NCBI GenBank assembly: GCA_039815185.1
Contig: JBCBZT010000026.1
Span: 1 to 64,000, forward strand
Direction of reading: 5' to 3'
From: Cyanobacteria bacterium P01_A01_bin.123
GTDB lineage: Bacteria > Cyanobacteriota > Cyanobacteriia > Phormidesmidales > Phormidesmidaceae
Length of the DNA: 64,000 bases
In this document: positions 1-64,000 of the stretch, piece by piece
Numbering within the stretch: the first letter of the stretch is position 1
Layout of the letters: each line of letters opens with the position of its first letter
The notes under the pieces: generated by a model
What the model saw: only the letters and a program-made list of their open reading frames with translations
Databases searched by the model: none
What the model was told of the DNA's origin: nothing
Translations under genes and position numbers: made by a program

Positions 1-258
1 GCCCTGATGGCCCTCCATCAGCGCGAGTTGATTGCCGTCTAAATCCCACAGCCGCGCCGTGCCATCCGCACCGCTGGTGGCAATCTGGCGGCCATCGGGG
101 CTAAATAGCACCTGCTCGACCCTGCCCTGATGGCCCTCCATCAGCGCGAGTTGATTGCCGTCTAAATCCCACAGCCGCGCCGTGCCGTCCTCACCGCTGG
201 TGGCAATCTGGCGGCCATCGGGGCTAAATAGCACCTGCTCGACCCTGCCCTGATGGCC
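1..258 (-). repeat. Near-identical 123-bp tandem repeats encoding WD40 blades
   Basis: Positions 1-123 and 124-246 differ at only 2 nt; a third GCCCTGATGGCC begins at 247. Confidence 0.95.
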
Positions 259-3200
259 TGTGAATCGTGTTTCTCGAATTTGATTCAGGCTGGTCTGTAG
301 GGCTAATACTGGACTGGCTGCTAGATAGGTTAATCCGTCAGTTTTGAGAATTGAACTAACCCCATGGGTCGCTTTGAAAGCGGCTAACAAGCCTTCAGTC
401 TCTTGAAACTGAAACTTCTGAGATGCGTTTACCCCGGTGCGCTCTAGGGTGGTAATGCGGCTGACTAGTTCTCGTTCTTCAATTGCTGCTGCTCTTGCCG
501 TTTGCGCTGCTGCTAGATCTTGCTGTGCTTGTTGACGCGCTGTTCGAGCGACTGCCACCTGCGCTTGGGCATCGGCAATTGTGGCTTGGGCCGCTTGCTG
601 CTCTTGCTGGGCACGTTGGTCAATTGCTGTCAGGCGGGCTGTTGCCTCGTCAACTTCTTTTTGGGCTTCTGCTTCTTTTTGCAGGGCTTCTGCTTCTCGC
701 TGAATGGCGGCTTCAGATTGACGGCTGGCAACCCCCTCTTGAACTGTGGCCATGCCGACTTTAAAGTCAGCATTCATGACGGCAAAGTCAGCAGCACTCT
801 GCTGTTGCTCAGCTTCGATGCGACTCTCGTTGGCGTCTGCCCTAGCGGTGCGGGCCTGGAGGGTGGCGGTAATGGCAGCCCCTCCGGTTAATGTTCCTAA
901 CAACGCGGCGGCAGCCAAAGTTGCCATCAATACCCGTCGAGCTTGCTTGTTCTTTTGCTGTAACCCTTGCCGCTCTGTCTGAACTGAAACCAGCTCAGCT
1001 TTTGCCTGCTCATTGGCTGTGGTTAGTGCAACTTTTTCTTGCTCTAATCGCTGTCGCTGTCGCTTCTCCTCCTCCAACTCCGCCATCAACACCTCCCACC
1101 GGGGTGCCTGCCGCTCCCGAATCACTCCCGCCAAATAATCGTGCACCAACTGATATCGATCATCCGGCGTATCTGGCAACTGCATCGCAATCCCCGAACC
1201 GCAGAGGATGTGGAGGACGAGATCGAGGGGGGAGTGTTCGGGAGAGGGGGAGGCAGGGGGAGGGGGGGAAGAAATGCCGAGCGCCTCCAACTCCCGCACC
1301 AATTCTGGCCGCGTCTTCAACGGTCGCGTGCCGCGTTCATCGGTCAACAGAAACAACACCAGCTCCGCCGATTGCCGATTTTCGTCGCCACAATCGGCCA
1401 CCACATCTGCTAAATATCGCTGCACCAGCGTTTCCTTCGGCTGGTCACCCAACTGGCGATAGTGATCCAGCGTTTGAATCCCGTCCGTTTGCAACTGCGC
1501 CCCCACAATCTGCATCTCAATCGGACGCACTTCCCCCAACGACCCCGCCAAATCTGCCACTAGCGCATCCACCAGCGTAGGCTCCAAATGCATCTGCGCC
1601 CCTGCCGCCAATTGCCCAATGATCGCCTTCGTATCCGCTGGGCTAAAGTTGCCAATCTCGTAGAGAATCTGCTTACCCAAAATGTCTTCTAGCTGCGATC
1701 GGGCCATTGCCCCCTCAGCCATCTGGGTGCGCTTCACCAGTTGCCGCGCTTCTAATAAATAGTGGATGTAGTCCTCCCGTAGGGAAAACACAATCTTGAG
1801 CGCACCGGGCAGCTCCAAACAGTCGGCAATGAATTGAAAGAATTCGCGCCGCGCCAGCGGGTCTGTGTTGGCAAAGAAAAACTCTTCAAATTGATCGAAG
1901 ATGAGGACGACGCGGAGGAGGTGGGTTTCGCATTGGCGGAGGGTGGCAAGGAGAGCGGGGGAGAGGGGGAGAGGGGGGGATGGGGAGAGGCGATCAACCG
2001 CGTCCGTACCGGGGGTCAGGGGCGTAGGGATGCGATTAATCGCGTCCAGGGCGTTGACAATCTCCTGTTGCCAGTGGGTATAGCGCCGGATCAAGACAGG
2101 CACATTGTCGCGATTTTCCAGGGCACGGGCCGTCAACGCCGGGACGAGGCCGCCATTGACCAGGGAGCTTTTGCCCACCCCAGAAGCCCCGTGCAGCACG
2201 ATTAATTTATGACTGGTTCCCGCGATTCGGTTGAGCAGTTTTTGTAAATCTTGAAACCGTCCAGAGGAGGCAATTTCTGGGGCGATGTCTTCTAGGGTTT
2301 CGCGCTCCGATCGCACCGTGGGGCGCTGTTCTGTGCGCTGCGATCGCAGCCTGCCCGCCCCAATAAACGCCCGCAAGCCATACTGCTTTTCAACCGCTAA
2401 CCGCTCCCGCTTGACCTCAAAGGCTTCCAGATACTGGCCCTGATCGCGTAGGCGCTGCTGCAACAGCGCCAGCACATCACTGTGCAACTTGGGATGCTCC
2501 ATCACCCCCATGGCCTGGGCATCTCGCAGGTGGTCTGTCGCGGCCCCGGTTTGCCCCAAAGCCTGCTTGGCCTCGGCCAGCATCTTTAGATACAAGATGC
2601 GCCACCAGGTGACCTGCGGCAGTTGGGCCAGGGTGTCTAATGCTTGTTGGGCCAATTCTGCGGCGGGTTGCCACTGCTGGCGATGTAGGGCCACATCGGC
2701 TAAAAAGCCGTAGTCTTGGGCCAGTTTATTAAAATTGCCATCGCGCTGGTGCAGGGGCAGTGCCCTTTGCGCTGTAGTATCCAATTCATCCCACCGCTGT
2801 AACCGATGCAGCAGTCGCTCTAGTTGGGTAATGCTCTTGGCGACTAGATCCGCCCGATTCGCCTGCTCAAAGATCTGCAAACAGGCTTCTAGGGGCGGCG
2901 CTGCGTCGGCCCAGTTGGGATCTTGGTACTTGCTATTGTCGATGGCGAAGTAGCGCGATCGCCCCACATAAAACAGCGACAACCCCTGCTTCAACCGGGC
3001 CTCTGGATTATTGGGTTGGCGTTGCCAGTGGGCAGCGCTTTGCTCAAATAGCGCGATCGCCTCCTCATTGCGGACATTCAACCCCTGGGCAAAGGCAACA
3101 CTGGCTTGCAAGTCTGGATCGAACACATGGCCTTGGGCTTGGAGATCTGCCAGGGCGATCGCGATCTCCTCAGTCCCCAGATAGCCCAGATCTATCGTTT

Positions 3201-3789
3201 TGAGTCGCCGATTGAAAGACTCCGGCGTGTTGGGGGCCAGTAACCCGTTAAACATCTGCTGGGCTGCTTCTTGCAACCGCTGGGCCAGTTCTGTAGCAGG
3301 CAGCTCAAACTCAATGGTTTCGCCCCCCGCCACACTTTCAAAATCGTTGGCAAACTGCGAAAGCTGATGATACCCGGCATCGGTAAACCACAGCACCAAC
3401 GGAAAGGGAAAGTCCCGCCGAAATGCCTCCCGGCGTTTATTCATCTCCACCAGCAGCGTTTCTAGGGACTGCACCCCCTCGGTTTGCAGCACCATCACCG
3501 CCCCCGGTCGCTGATGTTCTGTCGTGCCTTGCACTAAGGAATAGAGGTTGCGTTCATCCGCCCCCAACCGCAACACATGCACCTCGCCTTGGAGGTTTTC
3601 TGCTGCCAGCTTGGCCAAGAGTTCAGCCAAGATACGTTCCCGCAGTTGGGCATAGTTGCAGCGCACCAATACCAGCGTCATGGCGTCAGCGCCTTGCCCC
3701 AACGCGATCGCGCCCACCAGTTCTTCCAAGGCCGCAGCATTGTGGGCCAGGTCAGCGGAGAAGTGGATGGGGTCGGGGGGGGTGGGCAT
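1..3789 (-). CDS. NLR-like STAND ATPase / WD40-repeat protein (N-terminal degenerate domain, TPR-like helices, nSTAND1-type NTPase, TM segment, coiled coil, WD40 repeats); 3' end runs off the window
   Basis: ATG at 3789 (MPTPPDPIHFSADLAHNAAALEELVGAIALGQ...). The same frame gives Walker A VLHGASGVGKSSL (~2160-2200), Walker B VLIFDQFEEFF (~1880-1910) and WD40 units GHQGRVEQVLFSPDGRQIATSG(A/E)DGTARLWDLDGNQLALME at 1-260. It is absent from the ORF track, consistent with no stop before the window edge. Confidence 0.88.
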   Translation of the reverse strand, partial: MPTPPDPIHFSADLAHNAAALEELVGAIALGQGADAMTLVLVRCNYAQLRERILAELLAKLAAENLQGEVHVLRLGADERNLYSLVQGTTEHQRPGAVMVLQTEGVQSLETLLVEMNKRREAFRRDFPFPLVLWFTDAGYHQLSQFANDFESVAGGETIEFELPATELAQRLQEAAQQMFNGLLAPNTPESFNRRLKTIDLGYLGTEEIAIALADLQAQGHVFDPDLQASVAFAQGLNVRNEEAIALFEQSAAHWQRQPNNPEARLKQGLSLFYVGRSRYFAIDNSKYQDPNWADAAPPLEACLQIFEQANRADLVAKSITQLERLLHRLQRWDELDTTAQRALPLHQRDGNFNKLAQDYGFLADVALHRQQWQPAAELAQQALDTLAQLPQVTWWRILYLKMLAEAKQALGQTGAATDHLRDAQAMGVMEHPKLHSDVLALLQQRLRDQGQYLEAFEVKRERLAVEKQYGLRAFIGAGRLRSQRTEQRPTVRSERETLEDIAPEIASSGRFQDLQKLLNRIAGTSHKLIVLHGASGVGKSSLVNGGLVPALTARALENRDNVPVLIRRYTHWQQEIVNALDAINRIPTPLTPGTDAVDRLSPSPPLPLSPALLATLRQCETHLLRVVLIFDQFEEFFFANTDPLARREFFQFIADCLELPGALKIVFSLREDYIHYLLEARQLVKRTQMAEGAMARSQLEDILGKQILYEIGNFSPADTKAIIGQLAAGAQMHLEPTLVDALVADLAGSLGEVRPIEMQIVGAQLQTDGIQTLDHYRQLGDQPKETLVQRYLADVVADCGDENRQSAELVLFLLTDERGTRPLKTRPELVRELEALGISSPPPPASPSPEHSPLDLVLHILCGSGIAMQLPDTPDDRYQLVHDYLAGVIRERQAPRWEVLMAELEEEKRQRQRLEQEKVALTTANEQAKAELVSVQTERQGLQQKNKQARRVLMATLAAAALLGTLTGGAAITATLQARTARADANESRIEAEQQQSAADFAVMNADFKVGMATVQEGVASRQSEAAIQREAEALQKEAEAQKEVDEATARLTAIDQRAQQEQQAAQATIADAQAQVAVARTARQQAQQDLAAAQTARAAAIEERELVSRITTLERTGVNASQKFQFQETEGLLAAFKATHGVSSILKTDGLTYLAASPVLALQTSLNQIRETRFTGHQGRVEQVLFSPDGRQIATSGEDGTARLWDLDGNQLALMEGHQGRVEQVLFSPDGRQIATSGADGTARLWDLDGNQLALMEGHQG

Positions 3790-3916
3790 TAGGGAGCGGG
3801 GGAGCAGGGGGAGCGGAGGAGCGGAGAGAGCAGAGGAAGGGTAGAAGCGTGATTAAAATCCTTCAATATTGGGGGACTTTGAGTGCTTGCTCCCCCAGTA
3901 TTGGGGGCTGGGGGGC
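3790..3916. repeat. Intergenic 9-mer tandem repeats (GGGGAGC(A/G)G-like) plus a CCCCCAGTATTGGGGG palindromic dispersed repeat
   Basis: agggagcgggggagcagggggagcggaggagcggagagagcagagg at ~3791-3836; tcccccagtattgggggctggggggc at ~3891-3916. Confidence 0.7.
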
Positions 3917-3963
3917 TGACATGGTATTGCTTGCCAAAATCCTAGCGTTAAATCGTTAAACTG

Positions 3964-5265
3964 TTACGTCTGAAGCGCTTCAGACTCTAGCAAGATAGGA
4001 TTCACATCAAACCAAGATTCGCCTTGATTGCGATATTCAAACACCAGGCGACTGTGGATCAGGGTTTGATAATCTTGGTCGCCGCCGACCCTTTTGCGTT
4101 CGCGCACTTGACGCAATAAGGCCCATTCTTCGTCAGAGAGTTGTAGGGTCATTTCATTTCGGCGACTGCGGATGGTGGCTTCTAGAGCATCGCGACTGAG
4201 GGGGAACTGCCGCTGTTTACGAATCTAACCATTGAGCAGTCTCAGCAAATCGCGGACATGGCCACCGCTAACCTGACAGAGGCGATCGAGGGTTTCTGGG
4301 GCGTCGAACAACTCGGATATCGCCGCTAACCGTTCCGATTCTGTGCTGTTGGGCAATGCCCTGGCCAGCACTAACTGCCGCAACAGCGCCATGCTTTGCT
4401 CACAAATTTCGCCATTGCGTAACTGGGCAGGCACCATGGGCAACACTTTTGGATCATCTATGTATCTTGCGGTCAGCAAGCCATACTCGCTAGAGAACTT
4501 GAGTGCCAGGGGTATAGTGTAGACCTTATGGCAATGCAAGTTACGCAGACATTCATGCTGATCGATGAATAGATATTCCTGCTGCGATCGCCCAAAGGCC
4601 TTAGGCCGCTTGTCGACTCGATCGAGATTATCCACAATCACCACCAGTCCCTTTTGCCCCTGCTGCTTGAGTTGGGCGATCGCAGGTTTGAGCAATTCAT
4701 TGTTAATCCCATCCACCAGCTGATTCTTTTGAGGGCCAAGGAACTGATTCAGGCGATCGCGTAGCGTGGCATCATTCTTAGCTCGTGCCGTAATTTCGCC
4801 AATGCCTAGCGATAGGGAAAACTCCCCGTCCAGCTCAACTTCAGTCATTAAAATGCGAGCTGCCCCCTGCAAAATACCCTTTAGCCCCTTGGGTTCGTCA
4901 AGATTCAGGCCTTCTATGCTTTGACTAATCCGACGGGCGATCGCCAACAGCACATCACCAATATCCACATCCGCCATTTCTAAATCTTCCGTGGACTCAA
5001 AATAGACCACGTGAAACCCATCGTCTTCAAGCTCGGCCCGCAGCTTTAACAATTCTGTGGACTTACCGCAACCAATATGGCCCGTAAACAACGTACAGGT
5101 TGGGTTTTCAGGTTCATAGAAAGTGATCAGATCCTTAATCTCGGAGATGATCTGCTCCCCCCGCACCTCTGAAAAGTCGATATAAAGCTGGCGATCGCCC
5201 TCCTTCCTCGGATCCAGGGTGCGGGCAGGGTTAGTGGTTTGAAAAAACTGGCGAACGTCTAACAC
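3964..5265 (-). pseudogene. AAA/P-loop ATPase (cyanobacterial family found upstream of STAND/TPR/WD40 genes) interrupted by an in-frame TAG at 4225-4227
   Basis: Walker A LFTGHIGCGKSTEL and Walker B VVIVDNLDRV. After ...RDLLRLLNG-TAG the same frame continues IRKQRQFPLSRDALEATIRSRRNEMTLQLSDEEW...WFDVNPIL to the stop at 3964. Confidence 0.8.
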
Positions 5266-5382
5266 GGAGGCAGCGATGGTAAAGAGGACAATAACCGCAG
5301 CGGGAACAGCTTCCCCCTATTTTTACCCAGTTTTGCAAGGATCAGGAATTGTCAGGGGTGAATGCGTCAGAGATAAGGCAAA

Positions 5383-5467
5383 TTTTGGATTTTGGATTTT
5401 AGATTTTGGATTTGAAGGATTCTCCCCATCTTCCCCTACCTCCCCCACTCCCCCACCTCCCCATCCC
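5383..5467. repeat. STRR-like heptamer tandem repeat (TTTTGGA)n and C-rich 8/9-mer repeats
   Basis: ttttggattttggattttagattttggattt, followed by tctccccatcttcccctacctcccccactcccccacctccccatccc. Confidence 0.75.
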
Positions 5468-5643
5468 GCCCAAAAGACGCCTTTTTCTCACAAAAGTGCC
5501 ATTTAAGGGGACAGCCGATAAACTGTGACATCACTGCCCGGAATTAGTGCAAAGATTCGGAAAAATTTGCCTAGACGTTGATTGTTTACTTCTCGTCATC
5601 ACACCTTATTTGTCTTGTTCTCGGCTTTCAGGATAGTTAACCT

Positions 5644-7134
5644 ATGATTCGCTCCCTCACCGCTTGGACAACCGCAACGCTACTTGGCAGTTTCGCGATC
5701 GCGGCGTCTGCCCAAGCCCAAACTTTTGGCAATGTTGAAATCAATCAAGATGCCGTCGTCCCAGTTGTGGCCCAAGGGTCTGGTTTCATCCCCTATCGAC
5801 TTTATGTTTATGAGCAAGTCTCTAGTACCCAGCAGTGCTGGAGCGAGTCGGGGACTGAACCGATTACGGTTGACCCACTTTTGCTCAACTTTGACTTTTC
5901 AGGTATTTGCAACCGGGCTGCCGACACTAACGGATACTCTGTTCGGGTAAATAACCAAGATTTGGGGTCTCGCTTCCAGCTCAGAGTGGTTGAAACCCAA
6001 GACGGTGACTTACTGCTGCGGGCTGTTTCTAACACTGAAGGGTCTTTTACCATCGGCAGTACGGGGGGCAAAGGCAGCAATGGCTATACCCGCATCGTTT
6101 TGGCACCCGGTTGGCGGTTAACCAAACGTACCTTTGATAACCAGGTACAGGGGCATTACTATTTCACCAATGACACCACCCTGGCCGAAGTCCTTTCAGG
6201 AAGCGATACGCCGGTGGTGGTTAATCCTACGCCGGATCCGATCAATCCGCCGACGGAGCCAGTCAGCGACCCCGTATTACCCCCACCGCCCGTAGTGGTC
6301 GGCAGCGACCCCCTATTGCCACCGCCGCCCGGGGGTGAAGCAGTCGCCTATCGAGTGATTGTGCCCGCTAGCGATGACGCCACCCTGTCGCGGGTGCGGA
6401 CAGTGGAACCAGGGGCCTTTCGGACGACGGTCAATGGCCAGTCCGTGATTCAAGCGGGGATTTATCAAGAACGTCCTCGGGCCGAGATCATGCAGCAAAA
6501 TTTGGGCCAGGCGGGTCTAGCAGCCCAAATCCTCAACAGCAGTCAGCCTATTCCGCCAGTGGTTGAGCGCCCGACTACCCCGGTTCCTCGTACGGGCGTC
6601 GTGGTCGTGATTGATCCAGGTCATGGGGGTCGTGACCCAGGGGCGATTGGGATTGGCGGGTTACAAGAGAAGGAAATTAACCTGGCGATCGCCATCCGCG
6701 TGCAGCAGATACTCGAAGAAAACGGAGTACAAGCGCCGATCACCCGCACGGGCGATCAAACCCTAGATCTGGATCCTCGGGTGCAGATTGCGAATCGTGC
6801 CAATGCGACGCTGTTTGTGAGCATTCACTCTAATGCGATTAGCCTTAGTCGCCCGGAGGTAAACGGTTTAGAAACCTACTATTACTCCACAGGCGCTAGC
6901 CTGGCCCGCACCATCCACAACAGCATTTTGCAGCGCATTGACATCCGCGATCGCGGCGTTCGCCAAGCCCGCTTTTACGTGCTGCGCTACACCGATATGC
7001 CTTCTGTGCTGGTAGAGACGGGCTTCGTCACCGGGTCAGAAGATGCCGCTCGACTGCGGGATCCCGCCCACCGGAATGCCATGGCCGACGCGATCGCCCA
7101 GGGCATTCTCAACTATGTTCGCGGGTCGTTATAG
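5644..7134 (+). CDS. N-acetylmuramoyl-L-alanine amidase (Amidase_3) with signal peptide, N-terminal DUF3747-like domain and Pro-rich linker
   Basis: Amidase motifs VVIDPGHGGRDPGA, EKEIN, SIHSN and SVLVETGF. The N-terminal QCWSESG...VDPLLLNFDFSGICNRAADTNGYSVR segment is typical of DUF3747. Confidence 0.88.
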   Translation: MIRSLTAWTTATLLGSFAIAASAQAQTFGNVEINQDAVVPVVAQGSGFIPYRLYVYEQVSSTQQCWSESGTEPITVDPLLLNFDFSGICNRAADTNGYSVRVNNQDLGSRFQLRVVETQDGDLLLRAVSNTEGSFTIGSTGGKGSNGYTRIVLAPGWRLTKRTFDNQVQGHYYFTNDTTLAEVLSGSDTPVVVNPTPDPINPPTEPVSDPVLPPPPVVVGSDPLLPPPPGGEAVAYRVIVPASDDATLSRVRTVEPGAFRTTVNGQSVIQAGIYQERPRAEIMQQNLGQAGLAAQILNSSQPIPPVVERPTTPVPRTGVVVVIDPGHGGRDPGAIGIGGLQEKEINLAIAIRVQQILEENGVQAPITRTGDQTLDLDPRVQIANRANATLFVSIHSNAISLSRPEVNGLETYYYSTGASLARTIHNSILQRIDIRDRGVRQARFYVLRYTDMPSVLVETGFVTGSEDAARLRDPAHRNAMADAIAQGILNYVRGSL

Positions 7135-7153
7135 CAGAGGGGTGGGGTCTGTT

Positions 7154-7714
7154 TTACAGTCGCGCCAGCAGCTCTTGTTTCTTAGTTTGAAATTCGTCTT
7201 CGCTCAAAATACCCTGGTCTCTCAATTTGCCTAACTTTTCCAGGGCTGCGTAGACATCTTTGGCACTGTCTTCCTCGTTCTCTAAATCAGAAACGTAGGA
7301 TTTGCCCTGTTCAAAGGCGCTATCGTAGGCCCGTTTAACCTGGTCTTCCACGAAGTTAGCCAGGGTACCCGAGCCAGAAAAATGGTTGATTGCTACCTGG
7401 CCCACGGCATAGGTCGATGCCCCCGAGGTAATCGACATAGACGCCCCGCCCAGTACGGTGCCAACCCCTGGAATAGCTTTGAGCATGCTTGCCCCTAACC
7501 GAGCCACTGTCGTGCCAGTTAAGGCTGAGACAAAGCCTTTCGCCATGCTTCTGGAATATTCCACGCCATAGAGATGGGCCAACTGCTGCAACATTTCGAG
7601 TTGAATCGCAGTCACCGCTGCGAAATCAACTAGCGGAATGGGAATCAGTCCACCCCCCATTGCCCATAGCACATGGGACCGAATGATCGATTCTGCCTTA
7701 GCTCGCCTATCCAT
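7154..7714 (-). CDS. YcjF/DUF697-family membrane protein with C-terminal SHOCT domain
   Basis: GGLIPIPLVDFAAVTAIQLEML...LKAIPGVGTVLG; C-terminal LEKLGKLRDQGILSEDEFQTKKQELL. Confidence 0.8.
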   Translation of the reverse strand: MDRRAKAESIIRSHVLWAMGGGLIPIPLVDFAAVTAIQLEMLQQLAHLYGVEYSRSMAKGFVSALTGTTVARLGASMLKAIPGVGTVLGGASMSITSGASTYAVGQVAINHFSGSGTLANFVEDQVKRAYDSAFEQGKSYVSDLENEEDSAKDVYAALEKLGKLRDQGILSEDEFQTKKQELLARL

Positions 7715-7724
7715 GACTCAATCC

Positions 7725-9260
7725 TCATGACTCGCTGTGAACGTCAAGGGTGGCATAAAAAGTACTGCCTTGACCAGGGGTGCTTTCAACCCAGATTTTG
7801 CCGTTATACTGCTGCACAATTTGACGGCAGATGGAGAGACCCAGGCCTGTGCCATTTTTAGTCCGGGCGTCAGAGGCATCGACCTGCTGAAATCGCTCAA
7901 AGATCAGCGTCAGCTTGTCCGCAGGAATGCCGCGTCCTTCGTCTTGTACCGAAAATCGCAGTTGAGGTTTGGGGCTGTTATGGCCTGCGGCTTCAGTCAT
8001 CGCTGCCCTGAGCCAAACGGTGCCCCCAGATGGGGAAAACTTGATGGCATTACTGAGTAAATTAGTAAGTAGCTGCTGGATGCGATCGCAGTCTACCCAG
8101 ACCTGTAAGTTCATGGGTTCTGTGACCAAGTTAACCCGAGCTTGATCGGCCATCGGCTGCATTGCGACAGTGGCTTGGGTGAGTAGATTGCTGAGTTCAC
8201 ACTGCTTTTTGTGCAGGGTCAGTTCACCCGACTTCATGCGCTCCAGATCGAGGATGTCGTTCACCAACCGAATCAACCGCTCGGCATTGTTAATGGCGAC
8301 CTGAATCATCTGCTGCCCTTTTTCAGATAGGTCACCGAGCTTGCCTGTGGCAATCAAATCTAAAGCACCCACTAGTGCACTAATAGGCGTTCGCAATTCG
8401 TGGCTGACGAGGGAAATGAACTCATTTTCCAATCGCTTCCGTTCGGTAATGTCATTCACTAGGGTTAAGGTGCAGGGTTGCCCTTCCAGCTCAATCGGTT
8501 CGACGGAAAGCAAGACCGTACGAATTTCGCCAGATTTTGTCCGCAGTTCAAATTCGCGGTTGTGAATTGCGCCTGTCCGGGCGAGTTCAGCAAGTCCTAA
8601 GGCATGGGCTCCAGGCCTCAACCCGAGGTTCAAATCGATGGGGCGTTGCCCGGTAAGTTCGGCGTGGGTGTAGCCGCTGAGGCGCTCAAAGCTGGGGTTA
8701 ACTTCAACAAAGCTGCCATCTTTTAAGGTATTAGTTGCGATCGGGGTAGGGCTGGTTTGAAAGATTTTGGTAAATCGGGTTTCGGCCTGCTGGCGACTGC
8801 GAATTTCAGTTTGTAGCTGATGGTTTTGCTGTTGTAGCTGCACCTGGAGCGATCGCAGCTGTAGATGGGTTTCAATCCGCGCCAGCACCTCCTCTACTTG
8901 AAACGGTTTAGTAACAAAATCCACCCCCCCCACCTGAAATGCCCGCACTTTATCCAGGGTTTCACCCAGGGCACTAATGAAAATTACGGGAATTCCAAGG
9001 GTACGTTCGTCAGACTTCAGTTGCTCGCAGACCTCATAACCGTTCATCTGGGGCATGTTGATATCGAGCAAAATCAGATCAGGGGGAACCGCCTGAGCTG
9101 CTCGTATAGCTGTGGTGCCCTTCGTGACGCTGCGCACCTTATAGCTGCGCTCAGTCAATAACTGGGAGAGTAACTGCAAGTTTTCTGGCGTATCGTCAAT
9201 GACCAGCAGGTCGGCCCGATAAACCTTTGCCACTGGGTTAGTTATCGTCGGATTAGTCAT
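7725..9260 (-). CDS. Sensor histidine kinase, REC-PAS-HisKA-HATPase
   Basis: LLVIDD...LILLDINMP (REC), a PAS domain, SHELRTP, NLLSNAIKF and GTGLGL. The ATG overlaps the stop of the upstream kinase (ATGACTAA). Confidence 0.92.
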   Translation of the reverse strand: MTNPTITNPVAKVYRADLLVIDDTPENLQLLSQLLTERSYKVRSVTKGTTAIRAAQAVPPDLILLDINMPQMNGYEVCEQLKSDERTLGIPVIFISALGETLDKVRAFQVGGVDFVTKPFQVEEVLARIETHLQLRSLQVQLQQQNHQLQTEIRSRQQAETRFTKIFQTSPTPIATNTLKDGSFVEVNPSFERLSGYTHAELTGQRPIDLNLGLRPGAHALGLAELARTGAIHNREFELRTKSGEIRTVLLSVEPIELEGQPCTLTLVNDITERKRLENEFISLVSHELRTPISALVGALDLIATGKLGDLSEKGQQMIQVAINNAERLIRLVNDILDLERMKSGELTLHKKQCELSNLLTQATVAMQPMADQARVNLVTEPMNLQVWVDCDRIQQLLTNLLSNAIKFSPSGGTVWLRAAMTEAAGHNSPKPQLRFSVQDEGRGIPADKLTLIFERFQQVDASDARTKNGTGLGLSICRQIVQQYNGKIWVESTPGQGSTFYATLDVHSES

Positions 9261-12200
9261 GGATGACCGCCGCACTCAGCTCAATAATCGCATCAAAATC
9301 AAACCGATCAATCAAGGCCATCAACGCCATGATCATCACACCCTGTTCCGTTGGCACCTGTTCTACTAAGTGCCGTAACCATTCCCCATCAGCCTGAATT
9401 GCTGCCTGGTAGAGTTGCCCCATCCAAACGTCGTCCATGACGCTTAGATCTAAAGTTTGCAGTAATGGGGTTTGCTGCGGGCGTGAAGGGCGCAATTCCC
9501 CTGTCTCTACTTCACTCCCATAGAGGTAGGTCACGCCTAAATGCTTCGCTAATTGGTCAAAAATCTCTGCCGCCTGAAATGGCTTCCGCACAAAATCATC
9601 ACACCCCGCCGCCAACACCGCCTCCCGCTGATCTTCAAAAGCACTCGCCGTCAGCGCAATAATCTTCGTCCGCTCTATCTCCCCATCTTCCCCTGCCTGC
9701 TCTGCCGCCCGTCCTTCAGCTGCCCGAATCCACCGCGTGGCCTCATACCCATCCACAACGGGCATTCGCATATCCATCCAAATCAGATGAGGCCGCCAGT
9801 TTTGCCATTGGCAAATGGCATCTGTGCCATCAGCAGCCTCCCGTGTGATAAACCCCACCCGATCGAGGAGCTGGATTAAGGGTGCCCGATTTTCGGAGCG
9901 ATCATCGACCACCAAAATTCTAAATTCAGGTTGATTAGGCACCAACCGCTGAACCAGAACCGTTGACGCATGAGAGAGAAATTCGACATTCCCTTGCCCC
10001 AAGTCGATCTGCACCCGAAAGGTAGACCCCCGATCAACCTGGGTCTCAACCTCAATGCTGCCTCCCATCAACTGCACAAACGCTTGGGTAATCGCCAACC
10101 CCAACCCCGTGCCCCCCTCCCTAGGCCCATGGCGGACATCTTGGGCAAACGGCTGAAATAAAACTTGCCTCACACTATCTGGAATACCCGAGCCAGTATC
10201 TTCCACTTCAAATTGGAGCGTCAGATTTTGCGAGCGATGCTCAGACGTTGACCCACTGGGCATCACTCGCAAAATCACATGCCCCTGCTGGGTAAATTTA
10301 ATGGCATTGCCCAACAGATTGATCAACACCTGACGCAATTTCCCTTTGTCCCCTACGACATACTGGGGCACACTGGGGCTCCGTTCAAAGATTAGCTTCA
10401 GAGATTTCTCTGCTGCCCGCATCTGAAACATGGCCTGCACGCCCTGAAGCAAACTATGGAGATCGAAATGACTCGGGTTCAAGGAGAGGCATCCCGATTC
10501 AATTTTGGACATTTCGAGCACATCATTAATCAACTCAAGCAGATGTTCCCCGCTGTTATTGATCACATTCAAAGTATTTCGATGTTGGGAGGTAAGGCTG
10601 GAGTCACGCACCATGAGCTGGCTAAACCCCAAAATGGCATTCATTGGCGTGCGCAATTCGTGGCTCATCGTGGCCAAAAATTGACTCTTGGCCAGATTGG
10701 CGGCTTCGGCAGCTTCTTTGGCACGATAGAGGGCGTCTTCAGCCTGCTTGCGATCGCTGATGTCTACAATCACCCCATCCAGCCAGAGCAGCTTTCCGGC
10801 ATCGTCAAAAACGCCTTGACCCTTCTCATACAGCCAACGCAGGCTGCCGTTGGCATGGTGAATAGAATATTCCAAAATATAAGGACGCTTCTCATCCAGG
10901 GCTTGCTGGATAACGATATTTGAAGCTTCGACCTGAGGCTTTTCACACAGATCGGTGAGACTCCGAACTCGATTGTCAATGAAGTCTGAGGCTGGGTAAC
11001 CCGTGAGGTTAACAATGGCCTCACTCAAAAAAGTCATCGTCCAGGATGGGTCAAAGCGGCCGCGATAAACGGCACCTGGCACGTTTTCGATCAGGGTTCT
11101 AAACTGCACTTCACTGCGACGTAAGGCAGTATCGGCCCGTAACCGCTCTAGCTCAGCACCAGCCCTGGCAGCGAAAATCTTGAGGACCATCTCTCGACTT
11201 GGGTCAAGGGCCATGGGACGATCGTCGATCACGGCGAGGTGTCCAAAGATCCGACCTGAGGAGTGCATTAAGGGAGCTGCCAGGTAGCTTTCGGCAGCCA
11301 TGTTCTGGAATCTCACCGCATGGGGAAACCGGATTTTGAGTTGATCGGGATAGTATGCGAGTTGGCCCGGTCTGATGCCTTCACAGGGGGTATTTTTGCG
11401 GTTATATACAAACGAATCAAGTACAGCGCGACCATCCCAAAACGCCAAAGTCCTGACTTGGGTGCCGTCTCCAACAAACTCAGTGATGAAGGCATAGCGT
11501 ACCCTCAAGACCTCTGCCAGGTAGCGGACGCAGGTGATGAAAAACTCGTTGCCAGTGAGGGCAGCCGTGCCTTCTACGATTAATTGCAGCGCGTCTTGCT
11601 GGCGCTTGCTTTCAGTGAAGTCTTCGCCAATACCCAGCAGGTGAGTCGGGATGCCCTGACTGTCATACAGGGGGAGCTTCACGCTGCGCAGGTAAACGCG
11701 CTCCCCGGTTTGCGGCTGGGTGACTTCTTCGGCGGTGTGTAGGGATTTGCCTGCTGCGATCGCGGCGATGTCTTGCTGGTGATAATGCTCAGCCAAATCG
11801 GGGGGCAGCAGTTCTCTATCATTTTTACCCAAGCCCTCCTTTTTAGAAAACCCCAGGATGTTTTCACTGCTTTGGTTGATCAGCTCGTAGCGTAGATCAT
11901 TCTGAATATTTTTAGTGAAGACCGCCAACGGGATATTTTCGACAATGTTGGTCAAAAACTGTTGGGACTGGCGTAACGCGGCTTCCGTGCGGCGACGATC
12001 GGTGACATCGCGGAGTACCAGCACAGCGCAGCAACCGCCATCTTCTGACAGAATCCGGTTCCCCGTGATAGTCAGGATTCTTGAATGACATTCATAGTCT
12101 TGAGGCTCGTAACCATTTTGAAGCAGCTGCCAGGATGGATAATTGGCGACTGGCAAAGGCTGGCCCTGGATCTGGAGCAGCAAAATCTGCGGCAGCGGTT

Positions 12201-12441
12201 GGCCAATCACCGCTGTCTGAGGGAGATTAACCAACCGCCCAAAGGTAGCGTTACACCACTGCACTCGGTTGTCGGCCCCGACCCAAACAATGGCATCACC
12301 GATGGCTCCTAGGGTTGCCTCCATTTTGCCCAGCGTTGCTTGTAGCGAGTCCGGTATTTTGATTTCGACAGTCTTCTCCTGACTTACTGCCCTATCGTCT
12401 TCCACATCTGCCCCTTTGATTTCGACACCGAAGGCACACAC
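9253..12441 (-). CDS. Hybrid sensor histidine kinase, PAS-PAS-GAF-PAS-HisKA-HATPase-REC (start uncertain)
   Basis: Multiple PAS/PAC motifs, GAF (ESYLAAPL...GHLAVID), [26 protein letters not shown] and REC (LIWMDMRMP). Confidence 0.92.
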   Translation of the reverse strand: MCAFGVEIKGADVEDDRAVSQEKTVEIKIPDSLQATLGKMEATLGAIGDAIVWVGADNRVQWCNATFGRLVNLPQTAVIGQPLPQILLLQIQGQPLPVANYPSWQLLQNGYEPQDYECHSRILTITGNRILSEDGGCCAVLVLRDVTDRRRTEAALRQSQQFLTNIVENIPLAVFTKNIQNDLRYELINQSSENILGFSKKEGLGKNDRELLPPDLAEHYHQQDIAAIAAGKSLHTAEEVTQPQTGERVYLRSVKLPLYDSQGIPTHLLGIGEDFTESKRQQDALQLIVEGTAALTGNEFFITCVRYLAEVLRVRYAFITEFVGDGTQVRTLAFWDGRAVLDSFVYNRKNTPCEGIRPGQLAYYPDQLKIRFPHAVRFQNMAAESYLAAPLMHSSGRIFGHLAVIDDRPMALDPSREMVLKIFAARAGAELERLRADTALRRSEVQFRTLIENVPGAVYRGRFDPSWTMTFLSEAIVNLTGYPASDFIDNRVRSLTDLCEKPQVEASNIVIQQALDEKRPYILEYSIHHANGSLRWLYEKGQGVFDDAGKLLWLDGVIVDISDRKQAEDALYRAKEAAEAANLAKSQFLATMSHELRTPMNAILGFSQLMVRDSSLTSQHRNTLNVINNSGEHLLELINDVLEMSKIESGCLSLNPSHFDLHSLLQGVQAMFQMRAAEKSLKLIFERSPSVPQYVVGDKGKLRQVLINLLGNAIKFTQQGHVILRVMPSGSTSEHRSQNLTLQFEVEDTGSGIPDSVRQVLFQPFAQDVRHGPREGGTGLGLAITQAFVQLMGGSIEVETQVDRGSTFRVQIDLGQGNVEFLSHASTVLVQRLVPNQPEFRILVVDDRSENRAPLIQLLDRVGFITREAADGTDAICQWQNWRPHLIWMDMRMPVVDGYEATRWIRAAEGRAAEQAGEDGEIERTKIIALTASAFEDQREAVLAAGCDDFVRKPFQAAEIFDQLAKHLGVTYLYGSEVETGELRPSRPQQTPLLQTLDLSVMDDVWMGQLYQAAIQADGEWLRHLVEQVPTEQGVMIMALMALIDRFDFDAIIELSAAVIHD

Positions 12442-12646
12442 TTATAGCGTAATAGTTAACTAGGGACCGGGGGTCTCTAAGCCCGATCGTTAGCAGTTCA
12501 GCCAAGGGTAAACGTATTAAGAACCTCGGTTAAGAAGGGTACCGCCCAATCGGGAAGATCTAGGGAATATTGACGGCAGCAGTCTATACCAACTCCACTA
12601 GAATTGAAAACACCTACCTGCAAGGCTTGGCATGGGGAATACTGCT

Positions 12647-13252
12647 ATGACCACAACGTTAGTCACCCAAAGTGAAGCAACGCCTTTGACAGTCTCCTTA
12701 CCGGCGATCGCACCGATGACCCGTGAACAATTCTATGAATTCTGCCAAGCCAATCGAGACCTGCGGATCGAACGGACGGCCACTGGAGAAATTGTGATTA
12801 TGCCACCCGCCTTTTCAGACACGGGAAACCGCAACTTTAATCTTGCGGTACAACTCGGTATCTGGGCTGAGCAGGATGGTACAGGGCTAGGTTTTGACTC
12901 AAGTTCAGGCTTTACGCTGCCCAATGGGGCAACCCGATCACCTGATGCCACTTGGATTAAAGCAGAAAAGTGGAATGCATTGACTGAGGCGGAAAAAGCA
13001 TCCTTTGCGCCCATTTGTCCTGATTTTGTCATTGCGCTCCGCTCTGCCAGTGACACGTTAACTGGGCTTAAAGCCAAGATGCAGGAATACATCGACAATG
13101 GCACATCCCTGGGTTGGTTAATTGATCGCAACAACCGAACGGTCTATATCTATCGCCCTAATAAGGATTCTCAAGTCCTTGAGGATCCTGATCAAGTCAG
13201 CGGTGATCCCGAGTTATCTGGATTCAGCTTATCGATGGCTAAAATTTGGTGA
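12647..13252 (+). CDS. Uma2 (DUF820) family putative endonuclease
   Basis: RIERTATGEIVIMPP, GFTLPNGATRSPDATWI, CPDFVIALRS and KMQEYIDNG..LGWLID. Confidence 0.9.
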   Translation: MTTTLVTQSEATPLTVSLPAIAPMTREQFYEFCQANRDLRIERTATGEIVIMPPAFSDTGNRNFNLAVQLGIWAEQDGTGLGFDSSSGFTLPNGATRSPDATWIKAEKWNALTEAEKASFAPICPDFVIALRSASDTLTGLKAKMQEYIDNGTSLGWLIDRNNRTVYIYRPNKDSQVLEDPDQVSGDPELSGFSLSMAKIW

Positions 13253-13313
13253 GTTGTGCCGAAATCTAGATCTTTATTTAGTCCTGATAGTGATGGTGAG
13301 ACGGAATGATGCG

Positions 13314-16208
13314 CTAAAAGTCCCCAGCTAAAGCCTCAACACAGCGTTCGCAAATGGTGGGGTCTTCAGTCGATTCGCCGACGTGGGTGGAGTAGTTCCA
13401 GCAGCGATCGCATTTTTCCCCATCTGCATCCACAATGCCGATGCCCAGCACATCTGTTTCAACGCAGTGTTTTAGCCCCTTCAGCGCATCTGGAGAATCC
13501 AAAAGCTCCACCTGAGACACCAAAAACAGATAGCGCAGCTCATCTACATGAAGGTCGTTCTCCCCAATGCTGTCTGCTGGGTTCATGGCGGTGAGGGTTT
13601 GCCGCAAGTCGGCATCGGCGCAGTAGAGCAACACCTTAGCTTCTAGGGAAGCACCCACATCCTTAGCCGCACGGGCCTGTTCAAGTACTTTGTTGACTTC
13701 CTGACGCACCATCCGCAGTTGCTGCCATTTCGTCGCCAGTTCTGGGGCGTTCCACTCATCCGATAGGTTAAACCACCCCGATTGAAACACAGATAGAGCG
13801 GAGGTTTCATAGGGTAGATTTTGCCAGATGTCTTCGGCCATGTGACAAAGTACAGGCGCGATCGCTTTGGCGAGATTTTCTAACGCGATCGCCATCACGG
13901 TTTGGCAACTGCGTCGTCGTTTTGAGTCAGCTGCACTGATGTACAGCCGATCTTTAGCCGCATCTAAATAGAAATTAGACAAATCCACCACGCAGAAATT
14001 CTGCACCGTTTGAAAGAAGCGGAAAAATTGATAGCTGTCAAAGGCGCTTTCAACCTCCTGAGCCATTTCGGTGATCACGGTAAGCATGTAGCGATCGAGT
14101 TCCCCCAGTTCTGCATAGGGTACCGCCTGGGTTGCCGGATCAAAATCATAGAGATTCCCCAGCAAGAACCGCGCCGTGTTGCGGATCTTGCGATACACAT
14201 CGGCCATCTGTTTCAAGATGGCTTTGCCGATGGAAATATCAGAAGTGTAGTCCACTGCCGACACCCACAAGCGAAGGACATCAGCACCATAGGGTGGGTC
14301 TTGCTTTTGGTTTTTGCCCCCTTCGATAACGACGCGGGGATCAACCACATTACCCAACGATTTACTCATCTTGCGCCCGTTTTCATCCAGGGCGTAGCCG
14401 TGGGTCAACACGGTTTTATAAGGCGCATAGCCATTGCAGGCAACACTGGTGAGCAAACTCGATTGAAACCAGCCCCGGTGCTGGTCAGAGCCTTCCAAAT
14501 AGAGCTCCACCGGATAGTGCAGCTCATCTCGCTGTTTGGCCACTGCCGCCCAAGAGGAACCCGAGTCGAACCACACATCCATGGTGTCCATGCCTTTGCG
14601 ATAGGTGCGTCCGTTGTTGCGGTATTGAGCGGGCAGCAGCTCTTCGACAGGCAGTTCCCACCAAGCATCGGATCCTTGCTCAGCAAACACAGCTTGGACA
14701 TGCTTTAGCGTGTCTTCGTTGAGTAATACCTCTCCAGTCTCTTCATCAAAAAACGTCGGAATTGGCACACCCCAACTACGCTGGCGCGAGATACACCAGT
14801 CAGAGCGTTCCGACACCATCGAGGTGATGCGATTGATCCCTTGGGTGGGCACCCACTGCACGGATTGAATCGCCGCCATGGCCTCTTCTCGGAAGCCATC
14901 TACAGAGGCAAACCACTGTTCCGTAGCGCGATAGATAGTGGGTTTTTTGGTGCGCCAATCATAAGGATATTTATGGACGTAGGGTTCTTGCTTGAGTAGC
15001 GATCCAGCCTCTTCCAAAGCTTTAATCACCGCTGGGTTGGCGTCTTTGAGTACGTTGAGCCCCGCGAATGGCCCCGCTTCTGCAGTGTAATCACCGCGAG
15101 CATCTACGGGGGCCAGGATGGGCAAGCCGTTGCGTTGACCCACCTTAAAGTCTTCTTCCCCATGACCAGGGGCAGTGTGAACCAGGCCAGTTCCTGATTC
15201 GGTCGTGACATAGTCGCCACCGATCAAAATCGGACTTTGACGATCAAATAACGGATGGCGATAGTGAGATCCGGCTAAATCTTTGCCCTTCAGTTCCGCT
15301 TTGAGGGACAATTCGGTGTCAAGCACTTGGGCCATGCGATCCTTCAGGTCTTTCGCAATGATCAAATGGCGGAAGGGTTGCCCCGCAGCCACTTCCACAA
15401 CGGCGTAGTCCAGCTCTGGATTAACCGCTACCGCTAAGTTTGCAGGAATCGTCCAGGGGGTGGTTGTCCAGATGGCAACGCCCAATTCTGATAAATAGGG
15501 TACTAGGGCAGCTTGGGCTGCTGTAGAAGCCTCAATGACCGGGAAGGCGGCATAGAGACTGGGAGAGGTATGACCTTCGGGATATTCGAGTTCGGCTTCG
15601 GCCAGGGCAGTCTGAGAGGAGGGGCTCCAATGGACAGGCTTGAGCCCCCGATAGATGTAGCCCTTGAGAAACATCCGCCCAAACACCTCAATTTGAGCCG
15701 CTTCGTAACTCGGGTTGAGAGTGGCGTAGGGATGTTCCCAGTCGCCCCAAACGCCATAGCGTTGGAAGCCTGTAGACTGTTCTTCGATGGTTTTGAGGGC
15801 GAAGGCGCGGGCTTTTTTGCGGAGCTTAATCGGCGTGAGCTTTTGGCGGGCTTCGCGGTCTAGATTTTGCAGTACCTTGAGCTCAATGGGTAGGCCATGG
15901 CAGTCCCAACCAGGAATGTAGCGCACCTTGCGGCCCCGCATCGTCTGATACTTATTAATGGTGTCTTTGAGAACTTTGTTGAGAGCATGGCCCATATGCA
16001 AACTGCCGTTGGCGTAGGGGGGGCCATCGTGCAGCACAAAAGGTTCCCCAGGATTGGACTCGGCCAGAGTGTCGTAAATCTTGTTGTCTTGCCAAAACTG
16101 CTGAATTTCCGGTTCCCGCTTGGTGGCGTTGGCCCGCATCTCAAAGGAAGTTTTGGGCAAAAGGACTGTCTCTTTGTAGCTTTTTTGGGCTTTTGGGGTG
16201 TCTGTCAC
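13314..16208 (-). CDS. ileS: Isoleucine--tRNA ligase
   Basis: HDGPPYANG, HMGH (HIGH motif), WTTTPWT, EGSDQHRGWF, KMSKS and a C-terminal CDRCW...CERC zinc motif. Confidence 0.98.
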   Translation of the reverse strand: MTDTPKAQKSYKETVLLPKTSFEMRANATKREPEIQQFWQDNKIYDTLAESNPGEPFVLHDGPPYANGSLHMGHALNKVLKDTINKYQTMRGRKVRYIPGWDCHGLPIELKVLQNLDREARQKLTPIKLRKKARAFALKTIEEQSTGFQRYGVWGDWEHPYATLNPSYEAAQIEVFGRMFLKGYIYRGLKPVHWSPSSQTALAEAELEYPEGHTSPSLYAAFPVIEASTAAQAALVPYLSELGVAIWTTTPWTIPANLAVAVNPELDYAVVEVAAGQPFRHLIIAKDLKDRMAQVLDTELSLKAELKGKDLAGSHYRHPLFDRQSPILIGGDYVTTESGTGLVHTAPGHGEEDFKVGQRNGLPILAPVDARGDYTAEAGPFAGLNVLKDANPAVIKALEEAGSLLKQEPYVHKYPYDWRTKKPTIYRATEQWFASVDGFREEAMAAIQSVQWVPTQGINRITSMVSERSDWCISRQRSWGVPIPTFFDEETGEVLLNEDTLKHVQAVFAEQGSDAWWELPVEELLPAQYRNNGRTYRKGMDTMDVWFDSGSSWAAVAKQRDELHYPVELYLEGSDQHRGWFQSSLLTSVACNGYAPYKTVLTHGYALDENGRKMSKSLGNVVDPRVVIEGGKNQKQDPPYGADVLRLWVSAVDYTSDISIGKAILKQMADVYRKIRNTARFLLGNLYDFDPATQAVPYAELGELDRYMLTVITEMAQEVESAFDSYQFFRFFQTVQNFCVVDLSNFYLDAAKDRLYISAADSKRRRSCQTVMAIALENLAKAIAPVLCHMAEDIWQNLPYETSALSVFQSGWFNLSDEWNAPELATKWQQLRMVRQEVNKVLEQARAAKDVGASLEAKVLLYCADADLRQTLTAMNPADSIGENDLHVDELRYLFLVSQVELLDSPDALKGLKHCVETDVLGIGIVDADGEKCDRCWNYSTHVGESTEDPTICERCVEALAGDF

Positions 16209-17187
16209 AGCTTGAAGGCCAGTAGTTCTCGTTGATCACGCTTCCCGCCATTATCAGCCAGAAGTCTCAAGGCTTCAAGCCTAATATGGAATTGCGCCAT
16301 AGCTCCGCGATCGCGATCGTGACCTGACTCAAAAACGACTCACAGGTTATCCAGGCCTGGATATCAACGGGCCAAGCAAATCATTGCCACACCACGCATC
16401 TAAGAGCAACCTCAAAGAATGGCCTTGGATCGCTCTGAAACAGTTTGATCGGCTTCATGACAGAGAACGAAAACTTTAGAAGATGAAAACATCCTAAAGA
16501 AAACGCCAATTCTTTAGGAGTCAGTGTGCAGTTACTAGCAACCAATAAGTCAGGTCAAAAGCAGTTCTGCATTATTAAGTTTTAATTAAAATTATTTCAT
16601 CCTTAAACGAGCTTGGCATTCAGCATTGCTGTTTCCGTGAAGTTTTTCGGCTTGTCGGACAATATTTCTTTATGACTGAATACTTTTTTGAGCCACTTAG
16701 CATTGGGCTCCGCGTCAGCATTAATCTTGTTTTTATTGCTCACCAATCGAATGTTCTGATTAAACATTTGTGGTGTGTCGTTTCGGTGATTTAGCCTAAT
16801 CCAGACAGGATAGTGCTTTAGGGCTCAGGATACCCTAATCTGTAGTGTGTACTGATCCCCGATAGGTTCATCGCCTCCGTGAGTTGACGCCCCCATAAAT
16901 TCACTGGCAGTGAGCACTAGCATTTTCTTTAAATATGATGTATTTTTCCGTAACATTTGGGGCATTCAATTATTTTCTCCGAAAATAAATTAATAGTTAT
17001 AATTATTTAGCTTATGGGGATTAACCAGCCTCTAAAATTAGAGATCAGGTTGGGGATCAAGTTAATTCAGTTCATTGGGTGAAAGCGATCGCATTTTGTG
17101 AAGGCCCAAATGAACATGGATCAGGGCAGCGCCTTTCGCGAGTTAATTGGTCAAACCAATTGACCGCTTTTGACTTGAATTACAGTT

Positions 17188-18444
17188 ATGACATTCGACA
17201 TGGAAAATTTGGGCGGGGATGACACTGCTATTCAAAGCTTGCGTACTGAAGCAAAAGCGTCGACCACTGCCGAAGGCGTTTTGTCAACGACTGGTTCATC
17301 GATCACCACTAATAGGCAGCCCGATCTAGGTACGGTTCTCGCAATTCATCTAGATGGCCCTCAGGCAGACTCCCTCGGGCGTCCACTCTTGGCAAGGCTA
17401 AGCCAAAAGGGATATTCAGTCCATTGGTCAACGTTGCAAATTTGCCAACTCGGCTCGGCGTCTGATTTGCTTGGGTCAGATCAGCTTGTGCCAGATCTCA
17501 TTGTGATTGAAACCCAACAGGTAGATAGCCTGCTGCGACCTGAATGTCAACGGGTGCTGGTAGCCTTAAATATTGACGTTATCCCGACGGTCGTTTTGAC
17601 CCATGCCCCACCGTTGCCCCTGACCGTCGCCGCCCTCCAAAACCTTGGCATTATCCATACCTGGAGCGGGCCAATTGCAGAGGATCTAACGGTTCTCAAG
17701 CAGCTCGAAGTCTACGTGAAGTTAGGCCAACGGGCACAGTCACTGGTACATCAAAAGCAGGTGCTGATGACGTCACTGCAGCAACGCGATCGCGCTTTGA
17801 AGAACCACTACATGATCGAAATGATCATGAGCCAGAAACAGCAACGACTAGAACACCTTGCCTACATTGATGGGTTAACCCAAATTCCTAACCGTCGCTA
17901 TCTCGATGCCACCTTAACCCAAGAATGGCAGCGATCGCAGCGAGAAGGCACTCCTTTGGCTGTCATTATTTGCGACGTGGACCATTTCAAGCGCTACAAC
18001 GATACCTATGGTCATCCCACAGGAGATCACTGTCTGCAGAAAATCGCGACCGCTGTGGCCGAAACCATTAAACGCCCCGGAGACTTTGTGGGACGTTACG
18101 GCGGCGAAGAGTTTGCCGTGGTGCTCCCTAACACCGACCTAGAGGGGGCACAGCGCGTCGGGGCTAGCATCCAGGCTAATATCAAGGTGCTGCATTTAGC
18201 CCATCGCACTTCTGAGGTCAAACCCTACATCACCCTAAGTTTAGGGATTGCGAGTATCATTCCCAAGCGGCATTTATCCATGGAACGCTTAACGACTTTG
18301 GCTGATAAAGCTCTTTACAGGGCAAAGCTGCTGGGTCGAAATCAGATTGCAGTTTATTCTGCTACAGATTTAGACCATAACCCAGATGCTTCGACTGCCA
18401 GTATTCCTGCTGCTGAAGGTAGCCTCAAATCAGTTTCGGCCTAA
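17188..18444 (+). CDS. Diguanylate cyclase with degenerate N-terminal receiver-like domain
   Basis: DGLTQIPNRR, DVDHFKRYND, I-site RPGD and GGEEF. The N-terminal PDLIVIE has Glu where a REC domain has the phospho-Asp. Confidence 0.9.
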   Translation: MTFDMENLGGDDTAIQSLRTEAKASTTAEGVLSTTGSSITTNRQPDLGTVLAIHLDGPQADSLGRPLLARLSQKGYSVHWSTLQICQLGSASDLLGSDQLVPDLIVIETQQVDSLLRPECQRVLVALNIDVIPTVVLTHAPPLPLTVAALQNLGIIHTWSGPIAEDLTVLKQLEVYVKLGQRAQSLVHQKQVLMTSLQQRDRALKNHYMIEMIMSQKQQRLEHLAYIDGLTQIPNRRYLDATLTQEWQRSQREGTPLAVIICDVDHFKRYNDTYGHPTGDHCLQKIATAVAETIKRPGDFVGRYGGEEFAVVLPNTDLEGAQRVGASIQANIKVLHLAHRTSEVKPYITLSLGIASIIPKRHLSMERLTTLADKALYRAKLLGRNQIAVYSATDLDHNPDASTASIPAAEGSLKSVSA

Positions 18445-18454
18445 AAATCGTTGA

Positions 18455-18557
18455 TATATCGCTGGCCAGCTTGCTGAATGCACCGAGCATCGCTGCGATG
18501 CTGAGTCTACAGGCAATCTGGCTCGCAGTCTTGTCCTAACCGGACTGGCGACTGCTA
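18455..18557. mobile_element. Divergent copy of the ~105-bp dispersed MITE-like repeat
   Basis: tatatcgctggccagcttgc...gcaatctggctcgc matches the copies at 31482 and 42623; the second hairpin differs. Confidence 0.65.
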
Positions 18558-18806
18558 AACCGTTTCCGCTTCCAGAATTGGCGGTTTGCTGATGAGAAAA
18601 CGCCATATCCCAAGCTGGGCGCAGTTTAAGTCCCGTTTGAAAATCCTCTTGAAGACTGTACCCGCTCGTAAAATATTCTGCTTCGTGGATTTTGACTTCT
18701 AGATTCTGAATCCTGAATTCTGCCCTCTTTCATCTTCTCCGAAAGAACCAGAGCCCACTAAACTACTATAGGCATCAGAGAACACCATGGGGACAGACGA
18801 GTAGCA

Positions 18807-20201
18807 TTGACGAATCCGGAGAATTCATCAGCAACTCAAATGTTGAACCGCAAGGAATTGCGGGAACTGGTGCGATCGCAGCTGCAAGGGCTTTTAGAAC
18901 AGGATAATTTTCAGGGCGCAAAGGCTCTGTTAGTGCCCGTTAAACCTGTGGACATTGCTGAGGCAATTGAAGGGTTGCCTGAAACCATGCAGGCGATCGC
19001 GTTTCGGCTGCTCTCTAAAAGTGAAGCCATCGAGGTTTACGAAAATCTAGACTCCAGCGTGCAGCAAATCTTGGTAGAAGACTTCAAACGCCAAGATGTG
19101 CTCGACATTGTAGATAAAATGTCCCCCGATGACCGGGCACGGTTATTTGACGAACTCCCCGCCAAAGTCGTGCGCCAACTGCTCCAGCAAATGAGCCCCC
19201 AAGAGCGGCAAGCCACGGCTTTATTGCTGGGCTACGAAGCCGGTACAGCAGGGCGCATCATGACGCCGGAATATATCGCGCTAAAAGAAGGGTGGACGGT
19301 TTCTCGATCCCTCGAATACATTCGCAACCGAGCCCACCTGAGTGAAACCATCTACTATCTCAACGTGACCGACGCGGCCCGACGCCTCACCGGTATCTTA
19401 TCCCTGCGCGATCTGGTCGTGGGCCACCCTGATCAAACCATTGGCGAATTTATGACCCGTGAAGTGGTCTCGGTGCAAACTGACACTGACCAAGAAGAAG
19501 TAGCCCGTTTGATTCAGCGCTACGACTTTTTGGCAGTCCCCGTGGTCGATGCGGAACAGAGACTGGTCGGCATTATCACCGTCGATGACGTGCTCGACAT
19601 TTTAGAAGAAGAAGCAACCGAAGATATCTATGCCTTAGGGGGGGTGCAATCTGGCGGTGACAACTATTTTCAAACTAACTTATTGACCGTGGCCCGTAAG
19701 CGGGTGGTCTGGCTATCGGTGCTGTTGGTCACCAACACCGTTACCACTGCTGTTATTCGCAGTCAGCAAGATGTGTTGGAGCAGGTGGTCGTGCTGGCAG
19801 CGTTCATTCCCCTGCTAATTGGTACTGGGGGCAATGTCGGAGCCCAGTCATCTACGGTGGTCATTCGCGGTCTCAATACCGATGAAGTTAAAACCGACGA
19901 TGCCCTCCGAGTGATTCGGCGAGAAGCGATCGCCGGGGCATTTCTTGGCCTTATGCTCGGCGTTGTGGTGACCGGATGGGCCTACGTACTCCAAGGAAAT
20001 TTGGCCGTAGCCGTCACCGTGGGCATCAGCCTAGTCGCCATTTCCATATTGGCTTCGGGAGCAGGATCCGCCTTACCGTTTTTATTTCAGACCATAGGCT
20101 TTGACCCCGCCCTAATGTCAGCCCCATTTATCACCACTGTGGTGGATGTATTAGGAGTATTGATCTATCTCAATTTGGCCCGTCGGATTTTGCAACTTTG
20201 A
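18807..20201 (+). CDS. mgtE: Magnesium transporter MgtE
   Basis: MgtE N domain, CBS pair (AGRIMTPEY; YDFLAVPVVD), FIPLLIGTGGNVGAQ and DPALMSAPFITTVVD. Confidence 0.96.
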   Translation: MTNPENSSATQMLNRKELRELVRSQLQGLLEQDNFQGAKALLVPVKPVDIAEAIEGLPETMQAIAFRLLSKSEAIEVYENLDSSVQQILVEDFKRQDVLDIVDKMSPDDRARLFDELPAKVVRQLLQQMSPQERQATALLLGYEAGTAGRIMTPEYIALKEGWTVSRSLEYIRNRAHLSETIYYLNVTDAARRLTGILSLRDLVVGHPDQTIGEFMTREVVSVQTDTDQEEVARLIQRYDFLAVPVVDAEQRLVGIITVDDVLDILEEEATEDIYALGGVQSGGDNYFQTNLLTVARKRVVWLSVLLVTNTVTTAVIRSQQDVLEQVVVLAAFIPLLIGTGGNVGAQSSTVVIRGLNTDEVKTDDALRVIRREAIAGAFLGLMLGVVVTGWAYVLQGNLAVAVTVGISLVAISILASGAGSALPFLFQTIGFDPALMSAPFITTVVDVLGVLIYLNLARRILQL

Positions 20202-20338
20202 AGACAAGGGAGGAGCGTCGAGCCAGAGAGAAGCGTTTTGGGGCAAGCCTCATCTTTTCTTCGTCAATGGCATCGCCCATGATAGCCAGGCTCACGTTTT
20301 GGGTTCGTTAGGAAAGTGCATTTACGAGAACCCTAAAA

Positions 20339-22630
20339 ATGTCCCCCCTTGGAGCCGTTTGGATCTGTCTGGCCTATGGTTTTGGCGTGGTTATGGCCAG
20401 TGTTTCGACTCACTGGCCAATTGTTTTAGCCTTCCCGATCGTGGGCTATGGGGTATTACTCGGGTGCGTCGTAGCAGCCCTCACAGTGCCCCGTTATTGG
20501 TGGCAGGGGCCGTCTCGACAGATCTGGATTGTCATGGGCTGTGTTGGGCTATTGGCATCAGGCTACTATCAATGGCGATTGCCAGTCCCCAATGCTCAAA
20601 ATATTAGCCAATTCGTTGTGCAAACTAGCAAAGTTTGTGCAACGCCAACGGTGACCGGTCGGGTGGTCACCGAACCTCGCCTAACGCGCAGTCAAAAGGG
20701 GCAGTTTACCCTTGCAGTAGACACACTGCGCTGTTGGGATGATCGGGCTGAAATCACCTACGATCAATCTGTTCGGGGCAGGCTGTATGTGACAGCTCCC
20801 ATGCTGCAAGTGACAGGAATTAGGCCCGGACATCAGGTAACCCTAACGGGCAATCTATACATGCCTGACCCGGCGCAAAATGACAGCGATTTTGACTTTA
20901 AAGCCTACTTGGCTGCGCGAGATATCTTTGCTGGGTTTCAAGCGAGCAACATCGACCTACCCCGAGAGGAAGAAGCATTTCAATCTGGATGGGGACTTTG
21001 GCAACTGCGACGACGCATTGTAAAAGCCCATGTAAAAGCGTTGAAAAGCCCAGCCGGGCCAATGGTGAGTGCAATGGCCTTGGGGCGCAGGGCAGTGGAT
21101 TTGCCCTATGACATTCGTGACACGTTTGTGCAGGCAGGATTGGCCCATACAATGGCGGCTTCGGGATTCCATGTGTCGTTAATTTTGGGCGTGGTGTTGG
21201 CGTTGACGCGATCGCGATTGCCTAGAACCCAAGCGATCGCAGGTGGCATCACGCTGCTGCTTTACATCGGATTAACGGGCATCCAACCCAGTGTGCTGCG
21301 GGCAGCGTTGATGGGCGGCGGTTCGCTCATTGGGTTGGTGCTAGACCGACGGGTTAAACCATTGGGCTGTTTGCTGATGGCTATCGTAGGGCTATTAGTT
21401 TGGAATCCGAAATGGATTACCGACATTGGCTTTCAACTGAGTGCGGTGGCAACCTTAGGATTGATCGTGACCGTACCTGCCATCGCTAAGCGATTAGATT
21501 GGTTGCCCACGAATCTAGCGACAGTGATTGCAGTTCCCTTAGCCGCTTATCTGTGGACGATGCCACTGCAACTCTACTGGTTCCATACCTTTTCGCCCCA
21601 CAGCATTTTGCTCAATATCATTTCGACGCCTTTGGTGATTGGGTTGAGTCTGGGCGGTGTGATCAGCGGACTGGCAGCAATGGTTTGGCAACCGCTGGGG
21701 AGTGCGTTGGCGCTGCCGCTGTATTATCCTGCCCATGCCTTACTGCACCTAGCAGAATTTACCAACCGCCAACCCCTGAGTGGCTTGTCTACAGGCCAGT
21801 TCTCTGAGCTTCAATGCTTGGGAATTTATGGCCTCTTTGGGTTGGCTTGGGGATGGCCCTGGTGGCAAAAACGCTGGTGGATAGTTTCCGGCTTGGTTTT
21901 GAGCGTGATTGTGGTTCCCTGGTGGTTTAAAGTTGCTAGCTTGACTCAGGTCACTGTGTTGGCCACAACGGAAGACCCAGTATTGGTCTTGCAAGATCAA
22001 GGCAAAACCCTGCTGATTAATAGTGGACGAGCTAGCACAGCAACTCATACCGTGTTGCCGTTCTTGCGTCAGGCTGGCATCAACCACCTGGATTGGGCGA
22101 TCGCACCCCGGTTACCGAGGGATTATCCCGACGGATGGGAGACAATTTTTAACGCAGCTCCGGTGACAACCTTCTACGGTCAAGATGACCAAGATCCATT
22201 GCCAGCGTTACCCAAGCACTATGTTTCAATGCCTGTGGGCCAAAGTACTCAGCTAGAAGCTGGCGTGGTGCAAAGTCTTGGTCGTGACAACCCGATTTTA
22301 CGATTCACGGTGAAAAATCAATCTTGGTTATTGCTGACACCGTTGGATGCTTCACTCCAAGCATATCTGGCCCAGGCTGGGGCCACGCTGCAAAGCCAAG
22401 TGTTGTGGTGGGATGGTACTCCCTTAGTTGATGCCTTGTTGAACGTTGTTCAACCCTCTGTCGCTGTATGCTTTGGCCATGACTTAGATCTGACCGTAGA
22501 GCGGCAACTACGCGATCGCGGTGTTCAACTCTATTGGCCCGCCCGCGACGGTGCCCTACAGTGGCGACCCAAAGCTGGATTCCAGCTGCAGCAGGGCAAC
22601 GGAGATCTAGATGTGACGTTGTCTGGCTAA
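20339..22630 (+). CDS. comEC: ComEC/Rec2 competence protein
   Basis: AGLAHTMAASGFHVS, PSVLRAALM, DIGFQLSAVAT and a C-terminal degenerate beta-lactamase-like domain ending RDGALQW. Confidence 0.93.
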   Translation: MSPLGAVWICLAYGFGVVMASVSTHWPIVLAFPIVGYGVLLGCVVAALTVPRYWWQGPSRQIWIVMGCVGLLASGYYQWRLPVPNAQNISQFVVQTSKVCATPTVTGRVVTEPRLTRSQKGQFTLAVDTLRCWDDRAEITYDQSVRGRLYVTAPMLQVTGIRPGHQVTLTGNLYMPDPAQNDSDFDFKAYLAARDIFAGFQASNIDLPREEEAFQSGWGLWQLRRRIVKAHVKALKSPAGPMVSAMALGRRAVDLPYDIRDTFVQAGLAHTMAASGFHVSLILGVVLALTRSRLPRTQAIAGGITLLLYIGLTGIQPSVLRAALMGGGSLIGLVLDRRVKPLGCLLMAIVGLLVWNPKWITDIGFQLSAVATLGLIVTVPAIAKRLDWLPTNLATVIAVPLAAYLWTMPLQLYWFHTFSPHSILLNIISTPLVIGLSLGGVISGLAAMVWQPLGSALALPLYYPAHALLHLAEFTNRQPLSGLSTGQFSELQCLGIYGLFGLAWGWPWWQKRWWIVSGLVLSVIVVPWWFKVASLTQVTVLATTEDPVLVLQDQGKTLLINSGRASTATHTVLPFLRQAGINHLDWAIAPRLPRDYPDGWETIFNAAPVTTFYGQDDQDPLPALPKHYVSMPVGQSTQLEAGVVQSLGRDNPILRFTVKNQSWLLLTPLDASLQAYLAQAGATLQSQVLWWDGTPLVDALLNVVQPSVAVCFGHDLDLTVERQLRDRGVQLYWPARDGALQWRPKAGFQLQQGNGDLDVTLSG

Positions 22631-22742
22631 GCGGTCGTGTGATTTACAGCGGTCTTAAATTGTCGACAAATTCCATCCCGCAACTGAGCAATCAACGATA
22701 AAATAGCTCAGCAAGCATAAAAATTACTCATAAAACCGTCTT

Positions 22743-22829
22743 GGAGAGGTGGCAGAGCGGTTGAATGCGGCAGATTCGAAATCTGTTTTAGGGTCACACC
22801 TAACGAGGGTTCGAATCCCTCCCTCTCCG
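22743..22829 (+). tRNA. tRNA-Ser (anticodon CGA)
   Basis: Acceptor GGAGAGG/CCTCTCC, anticodon arm GCAGA-TTCGAAA-TCTGT, long variable arm TTAGG-GTCACA-CCTAA and T-arm GAGGG-TTCGAAT-CCCTC. CCA is not encoded. Confidence 0.97.
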
Positions 22830-22867
22830 TTGTATTTCGGATAGTTGTGTTTCGGAATATTATGAGG

Positions 22868-23956
22868 TCAGCTTAAGAAGGGACGCACTTGATCGGCCAT
22901 TTGGGCGCTGGCACTATCCACAGTAACTAGTTCTATCGGCTCGGCACTCACTGCCCCTAGGCCCAAATCAGCAGCACGGCGGATCTGTGCCTGGCTCCAG
23001 ATTGAACCGTTAGAGACCTCGCGGGTCGTGCCCAACATTCGCAAAATGGCAATGCCGACGGCATCGATGGCGATTCGATCAGTACTCGCAAGCATGACAC
23101 CAGCCCTGACCCGACGGCCTTGTTCAGGGCCGCCACCGACAAAAGCGTCAACGCCGTCGATGATAATTAGAGAGGGGCGATAAGTTTGGTTGACTTCGGC
23201 AATCATCAGTCTCTGGTTGGCAGAGCGATGCAGTTCTCGCATGTAATCGTGACTGTCGCCTGGAATCTGGCGAGCCACCATGCCGATGGTATTTTTCAGC
23301 GATAGGGTGAAATGACCACCGAAGCGATGGGTTTTGAGGCAGCAGGCACTGACGATGGCATCAGAGGCTAAAACGGGTTGGGCGATCGCGAATCCCCGCG
23401 ACCAGTTGGTTCCTTCTCCAGGAAAATATTGCCAGCCGTTGCGGTCGAGTTCATCGAAGACAAGGGGAGTAAAGCCGTAGCGATCGGCGAGGGAAAATAC
23501 CTGCATCTGGGTCATCGCGCTGCGGGTATTGGCCATCCCGGAGCGATCGCCGACGGTGATTTGACTCGCGCCATCTCCCTGGATTTCTTGCACTAGGTTT
23601 TCTAGGACGGTGGGATCGGTGGCAGCGGGGGCTGGATCGCCTGTGTTGTAGTTGGGTTTGATAAAGACGCGTTTGCCGTTAAAGCTTGGGGGTTGCAGGA
23701 GTTCGATGGCGCGGCGGACTCCGGCGGCGCGATCTGTGGTGCTGATCAGGGCAACTCGGTGTGGGTTTAGTCCTGCGGATGCTAGAGGAGTTGTTTGGGG
23801 CAGTGCCGTTGGTGATATTGAGGGAATGAGTTGGGTTGAAGATGATGAGGCCGTTAAGGGACGGAGAGCTGGGGGTAGCAGGGCTGCGCCACTGATTAAG
23901 CCCAGTCGCTGCAGCAGTTTGCGGCGGGAGTTTTTTTGGGGGGGCAGTGTGGACAT
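22868..23956 (-). CDS. DUF362-domain protein with Tat-like signal peptide
   Basis: SRRKLLQRLG signal, VFIKPN, CCLKTH..GHFTLSLKN and LIIIDG...ASTDRIAID. Confidence 0.82.
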   Translation of the reverse strand: MSTLPPQKNSRRKLLQRLGLISGAALLPPALRPLTASSSSTQLIPSISPTALPQTTPLASAGLNPHRVALISTTDRAAGVRRAIELLQPPSFNGKRVFIKPNYNTGDPAPAATDPTVLENLVQEIQGDGASQITVGDRSGMANTRSAMTQMQVFSLADRYGFTPLVFDELDRNGWQYFPGEGTNWSRGFAIAQPVLASDAIVSACCLKTHRFGGHFTLSLKNTIGMVARQIPGDSHDYMRELHRSANQRLMIAEVNQTYRPSLIIIDGVDAFVGGGPEQGRRVRAGVMLASTDRIAIDAVGIAILRMLGTTREVSNGSIWSQAQIRRAADLGLGAVSAEPIELVTVDSASAQMADQVRPFLS

Positions 23957-24258
23957 AGCTGATTGTGTTGCGGTTGAAAGCTGGCTGGTTTTCAGGCTCA
24001 CTTTCCATTATGGCAATGGCAAGTGTGGCGCTGTGGAACACTCAGGGAAAACTCATTTGACAACGCCCATCCCCAGTTTGTCCACGACCAGACCTTTGGG
24101 TAGACAACGCAATCCTATTGGGCACTGAAGATAATGCGTTTCTCAATACCCAGGCAGAACAGCACAGGGTGAGTGATAGACCGGGTATCGTTATGCGCCA
24201 TAGGCTAGCGACGCTGATTTCCCGAGCTGGACTTGGTTTAAACCAGACAACCGTTAGA

Positions 24259-24879
24259 TTAAAGTGAATCCTTGTTTCTGAGTAAAAAATGAACTGTTCC
24301 GTGGGGAATGAATCGCGTCGATGGGGACAGAGATAGGCCCGCTTGACAATCAACCTTTGCCCCTGCCAGGAGCAAATCCTGCAACACGATTTGCCGATGC
24401 TGCTTAATCAGCGCTAAATGGTTGTTGTTCAGATAAACGATAGCCGCAATTTCATTCAGCGGCCTGGGTCTAGCCAAAAGATGGCCCCTAAACGCAACGA
24501 GGTAATAAATCTGGTTAGAGTGAGCCATACTGCCATGGCGAGAATGGCGATGTTTTTCCCAAATGAGCTGGGGTCTCACCGACTGATCGATTAAATCAAT
24601 CGCTTCTATCCCCCCGTCTGAACGTATTAGATAGGTGCGTTCTGCGCTTTCAATGTGGGAAATAACCGCCCCAATTTCTTCTCGCCCCTCGCGTAGGGCA
24701 CAGTCAACAAAAGATTCTTGGGGCGTCATTCGCTTACCGCCAATGCCAAATAAGCGCACTTGAAGGCTAGGGCTGATCAACTCTCGCTTTGGCACCGAAA
24801 AGACATGGAACCCTTCCCAGTTCAAAAATAGTGCCGCGCCCGCAGGTGCTCTCGGCCCAATTAAGTCAGATAAGCGCAT
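24259..24879 (-). CDS. NUDIX-family hydrolase
   Basis: Nudix box GGKRMTPQESFVDCALREGREEIG. Confidence 0.75.
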   Translation of the reverse strand: MRLSDLIGPRAPAGAALFLNWEGFHVFSVPKRELISPSLQVRLFGIGGKRMTPQESFVDCALREGREEIGAVISHIESAERTYLIRSDGGIEAIDLIDQSVRPQLIWEKHRHSRHGSMAHSNQIYYLVAFRGHLLARPRPLNEIAAIVYLNNNHLALIKQHRQIVLQDLLLAGAKVDCQAGLSLSPSTRFIPHGTVHFLLRNKDSL

Positions 24880-24931
24880 AACCGCCGTAGAAAATTGGGT
24901 TAGCGGTCATTTGCTAGCCGCCTTCACATGC

Positions 24932-26002
24932 CTACAGGCTAGCAGGTTGCGCATGGGCAGAGGTGCGATCAGTTACAGGGGGTTGATCCATTGGCCGCGT
25001 TTGTTCTAGTTCGCCGTGGGCTTTGAGCAAGGCTGCTACCCGCTTACGAATCATAATGCCGGGGCGATCGGTGAACATGTGCTCTTCTTTGCCAATACTC
25101 AGCGGGACATCATAGTCGGTCGATTCTAAAATGCTTTTGTCTTCCAGCGTTACGGCCCGATCAAAAGCAATCACGTCATCGGCTTTGGTATCAGCTTCGG
25201 TGTCGTTGCGGATGCAAAACTGCACCATTTGCGAGGTGCTGTCGTCAATCGGGGTCATGGTATTGACCACAATGTGAGACAAGCCGTTGGGATAGTTGAT
25301 GCGCAACCGAATGGTAAAGGGCATAAACCAGTCCATATCTAAGGTGCGGACGGTTTGGGCCTCAGCCAACTTTAAATTTTGCTGTTGCAGATCGGGATTG
25401 ACTACCCCCAGCGTTCCGGTGACGCGAATGCCATAGTCGGTCTCTTGTATCTCTAACGCATCAGGGATGGGGTGTTCTTCACTGCCAAAGGTTTCGGTAT
25501 GCACAAAGGTCGGATGGGCCAAATCGAGTTCATTTTCCATCACCCGGAGTCCCGCACAGTTCCACGGTTCGTAGAATTCGTGAATCAGGCGAAAGTCAGT
25601 CTCAAAAGCTTCCGGAATGTGGGGCAAGTCCATCAGCGGGTCGGCAAGACATACCCAAGCATAGCCATAGCGTTCGAGACAGCGGTATGCCTCCACCCGG
25701 TAACTGGCCGGTACTGCCGTTTCGGCTTTGAGTTGGGGGACGTGTACACAGGTTCCATAACTGTCGAATTCCCAACCGTGATAGGGGCAACACAATCGCC
25801 CTTCAGCCACTTTACCTAGGGATAATTTGGCGGTTCGATGGCAGCAGCGATCGCGTACCGCTGCAGGCACTCCCTCCTCCGTCAGCCAAAGCACAATCGG
25901 TTCACCTAAGAGCTGAAAGGCTTGGGGGCCGTCAGCCAAGGCTGATGTTGGCACCACTGGATACCAAAACCGTCGAAAAACAGGCTGTTGCGTGACTAGC
26001 AT
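24932..26002 (-). CDS. Rieske non-heme iron oxygenase alpha subunit (VanA/demethylase-like)
   Basis: Rieske motif CCHR...CPYHGW; mononuclear Fe motif ENELDLAHPTFVH; EDKSIL. Confidence 0.9.
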   Translation of the reverse strand: MLVTQQPVFRRFWYPVVPTSALADGPQAFQLLGEPIVLWLTEEGVPAAVRDRCCHRTAKLSLGKVAEGRLCCPYHGWEFDSYGTCVHVPQLKAETAVPASYRVEAYRCLERYGYAWVCLADPLMDLPHIPEAFETDFRLIHEFYEPWNCAGLRVMENELDLAHPTFVHTETFGSEEHPIPDALEIQETDYGIRVTGTLGVVNPDLQQQNLKLAEAQTVRTLDMDWFMPFTIRLRINYPNGLSHIVVNTMTPIDDSTSQMVQFCIRNDTEADTKADDVIAFDRAVTLEDKSILESTDYDVPLSIGKEEHMFTDRPGIMIRKRVAALLKAHGELEQTRPMDQPPVTDRTSAHAQPASL

Positions 26003-26228
26003 AGGAAAATCTACCCCAATACAGAATCTGAGCAATTGCTGTAGTGCTTAGATTATCGTGCTCTTTTGGGTGGAGATTACGAATACAGAGAATTTTTTGT
26101 TTGTCACGTTAACTCCGATGAGTCCTTTGATACAGGTGGTTCAATTAAAGGGAGCGGTGGGAAGCGAATCGTTTAAAGTTCATCAGGGGTGAGGCGTCAA
26201 GCCAAAATCCAGCACGACGACATACGGG

Positions 26229-29200
26229 CTAGGGGGCATAGGTTTGCACGGTGCCATCGGGTGCAATCCAGACAATTGCCACAATCGGCTGATCCGCGAC
26301 TGTCTGCAGAATGGCCTCTAGGGAATCTGAAGATGGGGGCATCGGCAACGCAGACGAATCGTCGTAACTCTGGAGGCTATCGTTGGGCTGCAGCGCTGTG
26401 GACACCTTTTCTGCAAGGGCGATAGGCGTTTGCCCTAGCGATTGCGACAAGGCTTCATTTTGAGTGGGGGACATAACCGCTGCAATCGCCTTTGAGCCTA
26501 AATCTGCTGCTGGCACTAGCACTGCTTCAAGGCCAGTGGTGGTGAAAGATACGGATGGACAATCTTGAGCAGGTTGAACGATTGCCAAACTGTTTTTAGG
26601 GCCCCTAGTCAATGGAGTTTGATCTCGAAGGGCAGCATCGACAAAGTTGATCCCGTTGGAAACAGTGGCCAATAACCGAGATTGCAGGGGCTGGGAGCGA
26701 CCCGACTCAGCGCTGGCACGATCGGACTGGGCGGGCTGCACTGCTGGGATGATGCTTCGATGGGCATTCATCTGGGCGGCAGCATTGGCGTTGTTGGCGG
26801 CAGAATAGCTTTGGCGCAGATTGTATTGGCCCCAAGCCGCTATCATGCCAGATGCTAACGCACAGGGAACCAATACTTTCAGGGTTTGAGTCTTGAGGCG
26901 ATGACGACGATAGATCTGACGACTACAGATCAGGTAGCTTTCAGCCAAGGATGATAATTCTTGGGTGTGGCCCCGCAGCCCCCCCTCAGTCTCTGATAAT
27001 CGCCGCCCGGCTAGGAGGTAGTCAAGATGACGAGGACAGCCTTGTCGTTGCCAGTCTTGGGCGGCGGTTTCCAATTTGCGTTGATGCCTCAGCAGGTCTC
27101 GCTTGTCATGCAGCCATTGTCGCAACAGCTCCCAACTTCGAATCAGTGATTCGTGGGCAATGTCAATCGTTTCGGGGGAGACGTTCTTGGCAAGGGTGGA
27201 ACGGTTTACACAGCGCTGCTGATACGATTGCAGTAATTTAGACGGATATCGAGATTGGGGCTGACGCGATCGCGGGGAATGGAGTTTTTGAGCTAGCTTT
27301 TCTTGGATAGGCAAAGCCTGCCCTGCACCTGGCCAAGCGGCTTCAGGCAGGGCCAGCCCCAGGGGAGCTGCGCTGAGTGCAGGCTCCGTTTCGCGATTGA
27401 TTACAATCAGCTTTTCGCTGGCCAGGCGATTGAGAATCCGAGTCACAAGTTCAAAGGGAAACTGACGGTTGATTAATTCGGTAGTGCGAGCCCGGCGGCG
27501 ATTATCTTCAGTACCTTCCCCCAATTCACACAGCGCCAGAAAAATTCGCTGGGCGACCTGTTTTTCGATGGTATCGAGCTGTTCGAACACATGGGTTGCC
27601 CGTTGATTGAGCAGGTTGCGAATACCACCTAGCTGAGTATAAGCCGCCATTGTCAAGCAAGGTCGCCCTGTCACCTGATTTGATTGGCGCTGTTGCCAGA
27701 GTTCTACTAAGGTTTGCTGCAGCAGTGCCAGTTCACCCGGTGCCCCTGCCACATCGAGCAAAATGGAGTACAGCAGATTTTGCTCATAATCTAGTCCTGC
27801 CTGCTGCGCAGGCTTAATAATGGTGGCCTTGATTTGCTCATAGGTCATGGGAGAAACTCGCAGGGCTTGAGCCTGCATAGCAGCTATCAACACGGGATAC
27901 TGGCTAAGCTGCTCAAGACTGCTGCTACGGGCTACCACAACCAGCGTCAGCTCTGGCGTCGGGGTTTGCAAAGCATGGTTCAAGCGTTGCAAAAAGGTAT
28001 CCCGCTGTGCCTGATACGCTGGGGATGATTCGGAGAGGAATAGCTCCTCTAGCTGATCGATAATCAATACCAGCTTGCCCGGCCTTTGGGGCTGTAGGTG
28101 AGTTACCGTTTGCAAAACGGTATCCCCTGCAGGGGGCAGTGGCTGTAAGCTAGCCCGTGCCAATTGACTCAGGCTACTGTTGCCATCTTGTAAAAACGCC
28201 TCAGCTCGGTGCAGTTGCTCTGCTCGAGCCACGCTGTCTAAGGTTGGATCGACAAAGGCAGCGGCTAACCGTTGGAGGGGCGCATCACCTGGGGTGAGGT
28301 ATTTAATCTGCCAGCGATCGCTACCGGGAATCCGCTGACCTTGCTGCAGTTGGTGAATCAGCCCTGCTCGCACTAAAGAGGTTTTGCCAATACCTGAGGC
28401 TCCCAGAATCGCACAAAAAGACTGGGTGTTAACACGCTGCAAGAGTTGGCTAGTCAAATCTTCTCGGCCAAAGAACTGCACCCCCTCGGTTTCGGTAAAC
28501 GCCTTTAATCCTTGGTAAGGACAGTGAGTTGAAACATCGGCAGCAATGGTAGATCCCCCCTTGGAGGTATGGTCTGCCATCAAATTGCTTTGGGCACGGG
28601 TGAGCATAATATCGCTGCCAGAACTTTCAAACAGCGGTTGTTGCAGTTCCCCTTTGAGCTGCTGACTGACAGCACCTATTAGGCTGTGGTTGCTTACGAC
28701 CCCGTCTCCGACACCGTGGGGATCAAGCCCCTTTAAGACTGCCTGGGTAAATACGCTCAAAGGCGATTCTAGAGACTCATAGGCCGCTTCAAATTCTCGC
28801 GAGGCTGCCATGAATAGCCGATCGGTTCCGCTTTGCGCGCCAGGATCAGCTTCTAGAAAATTCAAGATTTCGCCACTGTGGCAGCAGTCTAAAATCACGA
28901 CCCGCTGTCTAACAGGGCTTTCTTGTAAAAGCCGCCGGAGCCAAAACAAAGACAGGCCAAAATTGCCAGTGTCTGGATTAGTATCGCTAGTGGCTAAATA
29001 GCCTTCTCGAATCCCAGCATTGCGTTGAAAACCGTGTCCCGAAAAATAGAATAGCGCCGTTTGAGGCACATTCTTACCCTCCGGTTTGAATAATTGAACC
29101 AGGGCCGATTCTAAGACGCGGGTCGTAACCGCAGTACGTTGGCCAATCTTCGGTTGACCGTCTTGGATAATCTCAGGCATCCGCCGCACCCGGAAATCTC

Positions 29201-29309
29201 CATAGATCTGGAGATGGTGGGCGATCGCATTTGCATCTTGCGCAGGTGCCTTGAGCCCTGGGAAGGTGTGATATTTATTGATTCCGACGACAAGTGCATC
29301 CCGTGACAT
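26229..29309 (-). CDS. Caspase-family (peptidase C14) domain fused to nSTAND1-type ATPase, TM segment and low-complexity C-terminus
   Basis: ALVVGINKY, FYFSGHG (His) and ILDCCHSG (Cys); CPYQGLKAF, GASGIGKTS, IIDQLEELF and IAHESLIRSW. Confidence 0.9.
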   Translation of the reverse strand: MSRDALVVGINKYHTFPGLKAPAQDANAIAHHLQIYGDFRVRRMPEIIQDGQPKIGQRTAVTTRVLESALVQLFKPEGKNVPQTALFYFSGHGFQRNAGIREGYLATSDTNPDTGNFGLSLFWLRRLLQESPVRQRVVILDCCHSGEILNFLEADPGAQSGTDRLFMAASREFEAAYESLESPLSVFTQAVLKGLDPHGVGDGVVSNHSLIGAVSQQLKGELQQPLFESSGSDIMLTRAQSNLMADHTSKGGSTIAADVSTHCPYQGLKAFTETEGVQFFGREDLTSQLLQRVNTQSFCAILGASGIGKTSLVRAGLIHQLQQGQRIPGSDRWQIKYLTPGDAPLQRLAAAFVDPTLDSVARAEQLHRAEAFLQDGNSSLSQLARASLQPLPPAGDTVLQTVTHLQPQRPGKLVLIIDQLEELFLSESSPAYQAQRDTFLQRLNHALQTPTPELTLVVVARSSSLEQLSQYPVLIAAMQAQALRVSPMTYEQIKATIIKPAQQAGLDYEQNLLYSILLDVAGAPGELALLQQTLVELWQQRQSNQVTGRPCLTMAAYTQLGGIRNLLNQRATHVFEQLDTIEKQVAQRIFLALCELGEGTEDNRRRARTTELINRQFPFELVTRILNRLASEKLIVINRETEPALSAAPLGLALPEAAWPGAGQALPIQEKLAQKLHSPRSRQPQSRYPSKLLQSYQQRCVNRSTLAKNVSPETIDIAHESLIRSWELLRQWLHDKRDLLRHQRKLETAAQDWQRQGCPRHLDYLLAGRRLSETEGGLRGHTQELSSLAESYLICSRQIYRRHRLKTQTLKVLVPCALASGMIAAWGQYNLRQSYSAANNANAAAQMNAHRSIIPAVQPAQSDRASAESGRSQPLQSRLLATVSNGINFVDAALRDQTPLTRGPKNSLAIVQPAQDCPSVSFTTTGLEAVLVPAADLGSKAIAAVMSPTQNEALSQSLGQTPIALAEKVSTALQPNDSLQSYDDSSALPMPPSSDSLEAILQTVADQPIVAIVWIAPDGTVQTYAP

Positions 29310-30236
29310 TGAACGAATTCCAAACTACAGAGTATAACCAGCGGTGCTTTTCAGGAACTGAAATTAGATGAACCGAGCTGGGGGCGTTGTCAGGGGGCGA
29401 ATTGAAATCAGATTGATTAAAGGTTGATAACGAATAGAGACGGGATTAACGAATTCAAATTACTTGAATAAGCCGCTTTGAGGTTGATTTGAATTCAAGC
29501 AATATAGTAGATTCAAAACAATCTTAAAAGATTGGGATCAAATACATCACTTGGGGTTACAAGCATTACTGTCTCTTTTTTATCCATCACTAAACGCGGG
29601 CTAGTGACTTTTTTGCTCAACTGTTCTCCATGTACAAACTAACTAAGACTTTTTTGAGTGTGAATGGGGGTCTGAGCCCCCAGCCTAGATTTTTCAATGG
29701 CGGCCCTGCGTCAGTTTTTTAACGATCTACGAGATTTCCATAAGCAATATCCAAAAGCTTTATGGGCACACTGCCAATTCTCTAAGGGTTTTCCGATCCA
29801 TAGGATTACGGAGTTAATCTGTCGTTTTCAAAGTTTTTTCAGCCGCGTAGTTAGAATTACGGAATTTTCTAGCTGCCCTTTGGGAACATCAGCGATACGG
29901 CTGATTTTCGGGAAAATGGATTATTTTTGTCCGGAAATCTGTTTTGGGGGTGGGTCTAAGTCGAACTGACAGCATAATCCTGTGGAATAGGCCAACTTCT
30001 CTGGTGAATCCCACGCGAGATTTGAGGGGTTGACACCACTCTGTTATCAACGACTAGTCGAGAAAGTTGAGTCAGACTTGGCCAGAACAGACTCACAGTG
30101 TCTTGGAATCAGCTTGAACTGGGTCAGGAACCGCCTGTAAAGACTCTTCAACAAGTCTGCACCTGCCTAAAAAAGTGGGCCACTATTATATGGAGTGGGG
30201 CACTATTATGGAAAATCAGTATCAGGAGATCAGAAG

Positions 30237-30686
30237 ATGGGCTTGTTTGATGGTGTCTTTGAAGCCGAAAAAAACGTCTCGGAATCAACTCTGAATCCGG
30301 CTGAGGCGTTTGCTGCGATTGCCCTGGTCGCGATCGCAGCAGATGGTTACCTTTCTGAGCAAGAGGGGCGAGAAATGACCATGGTGCTCTCTCGCATGCA
30401 TCTCTTTCGTAGCTACTCTGGGGATGTCATGCACCGCATGTTAGACAACCTGCTGGGGACACTGAAGCAACAAGGCCCTGGAGAATTGATTGCCTTCGCC
30501 AAAGCGTCTTTGCCTGAAGATTTAAGGCCCACTGCGTTTGCGATTGCCACGGACTTAGTTTTGGCAGATGGCACTGTGACGCCCCAAGAACAAGCTTTCC
30601 TTGACGATCTCTACCGCATTTTAGAAATTCCGGGTGACACTGCCCTGCAAATTGTGCAAGTGATGACGATTAAAAATCGAGGCTAA
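30237..30686 (+). CDS. TerB-family tellurite resistance protein
   Basis: AIALVAIAADGYLSEQE...TAFAIATDLVLADGTVTPQEQAFL; AGGAG upstream of the ATG at 30237. Confidence 0.88.
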   Translation: MGLFDGVFEAEKNVSESTLNPAEAFAAIALVAIAADGYLSEQEGREMTMVLSRMHLFRSYSGDVMHRMLDNLLGTLKQQGPGELIAFAKASLPEDLRPTAFAIATDLVLADGTVTPQEQAFLDDLYRILEIPGDTALQIVQVMTIKNRG

Positions 30687-30748
30687 ATCGCATCCGATTT
30701 GAAAACTTGAGCAAGGGCGCAAGACCCTGCACCCTTACAGTAGAAATG

Positions 30749-30767
30749 CCTGAGCTTCTAGCTCAGG
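30749..30767. terminator. Hairpin between convergent genes (CCTGAGCT-TCT-AGCTCAGG), resembling IS200/IS605-end or REP-like palindromes
   Basis: Perfect 8-bp inverted repeat, with a related imperfect copy just downstream. Confidence 0.5.
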
Positions 30768-30825
30768 AGAATTGTAAGCTTTTAGCTCAGCTCAAGAGAG
30801 CTACAGATCTGAATATTGACAATGT

Positions 30826-31440
30826 CTAATTGGGTTTGGCGATACCTTTGTAAAAATAGCCTGCGACTTTGGGGATGCTGGGTTCATAGAACCGCTCAAG
30901 CGCGAGTAGCTCGAACCGTTTGCCAATCAAAGCATCGATCGGCCGATTTATGTGGCAGCCGTCGGCGACGATCTTTTGAATCGGGGTGAGGCGATTTTGC
31001 CAGGTTTGCACCCCTGGCTCTGGGCTGAGGCCATGTTCAATAAAAAAGAAACGCCCGCTAGGTTTTAGCACGCGGTGGATTTCCTGTAGGGCTTGCTCTA
31101 CATTGGCAATGCTACACAGCGTCCAGGTACTGACGACGCTATCAAAGCTGCGATCGCCCATGGGTAGCGCCTCGCCATTGATCAGATGCGGGTCTACCGC
31201 AATTACAGATTGGGTGATCCGCCGCTGCGCGATCACATTCATCCCCGGATTCGGATCAATTACGGTTAGTTGGCTCACCGTTTCGGGGTAGTAGGCTAGA
31301 TTTAACCCGGTACCAAAGCCAATTTCTAGCACCTTGCCCGTGACATCAGCCAAAAGTTGCTGACGATGGGTGGCCATGCCCTGCCCAGACATTGACCAAT
31401 CTAAAAGCCGGGGCAAAATCTTTTGCGTGTAAAAGCTCAT
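30826..31440 (-). CDS. Class I SAM-dependent methyltransferase
   Basis: VLEIGFGTGLN, FDSVVSTWTLCSI and RVLKPSGRFFFIEHG. Confidence 0.92.
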   Translation of the reverse strand: MSFYTQKILPRLLDWSMSGQGMATHRQQLLADVTGKVLEIGFGTGLNLAYYPETVSQLTVIDPNPGMNVIAQRRITQSVIAVDPHLINGEALPMGDRSFDSVVSTWTLCSIANVEQALQEIHRVLKPSGRFFFIEHGLSPEPGVQTWQNRLTPIQKIVADGCHINRPIDALIGKRFELLALERFYEPSIPKVAGYFYKGIAKPN

Positions 31441-31481
31441 AACACTCACTCTAACGCGCTTTAATGACTCTGGGCAGTAAC

Positions 31482-31586
31482 TATAGCGCTGGCCAGATTG
31501 CTTGATGCACCTAGTGTCGCTGGGATACTCAACACACAAGCAATCTGGCTCGCCGTAGCGCACAACGCTTTGTGGCTACGGCTATA
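31482..31586. mobile_element. 105-bp MITE-like dispersed repeat with TATAGC...GCTATA ends
   Basis: Internal inverted repeat GCCAGATTGC/GCAATCTGGC; a near-identical copy is at 42623-42727. Confidence 0.8.
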
Positions 31587-31741
31587 AGTGAACTTGCATA
31601 GCTGGGTAACAGCCCCTTAATCTAACTCGCCAAACCATAGCGCTAGGACGATGCAATCCCCCCAGCATCGCTCCAGACGAGAGCTGCTCACAAGATCCTC
31701 AACTTTGCCGGTTATAACCATAGAAGATTTAGGAGAGCGTC

Positions 31742-31927
31742 ATGAATCAATGTCTTTGCTGTGACAGTGCGTTGCTACGCCACATTCGTGACAACGCCAT
31801 TTACTGGTATTGCCCGAGCTGCCGTCAGGAGATGCCGAAGGCAATGGCCCCCATTAACTGCGAACTGTCTGCCGAATTTCGCCTGACCCTAACGAAAACT
31901 CCTGTTCTAATGACAAATAGCTATTGA
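31742..31927 (+). CDS. Small cyanobacterial Cys-rich (zinc-ribbon-like) protein
   Basis: MNQCLCC...LLRHIR...YWYCPSCRQEMP; AGGAG ribosome-binding site upstream. Confidence 0.7.
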   Translation: MNQCLCCDSALLRHIRDNAIYWYCPSCRQEMPKAMAPINCELSAEFRLTLTKTPVLMTNSY

Positions 31928-31985
31928 GATGGAGTTAACGTGAGGGCAATTTGTCAGGGTGATAGTTGTCTAGACTGCCAATTAG

Positions 31986-34900
31986 TCATGGAACCTTGCC
32001 AAAGCCGCCACCGCCAGGCGTCTCAATCACAAATACATCTCCCTCATTCATCGCGATCGCATCCTGACTTTTGAGCACCTCAACCCCACCATCCTTGTGT
32101 TCAACCCAATTACGACCCACTGCCCCCGATTCTCCCCCTGCCAACCCAAATGGCGGCACCTGGCGATGGCCTGAAAGAATCGCCGCCGTCATCGGTTCAC
32201 GAAATTCAATTTGACGGATAATGCCGTCACCCCCTCGATGTTTGCCCGCACCACCGCTATCGGGACGAATGGCAAACTGCCGGAGTAGTACTGGAAAACG
32301 CCACTCCAAAACTTCTGGATCAGTCAGGCGCGAATTGGTCATATGGGTATGCACTGCATCAGTACCGTCAAAGTCTGGCCCAGCACCAGAACCGCCGCAG
32401 ATGGTTTCGTAATACTGATGCTGAGCATTGCCAAAGGTGAAATTATTCATCGTGCCTTGAGAAGCGGCCATCACACCTAAGGCCCCATAAAGGGCGTCAG
32501 TGATCGCCTGGGAGGTTTCCACATTACCCGCCACCACCGCTGCTGGCGGCTCGGGATTCAGCATAGACCCTTTGGGAATAATGATTTCCAAAGGTTTGAG
32601 GCAGCCTGCATTGAGCGGAATATCATCGTCGACCAGGGTGCGAAAGACATAGAGCACAGCAGCTTTGCCAACAGCTGCAGGGGCATTAAAGTTCGTGATG
32701 CGTTGGGGAGAGGTATCCGTGAAGTCGATGGTAGCGCTGCGATTATCGCGATCAATAGCAACTCTCACCGTAATCTGGCTGCCATCATCCATCGGATAAG
32801 TAAACGTCCCGTCTTTCAACACGCCAAGCACTTGCCGCACACAGGCTTCAGCATTGTCTTGTACATGCTGCATGTAGGATTGCACCGTCTCAAGGCTGTA
32901 ATGAGCCACCATTTTCTGTAGTTCTTGCACTCCTTTTTCGTTAGCAGCGATTTGAGCCTGTAGATCGGCTAAATTTTGATCCGGGTTGCGTGCGGGGTAA
33001 GGTGCTGACGCCAACAGTTCCCGGAATTTAGCTGCGCGAAACTGGCCTTGATCCACAAGTTGAAAGTTGTCAATCAGCACCCCTTCTTCTTCGATGGTGG
33101 TGCTGGTGGGGGGCATAGAGCCTGGGGTGATGCCGCCGATGTCGGCGTGGTGGCCTCGGGAGGCGACGTAGAAGTGGGGGGATGGGGGAATAGAGGGATG
33201 GGGGGATGAGGAGATTGAGGAGCCAGCTAAAAAAACGGGGGTGATGACGGTTACGTCGGGGAGGTGGGTGCCGCCGTTGTAGGGGTTGTTGAGGACGTAT
33301 ACATCTCCTGGTTTGAGTGAGGCTGCTTTAGCGTAGATTAGGCTTTGCACACTTTCGCCCATGGACCCTAGATGCACTGGAATGTGGGGGGCGTTGGCGA
33401 CAAGTTGCCCGTGGGCATCAAAGAGGGCACAGGAGAAATCTAGGCGCTCTTTGATATTGACTGAATAGCTGGTGTTTTGTAGGGTGACGCCCATTTCTTC
33501 TGCGATCGCGCGGAAGAGGTTGTTGAAGATTTCGAGTAGGACGGGGTCGGGGGGAGATAGGGGAGTGGGGGAGTGGGGGAGTGGGCTTCGACGTGAGCTC
33601 AGCCGAACGGGAGTGGGGGAGTCATTGGGGGCTTGAGGCTGGTCTTGATTATCTTGAGTGGTTCTATCTGTTATATCTATGGTTTTGCCGTCTATCGCGG
33701 GTGGTGCTGAATGGTGTTTCAAAATCAGGTGGTTTTTGGCGGTGACTGTAGCGTCCCAGTTGGGTTCGATGACGTTGGTGCCGGTGGGTTCAATGATCAG
33801 GGCGGGGCCAGGGATGCGATCGCCGGGGCACAAGCTTTCGCGTCGATAGACTGGGGTGTTGTGCCACTGGCGGCAGGTGTAGAGGGGGACAGTAGTTTCG
33901 GGGTTTAGGGGGGTAGTGCGCTGGAGGAAGATGGGGGTTTCTTCGGGGACGGGGGTTTTGCCGATGACTTCTACGGCGGCGGTTTCGACAACTAATGATT
34001 TGTCGGGCATGGTGAAGCCGTAGCGTTGCTGGTGAGCTTGGTGGAAGGCAGTGGCCATAGTGTCGAGGGGGGCGTAGTCGACGGCGATCGCGGCGTCAGT
34101 ACCCGCATAGCGCAGATAAACTCGGGGCTGCACCACAATGGGATCTTGAGAGGTCAGTGGCGAGTCATCCCTGAGGCTTGCAATCCCCTGCTGAGCTAAG
34201 TCGGTGCGGCCCGAAAGAGCTAGATCGTCTAGGGTGCGCTGCAAAGACGCCATCACTTCAGAATCTAAAGGTTGTTCCACAGATCGCTCGCCCAACGATC
34301 GCACATCTGCTAACCCCATACCATAGGCCGACAGCACCCCAGCATAGGGATGGATAAAGATTTCGGTCATGCCAAGTGCTTCGGCAATCAGGCAGGCGTG
34401 TTGTCCACCCGCACCGCCAAAACAGCAGAGGGCATACTCCGACACGTCATGGCCCCGTTGGGTAGAGATTTTTTTGATGGCGTTGGCCATTTTTTCGATC
34501 GCGATCGCCAAAAACCCAGTAGCAACTTCCTCCGGTAGTCTGACATCACCCGTTTCTTGCTCAATTTGCGCCGCTAAGGCCTCAAACTTTTGCCGCACAA
34601 TAGCTGAATCCAGGGGCAAATCTCCCCCCGACCCAAACACAGCGGGAAAGAATTCGGGTTGGAGCTTACCCACCATCACGTTGCAGTCTGTTACCGCCAA
34701 CGGCCCACCATTGCGGTAGCAGGCTGGCCCCGGATACGCCCCTGCTGACGCTGGCCCCACCCGATAACGACTACCATCAAAGCTGAGAATCGACCCACCC
34801 CCGGCTGCCACAGTGTGGATCGCCATCATCGGGGCTCGTAATCGCACCCCAGCAACCTCAGTTTCAAAGGTGCGCTCATACTCTCCGCTGTAATGGGATA

Positions 34901-35837
34901 CATCGGTAGAGGTGCCGCCCATATCAAAGCCAATGATTTTGTCGTAACCCGCCATACGACTGGTCTGCACCGCGCCTACAATACCCCCTGCTGGCCCCGA
35001 GAGAATGCTGTCCTTCCCTTGAAATAGAGCGGCATCAGTCAGGCCACCGTTAGACTGCATAAACATTAGGCGAGTCCCATTGTCTTGTCCCTCTGGCAAT
35101 GCCGAATTCTCCTGCCCCAGCGCTGCCGCAATCCGATCCACATAGCGGCGCAAAATCGGTGAAAGATAGGCATCAACAACGGTGGTGTCGCCCCGACTGA
35201 TCAGCTTAATCAGGGGACTGACTTGGTGAGAGACGGAGATTTGGGTGAAGCCAATTTGTTTGGCTAAGGCGGCTAGGTGTTGTTCGTGGCTAGGGTAGCG
35301 ATAGCCATGCATCAACACAATGGCACAGGCGCGGATTCCCCCATCATAGGCCGCTTGTAAATCAGCCAGGATGCGCTGATCTGTCGCTGGCGTGATGGGT
35401 GTTAAAACCTCTCCTTGGGCATTGATACGTTCTTCAACTCCAAGCACCTGTTCAAAGAGCATTTCAGGCAGTTCGATGTGGCGGGCAAAAATCTGGGGAC
35501 GGTTTTGATAGCCAATTCTGAGGGCGTCACAAAAGCCTGCGGTAGTCAGCAGCAGGGTGCGATCGCCCTGGCGCTCTAACAAGGCATTAGTGGCAACCGT
35601 AGTCCCCATTTTGATCGCAGCAATGTGCTCAGCCGGAATCGGCACGTTCGGGGCCAATCCCAACAGATCTCGAATCCCTTGCAGCGGCGCATCTGCGTAG
35701 CGATCAGGATTTTCAGAGAGCAGCTTGTGCACCACAAACGTGTGATCCGGTCGCTGGGCCACAATGTCAGTGAACGTACCCCCGCGATCGATCCAAAACT
35801 GCCACTCCCCTGCCGTTGTCGACCTCGATATCGCCAT
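31986..35837 (-). CDS. ATP-dependent 5-oxoprolinase (fused hydantoinase A/B)
   Basis: [50 protein letters not shown] and TPGGGGFG. Confidence 0.95.
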
Positions 35838-35920
35838 AGTTCTGCAAAAGTTGAAAACTGGTTAGAATTTCTCTAATGCTAATCATTTCGAGTCTTGATC
35901 ATGGCAAGACCACCTCACCA

Positions 35921-36115
35921 ATGAGCCAAGCAGCTTCAGCCCAGACTCAGTATTTAACGCTTGAAGCATATCTCGCCTACGATGACGGCACCGATACTCG
36001 CTATGAATTGGTCGATGGAGAGTTAATTGTCATGCCTCCCGAGAGCGATCTCATTTGGACAGCGATCGCTCCTGATTTTTCACTAACCCCAGATGAAATT
36101 TTTGATCAAGGATAA
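35921..36115 (+). pseudogene. Internally deleted Uma2-family gene remnant
   Basis: The Uma2 N-terminus ([30 protein letters not shown]) is joined directly to a C-terminal-type tail ([18 protein letters not shown]); the catalytic core is absent. Confidence 0.75.
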
Positions 36116-36290
36116 TGTCAGTCGAGATAAGCACCCAGCGAATAGATATAGCTTTGTGGCTACCGCTATACTGCTGCCAGCCCTATCTCGAACTCAGCAT
36201 ATTTAAGCCCCAGAAAGTCCTTTTGAATGGCATCTCTGGGGCATGTTGTTGTGCTTATTGCGCTAGAAAACGATGTAGTCAGGGTTATTT

Positions 36291-37322
36291 CTAGCTATCA
36301 CCGCCATCATCGTCGTCATCGTCACCGCCATCATCGTCATCATCGCCTGAGCTTGTGCTTTCAGTTGTGGTTTCGGTTGTCGTTTCAGTCGTCGTTTCTT
36401 GGCGAGTGCCAAAAATATCCACAATGTACGATGATGAAATGCTTTCAAGCTGCCCTAAACTCACTAAGGCTTGGTGAACAAAAGCGCACGCCTCAGCTCG
36501 TGTCACCACCTCAAAGGGCTTAAGTTCATCAACATCGGGATAATTAACGATAATCCCCTTTTCGGTCAATGCGGCAATCACCGTACGATACTCGGCCGGA
36601 ATAGAGCTAGCGTCAGAAAACACACTTAAAATCTGCTCTACGCTATTGCCAGAGGTGACTTCGGTGTACCCCAAAGCTTGAGCTAGCATCACCAACATCT
36701 CTAGTTTGGTCAGGGATGCATTGGGGTTGATCGATCCGCCAGTCCCCAAGTTCAGAAAACCCATGGAATAGGCTTTCTGAATTGCACTGTAAGCCCAATG
36801 ACTTTGGGAGATGCTACTCAGCGCCACCACCTCACGCACAGCGGTTATGTTAAAGGCTTGTGAAACGATGGAAGCGTATTGCGCTTTCGTTAGCGAGTTG
36901 GCTGGCAGAAACTCATCGTCAGGGAAGCCAATCACAATATTGAGGGACGATAGCTGATAAATGAAGTTCCTTGCCCAGTAGGAAGTACTGATGTCGGTAT
37001 AGGTCACCGTTGTGGTTGTGGTCGTTGTGCTGTTGGAGCTACTCCCACCATCATCATCATCATCATCATCATCGTCGTCGCTTTCTCCCCCATCATCATC
37101 GTCATCCCCGCCACCATCATCATCGTCGTCGTCATCATCTTTGAGCTGCTCTTGAGCGCCGGATTCAATAGATTCAGCGGTATCTTTTGTGCCAGAAGTC
37201 GTGTCGAGGTCTTGAGCCATGCTGCCTGTTGCCATCAGGGATACGATACAGGCAATTGCAAACGCCAGCATACCTGTTAAGGCAGTGGTTCTTGTTAGTA
37301 ATTTGAAGCGTAGTTGGGGCAT
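36291..37322 (-). CDS. Exported S-layer homology (SLH) domain protein with poly-Asp and Thr-rich tracts
   Basis: Signal peptide; three SLH repeats (YTDISTSYWA...GFPDDEFLP; HWAYSAIQKA; FSDASSIP...IVNYPD...TRAEA); DDDDDDD tracts at both ends. Confidence 0.85.
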   Translation of the reverse strand: MPQLRFKLLTRTTALTGMLAFAIACIVSLMATGSMAQDLDTTSGTKDTAESIESGAQEQLKDDDDDDDDGGGDDDDDGGESDDDDDDDDDDGGSSSNSTTTTTTTVTYTDISTSYWARNFIYQLSSLNIVIGFPDDEFLPANSLTKAQYASIVSQAFNITAVREVVALSSISQSHWAYSAIQKAYSMGFLNLGTGGSINPNASLTKLEMLVMLAQALGYTEVTSGNSVEQILSVFSDASSIPAEYRTVIAALTEKGIIVNYPDVDELKPFEVVTRAEACAFVHQALVSLGQLESISSSYIVDIFGTRQETTTETTTETTTESTSSGDDDDDGGDDDDDDGGDS

Positions 37323-37566
37323 CTTTAATTCAACTCCACGGATAAACAGCGCAACTTCATAGACAGTCAAATAAGAGGCAAAACTATACCTAGCTCGTTA
37401 ACTTGCCCTTAGAGACTGCATGCTCTGTAATGCCGTGACCGCGCCACACACCTTAAGTTCCCAGAATTACGGGAAATCACTCGAATTTGAAACAAAGCTG
37501 TATATTTAGCAGTATTTCTTACGGTTGCTTCGTGCTGTTGCTTTTGGAGATGCAAGTAATTGTTGG

Positions 37567-38952
37567 TTAAGGCTGTAGTGGCAGTAGCGGAGTCTCCAAA
37601 GGGACTATCCAGGGGGCAGGCGGACTTGATTGCGTAACTTTTGACAGATCAACCGCAGGATTAATCAAAAGCTGTGACGATCGCCCGTTGAGTGAAGCCA
37701 TCACTCTGGCTCGCACTTCTGCGGGTTGATCTTCAACCGTGGGAAATTGGCTGGCTAAATAATGACTGAATTGCAACACCATATCAGGGCGACTGGCCAT
37801 CTTACGTGTTTGCCATCGCGTCAAAACCGTTTCAGGCATGACCCGTTCAACCCAGCCACTCGTTGGATCCCGCACAAAAAACACTGCTTTAGCCTCTTTA
37901 TCCCGCAGTTTCATATGCCAAGCAAAGCGGTGTCCTTCTTCCGTCCAGTTCACATTGCCGGGGTAGACATAATGGCGCAGGGGTAACGTACATTGGGCGA
38001 TGACATAAAGTGCGATCGCCGCCATGCCCAATTTCTGCTGTATCCCTGCGGGTTTATCTGCTGCTTGAGCCTGATCTGAATCTATCAGTGAGCTGTGGTG
38101 CTTGATCCGAAACAGTTGCTTCACGAGCCGACGAGGCCAACTGGGTTCAAAAAACATCGCCGTTGCGGCAATCATAAACCAAGGAAAAATACCGATAGAA
38201 AATAGATAGGCATTAGTCAAATGAAACAGCACCGCGATCGCAAATGCAATCCATCGCGTTCGTTTCCACACCAATAATGGCACTACCAGTAAGTCGAGGA
38301 ATAATCCACTATAGCTCAGTAAATAAACCATCCAAGCCTGATCAAAATACTGCCCAATCAGCGGAAAATCCATCGATTCTAATAGCCACATCCCCATGGG
38401 TTGGCCCCGCAACCAGTCACCATTGAGTTTGGCAATGCCGCCAAAGAAATAAGGCACCCCAATTTGGAATCGCAACAGCCAAAGCGTCCAAGCCGGTACC
38501 GTCTGCGATCGCAAACGGGGCGATCGCCAACTATCAATTGAAAAGGTGCGATGGGCAGGCATGATCACCATCAACCCACTCAGCAAGCAAATCAAATAGA
38601 AATGGTTGAGATAACGGGCTTGTTCAAGCAAAAAGATGTAGGTAAACCCGATAAAAAACAGCAGCGTACTCACCCGGTAAAACCACCCTATGGTGATGAA
38701 CACTGTGAGGGCTCCCAACGCTGCCATGTGCCAATACATCAACTCCCCCGGCCAAGGGGAAACCCAGCCAAATCCCGCATAGGTAAAGTGAAATGAAGGA
38801 CTGATCCAGTAAGCCCGAATCCAATCGTGGCTAAAATAACGTCCGACCTCCCACAGCATTATTAGCCCAAACGCCACGCGAAAATAAACCAGCGCTGCAA
38901 TATCAACCGGGGCAAACCGTTGCTGTTGGGCAAATTGAACAACCGATTTCAC
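37567..38952 (-). CDS. HTTM / vitamin K-dependent gamma-carboxylase-like membrane protein
   Basis: FRVAFG, YLNHFYL, YFFGGIAKLNGDWL, FSIGIFPW, WTEEGHRFAWHMKL and SLNGR. Confidence 0.88.
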   Translation of the reverse strand: MKSVVQFAQQQRFAPVDIAALVYFRVAFGLIMLWEVGRYFSHDWIRAYWISPSFHFTYAGFGWVSPWPGELMYWHMAALGALTVFITIGWFYRVSTLLFFIGFTYIFLLEQARYLNHFYLICLLSGLMVIMPAHRTFSIDSWRSPRLRSQTVPAWTLWLLRFQIGVPYFFGGIAKLNGDWLRGQPMGMWLLESMDFPLIGQYFDQAWMVYLLSYSGLFLDLLVVPLLVWKRTRWIAFAIAVLFHLTNAYLFSIGIFPWFMIAATAMFFEPSWPRRLVKQLFRIKHHSSLIDSDQAQAADKPAGIQQKLGMAAIALYVIAQCTLPLRHYVYPGNVNWTEEGHRFAWHMKLRDKEAKAVFFVRDPTSGWVERVMPETVLTRWQTRKMASRPDMVLQFSHYLASQFPTVEDQPAEVRARVMASLNGRSSQLLINPAVDLSKVTQSSPPAPWIVPLETPLLPLQP

Positions 38953-39174
38953 AATGCTCTAGCCATGACGGACAAGAGTGTTGACCCGTTCACAGGCTAA
39001 ATCTGTTCCTTAACGCAACCATGCGTTACAACATCTGCCACCCTTTAGAGATTATCTAGGGCGTGCCATCAATTAAGCGCCCTGGAGCGATCGCGTTTTT
39101 TTAACCCTTCCAATCAATCAGCGATCGCATTCTTTAATTCGCCCCAACAAGTCACAGAAGGCGATCGCACTGAG

Positions 39175-39918
39175 TTAGCGCAATCTGTATCCCGTGTAAT
39201 CGCAGGTATTGATCTGGCGCTCAGTAATCTGTCGGCCATCTGACAGATTAGCGTAGAAGTCATACGCACAAGATGAGCTTTCGAGCGTAAGTTCTACGGA
39301 ACGACCTGAGGGTAAGACACCATTTAAGTCATTAGATCCCCAATCGGAGCCACTAGAGGGAGCTAAATACAAAGCCTCAACCGTTGCCCCGGTATTGTTA
39401 ACCATCCTAAACACTCTATTATCATTTGAACCCCCACCATTTTGGGCTAATTCTCGGCATTGCTGATTAGCATAGCCAGGGTCGAAAATTGCACTCAAGG
39501 TGTTAAAGCAAGTTGAGAAGGGTTCATTGGGTGACTGTCCTGCCAACATGCCTTTGCACTGGTCTAGCGCATAGCCAGGATCGAAAATTGCACTCAAGGT
39601 ACCGAAACAAGTTGAGAAGGGTTCGTTGGGTGACTGCCCTGCTAACATGTCTTTACATTGGTCTAGCGCATAGCCAGGGTCGAAAATTGCACTCAAGGTG
39701 CCAAAACAAGTTGAGAAGGGCTCATTGAGTGACTGCCCTGCCAACATGTCTTTGCACTGGTCTAGCGCATAACCAGGATCGAAAGCTGCACTCAAGTTGC
39801 TAAAACAAGTTGAGAAGGAGTCGCTCTGCTGCTGTGCATTGACAGGCGGGCTTAAGACTATAGCAGCGCTGAATGTTGCTAATGAGAAAAATTTAGCTAT
39901 CTGTAAATCGCGAACCAT
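39175..39918 (-). CDS. Secreted protein with four 33-aa two-Cys repeats and a C-terminal beta-rich domain
   Basis: Signal peptide ending PPVNA; repeats FSTCFxxLSAxFDPGYALDQCKxMLAGQSxNEP; C-terminal VNNTGATVEALYLAPSSGSDWG...CAYD...INTC. Confidence 0.8.
   Translation of the reverse strand: MVRDLQIAKFFSLATFSAAIVLSPPVNAQQQSDSFSTCFSNLSAAFDPGYALDQCKDMLAGQSLNEPFSTCFGTLSAIFDPGYALDQCKDMLAGQSPNEPFSTCFGTLSAIFDPGYALDQCKGMLAGQSPNEPFSTCFNTLSAIFDPGYANQQCRELAQNGGGSNDNRVFRMVNNTGATVEALYLAPSSGSDWGSNDLNGVLPSGRSVELTLESSSCAYDFYANLSDGRQITERQINTCDYTGYRLR
39455..39820 (-). repeat. 99-bp coding tandem repeat (about 4 copies)
   Basis: AAGTTGAGAAGG recurs at ~39510, 39609, 39708 and 39807. Confidence 0.92.
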
Positions 39919-40087
39919 GTGAGTGTGTATCTCCAACCCTTAAATCGGTAGCCTGAATAATTTGTAGGACGGGTATAGCCCAGAGGGCCTTTTAGAAATA
40001 GAAAAGCGCTAGCACAACCCCTACAGGCGTTGGTTTATCCTGCGGGAAGCAAGCTACGTTTCTCAACCACAATACCTACGCTTAAGC

Positions 40088-40247
40088 GGATGTTTGAGAA
40101 GTATCCAATGTCATGCTGAACGGCACGATTGCGTAGTGAAGCATCTCGACGTAGCAGTTTCAAACTTAGATTTTGTCCTTCGATAAGCAAGCCGCGTTGC
40201 GCTTTACTCCTCTCGGAATAGCAAGTTGTTTAACCTCTCAATCATCC
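40088..40247. mobile_element. MITE-like element with imperfect 14-bp terminal inverted repeats
   Basis: GGATGTTTGAGAAG at 40088 versus CCTCTCAATCATCC at 40234-40247 (2 mismatches to the reverse complement); internal GTCATGCTGAAC...GTGAAGCATCT motif. Confidence 0.55.
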
Positions 40248-40354
40248 TTTAATTACGACCACTGACTTAGGGCTGAGTTCCATCAATAATGATGGAATTC
40301 ATTAATTAGTACCAGAGTCACTGCGTCCTATCCCTGCCCGTAGTACCAGAGTCA

Positions 40355-41398
40355 TTATTGATTGATCTGTCGTTTAAGCTGCCGCACAGTTTGATACATC
40401 TCAGGTAAGCGATTATAAATAGCTGAAACCTTGAGCCACACCCGATTTGGCACAGCCGGGGTGCCTGACACAATTTCCTTGGGGCCAACGTCGCGGTGGA
40501 GTCCGGCTTGGGCGGTGGCGATCGCGCCGTCGCCAATCGTCACATCATTGCTGACACCAACCTGTCCAGCCAACAAGACTCCATTGCCCACCCGCACCCG
40601 TCCCGCCATACCCACTTGGGCAGACAGGGCTGAACTTTGACCAATGCGGCAGCCATGTCCCACCTGTACTAAGTTGTCGAGTTTGGTGTTACGGCCAATG
40701 CGGGTTTCACCGGTGGCCGGGCGATCGATGGTGGAGTTGCATCCCACTTCCACATTGTCTTCGAGTACGACATGGCCTGACTGGTGCATCTTCACCATGC
40801 CCCGGGGTGTCGGGACAAAGCCAAACCCTTCAGACCCCACCACTGCTCCCGCATGAATCACACAGTCGGTGCCAATTTGGCTGCGTTCCTGGATAACGCA
40901 GTTGGCATGGAGCACTGTGCGATCGCCGATTTTAGCATCGGGATAAATCGTCACATTGGGATGAATGCAGACCTGATCGCCAATGGTGACACCGGGTTGC
41001 ACCACCACGTGGGCACCGATATGCACTTGCTGCCCGACCGTTGCGGACGGGTGAATCACCGCAGAGGCGTGAATCTCTGGCGCTGGGTGAAAGGGTTGAT
41101 AAAACAGCGCGATCGCGTGGGCAAACGCCAATCGCGGATCAGCCGCCGCCACCCACGGGATGCTGCGTTGATCAGCGCGGGACTGTAACGTCGCATCAGT
41201 GGGCAGAATTAACGCACTGGCCTGGGTTGTCTCAAGATATTCAGCATACTTCTCCCCCTCGATATAGCTGATCTGGCCGGGGGTGGCTTCGGCGATCGCG
41301 GCAACACCTGTTAAGTCAACCGCTGGGTCGGGCTGGGTTTCAAGGCTGTTTGTTTGAATCGCCGAGCCAAGTTGGCTAACCAGTTCGCTAAATTTCAT
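40355..41398 (-). CDS. lpxD: UDP-3-O-(3-hydroxymyristoyl)glucosamine N-acyltransferase
   Basis: Hexapeptide repeats, GSEGFGF, TIDRPATGET and KLDNLVQVGH. Confidence 0.96.
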   Translation of the reverse strand: MKFSELVSQLGSAIQTNSLETQPDPAVDLTGVAAIAEATPGQISYIEGEKYAEYLETTQASALILPTDATLQSRADQRSIPWVAAADPRLAFAHAIALFYQPFHPAPEIHASAVIHPSATVGQQVHIGAHVVVQPGVTIGDQVCIHPNVTIYPDAKIGDRTVLHANCVIQERSQIGTDCVIHAGAVVGSEGFGFVPTPRGMVKMHQSGHVVLEDNVEVGCNSTIDRPATGETRIGRNTKLDNLVQVGHGCRIGQSSALSAQVGMAGRVRVGNGVLLAGQVGVSNDVTIGDGAIATAQAGLHRDVGPKEIVSGTPAVPNRVWLKVSAIYNRLPEMYQTVRQLKRQINQ

Positions 41399-41459
41399 CG
41401 TGTATGTGACCCAGAGAAATCCGGTATAGGATAAACGCCAGATTCAGCATACCGTAACG

Positions 41460-42563
41460 CTAGGGCAAGCCTCCAATGCATCCCGCTTCGGTAAACTGTG
41501 GGGCAAATCCAGGGTAATATTCCTCAAAATCATCTGACGTTACCGGATCTTCTAACGGTAAAGGATGGGAAAATGCAGAGATCCCGGGTTGGTTGTTGTA
41601 GACGTACGCATTGCCTAGAAAATCACCGTCTAAAACGTACACCTGGGAGTCGTTGGTGTAGAGCTTACCGTTAATGACGCGCCCCATATAAAGTTCGGCA
41701 TGTTCCACATAAGGGACACTCACAATGCAGACTTCTCCCCGATTTGGCGAGGGATAAATCATCACACTTTGAAGATCTGCACCCCAGTCACCCAAAAAAG
41801 GCGCGATCGCCGGGTCAACTTCAGCCCAGGCCGCAGCAAAAGCCGCGTGTTCTTGCTGCACTTCTGGAGTCCGTTTATCCTGGAAATAATCCATTGATTG
41901 CCATTCCGAGATTGTTTGCCGCATCTCATCAATGAGCTGCTGAATTTCTGTCTCAGTGGGGTAGCGTGGTGGAAATTCAGCAAGACAACCTGCCTCATCA
42001 AACTGTGTCACGAGCCCAAGGTTATTTTGAGAAAAATAACCAGAAAAGTAGTTTATCGCTGACGGATGGGTCACAGGTCCCGGGTGTGAATATTCATAGA
42101 GGCGGGGTTGGTTATCGTAAACAGAGGTGCTGCCTAAAAAGTCACTGTCTAAGACAAACACGAGATTGCGCTCGGTATAGACTTTGCCATCAACCACTTG
42201 CCCCCTGTAAAAGTCAACATCTTCCAGATACATATCAACGATGCAAACCTCTCCTCGACTTGCCGAGGGGTAAATCATCAGCGTTTCTTCAATGGCGGTC
42301 CAGCTACCCAGATAGGGGGCGATCGCTGGGTCAGCTTCAGCCCAGGCTGCTGCGAAATCTTCCTGTTCCTGGCGTTCTTCTGGAGTGCGTCGATCGAGAT
42401 GAATGCCCGTGGATTCGAGCTGTGGAATCCTTTGCCGCATCTCTTCAACTAACTGTTGAATCTCTGCGTCAGTCGGGTGGCGTTCGGATTGGGCCTCTGC
42501 CGGAGCCATGACGCCAAGGCTAAACAGTAGGGCAATTGTGCTGAGGGGGAATGGCTTGATCAT
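41460..42563 (-). CDS. Secreted hypothetical protein with two tandem ~170-aa homologous domains
   Basis: Signal peptide (APAEA). Repeat 1: RHPTDAEIQQL...FAAAWAEADPAIAPYLGSW...GEVCIV...EAGCL. Repeat 2: RYPTETEIQQL...FAAAWAEVDPAIAPFLGDW...GEVCIV...EAGCI. Confidence 0.8.
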   Translation of the reverse strand: MIKPFPLSTIALLFSLGVMAPAEAQSERHPTDAEIQQLVEEMRQRIPQLESTGIHLDRRTPEERQEQEDFAAAWAEADPAIAPYLGSWTAIEETLMIYPSASRGEVCIVDMYLEDVDFYRGQVVDGKVYTERNLVFVLDSDFLGSTSVYDNQPRLYEYSHPGPVTHPSAINYFSGYFSQNNLGLVTQFDEAGCLAEFPPRYPTETEIQQLIDEMRQTISEWQSMDYFQDKRTPEVQQEHAAFAAAWAEVDPAIAPFLGDWGADLQSVMIYPSPNRGEVCIVSVPYVEHAELYMGRVINGKLYTNDSQVYVLDGDFLGNAYVYNNQPGISAFSHPLPLEDPVTSDDFEEYYPGFAPQFTEAGCIGGLP

Positions 42564-42622
42564 GGGAATTTTGTTTTCTAGCTGATGAATTAAACCTTTA
42601 TCCAAGTCCAGACCTGGCATTT

Positions 42623-42727
42623 GATAGCGCTGGCCAGATTGCTTAATGCACCTAGCCTCGCTGGGATGCTCAGTACACCAGCAATCTGGCTCGCCGTAGC
42701 GCCCAAAGCTTTGGGGCTACGGCTATA
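42623..42727. mobile_element. 105-bp MITE-like dispersed repeat (second full copy)
   Basis: gatagcgctggccagattgc...gcaatctggctcgccgtagcgc...ggctacggctata; same length as 31482-31586. Confidence 0.8.
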
Positions 42728-42923
42728 TCTGTGGGGACATTCCCCATCCCGAGCTGGACTTGGGTTAGGGGCAGATCCAACGATGCATAGCTTGTGCAAC
42801 ATCGCTAACAGCACTAATTCCGGGACTGATCGCTATCCCTTTGAGGGCCATGCAGGGCATAGGCCGATGGCCAAAACGATAAAATACAGCTAGGGGAGCC
42901 ATGATAAAAAACCGATTTAGCCG

Positions 42924-44240
42924 TTGCAGCAATCGAACGTATTAGCAACACTGGTGCGGGGTGCCAGCACAGCACTGGTGATCCAAATCCTCAGCGCAGG
43001 CGTTTTATATGGCACCCAAGTGCTATTAGCACGCTGGCTGGGCACAACTGCATACGGCATTTACGATTATGTCAATGCTGTCGGTGTTTCTTTAGCCTTT
43101 CTCGCAGGGTTAGGCTTACCCGTTGCCGTGCTGCGCTTTACCTCAGAATACGTCACCCGCCAAGACTGGGCACGGCTTCGAGGGATTATTTGGGGCAGTT
43201 GGCAACAAACCTTAGTGGTGAGTTTGATCACCTCAATCTGTGGCACGGCTATTGTGTTACAGTTGCAAGCCTCTGGTCATTTGAGCGCATACACGACACC
43301 TCTCACGGTGGGGATTTGGGCAGTTCCGATTGTTGCATTGCTGAACCTACAAACGGAAATTGTCCGTGCCTTTCAGCAGATTACATTGGCCTATGCCCCC
43401 GCGCTAATTCTGCATCCACTGTTGCTGATTGCTATGGCGTTTGTTTGGCAACTGCGGCAGACGATAACCAGTACCGCGGCGATCGCCCTTACGATGATTT
43501 CTGCACTGTTGACACTGGTGCTGCAATGGGTGTTATTTCAAAAAAACTTAGATCCCAAAATTCGTAGCGCTCGCCCAGTTTATGCCGTTGCTTATTGGTC
43601 AAAAATTGCCCTGCCATTACTGTTAGTCAGTGGCTCGCACATCATTCTCAGCCAAACTGACACGCTGATGATTGGCACATTGATTAACGCCAAAGCGGTT
43701 GGCATCTACAGTGCTGCCCTCAAAACCTCACTGTGGGTTCCGTTTATTTTGATCGCAGTCAATGCGATTTCAGCGCCGTTGATTGCGTCTCTTTATGCCC
43801 AGGGCGATCGCCCTGGGCTGCAACAATTAGTCTCCACAGTTGCCCGATGGATGTTTTATCCAGCCTTCGCGATCGCGGTTGTATTAATTAGCTTTTCTAA
43901 GCCTATATTGCAATTATTTGGCACAGAATTTGCAGCAGCGAAAGTGGCATTAATTATTTTGATTTTGGGACAGCTCGTAAACGTTGGGGTGGGCTCAGTT
44001 GCATATCTCATGATGATGACGGGACATCAAAATCAGTCCGCTTTAGTGATGGGTGTCAGTGCCCTGACAAATGTGATCTTGAATCTGATCGGCATTCATT
44101 TCTTAGGCATCATTGGTGCCGCCCTAGCCACAGCCCTTTCAATGACGATGTGGAATGTTTGGCTCCATGCTTTAGTGGTTCGAGAGCTTGGCGTTCGTCC
44201 TTCTATTCTGGCTACCTTTCAATTACCCCATCTTCAATAA
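42924..44240 (+). CDS. Polysaccharide flippase (Wzx-like)
   Basis: LLARWLGTTAYGIY, QTDTLMIG...VGIYSAA, PILQLFGTEF and GIIGAALAT; multiple TM segments. The start may really be the ATG at 42901 (see findings). Confidence 0.88.
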   Translation: MQQSNVLATLVRGASTALVIQILSAGVLYGTQVLLARWLGTTAYGIYDYVNAVGVSLAFLAGLGLPVAVLRFTSEYVTRQDWARLRGIIWGSWQQTLVVSLITSICGTAIVLQLQASGHLSAYTTPLTVGIWAVPIVALLNLQTEIVRAFQQITLAYAPALILHPLLLIAMAFVWQLRQTITSTAAIALTMISALLTLVLQWVLFQKNLDPKIRSARPVYAVAYWSKIALPLLLVSGSHIILSQTDTLMIGTLINAKAVGIYSAALKTSLWVPFILIAVNAISAPLIASLYAQGDRPGLQQLVSTVARWMFYPAFAIAVVLISFSKPILQLFGTEFAAAKVALIILILGQLVNVGVGSVAYLMMMTGHQNQSALVMGVSALTNVILNLIGIHFLGIIGAALATALSMTMWNVWLHALVVRELGVRPSILATFQLPHLQ

Positions 44241-44312
44241 GCTTTGAGATAATCTGCTTAATTGATCAAAAAATCTTTGTCCGTCAACCTTAATAGGTTG
44301 CGTTTTAAAGCG

Positions 44313-45551
44313 ATGCGTACTCGACTAAAAGTTTTAATAACAATACTCACGGTGTTCCTGTTGATGCCAGCCCCATCTCCAGCGATCGCATTGACCATTC
44401 TCTTCCCGACAATCGCGCAAGTCACACCGACCCAGCAATTTACCCCCAGCCAAGCCTTAGAAAGACTCTTTACCCAGCCCACAGTAGAGTCTACCTGGTT
44501 TGCCGATCGGTTTTTATCCCAAATTTCAATCGACCAAGTTCAGCAAATTGTCCAAAGCCTATCCCGCAACTTAGGCACATTTCAGCGGGTAGAACCGGTG
44601 GACGATCGCTATCAGTTGGTCTTTGAGCGGGGCATCGTTCCGACCCAGATTCGGCTGAATACAGCAGGGCAAATCACCATGCTGTTTTTCCAGCCACCCC
44701 AGTTAGGCAATGTTTCCTTAGATGAGGTCGTTGCAGCCTTTGAGCAACTTCCAGGGCAAGTGCATTTGCTCATTCGTCGAGGCAATGAAACCTTGGCAGC
44801 AATCAATCCAGAGACGCCATTAGCAGTCGGGTCAGCCTTCAAGCTGGTGGTCTTGCAGGCCCTAGAGCAGCAAATTGCCGCCGGAACCTACAGATGGGAT
44901 CAGGTGATTGTCCTTGATCCAGCTTGGCAAAGTTTGCCCAGCGGGATTTTGCAACGTTGGCCTGCCGATACGCCGCTGACGGTGCAAACCCTAGCAACAC
45001 TGATGATTTCCCTGAGCGACAACACCGCTACTGATGCGTTGATTAACCTGGTCGGCACCGATGCCATTGAAGCCTTGAGTCCCCGCAATCAGCCCTTCCT
45101 CACGACTCGAGCCGCCTTTACGCTCAAAAATCCAGCCAATCAAGCGCTGCTCGATCGCTATCTACAAGCAGGAGAATCTGAGCGGCGATCGCTGCTGGCG
45201 ACCGTCACCGACTATCCCCTGCCAGCGGTTGAACTCTTTACCGATCAGCCCCTGGTTCCTGAAATTGAGTGGTTTTTTACCGCCACAGAGCTTTGCGACG
45301 CGATCGCCACCGTCGCCGACCTCCCCCCTGTGCATGTCGAACCGGGATTGGCCGATCCGGCTGACTGGATCCAAATCGCCTACAAAGGCGGTTCAGAACC
45401 AGGAGTGCTCAATTTCACGACCCACCTCACGACCGACAACGGCAGCACCTATTGCATTACCGCTACCTGGAATCGAGATACGGCATTGGACGAGGCACAG
45501 TTTGCGGGGTTGTATCAAAGTGCGATCGCAGTGTTAAAGACCGAGGATTGA
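44313..45551 (+). CDS. Serine hydrolase of the class A beta-lactamase-like family with an extra N-terminal domain
   Basis: GSAFK (SxxK), ISLSDN (SDN) and YKGGSEPG; N-terminal signal-like region. Confidence 0.85.
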   Translation: MRTRLKVLITILTVFLLMPAPSPAIALTILFPTIAQVTPTQQFTPSQALERLFTQPTVESTWFADRFLSQISIDQVQQIVQSLSRNLGTFQRVEPVDDRYQLVFERGIVPTQIRLNTAGQITMLFFQPPQLGNVSLDEVVAAFEQLPGQVHLLIRRGNETLAAINPETPLAVGSAFKLVVLQALEQQIAAGTYRWDQVIVLDPAWQSLPSGILQRWPADTPLTVQTLATLMISLSDNTATDALINLVGTDAIEALSPRNQPFLTTRAAFTLKNPANQALLDRYLQAGESERRSLLATVTDYPLPAVELFTDQPLVPEIEWFFTATELCDAIATVADLPPVHVEPGLADPADWIQIAYKGGSEPGVLNFTTHLTTDNGSTYCITATWNRDTALDEAQFAGLYQSAIAVLKTED

Positions 45552-45880
45552 AGTTTTAGTCGCCATCCCCGACGATACATTCCCAACCATTCCATTATTT
45601 ACAGTAGATGATCTGCCTGCCAGTGGGTCGAGTTTGATCTACCTTGGTGTAAAAGCAGGGCTATTTTACAGTGTATTGTTGCGCTCGAAGGGGAATGGGA
45701 CTGCAACATCTCCCAAAGGTTGAAAACCCGGAAGCATTCTTAAATGCAAACCCTAAGTGCAAAGCTGAAGGGGAGTGGATTCAGGCTTGGTTTGCGCTTC
45801 GACAGTTTGCGCCATCTCATCGACCCTTGCCCTACCATGGTTTACTAAAGCACATGGTCTCTGAGATGAAAGGGTTGACG

Positions 45881-47707
45881 ATGGAGTTTAAGGTGAAACA
45901 ACGGTTAAGCGCGATCGCCCGTCATGGGCAAATCTTTGCTAAACAAGGGTTGCTGTGGGGGATAGTGGCTGTAGTCGCGATCGCGCTTTCAGGGTGCAGC
46001 CTTGAGCAATTTCGCGTCGCCGAAGCAGCCCAAGGGACTCAGATGATCGCTGCCTTTTCTGAAAACCCCAAGACCTTCAATGCAGCCCTCAGTGCTGAAA
46101 TTCCTAATGTTTTTTACTATTTCACCTATGAAGGACTGCTGACTGAAAACAAGATTACAGCAGAACTCGAACCTGGCCTGGCTGAATCCTGGGAAGTGTC
46201 CGACGACAATCTGAGCTTGGCATTCACCCTGCGCGAGGGATTGAAATGGTCTGATGGCGAACCGCTCACCGCCGAAGACTTTGTTTTTACAATCAACGAC
46301 GTTTATCTCAACGAAGCGATTCCGGCAAATGGTCGAGATGGCCTGCGAGTGGGTGAACAGGGTCTATTTCCAGAGGTCTCGGCAGTCGATGAACGCACCA
46401 TCATGATCGTCTCTCCCGAGCCGTTTGCCCCCCTAGTCAGAACCATTGGCCTCTCCTCCCCGCTCCCTAAGCATGCACTCGAAGACGCTGTTAAAGAGGT
46501 GGATTCATCTGGAGAACCCCGTTTTAATAGCACTTGGAGCATTAATGCCGATCCCCGCGAAGTGGTCTGCAATGGCCCATATGTGATCTCAGATTATGCA
46601 CCAGGGGAACGAGTCATCTTTGAACGCAACCCCTACTACTGGCGCCAAGATGACCAGGGTAATCCCATGCCCTACATCGATCGCATTATCCGCCCGATTA
46701 TTGAATCGTCAGACAATGCGCTGTTGCAGTTTCGCTCTGGCGGGCTGGATGTCGCTGGCGTTGCCCCCAGCAACTACTCTTTACTCAAAAAAGAAGAAGA
46801 TCGGGGCAACTTCACCATTCGCATTGGTGGGCCAAACTCGGGCATGTCCTTCATAACCTTCAATCTCAACAAAGGCAGCCGCAACGGCAAACCCTTGATC
46901 GATCCCATCAAGTCAAGTTGGTTTAACCGTAAGGAATTTCGCCAAGCCGTTGCCTATGGTATCGATCGCGGCACCTTGATCAACAATCTCTATCGGGGCA
47001 TTGGCGAACCTCAATATTCCCCAATCTCGTTGCAAAGCCCCTATTATCTGTCTCCGGAGGAAGGGCTTAAGGTTTATGAACATGACCCTGACATGGCTAG
47101 ACAGTTGCTAGAAAGTGGAGGATTTGAATATGATGGCTCCGGTCAACTGCAGGATGAAGCCGGGAATGCCGTGCGTTTTACTCTCAGCGCCCCGTCCGGT
47201 AGCCCCACGACGGGCAACATCTTGTCTCAGATTAAGCGAGATTTGGGTGCCATTGGCATCCGGGTCGATACACAGGAGATAACTTTCAGCAGCCTGCTCG
47301 ATAAAATTGACGACAGTATTGACTGGGAATGTATTTTCCTAGGCTTTACTGGGGGTGTTGAACCCAATGGAGCCTCAAACTTTTGGCAACCCGAAGGACG
47401 ACTGCACATCTTTAACCAGATGGCACAACCTGGCCAAGACCCAGTCGAAGGTCGAGAAATATCCGATTGGGAAATGCAGATTGGTCAGCTTTACACCCAA
47501 GCTGCCCAAGAAATGGATGAAGAAAGACGAAAAGCTATCTACGCTGAGTTTCAGCAGATTGCCCTAGAACAGTCGCCCTTGATTTACATGGTCAATCCAA
47601 TTTCAATGGCAGCAGTCCGCGATCGCTTCGAGAATATTCAGTTCGCAGCCCTCGACCGCACCCTGTTTTGGAACATCTACGAGGTGAAAGTCAAGGATGA
47701 AGATTAA
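45881..47707 (+). CDS. Peptide/nickel ABC transporter substrate-binding lipoprotein (family 5)
   Basis: Lipobox IALSGC; PKTFN, PGLAESWEVS, LREGLKWSDGEPLTAED and FERNPYYW. Confidence 0.92.
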   Translation: MEFKVKQRLSAIARHGQIFAKQGLLWGIVAVVAIALSGCSLEQFRVAEAAQGTQMIAAFSENPKTFNAALSAEIPNVFYYFTYEGLLTENKITAELEPGLAESWEVSDDNLSLAFTLREGLKWSDGEPLTAEDFVFTINDVYLNEAIPANGRDGLRVGEQGLFPEVSAVDERTIMIVSPEPFAPLVRTIGLSSPLPKHALEDAVKEVDSSGEPRFNSTWSINADPREVVCNGPYVISDYAPGERVIFERNPYYWRQDDQGNPMPYIDRIIRPIIESSDNALLQFRSGGLDVAGVAPSNYSLLKKEEDRGNFTIRIGGPNSGMSFITFNLNKGSRNGKPLIDPIKSSWFNRKEFRQAVAYGIDRGTLINNLYRGIGEPQYSPISLQSPYYLSPEEGLKVYEHDPDMARQLLESGGFEYDGSGQLQDEAGNAVRFTLSAPSGSPTTGNILSQIKRDLGAIGIRVDTQEITFSSLLDKIDDSIDWECIFLGFTGGVEPNGASNFWQPEGRLHIFNQMAQPGQDPVEGREISDWEMQIGQLYTQAAQEMDEERRKAIYAEFQQIALEQSPLIYMVNPISMAAVRDRFENIQFAALDRTLFWNIYEVKVKDED

Positions 47708-47790
47708 AGGAAAATTGTACGGGCAGATTTAGTCATAAAGCATTGAGCATAGCTGCAAAATAACTTTCAAACCCCGCCCATATCAAACAA

Positions 47791-49134
47791 CTACCCTTCA
47801 CCAGTGACTGAAAGGGCGTCTACCCAAACGCGTGGGCATATTCCACCAGGCGTGATCTCAGCTTCCGGTTCCATATAGATAATGGAATTCAGCACATCCT
47901 GGATGTCCCCAGCCACCGTGGCCGACTCAATGCTGGTTTTCTCACCTTGATGCAGCATCCAGCCGTCAAAAGGCAGCGAGAAAGACCCTTGCAGGGCATT
48001 CACGCCAGCGTGGAGCGCCTGCAACTCATCGATCCAAATCACATTTTCTGCCGACTCAAGGCTCAAGCTGTCGCTCACCGTCTTACCCGGCAATACATGG
48101 TAAAAGTTCGCCCCAACACTAACTTTGGCCCCAATGCTGGCATGGCCTGTGGGTTTAGCCTTGAGTCGTTTGGCTGTCCCTGCACTATGCAAGAAGTTTG
48201 CCAGAATCCCATCCGTAATCAGGGGCAGTCGCCGGGTTGGGGTGCCTTCGCCATCGAAGGTTTCAGCTGAAATATTCTCCGGGTGTAGCGCATCATCGTA
48301 AACCGTCAGCAGCGGTGAGGCAACTTGCGTCCCTAACGACTCAGGCGTAGACAAACTACGCTTATCTAAAATGCTCTGGGCATTAAACAGATTAGAAAAC
48401 GCGCTCAGCAAGCTGAGAAACGCCTCAGCAGAAAATACCACCGGGTACTTGCCAGACTGGATTTTTTCATAGTTGAGGTGGCTAATGATTTTATCCGCGG
48501 CTTCTTTGAGGCAACCTGCAGTATCCAGTTGTGACAGCCCACTTTGGATACGCATGGCTCCTGCTGCTCGAGGTTTGCGGCCCTCTTGTTCAGTTTTGCC
48601 ATACAGATAAATCGAGGCGTAGGTGCGGGCCTCCTGGCGCAGGGCACCATTACTATTGAGATAAAATCGCTCAATATCTCGTTGGGCTAAGCCGTTATAG
48701 GGCACACTCGCGATCGCGTCGTGAGCTTCCAACAGCGTTTTCTCCGCCGCCACCAGTTTTTCAATCAAGTTCGAGACAGGAGCCTGGGGTTGCGATTCCA
48801 CCTCAACATTAGCCGTGGGCGCAGTGGCTTCTGGGCTAAAGTCAGGGACATGCTCCTTAGCCCCAAAATCACTGGCTTCTTGGGCAGTTTTCAGCGCCAA
48901 CTCTAACCCGGTCGTATCTAAATCCGTCGTGGTGGTCACCCCCAAGCGATCGTCATTATTCCACACCCGCACAATCACGCTAGAGCGGTTGGAAGCTTTA
49001 ACTTGCTTGGGTTCCCCTCTATCTACCTGCACGCTGGTTTCGTCTACAGACGATCCGTAAATGTCGTATTTAGCAATTCCTAGCTTCTTCGCTGTGGTTT
49101 CGGCTTGAGCCGCAATATCTTGGATCTGCGTCAT
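47791..49134 (-). CDS. pmbA: TldE/PmbA-family protein
   Basis: FDGEGTPT, LQGSFSLPFDG and ATVAGD; no HExxH; directly downstream of tldD. Confidence 0.88.
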   Translation of the reverse strand: MTQIQDIAAQAETTAKKLGIAKYDIYGSSVDETSVQVDRGEPKQVKASNRSSVIVRVWNNDDRLGVTTTTDLDTTGLELALKTAQEASDFGAKEHVPDFSPEATAPTANVEVESQPQAPVSNLIEKLVAAEKTLLEAHDAIASVPYNGLAQRDIERFYLNSNGALRQEARTYASIYLYGKTEQEGRKPRAAGAMRIQSGLSQLDTAGCLKEAADKIISHLNYEKIQSGKYPVVFSAEAFLSLLSAFSNLFNAQSILDKRSLSTPESLGTQVASPLLTVYDDALHPENISAETFDGEGTPTRRLPLITDGILANFLHSAGTAKRLKAKPTGHASIGAKVSVGANFYHVLPGKTVSDSLSLESAENVIWIDELQALHAGVNALQGSFSLPFDGWMLHQGEKTSIESATVAGDIQDVLNSIIYMEPEAEITPGGICPRVWVDALSVTGEG

Positions 49135-49136
49135 GG

Positions 49137-50621
49137 TTATCGTCCTCCCACGGTAATCGCATCCACTTTTAGGTGGGGTTGACCCACGGTCACATAAATA
49201 CTGCCGCTAACCGAGCCACAAAAGCCCGGTGCCAGACCCAAATCATTGGAGCACATGGAAATCCGATCCATAATTTCGGTTGCTTCACCAATCAGCGTTG
49301 CGCCCTTCAAGGGCTTGGTCAGCTTACCATTCTCAATCAGATAGGCTTCACTCACCGCGAAATTGAATTGCCCCGTTGGCCCGACGCTACCGCCGCCCAT
49401 TTTCTTGCAGTAAATGCCTTTGTCAATGGAGGCGAACAAGTCATCAATACTGTGCTCACCCGGTGCGATATAGGTATTACGCATGCGAGATGCCGCAGCA
49501 TAGGTATAGCTTTGCCGTCGGCCACTGCCCGTGCGCGGGTGTCCAGTCCTCATAGAACCCGCTCGATCGGACAGGAAATTCTTCAACACGCCGTTTTCAA
49601 TCAGCAGGGTACGTTGGGCAGGCATCCCCTCATCGTCCATGTCAATGGTGCCAAACTCATCGTCGGTTAATCCCTCATCCCAGGCGGTAAGGTTTTCGTG
49701 GGCGATTTTTTCACCCTTTTTATCCATAAAAGGCGTTGTCCCCCGTTCGATTTGGGTGGTTTCGAGCAGGTGACCGCAAGCTTCATGGAAAATGACGCCG
49801 CCAAAGTGATTAGCCATCACAATTGGGTAGGTGCCCGACTCAACGTAGTCGGCATAAAGCATTTTGCCCGCCGCCTCAGAGACCTGATCGGCGGTGTCGT
49901 TATAGTCCCAAGTTCTCAGGAAGGCTGGATCGCTAGTATCGCCTACCCGCTGCCCAATGGAAGAGCGATGGCTACCATCGGCACACAACAAGTTGTAGCC
50001 AACCGATTGGGTGAGGCGAATGTCACGGGCGAAAGTGCCGTCACTAGAGGCCACCAGTACCTCTTGCCAATCACGGAAATAGGCTGCACGGCGCGACTGG
50101 ACGTGGCTAGCCTTTTGCTCCAGAGCAGCGTTGGCCGCCAGCAGCACGTCCCCCATCTCCTGCATTGAGCTGCACTGTGCTAGCCAGGGCTCTTTGTTAC
50201 GGGCGATCGCGTAGTCACGCAATAACTCCAAGTTGATTTCTGGCACGTGGGCATTGGGACTGGGTAGCGTCAACCCCATGATCGACAATCCCTTTTCCAA
50301 AGCAGCCTTCAACCCGTTAAAACTCAAGTCATTGGTGCTGACATAACAATCTGCTTTGCCCAAAAATACCCGTACCCCAGCCCCCGTAACTAATCGAGGC
50401 GAAATGCTGGTAATCGCATCATCCTCAGCCTGGGCACTGATATAGTTGTTGCGCTCTAAGAAAAACTCAATAAAATCTGCCCCAGCAGCTCGCCCTAGCC
50501 CCAACAGAGTCGAGAGGGGCTTTTCCCACGACTGATCAAAGCGATCGCGGGTGGCATGGTAGTGCAACGATGGGATCTCCTTAGACCGGAGAAATATAGG
50601 AGAGGGGGTAGCCAGAGTCAT
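49137..50621 (-). CDS. tldD: TldD-family metalloprotease
   Basis: [26 protein letters not shown] and GFCGSVSG...VGQPH. Confidence 0.92.
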
Positions 50622-50847
50622 GCAATCCTTATTCCTTAAGTGAATAGACGCAATTATTTCAGGTCTTCTCAGTCTAACAAACTGTTGAGAGATGAGAGAA
50701 ACCGCGTAGGGCATCCCGCTATAAAGCTCATTGAAAAAGCTCAACTAACCCGTCAAAAGAAGAATATCGTATCTTTACAGCCGAGCTTGATTGAGCACTC
50801 CATCTCACATCCCAGTTTTTTCAACACCCTACGTATTTTTTCTTAGA

Positions 50848-50965
50848 CTAGATAGAATCACTTAACTTTGTCTAATGGACAATCACCCTAAAAAGTGCTT
50901 TTTCTCGAGAAAAAAAATTTAGCCAGTGATCTCCTAAGAATTTATCCCTAGATAGAATTACTTAA
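50848..50965. promoter_or_regulatory. Pair of 18-bp direct repeats, candidate operator sites
   Basis: CTAGATAGAATCACTTAA (50848-50865) and CTAGATAGAATTACTTAA (50948-50965), exactly 100 bp apart, in the divergent tldD/NRPS intergenic region. Confidence 0.5.
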
Positions 50966-51394
50966 GCTTAGCCAGAAAGCACCTCTAAATTGGCTCAAAA
51001 AAATATATTCATAATGATTGAGGAACTCTCAGAGCTTTTCTATTTCAAATACATGCCACTTCACTTCAGTCAATAGAGAAAAGCTCGAAAAAGCGTTCAA
51101 TTTGAGTTTTAGAGAATCCGTCATATGGCTTAGTCAATCCCCGAATCCGCTGGGAATGATCAGATTGGAGCACCTTTGGTATAGGTTCAATCTCATTCTG
51201 GATTTTTCATAAATTTTTGATCTAATTAAATTTTGGCGATTTTCAAAGATCAGAAATATGAGTCTATATAAACGTGAGACCATGCTTTAACCCTGGGCAT
51301 CAACTTTAGTTCTTACAGGATGTCGAGAAGTTTATGCTCTTCAAAATCATCAGGCTGTGGTTTGTTTCTAATTAGGTTGTTGGACAATGGGGAA

Positions 51395-54300
51395 ATGGAT
51401 TCATTTAAGCATAATAATCAGTTTGAAGGCGTACATGTCTGGTTTGAACAGCAAGTTGATAAGGCTCCAGACGCGATCGCTATTGTGTCTGGCATGCAGC
51501 AATATAGCTATCGAGAACTTAATCACCAGGCGAATCAATTAGCAAGATATCTAAAAAAGTTAGATGTTAAGCCAGAAACACTGATCGGCATCTGCGTAGA
51601 GCGATCGCCAATTATGATAGTTGCGCTATTAGCCGTGCTAAAAGCTGGTGGTGCATACGTCCCTATTGACCCGACGTACCCTAGAGAAAGAGTCACTCTG
51701 ATGCTGGAAGACTCACAGGTACCAATCGTTCTAACCCAGCAACAACATATCTCCAATCTGCCTACCCCCAAAGCCACCATTGTTTGTCTAGATACAGACT
51801 GGCCGGTCATTGCTGAAGAAAAAACAGCCAATTTAGACACAGCAATTACTAGCGACAATTTGGCCTACATCATCTATACCTCCGGCTCTACAGGTAAACC
51901 GAAAGGGGTAATGATCGAGCACCACGCTTTGGCAAATTTCGTTCAGGCGATTGGTCGGAACTACGAGATCATCGCAACTGATCGGGTCTTGCAATTTGCG
52001 TCTGTCAGCTTTGATGTAGCAGTTGAAGAAATCTTTGTCACCTTAGCCAAAGGGGCGACCCTGATCCTACGCTCTCAAGACATGCTGCGGTCTATTCCAG
52101 CATTTCTGGAAACCTGTAAAGCATGGGACTTAACAGTTCTGAATTTACCCACTGCCTTCTGGCACAAAATTTGTGCTGAATTACCCCAGACCGAAATTCC
52201 AACCTGTGTAAGGCTAGTCGTCATTGGTAGCGAACGTGCCATACCCCGTTGGCTGACGATCTGGCAGCAGCATGCCCCAAATCATGTTCGTCTCATCAAT
52301 GCCTATGGTCCAACTGAGGCTACCGTAGGGTCAACTTTATGTGATTTAGCTGGCCCCCATGCGGTAGACACAACCGATAAACGGATACTACCTATTGGTA
52401 AACCGATTGACCACGTACAAATTTACGTCCTGAATCCAGACCTCCAGCCTGTTGGGGTTGGCGTCACTGGTGAGTTATACATTGCTGGGGCAGGGCTAGC
52501 TCGTGGGTACTTAAATCGCCCTGATCTGACTGCCGTTCGCTTTATCTATATGCAATGTGGAGAGGGGCAAATTCGTCTCTATAGGACGGGTGATTTAGTT
52601 CGTTATCGCGAAGACGGTCACCTCGAATTCCTTGGCCGAAGCGATCATCAGGAAAAAATTCGCGGCTTTCGCATTGAGTTAAATGAAATCGAAACCATCC
52701 TGGAACAACATTCAAACGTACAGCAGGCGCTGGTTCTGGCGCGGGAAGATGTTCCAGGGGATAAGCGGCTGGTAGCCTATATCGTACTGGCCTCATCCGT
52801 ATCCACTGGCAACCTGCTTGATAAACCAAAGCATCGTTTGGTACCCCATCTCCGCTCTTATCTGCGCGGCAAACTACCCAGTTACATGGTGCCTTCATCA
52901 TTCGTGTTACTGAATAGTCTGCCTCTCAGTCCAAATGGCAAGGTTGATCGGCGAGCCCTACCGGCACCTACTGCAGCACGTCCTGCCCTAGATGAAATCT
53001 ATGTTGCCCCTTGCACACCACTAGAGCAAACATTGGCTCAACTTTGGTCAGCAGTATTAGGCATCGCTGAAATTGGGGTGAACGACAACTTTTTTGAGCT
53101 AGGGGGTGACTCGCTGCAAACAACCCAGCTCATTTCTCAGATTGAAAAGAACCATCAGGTCGTTATCCCGCTTCTTGACTTTTTCAAAATACCAACCATT
53201 AGGGGACTGGCCATCCTCATTCAGGAAGTTCGGACAGATCAGCAAGTATCTACTGAACATATGACTCTGCCGCAACTGCAAGCACAGGTTGTGCTAGAGG
53301 CATCTATTCAACCGCAATACCTTGCGGAAACAGCAGCCGAGCCCAAAGCCATTTTTCTAACAGGTAGTACTGGATTCGTCGGAGCATTTCTCCTACATGA
53401 ACTCCTGCAGCAAACCCAGGCCAAGGTTTATTGCCTGGTGCGGGCTCGACATTTCTCCGAAGTCCATCAAAAAATCTGCACCACCCTAGAACGCTACTTT
53501 AATCAAGTCGAGACCTACTATTCACGTATTATTCCAGTTATTGGCGACCTAGCTCAGCCCCGATTAGGACTAACAGAGCGACGGTTTCAAGCGTTAGCTG
53601 ACTCGATTGATGTCATCTATCACTGTGGTGCGAATGTCAATTTGCTTTATCCTTACACAGCCTTGCACAGTACCAATGTAATCGGCACCCATGAGATTTT
53701 GAGGCTGGCAAGTTACGGTCAACCCAAACGTCTCCACTATCTCTCCACCCTGGATGTCTTTGAGTCAGTGGCGAAAACAGGGGTAAAAGTTTTCCATGAG
53801 AATGACAGCATTGATCGCGGTCAGGGCATCTCTAGCGGCTATGCTCAGAGCAAATGGATTGCCGAGCAGCTCGTGAAGCGAGCTGCCGAACGAGGTTTAT
53901 CAGTCTGCATTTATCGACCGGGAATGGTAACAGGGCATAGTCAGAGCGGTCACTCGAACACCGCCGACGTGCTCTGTCGTTTTGTGAAGAGTATGATCCA
54001 ACTCCGGCAAGCTCCAGATTTAGATCTGATGCTAGATATGACCCCAGTGGATTATGTGAGCCGGGCAATTGTGCAGCTTTCGTTACAGTCTGAACTATCA
54101 GGACAAACCTTTCATCTGGTTAACCCTAACCCTCTAGCCTTATCCCAGCTCGTAAATGTGCTATGTACCAGAGGCTTCCCGATTCAGCGGGCTCCCTACT
54201 TGCAGTGGCAGGCCAAGCTCAAACTAGAACCCAATGCCCTCAGTCCGTTGGCTGCGCTCTTAACACAAGCAAACGAAGACGATCAGCGCACTGGCCTAGA

Positions 54301-54484
54301 AATGTGGCTTGGCGGCAGCGATCAGTTTGACTGCACCAACACACACCAAGGCTTACAAAACTCTATTACCTGTCCTTCTGCCAACCCAAAGCTAGTAGAC
54401 ACCTATCTCAACTATTTCATCCAGAGTGGCTTTATCCAGGCTACATCTGCTTACTCCGTCTCTACTTCCTTACCCAGTGAATGA
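51395..54484 (+). CDS. Stand-alone NRPS-like enzyme: adenylation - PCP - thioester reductase (A-T-R)
   Basis: A domain: YIIYTSGSTGKPKG, NAYGPTE, GELYIAG, YRTGD, NGKVDR. PCP: FFELGGDSL. R domain: FLTGSTGFVG, GYAQSKW. No condensation domain. Confidence 0.95.
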   Translation: MDSFKHNNQFEGVHVWFEQQVDKAPDAIAIVSGMQQYSYRELNHQANQLARYLKKLDVKPETLIGICVERSPIMIVALLAVLKAGGAYVPIDPTYPRERVTLMLEDSQVPIVLTQQQHISNLPTPKATIVCLDTDWPVIAEEKTANLDTAITSDNLAYIIYTSGSTGKPKGVMIEHHALANFVQAIGRNYEIIATDRVLQFASVSFDVAVEEIFVTLAKGATLILRSQDMLRSIPAFLETCKAWDLTVLNLPTAFWHKICAELPQTEIPTCVRLVVIGSERAIPRWLTIWQQHAPNHVRLINAYGPTEATVGSTLCDLAGPHAVDTTDKRILPIGKPIDHVQIYVLNPDLQPVGVGVTGELYIAGAGLARGYLNRPDLTAVRFIYMQCGEGQIRLYRTGDLVRYREDGHLEFLGRSDHQEKIRGFRIELNEIETILEQHSNVQQALVLAREDVPGDKRLVAYIVLASSVSTGNLLDKPKHRLVPHLRSYLRGKLPSYMVPSSFVLLNSLPLSPNGKVDRRALPAPTAARPALDEIYVAPCTPLEQTLAQLWSAVLGIAEIGVNDNFFELGGDSLQTTQLISQIEKNHQVVIPLLDFFKIPTIRGLAILIQEVRTDQQVSTEHMTLPQLQAQVVLEASIQPQYLAETAAEPKAIFLTGSTGFVGAFLLHELLQQTQAKVYCLVRARHFSEVHQKICTTLERYFNQVETYYSRIIPVIGDLAQPRLGLTERRFQALADSIDVIYHCGANVNLLYPYTALHSTNVIGTHEILRLASYGQPKRLHYLSTLDVFESVAKTGVKVFHENDSIDRGQGISSGYAQSKWIAEQLVKRAAERGLSVCIYRPGMVTGHSQSGHSNTADVLCRFVKSMIQLRQAPDLDLMLDMTPVDYVSRAIVQLSLQSELSGQTFHLVNPNPLALSQLVNVLCTRGFPIQRAPYLQWQAKLKLEPNALSPLAALLTQANEDDQRTGLEMWLGGSDQFDCTNTHQGLQNSITCPSANPKLVDTYLNYFIQSGFIQATSAYSVSTSLPSE

Positions 54485-55881
54485 CAATGAAAACCATGCT
54501 GTCAGGATCAAAGGTTCTTGCAGAAATTAAGTCTTGCACCATGCTGTCTATTCCCCTAGCAGCCGCCCAAGTTACCGACTCTATCACTGGTTTTGTCGAC
54601 ACCATGATGATGGGTTGGCTAGGAAGCCAATCGCTGGCTGCTGGGGCACTAGGCGCGATCTCGTTTAACTATTTATTGTGGATTACCACATCTATTGTCT
54701 CTGCTGTGAGCCCGCTGACAGCGCAAGCCTATGGCAAGGGAAATCCCCAAACCGTAAGGCAGATTTTACAGCAAGGGTTATGGTTAGCAAGCATCTTGGG
54801 TGCTCCCATAACTTTGCTACTTTGGCATGGCGGCACAATCCTGCATTATCTAGGACAAGACCCCAATACGATTGTCTTTACGGAACAATATCTGAAGGCG
54901 ATCGCTTGGGGATTTATCCCTGCCATCGGCTTCTCAGTTTTAAAGGGGTTTGTCTCTGCGCTCTCCCACCCACGGGTCGTCATGCTGATGGTGATTTTGG
55001 GCGTTTTGCTTAACATCTGTGGCAATTATGTGCTGATGTTCGGCAAGTTTGGCCTACCAGCTCTAGGGTTAGCTGGTATTGGCTGGGCCAGCACCTTATC
55101 ACTGTGGAGCACATTTCTCCTAATGCTGTTATATGTTTCTTGCCGCAAGTACTTTGCCGTCTTCAAACTTTGGTCTAAGCTACAGTTCAACCATCGCATA
55201 TTGAGTGAACTATTGCGGGTTGGCTTGCCAATTGGTGGGTTAATGTTAGTCGAAGCTGGTATCAGTGCAGTGGGTACCTTTTTGGCCGGACAATTAGGCA
55301 CTACGTCTCTAGCAGCTCACCAAATTGCCTACCAAACAGCTGGCATTATTACCTATCAGGTTGCCAGTGGCATTTCTATCGCTACCACCATACGCGTAGG
55401 CCAGTTCGTAGGTCAAAATAAGGTTCAAGCGAGCCGTTTAGCCGGATTTGTCGGCATTGGCCTAGCTGGAGCCTGCATGGGGGTATTTAGTCTAGCGTTT
55501 GTGCTAATTCCCAATCAAATTGTGGGGCTATATCTGGATGTGTCTCAGCCTGATACGGCCGATGTTGCAGCCCTTGCTAAAACCCTGCTAATCATTGCTG
55601 CACTGTTTCAAATGATTGATGGGGCTCAAGTCACCGCTGCTGGGGCACTGCGAGGTCTAAAGGATACCCAAGTACCAATGCTCATTGGAATCATGGCTCA
55701 TTGGGTCATTGGCCTACCTGTTAGTTATGTGTTGGGTATGCAGTTGGGTTTCGGTGTAGTCGGGCTTTGGTTAGGCGTTGCCACAGGACTAAGCATTGCT
55801 GCCATTGTCCTCATCTGGCGTTTTAAGACAGAATCTTGGCGAGCTATTCGTCATAGTAATCATGTCTTACGAAACTGTTAG
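54481..55881 (+). CDS. MATE-family efflux transporter
   Basis: VDTMMMGWLG, FGLPALGLAGIGWA, LAAHQIA and GALRGLKDT; the start overlaps or abuts the NRPS stop. Confidence 0.94.
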   Translation: MTMKTMLSGSKVLAEIKSCTMLSIPLAAAQVTDSITGFVDTMMMGWLGSQSLAAGALGAISFNYLLWITTSIVSAVSPLTAQAYGKGNPQTVRQILQQGLWLASILGAPITLLLWHGGTILHYLGQDPNTIVFTEQYLKAIAWGFIPAIGFSVLKGFVSALSHPRVVMLMVILGVLLNICGNYVLMFGKFGLPALGLAGIGWASTLSLWSTFLLMLLYVSCRKYFAVFKLWSKLQFNHRILSELLRVGLPIGGLMLVEAGISAVGTFLAGQLGTTSLAAHQIAYQTAGIITYQVASGISIATTIRVGQFVGQNKVQASRLAGFVGIGLAGACMGVFSLAFVLIPNQIVGLYLDVSQPDTADVAALAKTLLIIAALFQMIDGAQVTAAGALRGLKDTQVPMLIGIMAHWVIGLPVSYVLGMQLGFGVVGLWLGVATGLSIAAIVLIWRFKTESWRAIRHSNHVLRNC

Positions 55882-56125
55882 CAACCTAAGACCAAACCAA
55901 TACATCCAAGCCTGATAAATAATTATCGAGTTGGGCACTCTAAGAGCGGGAACAGTTCCTAATTATCAAATATCAATTCATCTTTTTTATAAAAGAGAAT
56001 TAGAGGCATTCAGATTCGAGGAATACTACTTAACTCAAAACCAAAAATATCTGCTGATTACCTGAAAGAACTTTAACATTTCTTCACTGTCTACGCCATC
56101 TCTCAGAAACTGATAGGTTTGCAAA

Positions 56126-59062
56126 ATGAGACTGCCATTCAATCGATTAAGACGTACAGATCAATATCAACGTAAAATCCCCCTGCGACTGATCTTGGTG
56201 GTACCGTTTGTTGTAGAAATATCTGCTGCAGTAGGCTTAACAGGTTATCTCTCACTGCAAAATGGCCAACGAGCCGTCAACGAATTGGCGGGCCGACTTA
56301 GATATGAAGTCAGTAATCGAATTGATCAGGAGTTAGATCAGTATCTAACCATAGCTCAGCGGGTTACCCAGAATAATGGTGCCGCTTTCGATTTAGGCTT
56401 ATTAAACCCAGAGAACTTAGAGCAACTAGGTCACTATTTCTGGCAGCAAATGCAGATTTATCCCGTTGGCTACATTCTCTATGGAACCACATCTGGAGAT
56501 ATGGCGGCTGCAGGAGACTATTTCGAAAACGGGCAGATCGCAATTCACGAATCTTCACCTCGCTTACACCAGAATTCTAGTCTGTATACCTACCTCACTG
56601 ATGAGCAAGGGAATCGAACTGAACTAGGCGAAGTATTGCCTGATCATTCTTTCTATCAAGAAGGGTGGTATGCCGAAACCATTCGCTTAGGTCGTCCTAG
56701 TTGGACTCCGATTTATCAGTGGGAAACAGCGCCTTACACCTTATCTGTGGCGATCGCCCGTCCCGTTTATGATCCATCAGGAGAAATTATTGGCAGTATC
56801 GCTACAGAGCAGCCTCTGTCTGAAATCGGTGATTTTTTGAAAAACCTAAACGTCAGTCCCTCGGGCAAAACATTTATCCTGGAGCGTGATGGTTCACTGG
56901 TTGCAAGTTCCAGTGAGGAAGAACCTTACACATTAGTTGATGGCAAACCAGAGCGATTACAAGCAACAGATAGCTCTGATCCATTTATTCAATCTACGGC
57001 CGATTACCTGATAGCAAGGTTTGGAGATCTGAATAATATTACTGTTTCACAACAGATTGATTTTTGGATTGAAGATCAGCACCAGTTTGTTCAAGTTACG
57101 CCTTGGCAAGATGAGCTTGGATTAGATTGGCTCATGGTGGTAGTAGTCCCAGAGTCCGATTTCATGGAACAGATCGAGGCTAATACTCGCACAACAATCA
57201 TCCTTTGTCTAATGGCCCTGGTCGTTGCACTTGTATTGGGATATTTTACGTCTCGCTGGATTGCTGAACCTATTCTCCAGATTAGCCATGCCTCAGAGGC
57301 GATCGCCAATGGAGATCTTGATCAAACAGTAGAAGCCTCAAACGTGAACGAGCTTAATGTACTTTCTCATGCATTCAACCGCATGGCTCAGCAACTGAAG
57401 GAATCTTTCACAGCCTTGGCCAAGACTAATGAAGAACTAGAACTCCGTGTAAAGCAACGTACCCTTGAACTACAAGAGGCAAAGGAGTCCGCCGAGGTTG
57501 CTAATACTGCCAAGAGCGAGTTTTTAGCCAATATGAGCCATGAATTGCGAACCCCAATGAACGCCATCATTGGCTATAGCGAAATGTTACAAGAAGAAGC
57601 TGAAGAGATGAATGAAGACATCTTTAGCCAAGATTTAAATAAAATTCACGGTGCAGGCAAACATCTCCTAAATCTAATTAATGACATACTAGATTTATCA
57701 AAAATTGAAGCTGGTCACATGGAACTTTTCTTAGAAAACTTTCAGATCAGAGACCTAATTAATGAAATAGAAGCAACTATTTCACCACTCATTGAGAAGA
57801 ATAAAAACCAACTAATCATCCATTGCCCTGAAGGGATCGGTAGCATAAAGGCCGACCTCACAAAAGTTCGTCAGTCACTACTTAATCTGCTAAGTAATGC
57901 CTCTAAATTCACTCAACAAGGGACAATAGCCCTGACCGTGAGTCGTTACAGTTTTAATGAACAGCCTTGGCTGAGCTTTAAGGTGAGCGATAGTGGCATT
58001 GGGATGACATCAGAACAGATGAAAAAGTTATTCCAAGCATTTAGTCAAGCCGACGCTTCAACCACTCGAAAATATGGTGGTACAGGTCTAGGTTTAGCGA
58101 TTACTAAGAAATTTTGTGAAATGATGGGAGGAACCATCGAAGTAGAAAGTCAGATCAACAAAGGCAGTACCTTTAGTATAAATTTACCAGCAGAAGTTGG
58201 TACAAAATTATCTGACAGCGAGGTGAACAAATTAACTGCTCCTGAAAGCCTTAGTCCTCGAAAATCAACGGTTTTGGTTATTGATGACGATCCTGCAGCC
58301 CAGGATATTCTCCAGCGTTTTCTCAATAAGCAAGGATTTGATGTTATCGCAGCAAGCAACGGTAAAGAAGGACTAAGATTAGCCGAAGAGAAACAGCCAG
58401 ATGCCATTACTTTAGATGTGATGATGCCAGAGATGGATGGCTGGGAAGTTTTGAGCAAGTTAAAAGCTAATCAGACAGTCGCCCATATCCCAGTCATTAT
58501 GATGACTATGGTAGACAACAAGAATTTAGGATATGCCTTAGGCGCAGCTGATTACCTTCTTAAACCCGTCGATCGCCAACAATTAGCATCAGTCCTCCAA
58601 AAGTACCAGATCAAAAAATCTCCATCTATTCTACTCGTCGTAGAAGATGACTCGATTACTCGTGAAATGCTAAAGCGACAACTAGACATAGAAAATGTCA
58701 AAGTTATTGAGGCTTCCGATGGAAGACAAGCGCTCAGCCTCATGCAATCGACAAAGCCAGGCGTCATTATTCTTGATTTAATGATGCAAAATATGGATGG
58801 TTTCGAGCTCATTTGCCAGCTTCAAAATCAACCTGATTGGCAGTCAGTTCCGGTAGTGGTTATTACAGCTAAAGAACTCACAAGAGCAGAAAGAGAATAC
58901 CTCAACAGTCGGGTTCAGCAAATCTTCCAAAAAGGTGCTTATGATCGCAACACCTTACTTAATGAGGTAACCAGTCTGCTTTCTAAGGCATTAGACCAAG
59001 GAAAACCTGATAATCAAGAATCTACTCTAGATGAACCCAATAATGTCTTGATTGAGAAGTAA
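56126..59062 (+). CDS. Membrane hybrid histidine kinase: TM-Cache-TM-HAMP-HisKA-HATPase-REC-REC
   Basis: Two TM segments flank a periplasmic domain with WY...WTPIY Cache-like motifs; [24 protein letters not shown]; two REC domains ([16 protein letters not shown]). Confidence 0.93.
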
Positions 59063-59151
59063 AGGATAGAATTTTCAGACACCGCTGAGACAAAGAGTCA
59101 GAAGTAAGAAATATTAGTTTTGATCAACTTAGAAATTTAAGGAGAGAAACC

Positions 59152-59529
59152 ATGACCAAAATACTCTTGGTTGAAGACAACGAAATGAATCAAGATATGC
59201 TGTCGAGGCGATTAGTTCGCAAAGGCTATGACATCATTATTGCTTCAGATGGGGCCGAAGGATTAGCCAAGTCAAAATCAGACAATCCCGATCTAATTCT
59301 CATGGATATGAGCTTACCTGTGATCGATGGTTGGGAAGCAACTCGACAGCTAAAGGCAGACCCGAAGACCCATACCATTCCAGTGATAGCGCTAACGGCC
59401 CATGCTATGTCAGGCGATCGAGAAAAAGCATTGGCAGCCGGTTGCGATGATTATGACACAAAGCCAATTGAGCTCGCACGACTAATCAACAAAATCAAGA
59501 ATTTGCTGCAGCAAGGACAGCTTGTATAA
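59152..59529 (+). CDS. Single-domain response regulator (CheY/DivK-like)
   Basis: ILLVEDN, LILMDMSLP, ALTAHAM and TKP; AAGGAG ribosome-binding site. Confidence 0.95.
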   Translation: MTKILLVEDNEMNQDMLSRRLVRKGYDIIIASDGAEGLAKSKSDNPDLILMDMSLPVIDGWEATRQLKADPKTHTIPVIALTAHAMSGDREKALAAGCDDYDTKPIELARLINKIKNLLQQGQLV

Positions 59530-59555
59530 GGGTGTTGGCACACCCTTATACAAGC
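59520..59555 (+). terminator. Perfect 16-bp-stem hairpin overlapping the response regulator stop codon
   Basis: GCTTGTATAAGGGTGT-TGGC-ACACCCTTATACAAGC. Confidence 0.6.
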
Positions 59556-59653
59556 CTTATCTCAGAAACTTGAACCTAACCTAAGTCAATCTAGATCCTT
59601 GAGAGTGCCCTATATAAGGGTTGGCGATCAATTTTTATCAAAAATCACTGGCT

Positions 59654-61441
59654 ATGATTGCTAATTTTGAGATTACAACTTCCCTCCTAGCATTCTGGCG
59701 TCATGAACTGTATGCGCCTCTCAATACTATTCAAGGATATAGTGGCCTAATTATTGATGAATTGGAAGATCAATATGGCTCTCAGAGGGATAATAACGTC
59801 ATTGAAATCTTGTCTAGCATCTTAAAATTCAGCAAAGAGATTCAGGAAATCATTGGCAACACACTTGATTCTAAAATCTTAGATGATAGAGAATGTGTTC
59901 GCAATATCATCGATTTAAGATATCTGTTAGAACAAAAGCTAATCAACAAGATTGACCAAATCAACCTGGACGTGCAAAGGATATTAACAGAGTATTCTAT
60001 AGGATTTGATTCAGATCTAGACAAGATTATAAAGTCTACTCATAACTTGAAGAGCTTATTGAGCGGCAATTTGCTTTGGTTGAAGGATTTCTCACCAACT
60101 GTTGAGCCCTCTCAACCTGAAAATAATTTTGTTGGCTTGAAAAAGAGCACAGATCAAAACAAATCAACGCTTAGTGATATAGAGCAATCTCTGAGGATTA
60201 TCAGGCATACCCACTATGATAGACAATACAACCCTCAAGACTTTAAAATTTTAGTTGTTGACAATAATAGAAGTAATCAAGAGCTACTCTATCGTCAACT
60301 TGAGCGGGAAGCCTACCATGTCGATACAGTAGAATCTGGGGAAGAAGCAATCCAAGTAATTCAGGATAAAAACTATGACTTAATCCTTCTAGATATCATA
60401 ATGCCGGGGTTGAATGGCTACCAAGTGCTGCATTATTTAAAGTGTAGCCAGTGGAAAAATATACCTGTCATTATGATCTCTTCCCTGAATGAGATAGATA
60501 GTATTACAAAATGCATCGAAATGGGTGCAGAAGATTACCTACCTAAACCTTTCAACTTTACTCTGCTAAGGGCTAGGATAGACGCTTGCTTAGAGAAGAA
60601 AGACTTACAAGATCAAGAAAAGATCTTTATTAATCAGCTGGCTTCTGCAAATAAAGAAATCGAAGCACTTAATGACAAGCTAAAAGCTGAGAATATTAGA
60701 CTGTCAACTGAGCTAGAGATTACTCGCCGACTACAGCAACTAATCTTACCAAAAGATTCTGAGCTTAGAGAGATTGAAGATATTGATATCGCTGGATTCA
60801 TGGAGCCTGCTGAAGAGGTCGGAGGAGACTACTATGATGTCCATGAATATAACGGAAGCGTTAATATCAGCATTGGAGATATTACAGGTCACGGTCTTGA
60901 AAGTGGACTGTTGATGATCATGGTTCAAACAGCTATTCGAACATTAATTGAAAATAACGAAACAGATCAGAAAAAGTTATTAAATACACTCAACCAAATT
61001 ATTATCAATAACGCCAAAAGAATTGAATCAGAGCGAAATTTAACACTTTTACTGATCAACTATGTTAAAGGAACCTTGAGCATTGCAGGTCAACATGAAG
61101 ACATTGTTATCGTTCGTGCCAGCGGCCAGATAGAACGTATCGATACTACCTATTTAGGGTTCCCAATTGGACTAGAAGAAGATATCAAGAGTTTTATCCA
61201 CGAAACTCAATTGAGTCTATCTTCGGGAGACGTCATGATTCTTTATACCGATGGAATCACAGAAGCAGAGAGTGAATGTGGAAACCAGTATGGCATGGAA
61301 CGTCTTTGTGACACAGTCCGAAAGAATCGTATGCACCCAGCTAAAACAATCAAAAAAATGGTGATTGATGATTTAAGAGCACACATCGGAGAAAATAAAA
61401 TTTTAGATGATTTAACCCTGCTTGTTCTGAAGCAGAAATAA
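59654..61441 (+). CDS. SpoIIE/PP2C phosphatase with N-terminal HisKA-like (DHp) and receiver domains
   Basis: RHELYAPLNTIQGYS; REC (LILLDIIMPG); PP2C motifs VGGDYYD, IGDITGHG, LYTDGITEA and DDLTL. Confidence 0.9.
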   Translation: MIANFEITTSLLAFWRHELYAPLNTIQGYSGLIIDELEDQYGSQRDNNVIEILSSILKFSKEIQEIIGNTLDSKILDDRECVRNIIDLRYLLEQKLINKIDQINLDVQRILTEYSIGFDSDLDKIIKSTHNLKSLLSGNLLWLKDFSPTVEPSQPENNFVGLKKSTDQNKSTLSDIEQSLRIIRHTHYDRQYNPQDFKILVVDNNRSNQELLYRQLEREAYHVDTVESGEEAIQVIQDKNYDLILLDIIMPGLNGYQVLHYLKCSQWKNIPVIMISSLNEIDSITKCIEMGAEDYLPKPFNFTLLRARIDACLEKKDLQDQEKIFINQLASANKEIEALNDKLKAENIRLSTELEITRRLQQLILPKDSELREIEDIDIAGFMEPAEEVGGDYYDVHEYNGSVNISIGDITGHGLESGLLMIMVQTAIRTLIENNETDQKKLLNTLNQIIINNAKRIESERNLTLLLINYVKGTLSIAGQHEDIVIVRASGQIERIDTTYLGFPIGLEEDIKSFIHETQLSLSSGDVMILYTDGITEAESECGNQYGMERLCDTVRKNRMHPAKTIKKMVIDDLRAHIGENKILDDLTLLVLKQK

Positions 61442-61477
61442 AAGCAGATAGTTTTTTGACGTCCATCATATTTAAAT

Positions 61478-62047
61478 ATGACTTTAATTTTAGGAGATTT
61501 TATTGAGTACCTCCCGTCCAAAAGGGATTCTGCAACAATCAACTTTACATTTAGCTACAACTCAGCCAATCATCAGTATTTAAATAATCACTTATCATTT
61601 GGCATTATCGCCATCCATATGCTTAAGTCTATTGGAATTCAGTTTTCAAATAATGCCACAGGCAAAGAAAATGAGATCAGAAATTCTGTTGACTATATTG
61701 CTAATGAACTGTTAGAAAACTCAATCAAGTATGGCGAACATTCTTTCCATGAAATCAATATCGAAATTCACGTCTTTGAATGTAGAGTTGTTATTATATC
61801 GACAAATTTAGTTAATGAGCTTAGAGAAAAATTGTTTCAAACATATATTCAGAAAATAATTACTTCAGATGTCTCAGAATTATACTTCAAGCAGTTAGAA
61901 GAGAATATTGACAACAACCAAAAATCTGGGCTTGGTTTATTAACGATTATAAATGATTATAAAGCTAAAGTTGGGTGGAAATTTGAATCTTCCGACCATG
62001 GATACGGGACTTTAAGTTCTGTAATGGTTCAGCTCCCAGCATCTTAG
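61478..62047 (+). CDS. Slr1658-like (SiaB / anti-sigma-type GHKL Ser/Thr kinase-like) regulator
   Basis: YIANELLENSIKY (N box) and SGLGLLTIINDY.AK.GWKF (G box-like). Confidence 0.78.
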   Translation: MTLILGDFIEYLPSKRDSATINFTFSYNSANHQYLNNHLSFGIIAIHMLKSIGIQFSNNATGKENEIRNSVDYIANELLENSIKYGEHSFHEINIEIHVFECRVVIISTNLVNELREKLFQTYIQKIITSDVSELYFKQLEENIDNNQKSGLGLLTIINDYKAKVGWKFESSDHGYGTLSSVMVQLPAS

Positions 62048-62099
62048 ACACATAAACACTTGAATTAACCCTAGTACAAAAGGATAAGCTGTCAAATTC

Positions 62100-62447
62100 A
62101 TGAATAATAAACTCGCAAAGTACTCGATCCATTATGACAGCGAATCTGAAACTATTAGCTTTAGCGGCAAGCTACGCTTTACCCAAACAGATCCTGAGTT
62201 TGCTGAGATCTCAGAATTGTTAAAAACAGTCCTTGAAAAGGATCCGCCACAGATTACACTCAACTTGGAAGAGTTAGAATTTTTGAACAGTCTAGGTATC
62301 AGCATGATTTCGAAGTTCATCATAAAGATTAGAAATAAAAAGAGTATTCACGCAATTGTTAAAGCTTCTCATGAAATTTCTTGGCAGGGTAAGTCTTTAG
62401 TGAATTTACAACGAATTATGCCCAGCCTCGAATTTACATGGGTATAA
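62100..62447 (+). CDS. Slr1659-like STAS / anti-anti-sigma-type protein
   Basis: ITLNLEELEFLNSLGISMISKF (STAS-like motif, first Ser retained) and WQGKSLVNLQR. Confidence 0.78.
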   Translation: MNNKLAKYSIHYDSESETISFSGKLRFTQTDPEFAEISELLKTVLEKDPPQITLNLEELEFLNSLGISMISKFIIKIRNKKSIHAIVKASHEISWQGKSLVNLQRIMPSLEFTWV

Positions 62448-62556
62448 ATAGAAAAGAATACTTTCATTCTTTGGAGAGTTCTACTTCTTCTATTGGGGAG
62501 CTTTTTCTCTCAAGATATAAAAATCCCACAAAAATGTAGATAAGCCGAAGAGAGAT

Positions 62557-64000
62557 ATGAGTGAGATTGACGTTATGGAGAAGACCAATAAGAATCAAAA
62601 GCTTCAACAAATCTGGCTTCCTAGAAATCAAAATGAAAGCTCTTTTGTGGATGATCTTACAGGCTTACCAAATCGCAATTTGCTTTTACAAAAACTTCAA
62701 GACAATATAGCCTTTTGCAAAGAACATTCAAATAAGACGCTTGCACTTCTGGTCTTAGACATCGATCACTTCAAGGTTGTTAACAATAGCTTGGGTATTG
62801 CAGTAGGCGATCAGCTACTTATAAAAGTTGCTGAAAGACTTCAAGACATTATGCGATTTGATGATTATGTTGTACGTCTTGGCGGAGACGAGTTTGCAGT
62901 TGTACTGAATAACATAAAAGATATTGATAACATCCATAAAATCGCATCCAGAATTCATGACGGATTAATGCTCCCGTTTTGTCTAAATGACAATGAAGTA
63001 TTTATTAACACAAGTATGGGAATTACCCATAGCCATGTGAGTTTCGGGAAAGCAGAAGACTTTTTCCGAGATGCTGATACGGCCATGAATTACGCAAAAT
63101 CTTTGGGGCGCTCATGCCGCGTAATTTTCCAGCCAGAGATGCATAAGAGCGTTGTTCAACGCCTCAATTTAGGAAACTCATTGAGGCAGGCACTCAGCCG
63201 AAAAGAATTCTTCTTAGAGTATCAGCCTATCGTCTCTCTGGATGAAGAGATCTTGGTAGGATTTGAAGCGCTTATTCGTTGGAAGCACCCACAGCAAGGT
63301 ACTATTCCACCATCAGACTTTATTCATCTAGCTGAGGAAATAGGTCTCATTGAACCTATTGGCCAGTGGGCACTTGAAGAGGCCTGCCAACAGACAAAAG
63401 CTTGGCAGGTGCAGTTTGAAGGTATGCAAGATCTAACAATCAGTGTAAATTTGTCCGCCAAACAAATTTTCGACAATAATTTCTTTACGCAAGTAAAAAC
63501 AGCCTTAGCAAAATCTGAACTTGAGCCATGCTGTCTAAAGCTAGAAGTCACCGAAAACATTCTGCTGGAAGACAAGAAAAAAGTAGCGGCTGTGCTAGAT
63601 AATGTTAGATCTCTAGGTGTCCAAATTTCAATTGATGATTTTGGCACAGGCTATTCTTCTCTCAGTTATTTAATGCACTTCCCTTTTGACGTATTAAAGC
63701 TGGACACTTCTTTTACAGAAGGCATTGACAATAACTATAAAAAATTCAACCTTGTCAAAGGTATTCTCACTTTAAGTCAAGGCCTAGACGTTGAAGTTGT
63801 TGCTGAAGGTTTAGAAACTCAAGATCAGCTTTTACAGTTTAAGGCTTTGAAATGCAGATATGGACAGGGATATATTTTTTCAAAACCTTTGAGTAAGCAG
63901 AAGGTTGAAAGTTTTATTTTATCAAATCTCATCGGCCTCAAAAATTCAAGCCTCGAAAGAGAAACTTGCCTGTTTCACGAGCAATTAGATATCTCACAAA
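62557..64000 (+). CDS. GGDEF-EAL c-di-GMP cyclase/phosphodiesterase with no obvious sensor domain; 3' end runs off the window
   Basis: Read by hand from the ATG at 62557: DDLTGLPNR, DIDHFKVVN, RFDD...RLGGDEF (62881), GFEALIRW, IDDFGTGYSS, VAEGLE and GQGYIFSKPL. Confidence 0.92.
   Translation, partial: MSEIDVMEKTNKNQKLQQIWLPRNQNESSFVDDLTGLPNRNLLLQKLQDNIAFCKEHSNKTLALLVLDIDHFKVVNNSLGIAVGDQLLIKVAERLQDIMRFDDYVVRLGGDEFAVVLNNIKDIDNIHKIASRIHDGLMLPFCLNDNEVFINTSMGITHSHVSFGKAEDFFRDADTAMNYAKSLGRSCRVIFQPEMHKSVVQRLNLGNSLRQALSRKEFFLEYQPIVSLDEEILVGFEALIRWKHPQQGTIPPSDFIHLAEEIGLIEPIGQWALEEACQQTKAWQVQFEGMQDLTISVNLSAKQIFDNNFFTQVKTALAKSELEPCCLKLEVTENILLEDKKKVAAVLDNVRSLGVQISIDDFGTGYSSLSYLMHFPFDVLKLDTSFTEGIDNNYKKFNLVKGILTLSQGLDVEVVAEGLETQDQLLQFKALKCRYGQGYIFSKPLSKQKVESFILSNLIGLKNSSLERETCLFHEQLDISQ

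Follow-up and report, generated by a model that had tools for sequence, protein, structure and literature searches.

Candidate synthase-receptor pairs of A-T-R enzymes and Cache kinases in cyanobacteria

The locus and its eight genes

The window that we analysed is a stretch of 64,000 nucleotides from a marine cyanobacterium. Near its end, flanked by tldD on one side and on the other by a gene that we take to be upp, the list of open reading frames gives eight co-oriented genes on the + strand:

51395..54484, +, stand-alone A-T-R NRPS-like enzyme, 1029 aa (Pfam/NCBIfam)
54481..55881, +, predicted MATE (NorM-like) exporter (Pfam/NCBIfam PF01554)
56126..59062, +, hybrid kinase, TM-dCache-TM-HAMP-HisKA-HATPase-REC-REC (Pfam/NCBIfam, AlphaFold model of Cache)
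59152..59529, +, single-domain response regulator (Pfam)
59621..61441, +, DHp(His)-REC-PP2C phosphatase (Pfam, motifs)
61478..62047, +, Slr1658-superfamily (DUF6272) anti-sigma-type kinase (Pfam/NCBIfam, motifs)
62100..62447, +, Slr1659-superfamily STAS-like switch protein (NCBIfam)
62557..64000, on to C104:64722, +, GGDEF-EAL-coiled coil-GGDEF enzyme (Pfam, motifs)

The first-pass annotation had described these genes in this order, and all eight are real, with the full set of catalytic and phospho-acceptor motifs. It had also noted that the exporter gene overlaps the NRPS stop, and the MATE ATG does overlap the NRPS TGA (ATGA, 54481-54484). The last gene had been read as GGDEF-EAL; these domains are present, but the protein is longer (721 aa) and has a second GGDEF domain behind a conserved coiled-coil stalk. 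Its two GGDEF sites, two RxxD sites, and EAL motifs have all stayed intact. The GC content goes from 0.48 in the NRPS and MATE genes to 0.33-0.39 in the output genes, compared with a genome value of 0.50. The assembly is unlikely to be chimeric, as a single contig from another study covers positions 49036-64000 unbroken (469 letters differ). When we compared the site with the lone genome from the same genus, its contig stopped about 530 bases upstream of tldD. Scans of the locus for promoters and terminators gave no excess over shuffled sequences (28 vs. 27.5 and 8 vs. 11.1). Since the locus has neither an Hpt gene nor a DNA-binding regulator, autoinduction has no visible route.

The first enzyme matches AMP-binding, PP-binding, and NAD_binding_4 in Pfam/NCBIfam and has no C domain, which is the stand-alone A-T-R (ATRed or NRPS-like) architecture. 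It contains the motifs GGDSL, TGSTGFVG, and YAQSKW. We place its start at the ATG at 51395; the longest reading frame begins at 51320, and the best homologue aligns from residue 1. Its closest solved A core is ApnA A1 (4d4g), and its A-domain code, DVENVGAVGK, is predicted to specify Arg. AerM, which activates Arg, has the code DVENVGAITK (Table 2 in the available part of PMC3765200). Because 8 of the 10 positions are the same, the enzyme probably makes argininal or a compound derived from it. By analogy with the enzymes in the available text of PMC7586950 and PMC3765200, we predict that the NRPS sets free an amino aldehyde or alcohol reductively. The genome has three ACPS/PPTase matches.

The hybrid kinase has dCache_1, HAMP, HisKA, HATPase, and two receiver domains. 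Its dCache_1 match (E 8e-11, 42.4 bits) is slightly below the cut-off of 45; the AlphaFold model of the domain has a mean pLDDT of 91, and its best Foldseek matches are the dCache domains of MkcA, PctD, TlpA, McpX, and TlpQ. The response regulator is 70-83% identical everywhere this kinase core is found. The phosphatase has a weak HisKA-REC-SpoIIE match, and we predict that it dephosphorylates the STAS-like protein. Matches to the slr1658 (NF047703) and slr1659 (NF047705) superfamilies both exceed the cut-off. The Slr1658-like kinase, which has one copy in the genome, matches DUF6272 at 29.4 bits against a cut-off of 26.6; DUF6272 is presumably linked to SiaB. In the Slr1659-like protein, N63-S64 is invariant and is the predicted phosphosite. 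A PDB sequence search gave no significant match for either protein and no SiaB or SiaC chain up to E 10; the Slr1659-like protein aligned weakly with SpoIIAA (E 0.33). One cluster thus holds a PP2C phosphatase, a kinase, a STAS-like protein with an acceptor residue, and a cyclase, which is the gene set of the SiaABCD type.

Linkage and co-variation of enzyme and sensor

Among 58 related stand-alone A-T-R loci, 41 have a Cache kinase within two genes, and this linkage spans at least nine family labels. (The count leaves out the window's own locus, the duplicates L048 and L049, and the truncated L034 and L061.) For cluster-type modules, i.e., those that contain a C domain or are longer terminal modules, the figure is 3 of 27, and the background is about 1% (1.3%). 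The other 17 A-T-R loci lack a Cache kinase at this distance; four of them are at contig ends. Transposases interrupt some loci.

Searches in the reverse direction gave a similar picture. Non-self relatives of the Cache domain at 65% or above adjoin an NRPS with a DVENVGAVG-type code in 4 of 4 genomes and, in metagenomes, in 4 of 4 loci with upstream DNA; the metagenome matches at 64% or above all come from one sample series. (A first metagenome scan with the NRPS as the query gave no match.) Ala-type Cache domains at 55% or above are next to an NRPS in 9 of 9 non-self cases, two of which were absent from our NRPS-derived lists, and Pro-type domains at 51% or above in 6 of 6. In metagenomes, all 10 loci with more distant Cache relatives (50-57%) lack a visible NRPS, and this tier holds over 100 proteins whose context is not known. 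Two genomes in which the A-T-R gene has no neighbouring kinase (G023 and G008) encode Cache relatives at 56-59% elsewhere, which are ambiguous because relatives at paired loci reach 70-73%. A plasmid search for Cache relatives found nothing above 40%.

The first-pass annotation had treated the eight genes as one circuit and suggested looking for A-T-R and MATE genes together with a Cache kinase and slr1658/slr1659. The Cache kinase is indeed there, but the 41 paired loci include a MATE gene in only 2 cases, slr1659 in 5, slr1658 in 6, and a GGDEF gene in 12. In 3 of 5 non-self PP2C matches, the partner-switch block is present but an NRPS is not. Given how sparse these genes are, we reject the eight-gene cluster as a conserved unit; as judged by comparing loci, the conserved unit is the NRPS with the Cache sensor domain.

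Nor is MATE the exporter of the whole family, as both of its occurrences in paired loci are three genes off and 36% identical. A 73% orthologue is found only beside an A-MT-T-R enzyme with an Arg-type code (L033). In close relatives, the MATE slot is filled by an unrelated 7-TM protein of about 200 aa, which is present in 10 of the 41 paired loci. Its predicted fold is PQ-loop/SWEET-like, which we consider just a lead. Among the 41 loci, candidate exporters of either kind are restricted to the basic type.

The sensor also changes with the enzyme. In 33 pairs, the A and Cache domains co-vary with a rho of 0.77, vs. 0.06 for the Cache domain and its own kinase core. The partial correlation of A with Cache given R is 0.62, while that of R with Cache given A is 0.075. 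(This set leaves out seven sensors for which two TM helices were not predicted, as well as L054, L060, and three non-Cache kinases.) In a set of 48 pairs, from which L054, L055, and L092 were dropped, the correlation of Cache with the A core given the flanks, R, and the core is 0.45. The p-values are overstated because the genomes share kinship.

Arg-, Lys-, Ala/Gly/Cys-, and Pro-type enzymes each go with their own Cache group, so that Gly, Ala, and Cys enzymes have one in common. For example, L045 and L079 combine a Pro code with an Ala-type R clade, yet their sensors are of the Pro family (36-37% vs. 16-19%), and a Gly-code enzyme on another R clade has an Ala-family Cache (62%). The pairing involves several R-domain clades and three unrelated Cache families. 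In the basic-amino-acid clade, Cache tracks the whole NRPS rather than the code: across 23 basic-type pairs it correlates more strongly with R (0.81) than with the A core (0.71), for which the partial correlation is 0.05, so that there it is not separable from joint inheritance. There are also exceptions: L128 and L129 have a Lys-type code with an Ala-family Cache (41%), and L117 and L123 are dipeptide enzymes with a basic-family Cache.

As in quorum-sensing systems, then, the genes for the putative synthase and receptor are linked and co-vary. The pair that the first-pass annotation had proposed came through the comparative tests, namely linkage, reverse searches, and the comparison of A and Cache domains. 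At our locus, the Cache domain clusters with loci that have the same code (support 0.99; 65-72%), while the kinase core clusters with Pro-type loci (support 0.945; 78-80%). By this evidence the hybrid kinase is a mosaic, with a Cache that belongs with the NRPS and a core that belongs with the genes downstream. On the same comparison, the kinase core, the partner switch, and the c-di-GMP gene form a swappable output that has been joined to four kinds of pair.

The proposed circuit and its rivals

We think it reasonably likely that the pair is a modular synthase-receptor cassette. The A domain would load L-arginine, as predicted from its code, and the R domain would release it reduced, as argininal, by the release mode established for A-T-R enzymes; argininal may then become argininol or dimerise to a pyrazine. 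The cationic product would exit via MATE. Judging from co-evolution, the ligand of the adjoining dCache would be this product rather than the amino acid itself, and the dCache would set the kinase's activity. From domain logic and SiaABCD, phosphate would reach the REC-PP2C phosphatase via the receiver domains and the DHp His; how far the Slr1659 STAS protein is phosphorylated would depend on this phosphatase and on the Slr1658 kinase, and the STAS protein would in turn control the c-di-GMP enzyme, probably via the coiled coil. Comparison indicates that NRPS and Cache are what is kept, with the kinase core and everything downstream exchangeable behind the Cache. The pair seems to exist in several dialects among cyanobacteria: Arg-, Lys-, N-methyl-Lys-, Ala/Gly/Cys-, and Pro-type.

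A rather unlikely alternative is that the ligand of the kinase is not the NRPS product, which would be a metabolite, but the NRPS substrate (arginine or a similar nutrient) or some other external cue, and that the kinase regulates the enzyme. A substrate sensor would likewise co-vary with the A-domain code, a common Cache group for Gly, Ala, and Cys enzymes would fit a sensor of small amino acids, and the Foldseek neighbours also include the amino-acid receptors Mlp24 (with arginine), PctA, and Tlp3. However, in the dCache_1AA motif, Y121, R126, and W128 of PctA contact the carboxyl group and Y144 and D173 the amino group, and R126A costs PctA 61-fold in affinity (PMC8915833). In a weak alignment to 3c8c (E 3e-4), our Cache keeps the W and the amino-group half (Y, and D173 as E), but R126 is replaced by E. 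This carboxylate-binding Arg is absent from all three aligned Cache families. By consensus it is missing from the whole cyanobacterial subfamily, unpaired members included, which counts against the synthase-receptor pair. Loss of R126 with retention of the aromatic and acidic residues would fit dCache_1AM as described in the available part of 10.1101/2023.04.06.535858, and the top fold matches include PctD, McpX, and TlpQ at 13-15% identity. Also, REC-kinases, GGDEF/EAL enzymes, and partner switches make up the outputs that we see; within the limited annotation no DNA-binding regulator is annotated by the pairs.

We consider it quite unlikely that the product, a reactive amino aldehyde, serves in defence or stress, with the receptor monitoring its level as local feedback to the same cell or filament instead of a density signal. 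In aeruginosins, which inhibit proteases, argininal forms the C-terminal group (available text of PMC3765200). A MATE pump would be suited to clearing a reactive cation, and the absence of a positive-feedback transcription factor would fit local feedback. On the other hand, the specificity of aeruginosins comes from the peptide, which free argininal lacks, and several dialects with their own receptor groups and free exchange of outputs are what we would expect of private signals.

Finally, a mobile cassette without a functional link, in which recombination within the kinase gene keeps the Cache with the adjoining NRPS, would account for the low-GC, patchy island, the transposases that break up some loci, the NRPS-proximal position of the Cache end in most loci, and the tracking of the whole NRPS within the basic clade, but it is very improbable given that linkage holds over four gene arrangements, tail-to-tail included, that pairing spans several R-domain clades and three unrelated Cache families, that Cache tracks the A domain better than the intervening R domain, and that close Cache relatives without an NRPS are almost never found.

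Known systems and implications

In cqsA-cqsS, lqsA-lqsR-lqsS, rpfF-rpfC-rpfG, and phcB-phcS-phcR, a signal synthase adjoins a membrane hybrid kinase, as here, and rpf also ends in c-di-GMP turnover. Their synthase chemistry and sensor domains are unlike those at our locus, and to our knowledge none of them pairs an A-T-R enzyme with a dCache kinase. Studies of leudiazen (Mgo) reportedly show a one-module NRPS making an extracellular signal. The same holds for Ham/valdiazen and for Pvf (pvfA-D of Pseudomonas entomophila; available part of PMC10194917). The pvf cluster also encodes a di-iron N-oxygenase, and according to that text the receptor and transduction pathway are left to future work; our locus has a candidate receptor next door, and neither an N-oxygenase of the Pvf/Ham/Mgo type nor the accessory genes are among the eight genes or the scanned neighbours.

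Other A-T-R enzymes are closer in chemistry. The ATRed minimal NRPS of Xenorhabdus indica converts an amino acid to an aldehyde that dimerises (PMC7586950), and GupB-type enzymes of the guanipiperazine pathway likewise release an aldehyde that dimerises (PMC8179380). These enzymes have aromatic substrates; the available parts of the two papers mention no sensor, and that of PMC7586950 does not address the product's function. AerM of Nodularia spumigena CCY9414 releases argininal reductively, but it closes a multi-module peptide assembly line (PMC3765200, in its available part), whereas our enzyme has no C domain or partner modules. On the output side, SiaABCD of Pseudomonas aeruginosa also combines a PP2C phosphatase, a kinase, a STAS-like switch, and a diguanylate cyclase with a coiled-coil stalk (available text of PMC8457831). 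Unlike in SiaABCD, the phosphatase here is cytoplasmic and controlled by a receiver domain, the switch is an slr1659-superfamily member for which the PDB sequence search gave no SiaC match, and the cyclase has an added GGDEF-EAL.

We found no description of a cyanobacterial A-T-R and Cache kinase system in the literature searched (main texts without supplements, mostly outside subscription journals). Whether cyanobacteria have dedicated autoinducer-receptor systems is an open question, and most Cache domains, as far as we know, lack a known ligand. The enzyme-sensor pairs across cyanobacteria, in which the sensor type shifts with the amino acid, may be a chemical signalling family in which each signal has a receptor of its own. 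Our widest reading, which we offer tentatively, is that reduced amino acids (aldehydes, alcohols, or pyrazines of Arg, Lys, N-methyl-Lys, Ala/Gly/Cys, and Pro) could be widespread, undescribed cell-to-cell signals of cyanobacteria, with one-module A-T-R enzymes as their synthases and matched dCache kinases as their receptors. Such pairs would have arisen or been rewired on several occasions, drawing on three unrelated Cache families; synthase and sensor would move as a unit and plug into outputs via recombination inside the kinase gene, giving dialects like those of LuxI/LuxR or the agr types. Unpaired Cache relatives may eavesdrop, and our locus would be the arginine dialect on a partner switch and c-di-GMP.

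The family gives both halves of such a system, as the A-domain code predicts the molecule and the adjoining gene names the receptor. If this is true, it would be the first receptor class found, in the literature that we searched, for signals made by A-T-R enzymes, and a natural case of a signal input swapped onto a c-di-GMP switch.

Gene content and predicted product

The first-pass annotation described eight co-oriented genes, and all of them are found in the order claimed: an A-T-R nonribosomal peptide synthetase (NRPS), a MATE exporter, a Cache hybrid kinase, a REC protein, a DHp-REC-PP2C phosphatase, an Slr1658-like and an Slr1659-like protein, and a GGDEF-EAL enzyme. Its description of the last gene fell short, as this gene extends past the window and has a longer domain make-up (coordinates on C104, the window's contig):

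C104, + strand, end at 64722, outside the window: GGDEF-EAL-coiled coil-GGDEF enzyme, last gene

The hybrid kinase has two receiver domains, and every active-site and phospho-acceptor motif that we checked is present. The cluster is an island flanked by tldD and a housekeeping gene. Its GC content is 0.48 in the NRPS and MATE genes, 0.45 in the Cache-HAMP part of the kinase, 0.41 in the kinase core (the kinase minus its Cache sensor part), and 0.33-0.39 in the downstream genes (genome, 0.50). A 16.5-kb contig from a separate study spans window positions 49036-64000 unbroken at ~97% identity. The named relatives are filamentous cyanobacteria, and the sequencing runs that contain the stretch are, where a source is given, marine and coral metagenomes.

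The ten-residue specificity code of the A domain is DVENVGAVGK, and the closest A core with a solved structure is ApnA A1, which we take to be specific for Arg/Tyr. AerM of Nodularia has the code DVENVGAITK; it activates arginine, which is then released as an aldehyde (PMC3765200, including its Table 2). Because of these comparisons, arginine is the best prediction for the substrate. Reductive release is also predicted, and by analogy with the ATRed precedent (PMC7586950) it would yield argininal, the corresponding alcohol, or, by dimerization, a bis-guanidinopropyl pyrazine. Three PPTase-family matches are present in the genome.

Pairing of A-T-R enzymes with Cache kinases

We searched with the NRPS against 61 relatives, 173 genomes of the family, and 401 of the class, sets that overlap, and then mapped as much as 20 kb around stand-alone matches (~1000-1150 aa) and around hand-picked longer modules; the count omits this window's locus as well as two duplicated and two truncated ones. 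The proposal that A-T-R enzyme and Cache kinase belong together held up in other cyanobacterial genomes. Of the 58 A-T-R loci that lack a C domain, 41 have a Cache kinase within two genes, versus 3 of 27 C-containing or longer terminal modules (Fisher p 3e-7, which overstates the significance because the genomes are related). NRPS and kinase are found in four arrangements: co-oriented (downstream or upstream), divergent, and convergent. As background, a Cache-like domain lies within 3.2 kb of 1.3% of random 3.1-kb stretches of this genome. A Cache kinase is equally near to 6/7 A-MT-T-R enzymes, four of which came via a Cache search. Among the 17 unpaired A-T-R loci, 4 stop at a contig edge, and the remainder include two entire subgroups, one with DAES-type codes and the other of Pro type.

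The relatives fall into Arg-like, Lys-like, Ala, Gly, Cys, and Pro code classes; all labels but Arg are our presumptive assignments from published code tables. Across 33 pairs, Cache identity correlates with A-domain identity (Spearman 0.77) and not with that of the protein's own kinase core (0.06); the partial correlation of A with Cache given R is 0.62, and that of R with Cache given A is 0.075. Across 48 pairs, the partial correlation of Cache with the A core is 0.45. The nearest neighbor by Cache is of the same broad class in 45 of 46 cases; by R this holds for 42, and by kinase core for 33. Three loci are the clearest natural experiments: L045 and L079 have Pro-code enzymes of the Ala-type R clade, yet their Cache domains are Pro-family, and L070 has a Gly-code enzyme from a different R clade, paired with a Cache of the Ala family. 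Against this, in the basic-type (basic-amino-acid) pairs (n=23) Cache tracks R best (0.81) and its partial correlation with the A core is 0.05; moreover, the rule that Cache matches code is broken by L128/L129, L117, and L123.

When the locus Cache was the query in the 173 genomes, all four non-self matches of at least 65% adjoin a same-code NRPS. Of the genome loci fetched at 41-50%, 7 of 20 have an NRPS in view. In metagenomes, 4/5 matches at 64-67% have the same-code NRPS (the fifth is without upstream DNA, and all five are from one sample series), while at 50-57% none of 10 has an NRPS in view. With an Ala-type Cache as query, non-self matches of at least 55% are paired in 9/9 cases and weaker ones in 3/20 (R domain within 1.5 kb); with a Pro-type query the counts are 6/6 at 51% or above and 4/24 below. 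The paired sensors are therefore tight subgroups within larger Cache families that mostly lack an NRPS. A hybrid kinase of Nostoc punctiforme PCC 73102 (ACC83786.1; protein matches P0054 and P0121) has a Cache that is 54% identical.

Several loci have other genes beside or in place of the A-T-R enzyme. L119, L124, L125, L127, L131, and L133 combine an A-MT-T-R enzyme (Lys-like code) and a Cache kinase with a methyltransferase of the NNMT/PNMT family; L132 retains the kinase together with a gene of equal size, with no NRPS in view. In L101 (6842-11017), A-T-R is fused to alanine racemase, and the multi-pass membrane kinase that comes next has no Cache domain. In L134 (6687-8300), the gene immediately before a Cache kinase of this family that lacks an NRPS encodes a PLP-dependent decarboxylase, a possible alternative source of amine. 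Upstream of the NRPS-less Cache kinases of L177 (5080-5976) and L250 (4465-5322) are ~290-aa proteins with no Pfam match, 29% identical to each other, that may be another kind of synthase. The first is accompanied by the small membrane protein that other loci have in the MATE position (described below) and by the entire output block (kinase core and downstream genes), and the second by a 73% homologue of a SET-domain protein seen beside some A-T-R genes. Also, L070 (11713-12597) and L084 (7565-8497), from distant genomes, encode a ~300-aa protein that matches no known family; its gene lies in reverse orientation between those for NRPS and kinase, and the two proteins are 45% identical and start with a signal-peptide-like segment.

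A mosaic kinase with an exchangeable output

In pairwise identity, supported by trees, the locus Cache matches those of same-code loci at 65-72%; these loci lead to a REC-kinase, and their kinase cores are just 43-44% identical. Conversely, the core of this kinase is 78-80% identical to the cores found in Pro-type loci, where Cache identity is 16-18%. The same core, together with its lone response regulator, is found behind Arg-type (here), Lys-type (L031, from the cultured filamentous cyanobacterium CCP5, which shares this architecture), Pro-type (L083, L085/L092, L086, and L089), and Ala-type (L077 and L084) pairs.

The partner-switch and GGDEF genes had been proposed as linked partners of the pair, a link that is not conserved: of the 41 paired loci, 6 have slr1658, 5 have slr1659, and 12 have a GGDEF gene, and the partner-switch block occurs without an NRPS at 3 of 5 non-self PP2C matches (401 genomes). 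In L178 and L179, the same output block is under a HAMP kinase, and two NMT1-type solute-binding proteins (Pfam, on L178) replace NRPS and Cache upstream. An SDR is near 8/41 paired loci, five of them Pro-type, and would suit an extra reduction to an amino alcohol. The MATE exporter, proposed to carry the signal out, is in 2 of the 41 paired loci, in neither case next to the NRPS; in its place, 10 of the 41, all basic-type, encode a membrane protein of ~200 aa with a predicted fold similar to that of PQ-loop/SWEET proteins, which is a lead. In three genomes (L035:13140-15200, L047, and L050), the ORF of this small membrane protein continues in frame into a Mutator-family transposase.

What the sensor may detect

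Comparison establishes gene content, linkage, co-variation, the mosaic make-up of the kinase, and the exchange of outputs. We think it more probable than not that enzyme and kinase are a synthase-receptor pair that senses the product. The NRPS product would be exported and bound by the Cache domain, phosphorelay would run via the DHp His, and the c-di-GMP cyclase would be controlled in a SiaABCD-like way (PMC8457831).

That the kinase senses the substrate or another cue looks unlikely. The Cache domain (residues ~40-355) is modeled with high confidence (pLDDT 91), and its best fold matches, at low identity, are dCache receptor domains including those of PctD, McpX, and TlpQ. In a weak alignment to 3c8c, the amino-binding Y and an acidic residue are retained, and the carboxylate-binding Arg is replaced by Glu; these residues fit an amine without a carboxylate (PMC8915833 and 10.1101/2023.04.06.535858). 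The pattern is common to the whole Cache subfamily, so it speaks against free arginine as the ligand but is not specific to the product of this NRPS.

Less likely still is that the pair gives local feedback on a reactive metabolite; hitchhiking of linked genes is the least probable explanation.

The locus is at most a candidate for quorum sensing in the strict sense. In the literature that we searched, which includes few subscription papers, we found no account of A-T-R enzymes paired with Cache kinases in cyanobacteria. Synthase-kinase cassettes are a precedent for a second ingredient of the locus. The first, an A-T-R signal synthase, has precedent in Pvf (PMC10194917).

Reductase-ending NRPSs that adjoin Ala-family Cache kinases in L128 (7419-11660), L129, and L187 (2323-8991) have PilZ inside the A domain (Pfam, for L128 and L187), and the L187 enzyme is additionally fused to PAS-GGDEF-EAL. 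In L187, this arrangement would bring the synthase itself under control by c-di-GMP. For the cyanobacteria surveyed, this locus adds an arginine dialect (a pair of enzyme and kinase of that amino-acid type), evidence for several matched dialects, and a swap of output inside the kinase gene.
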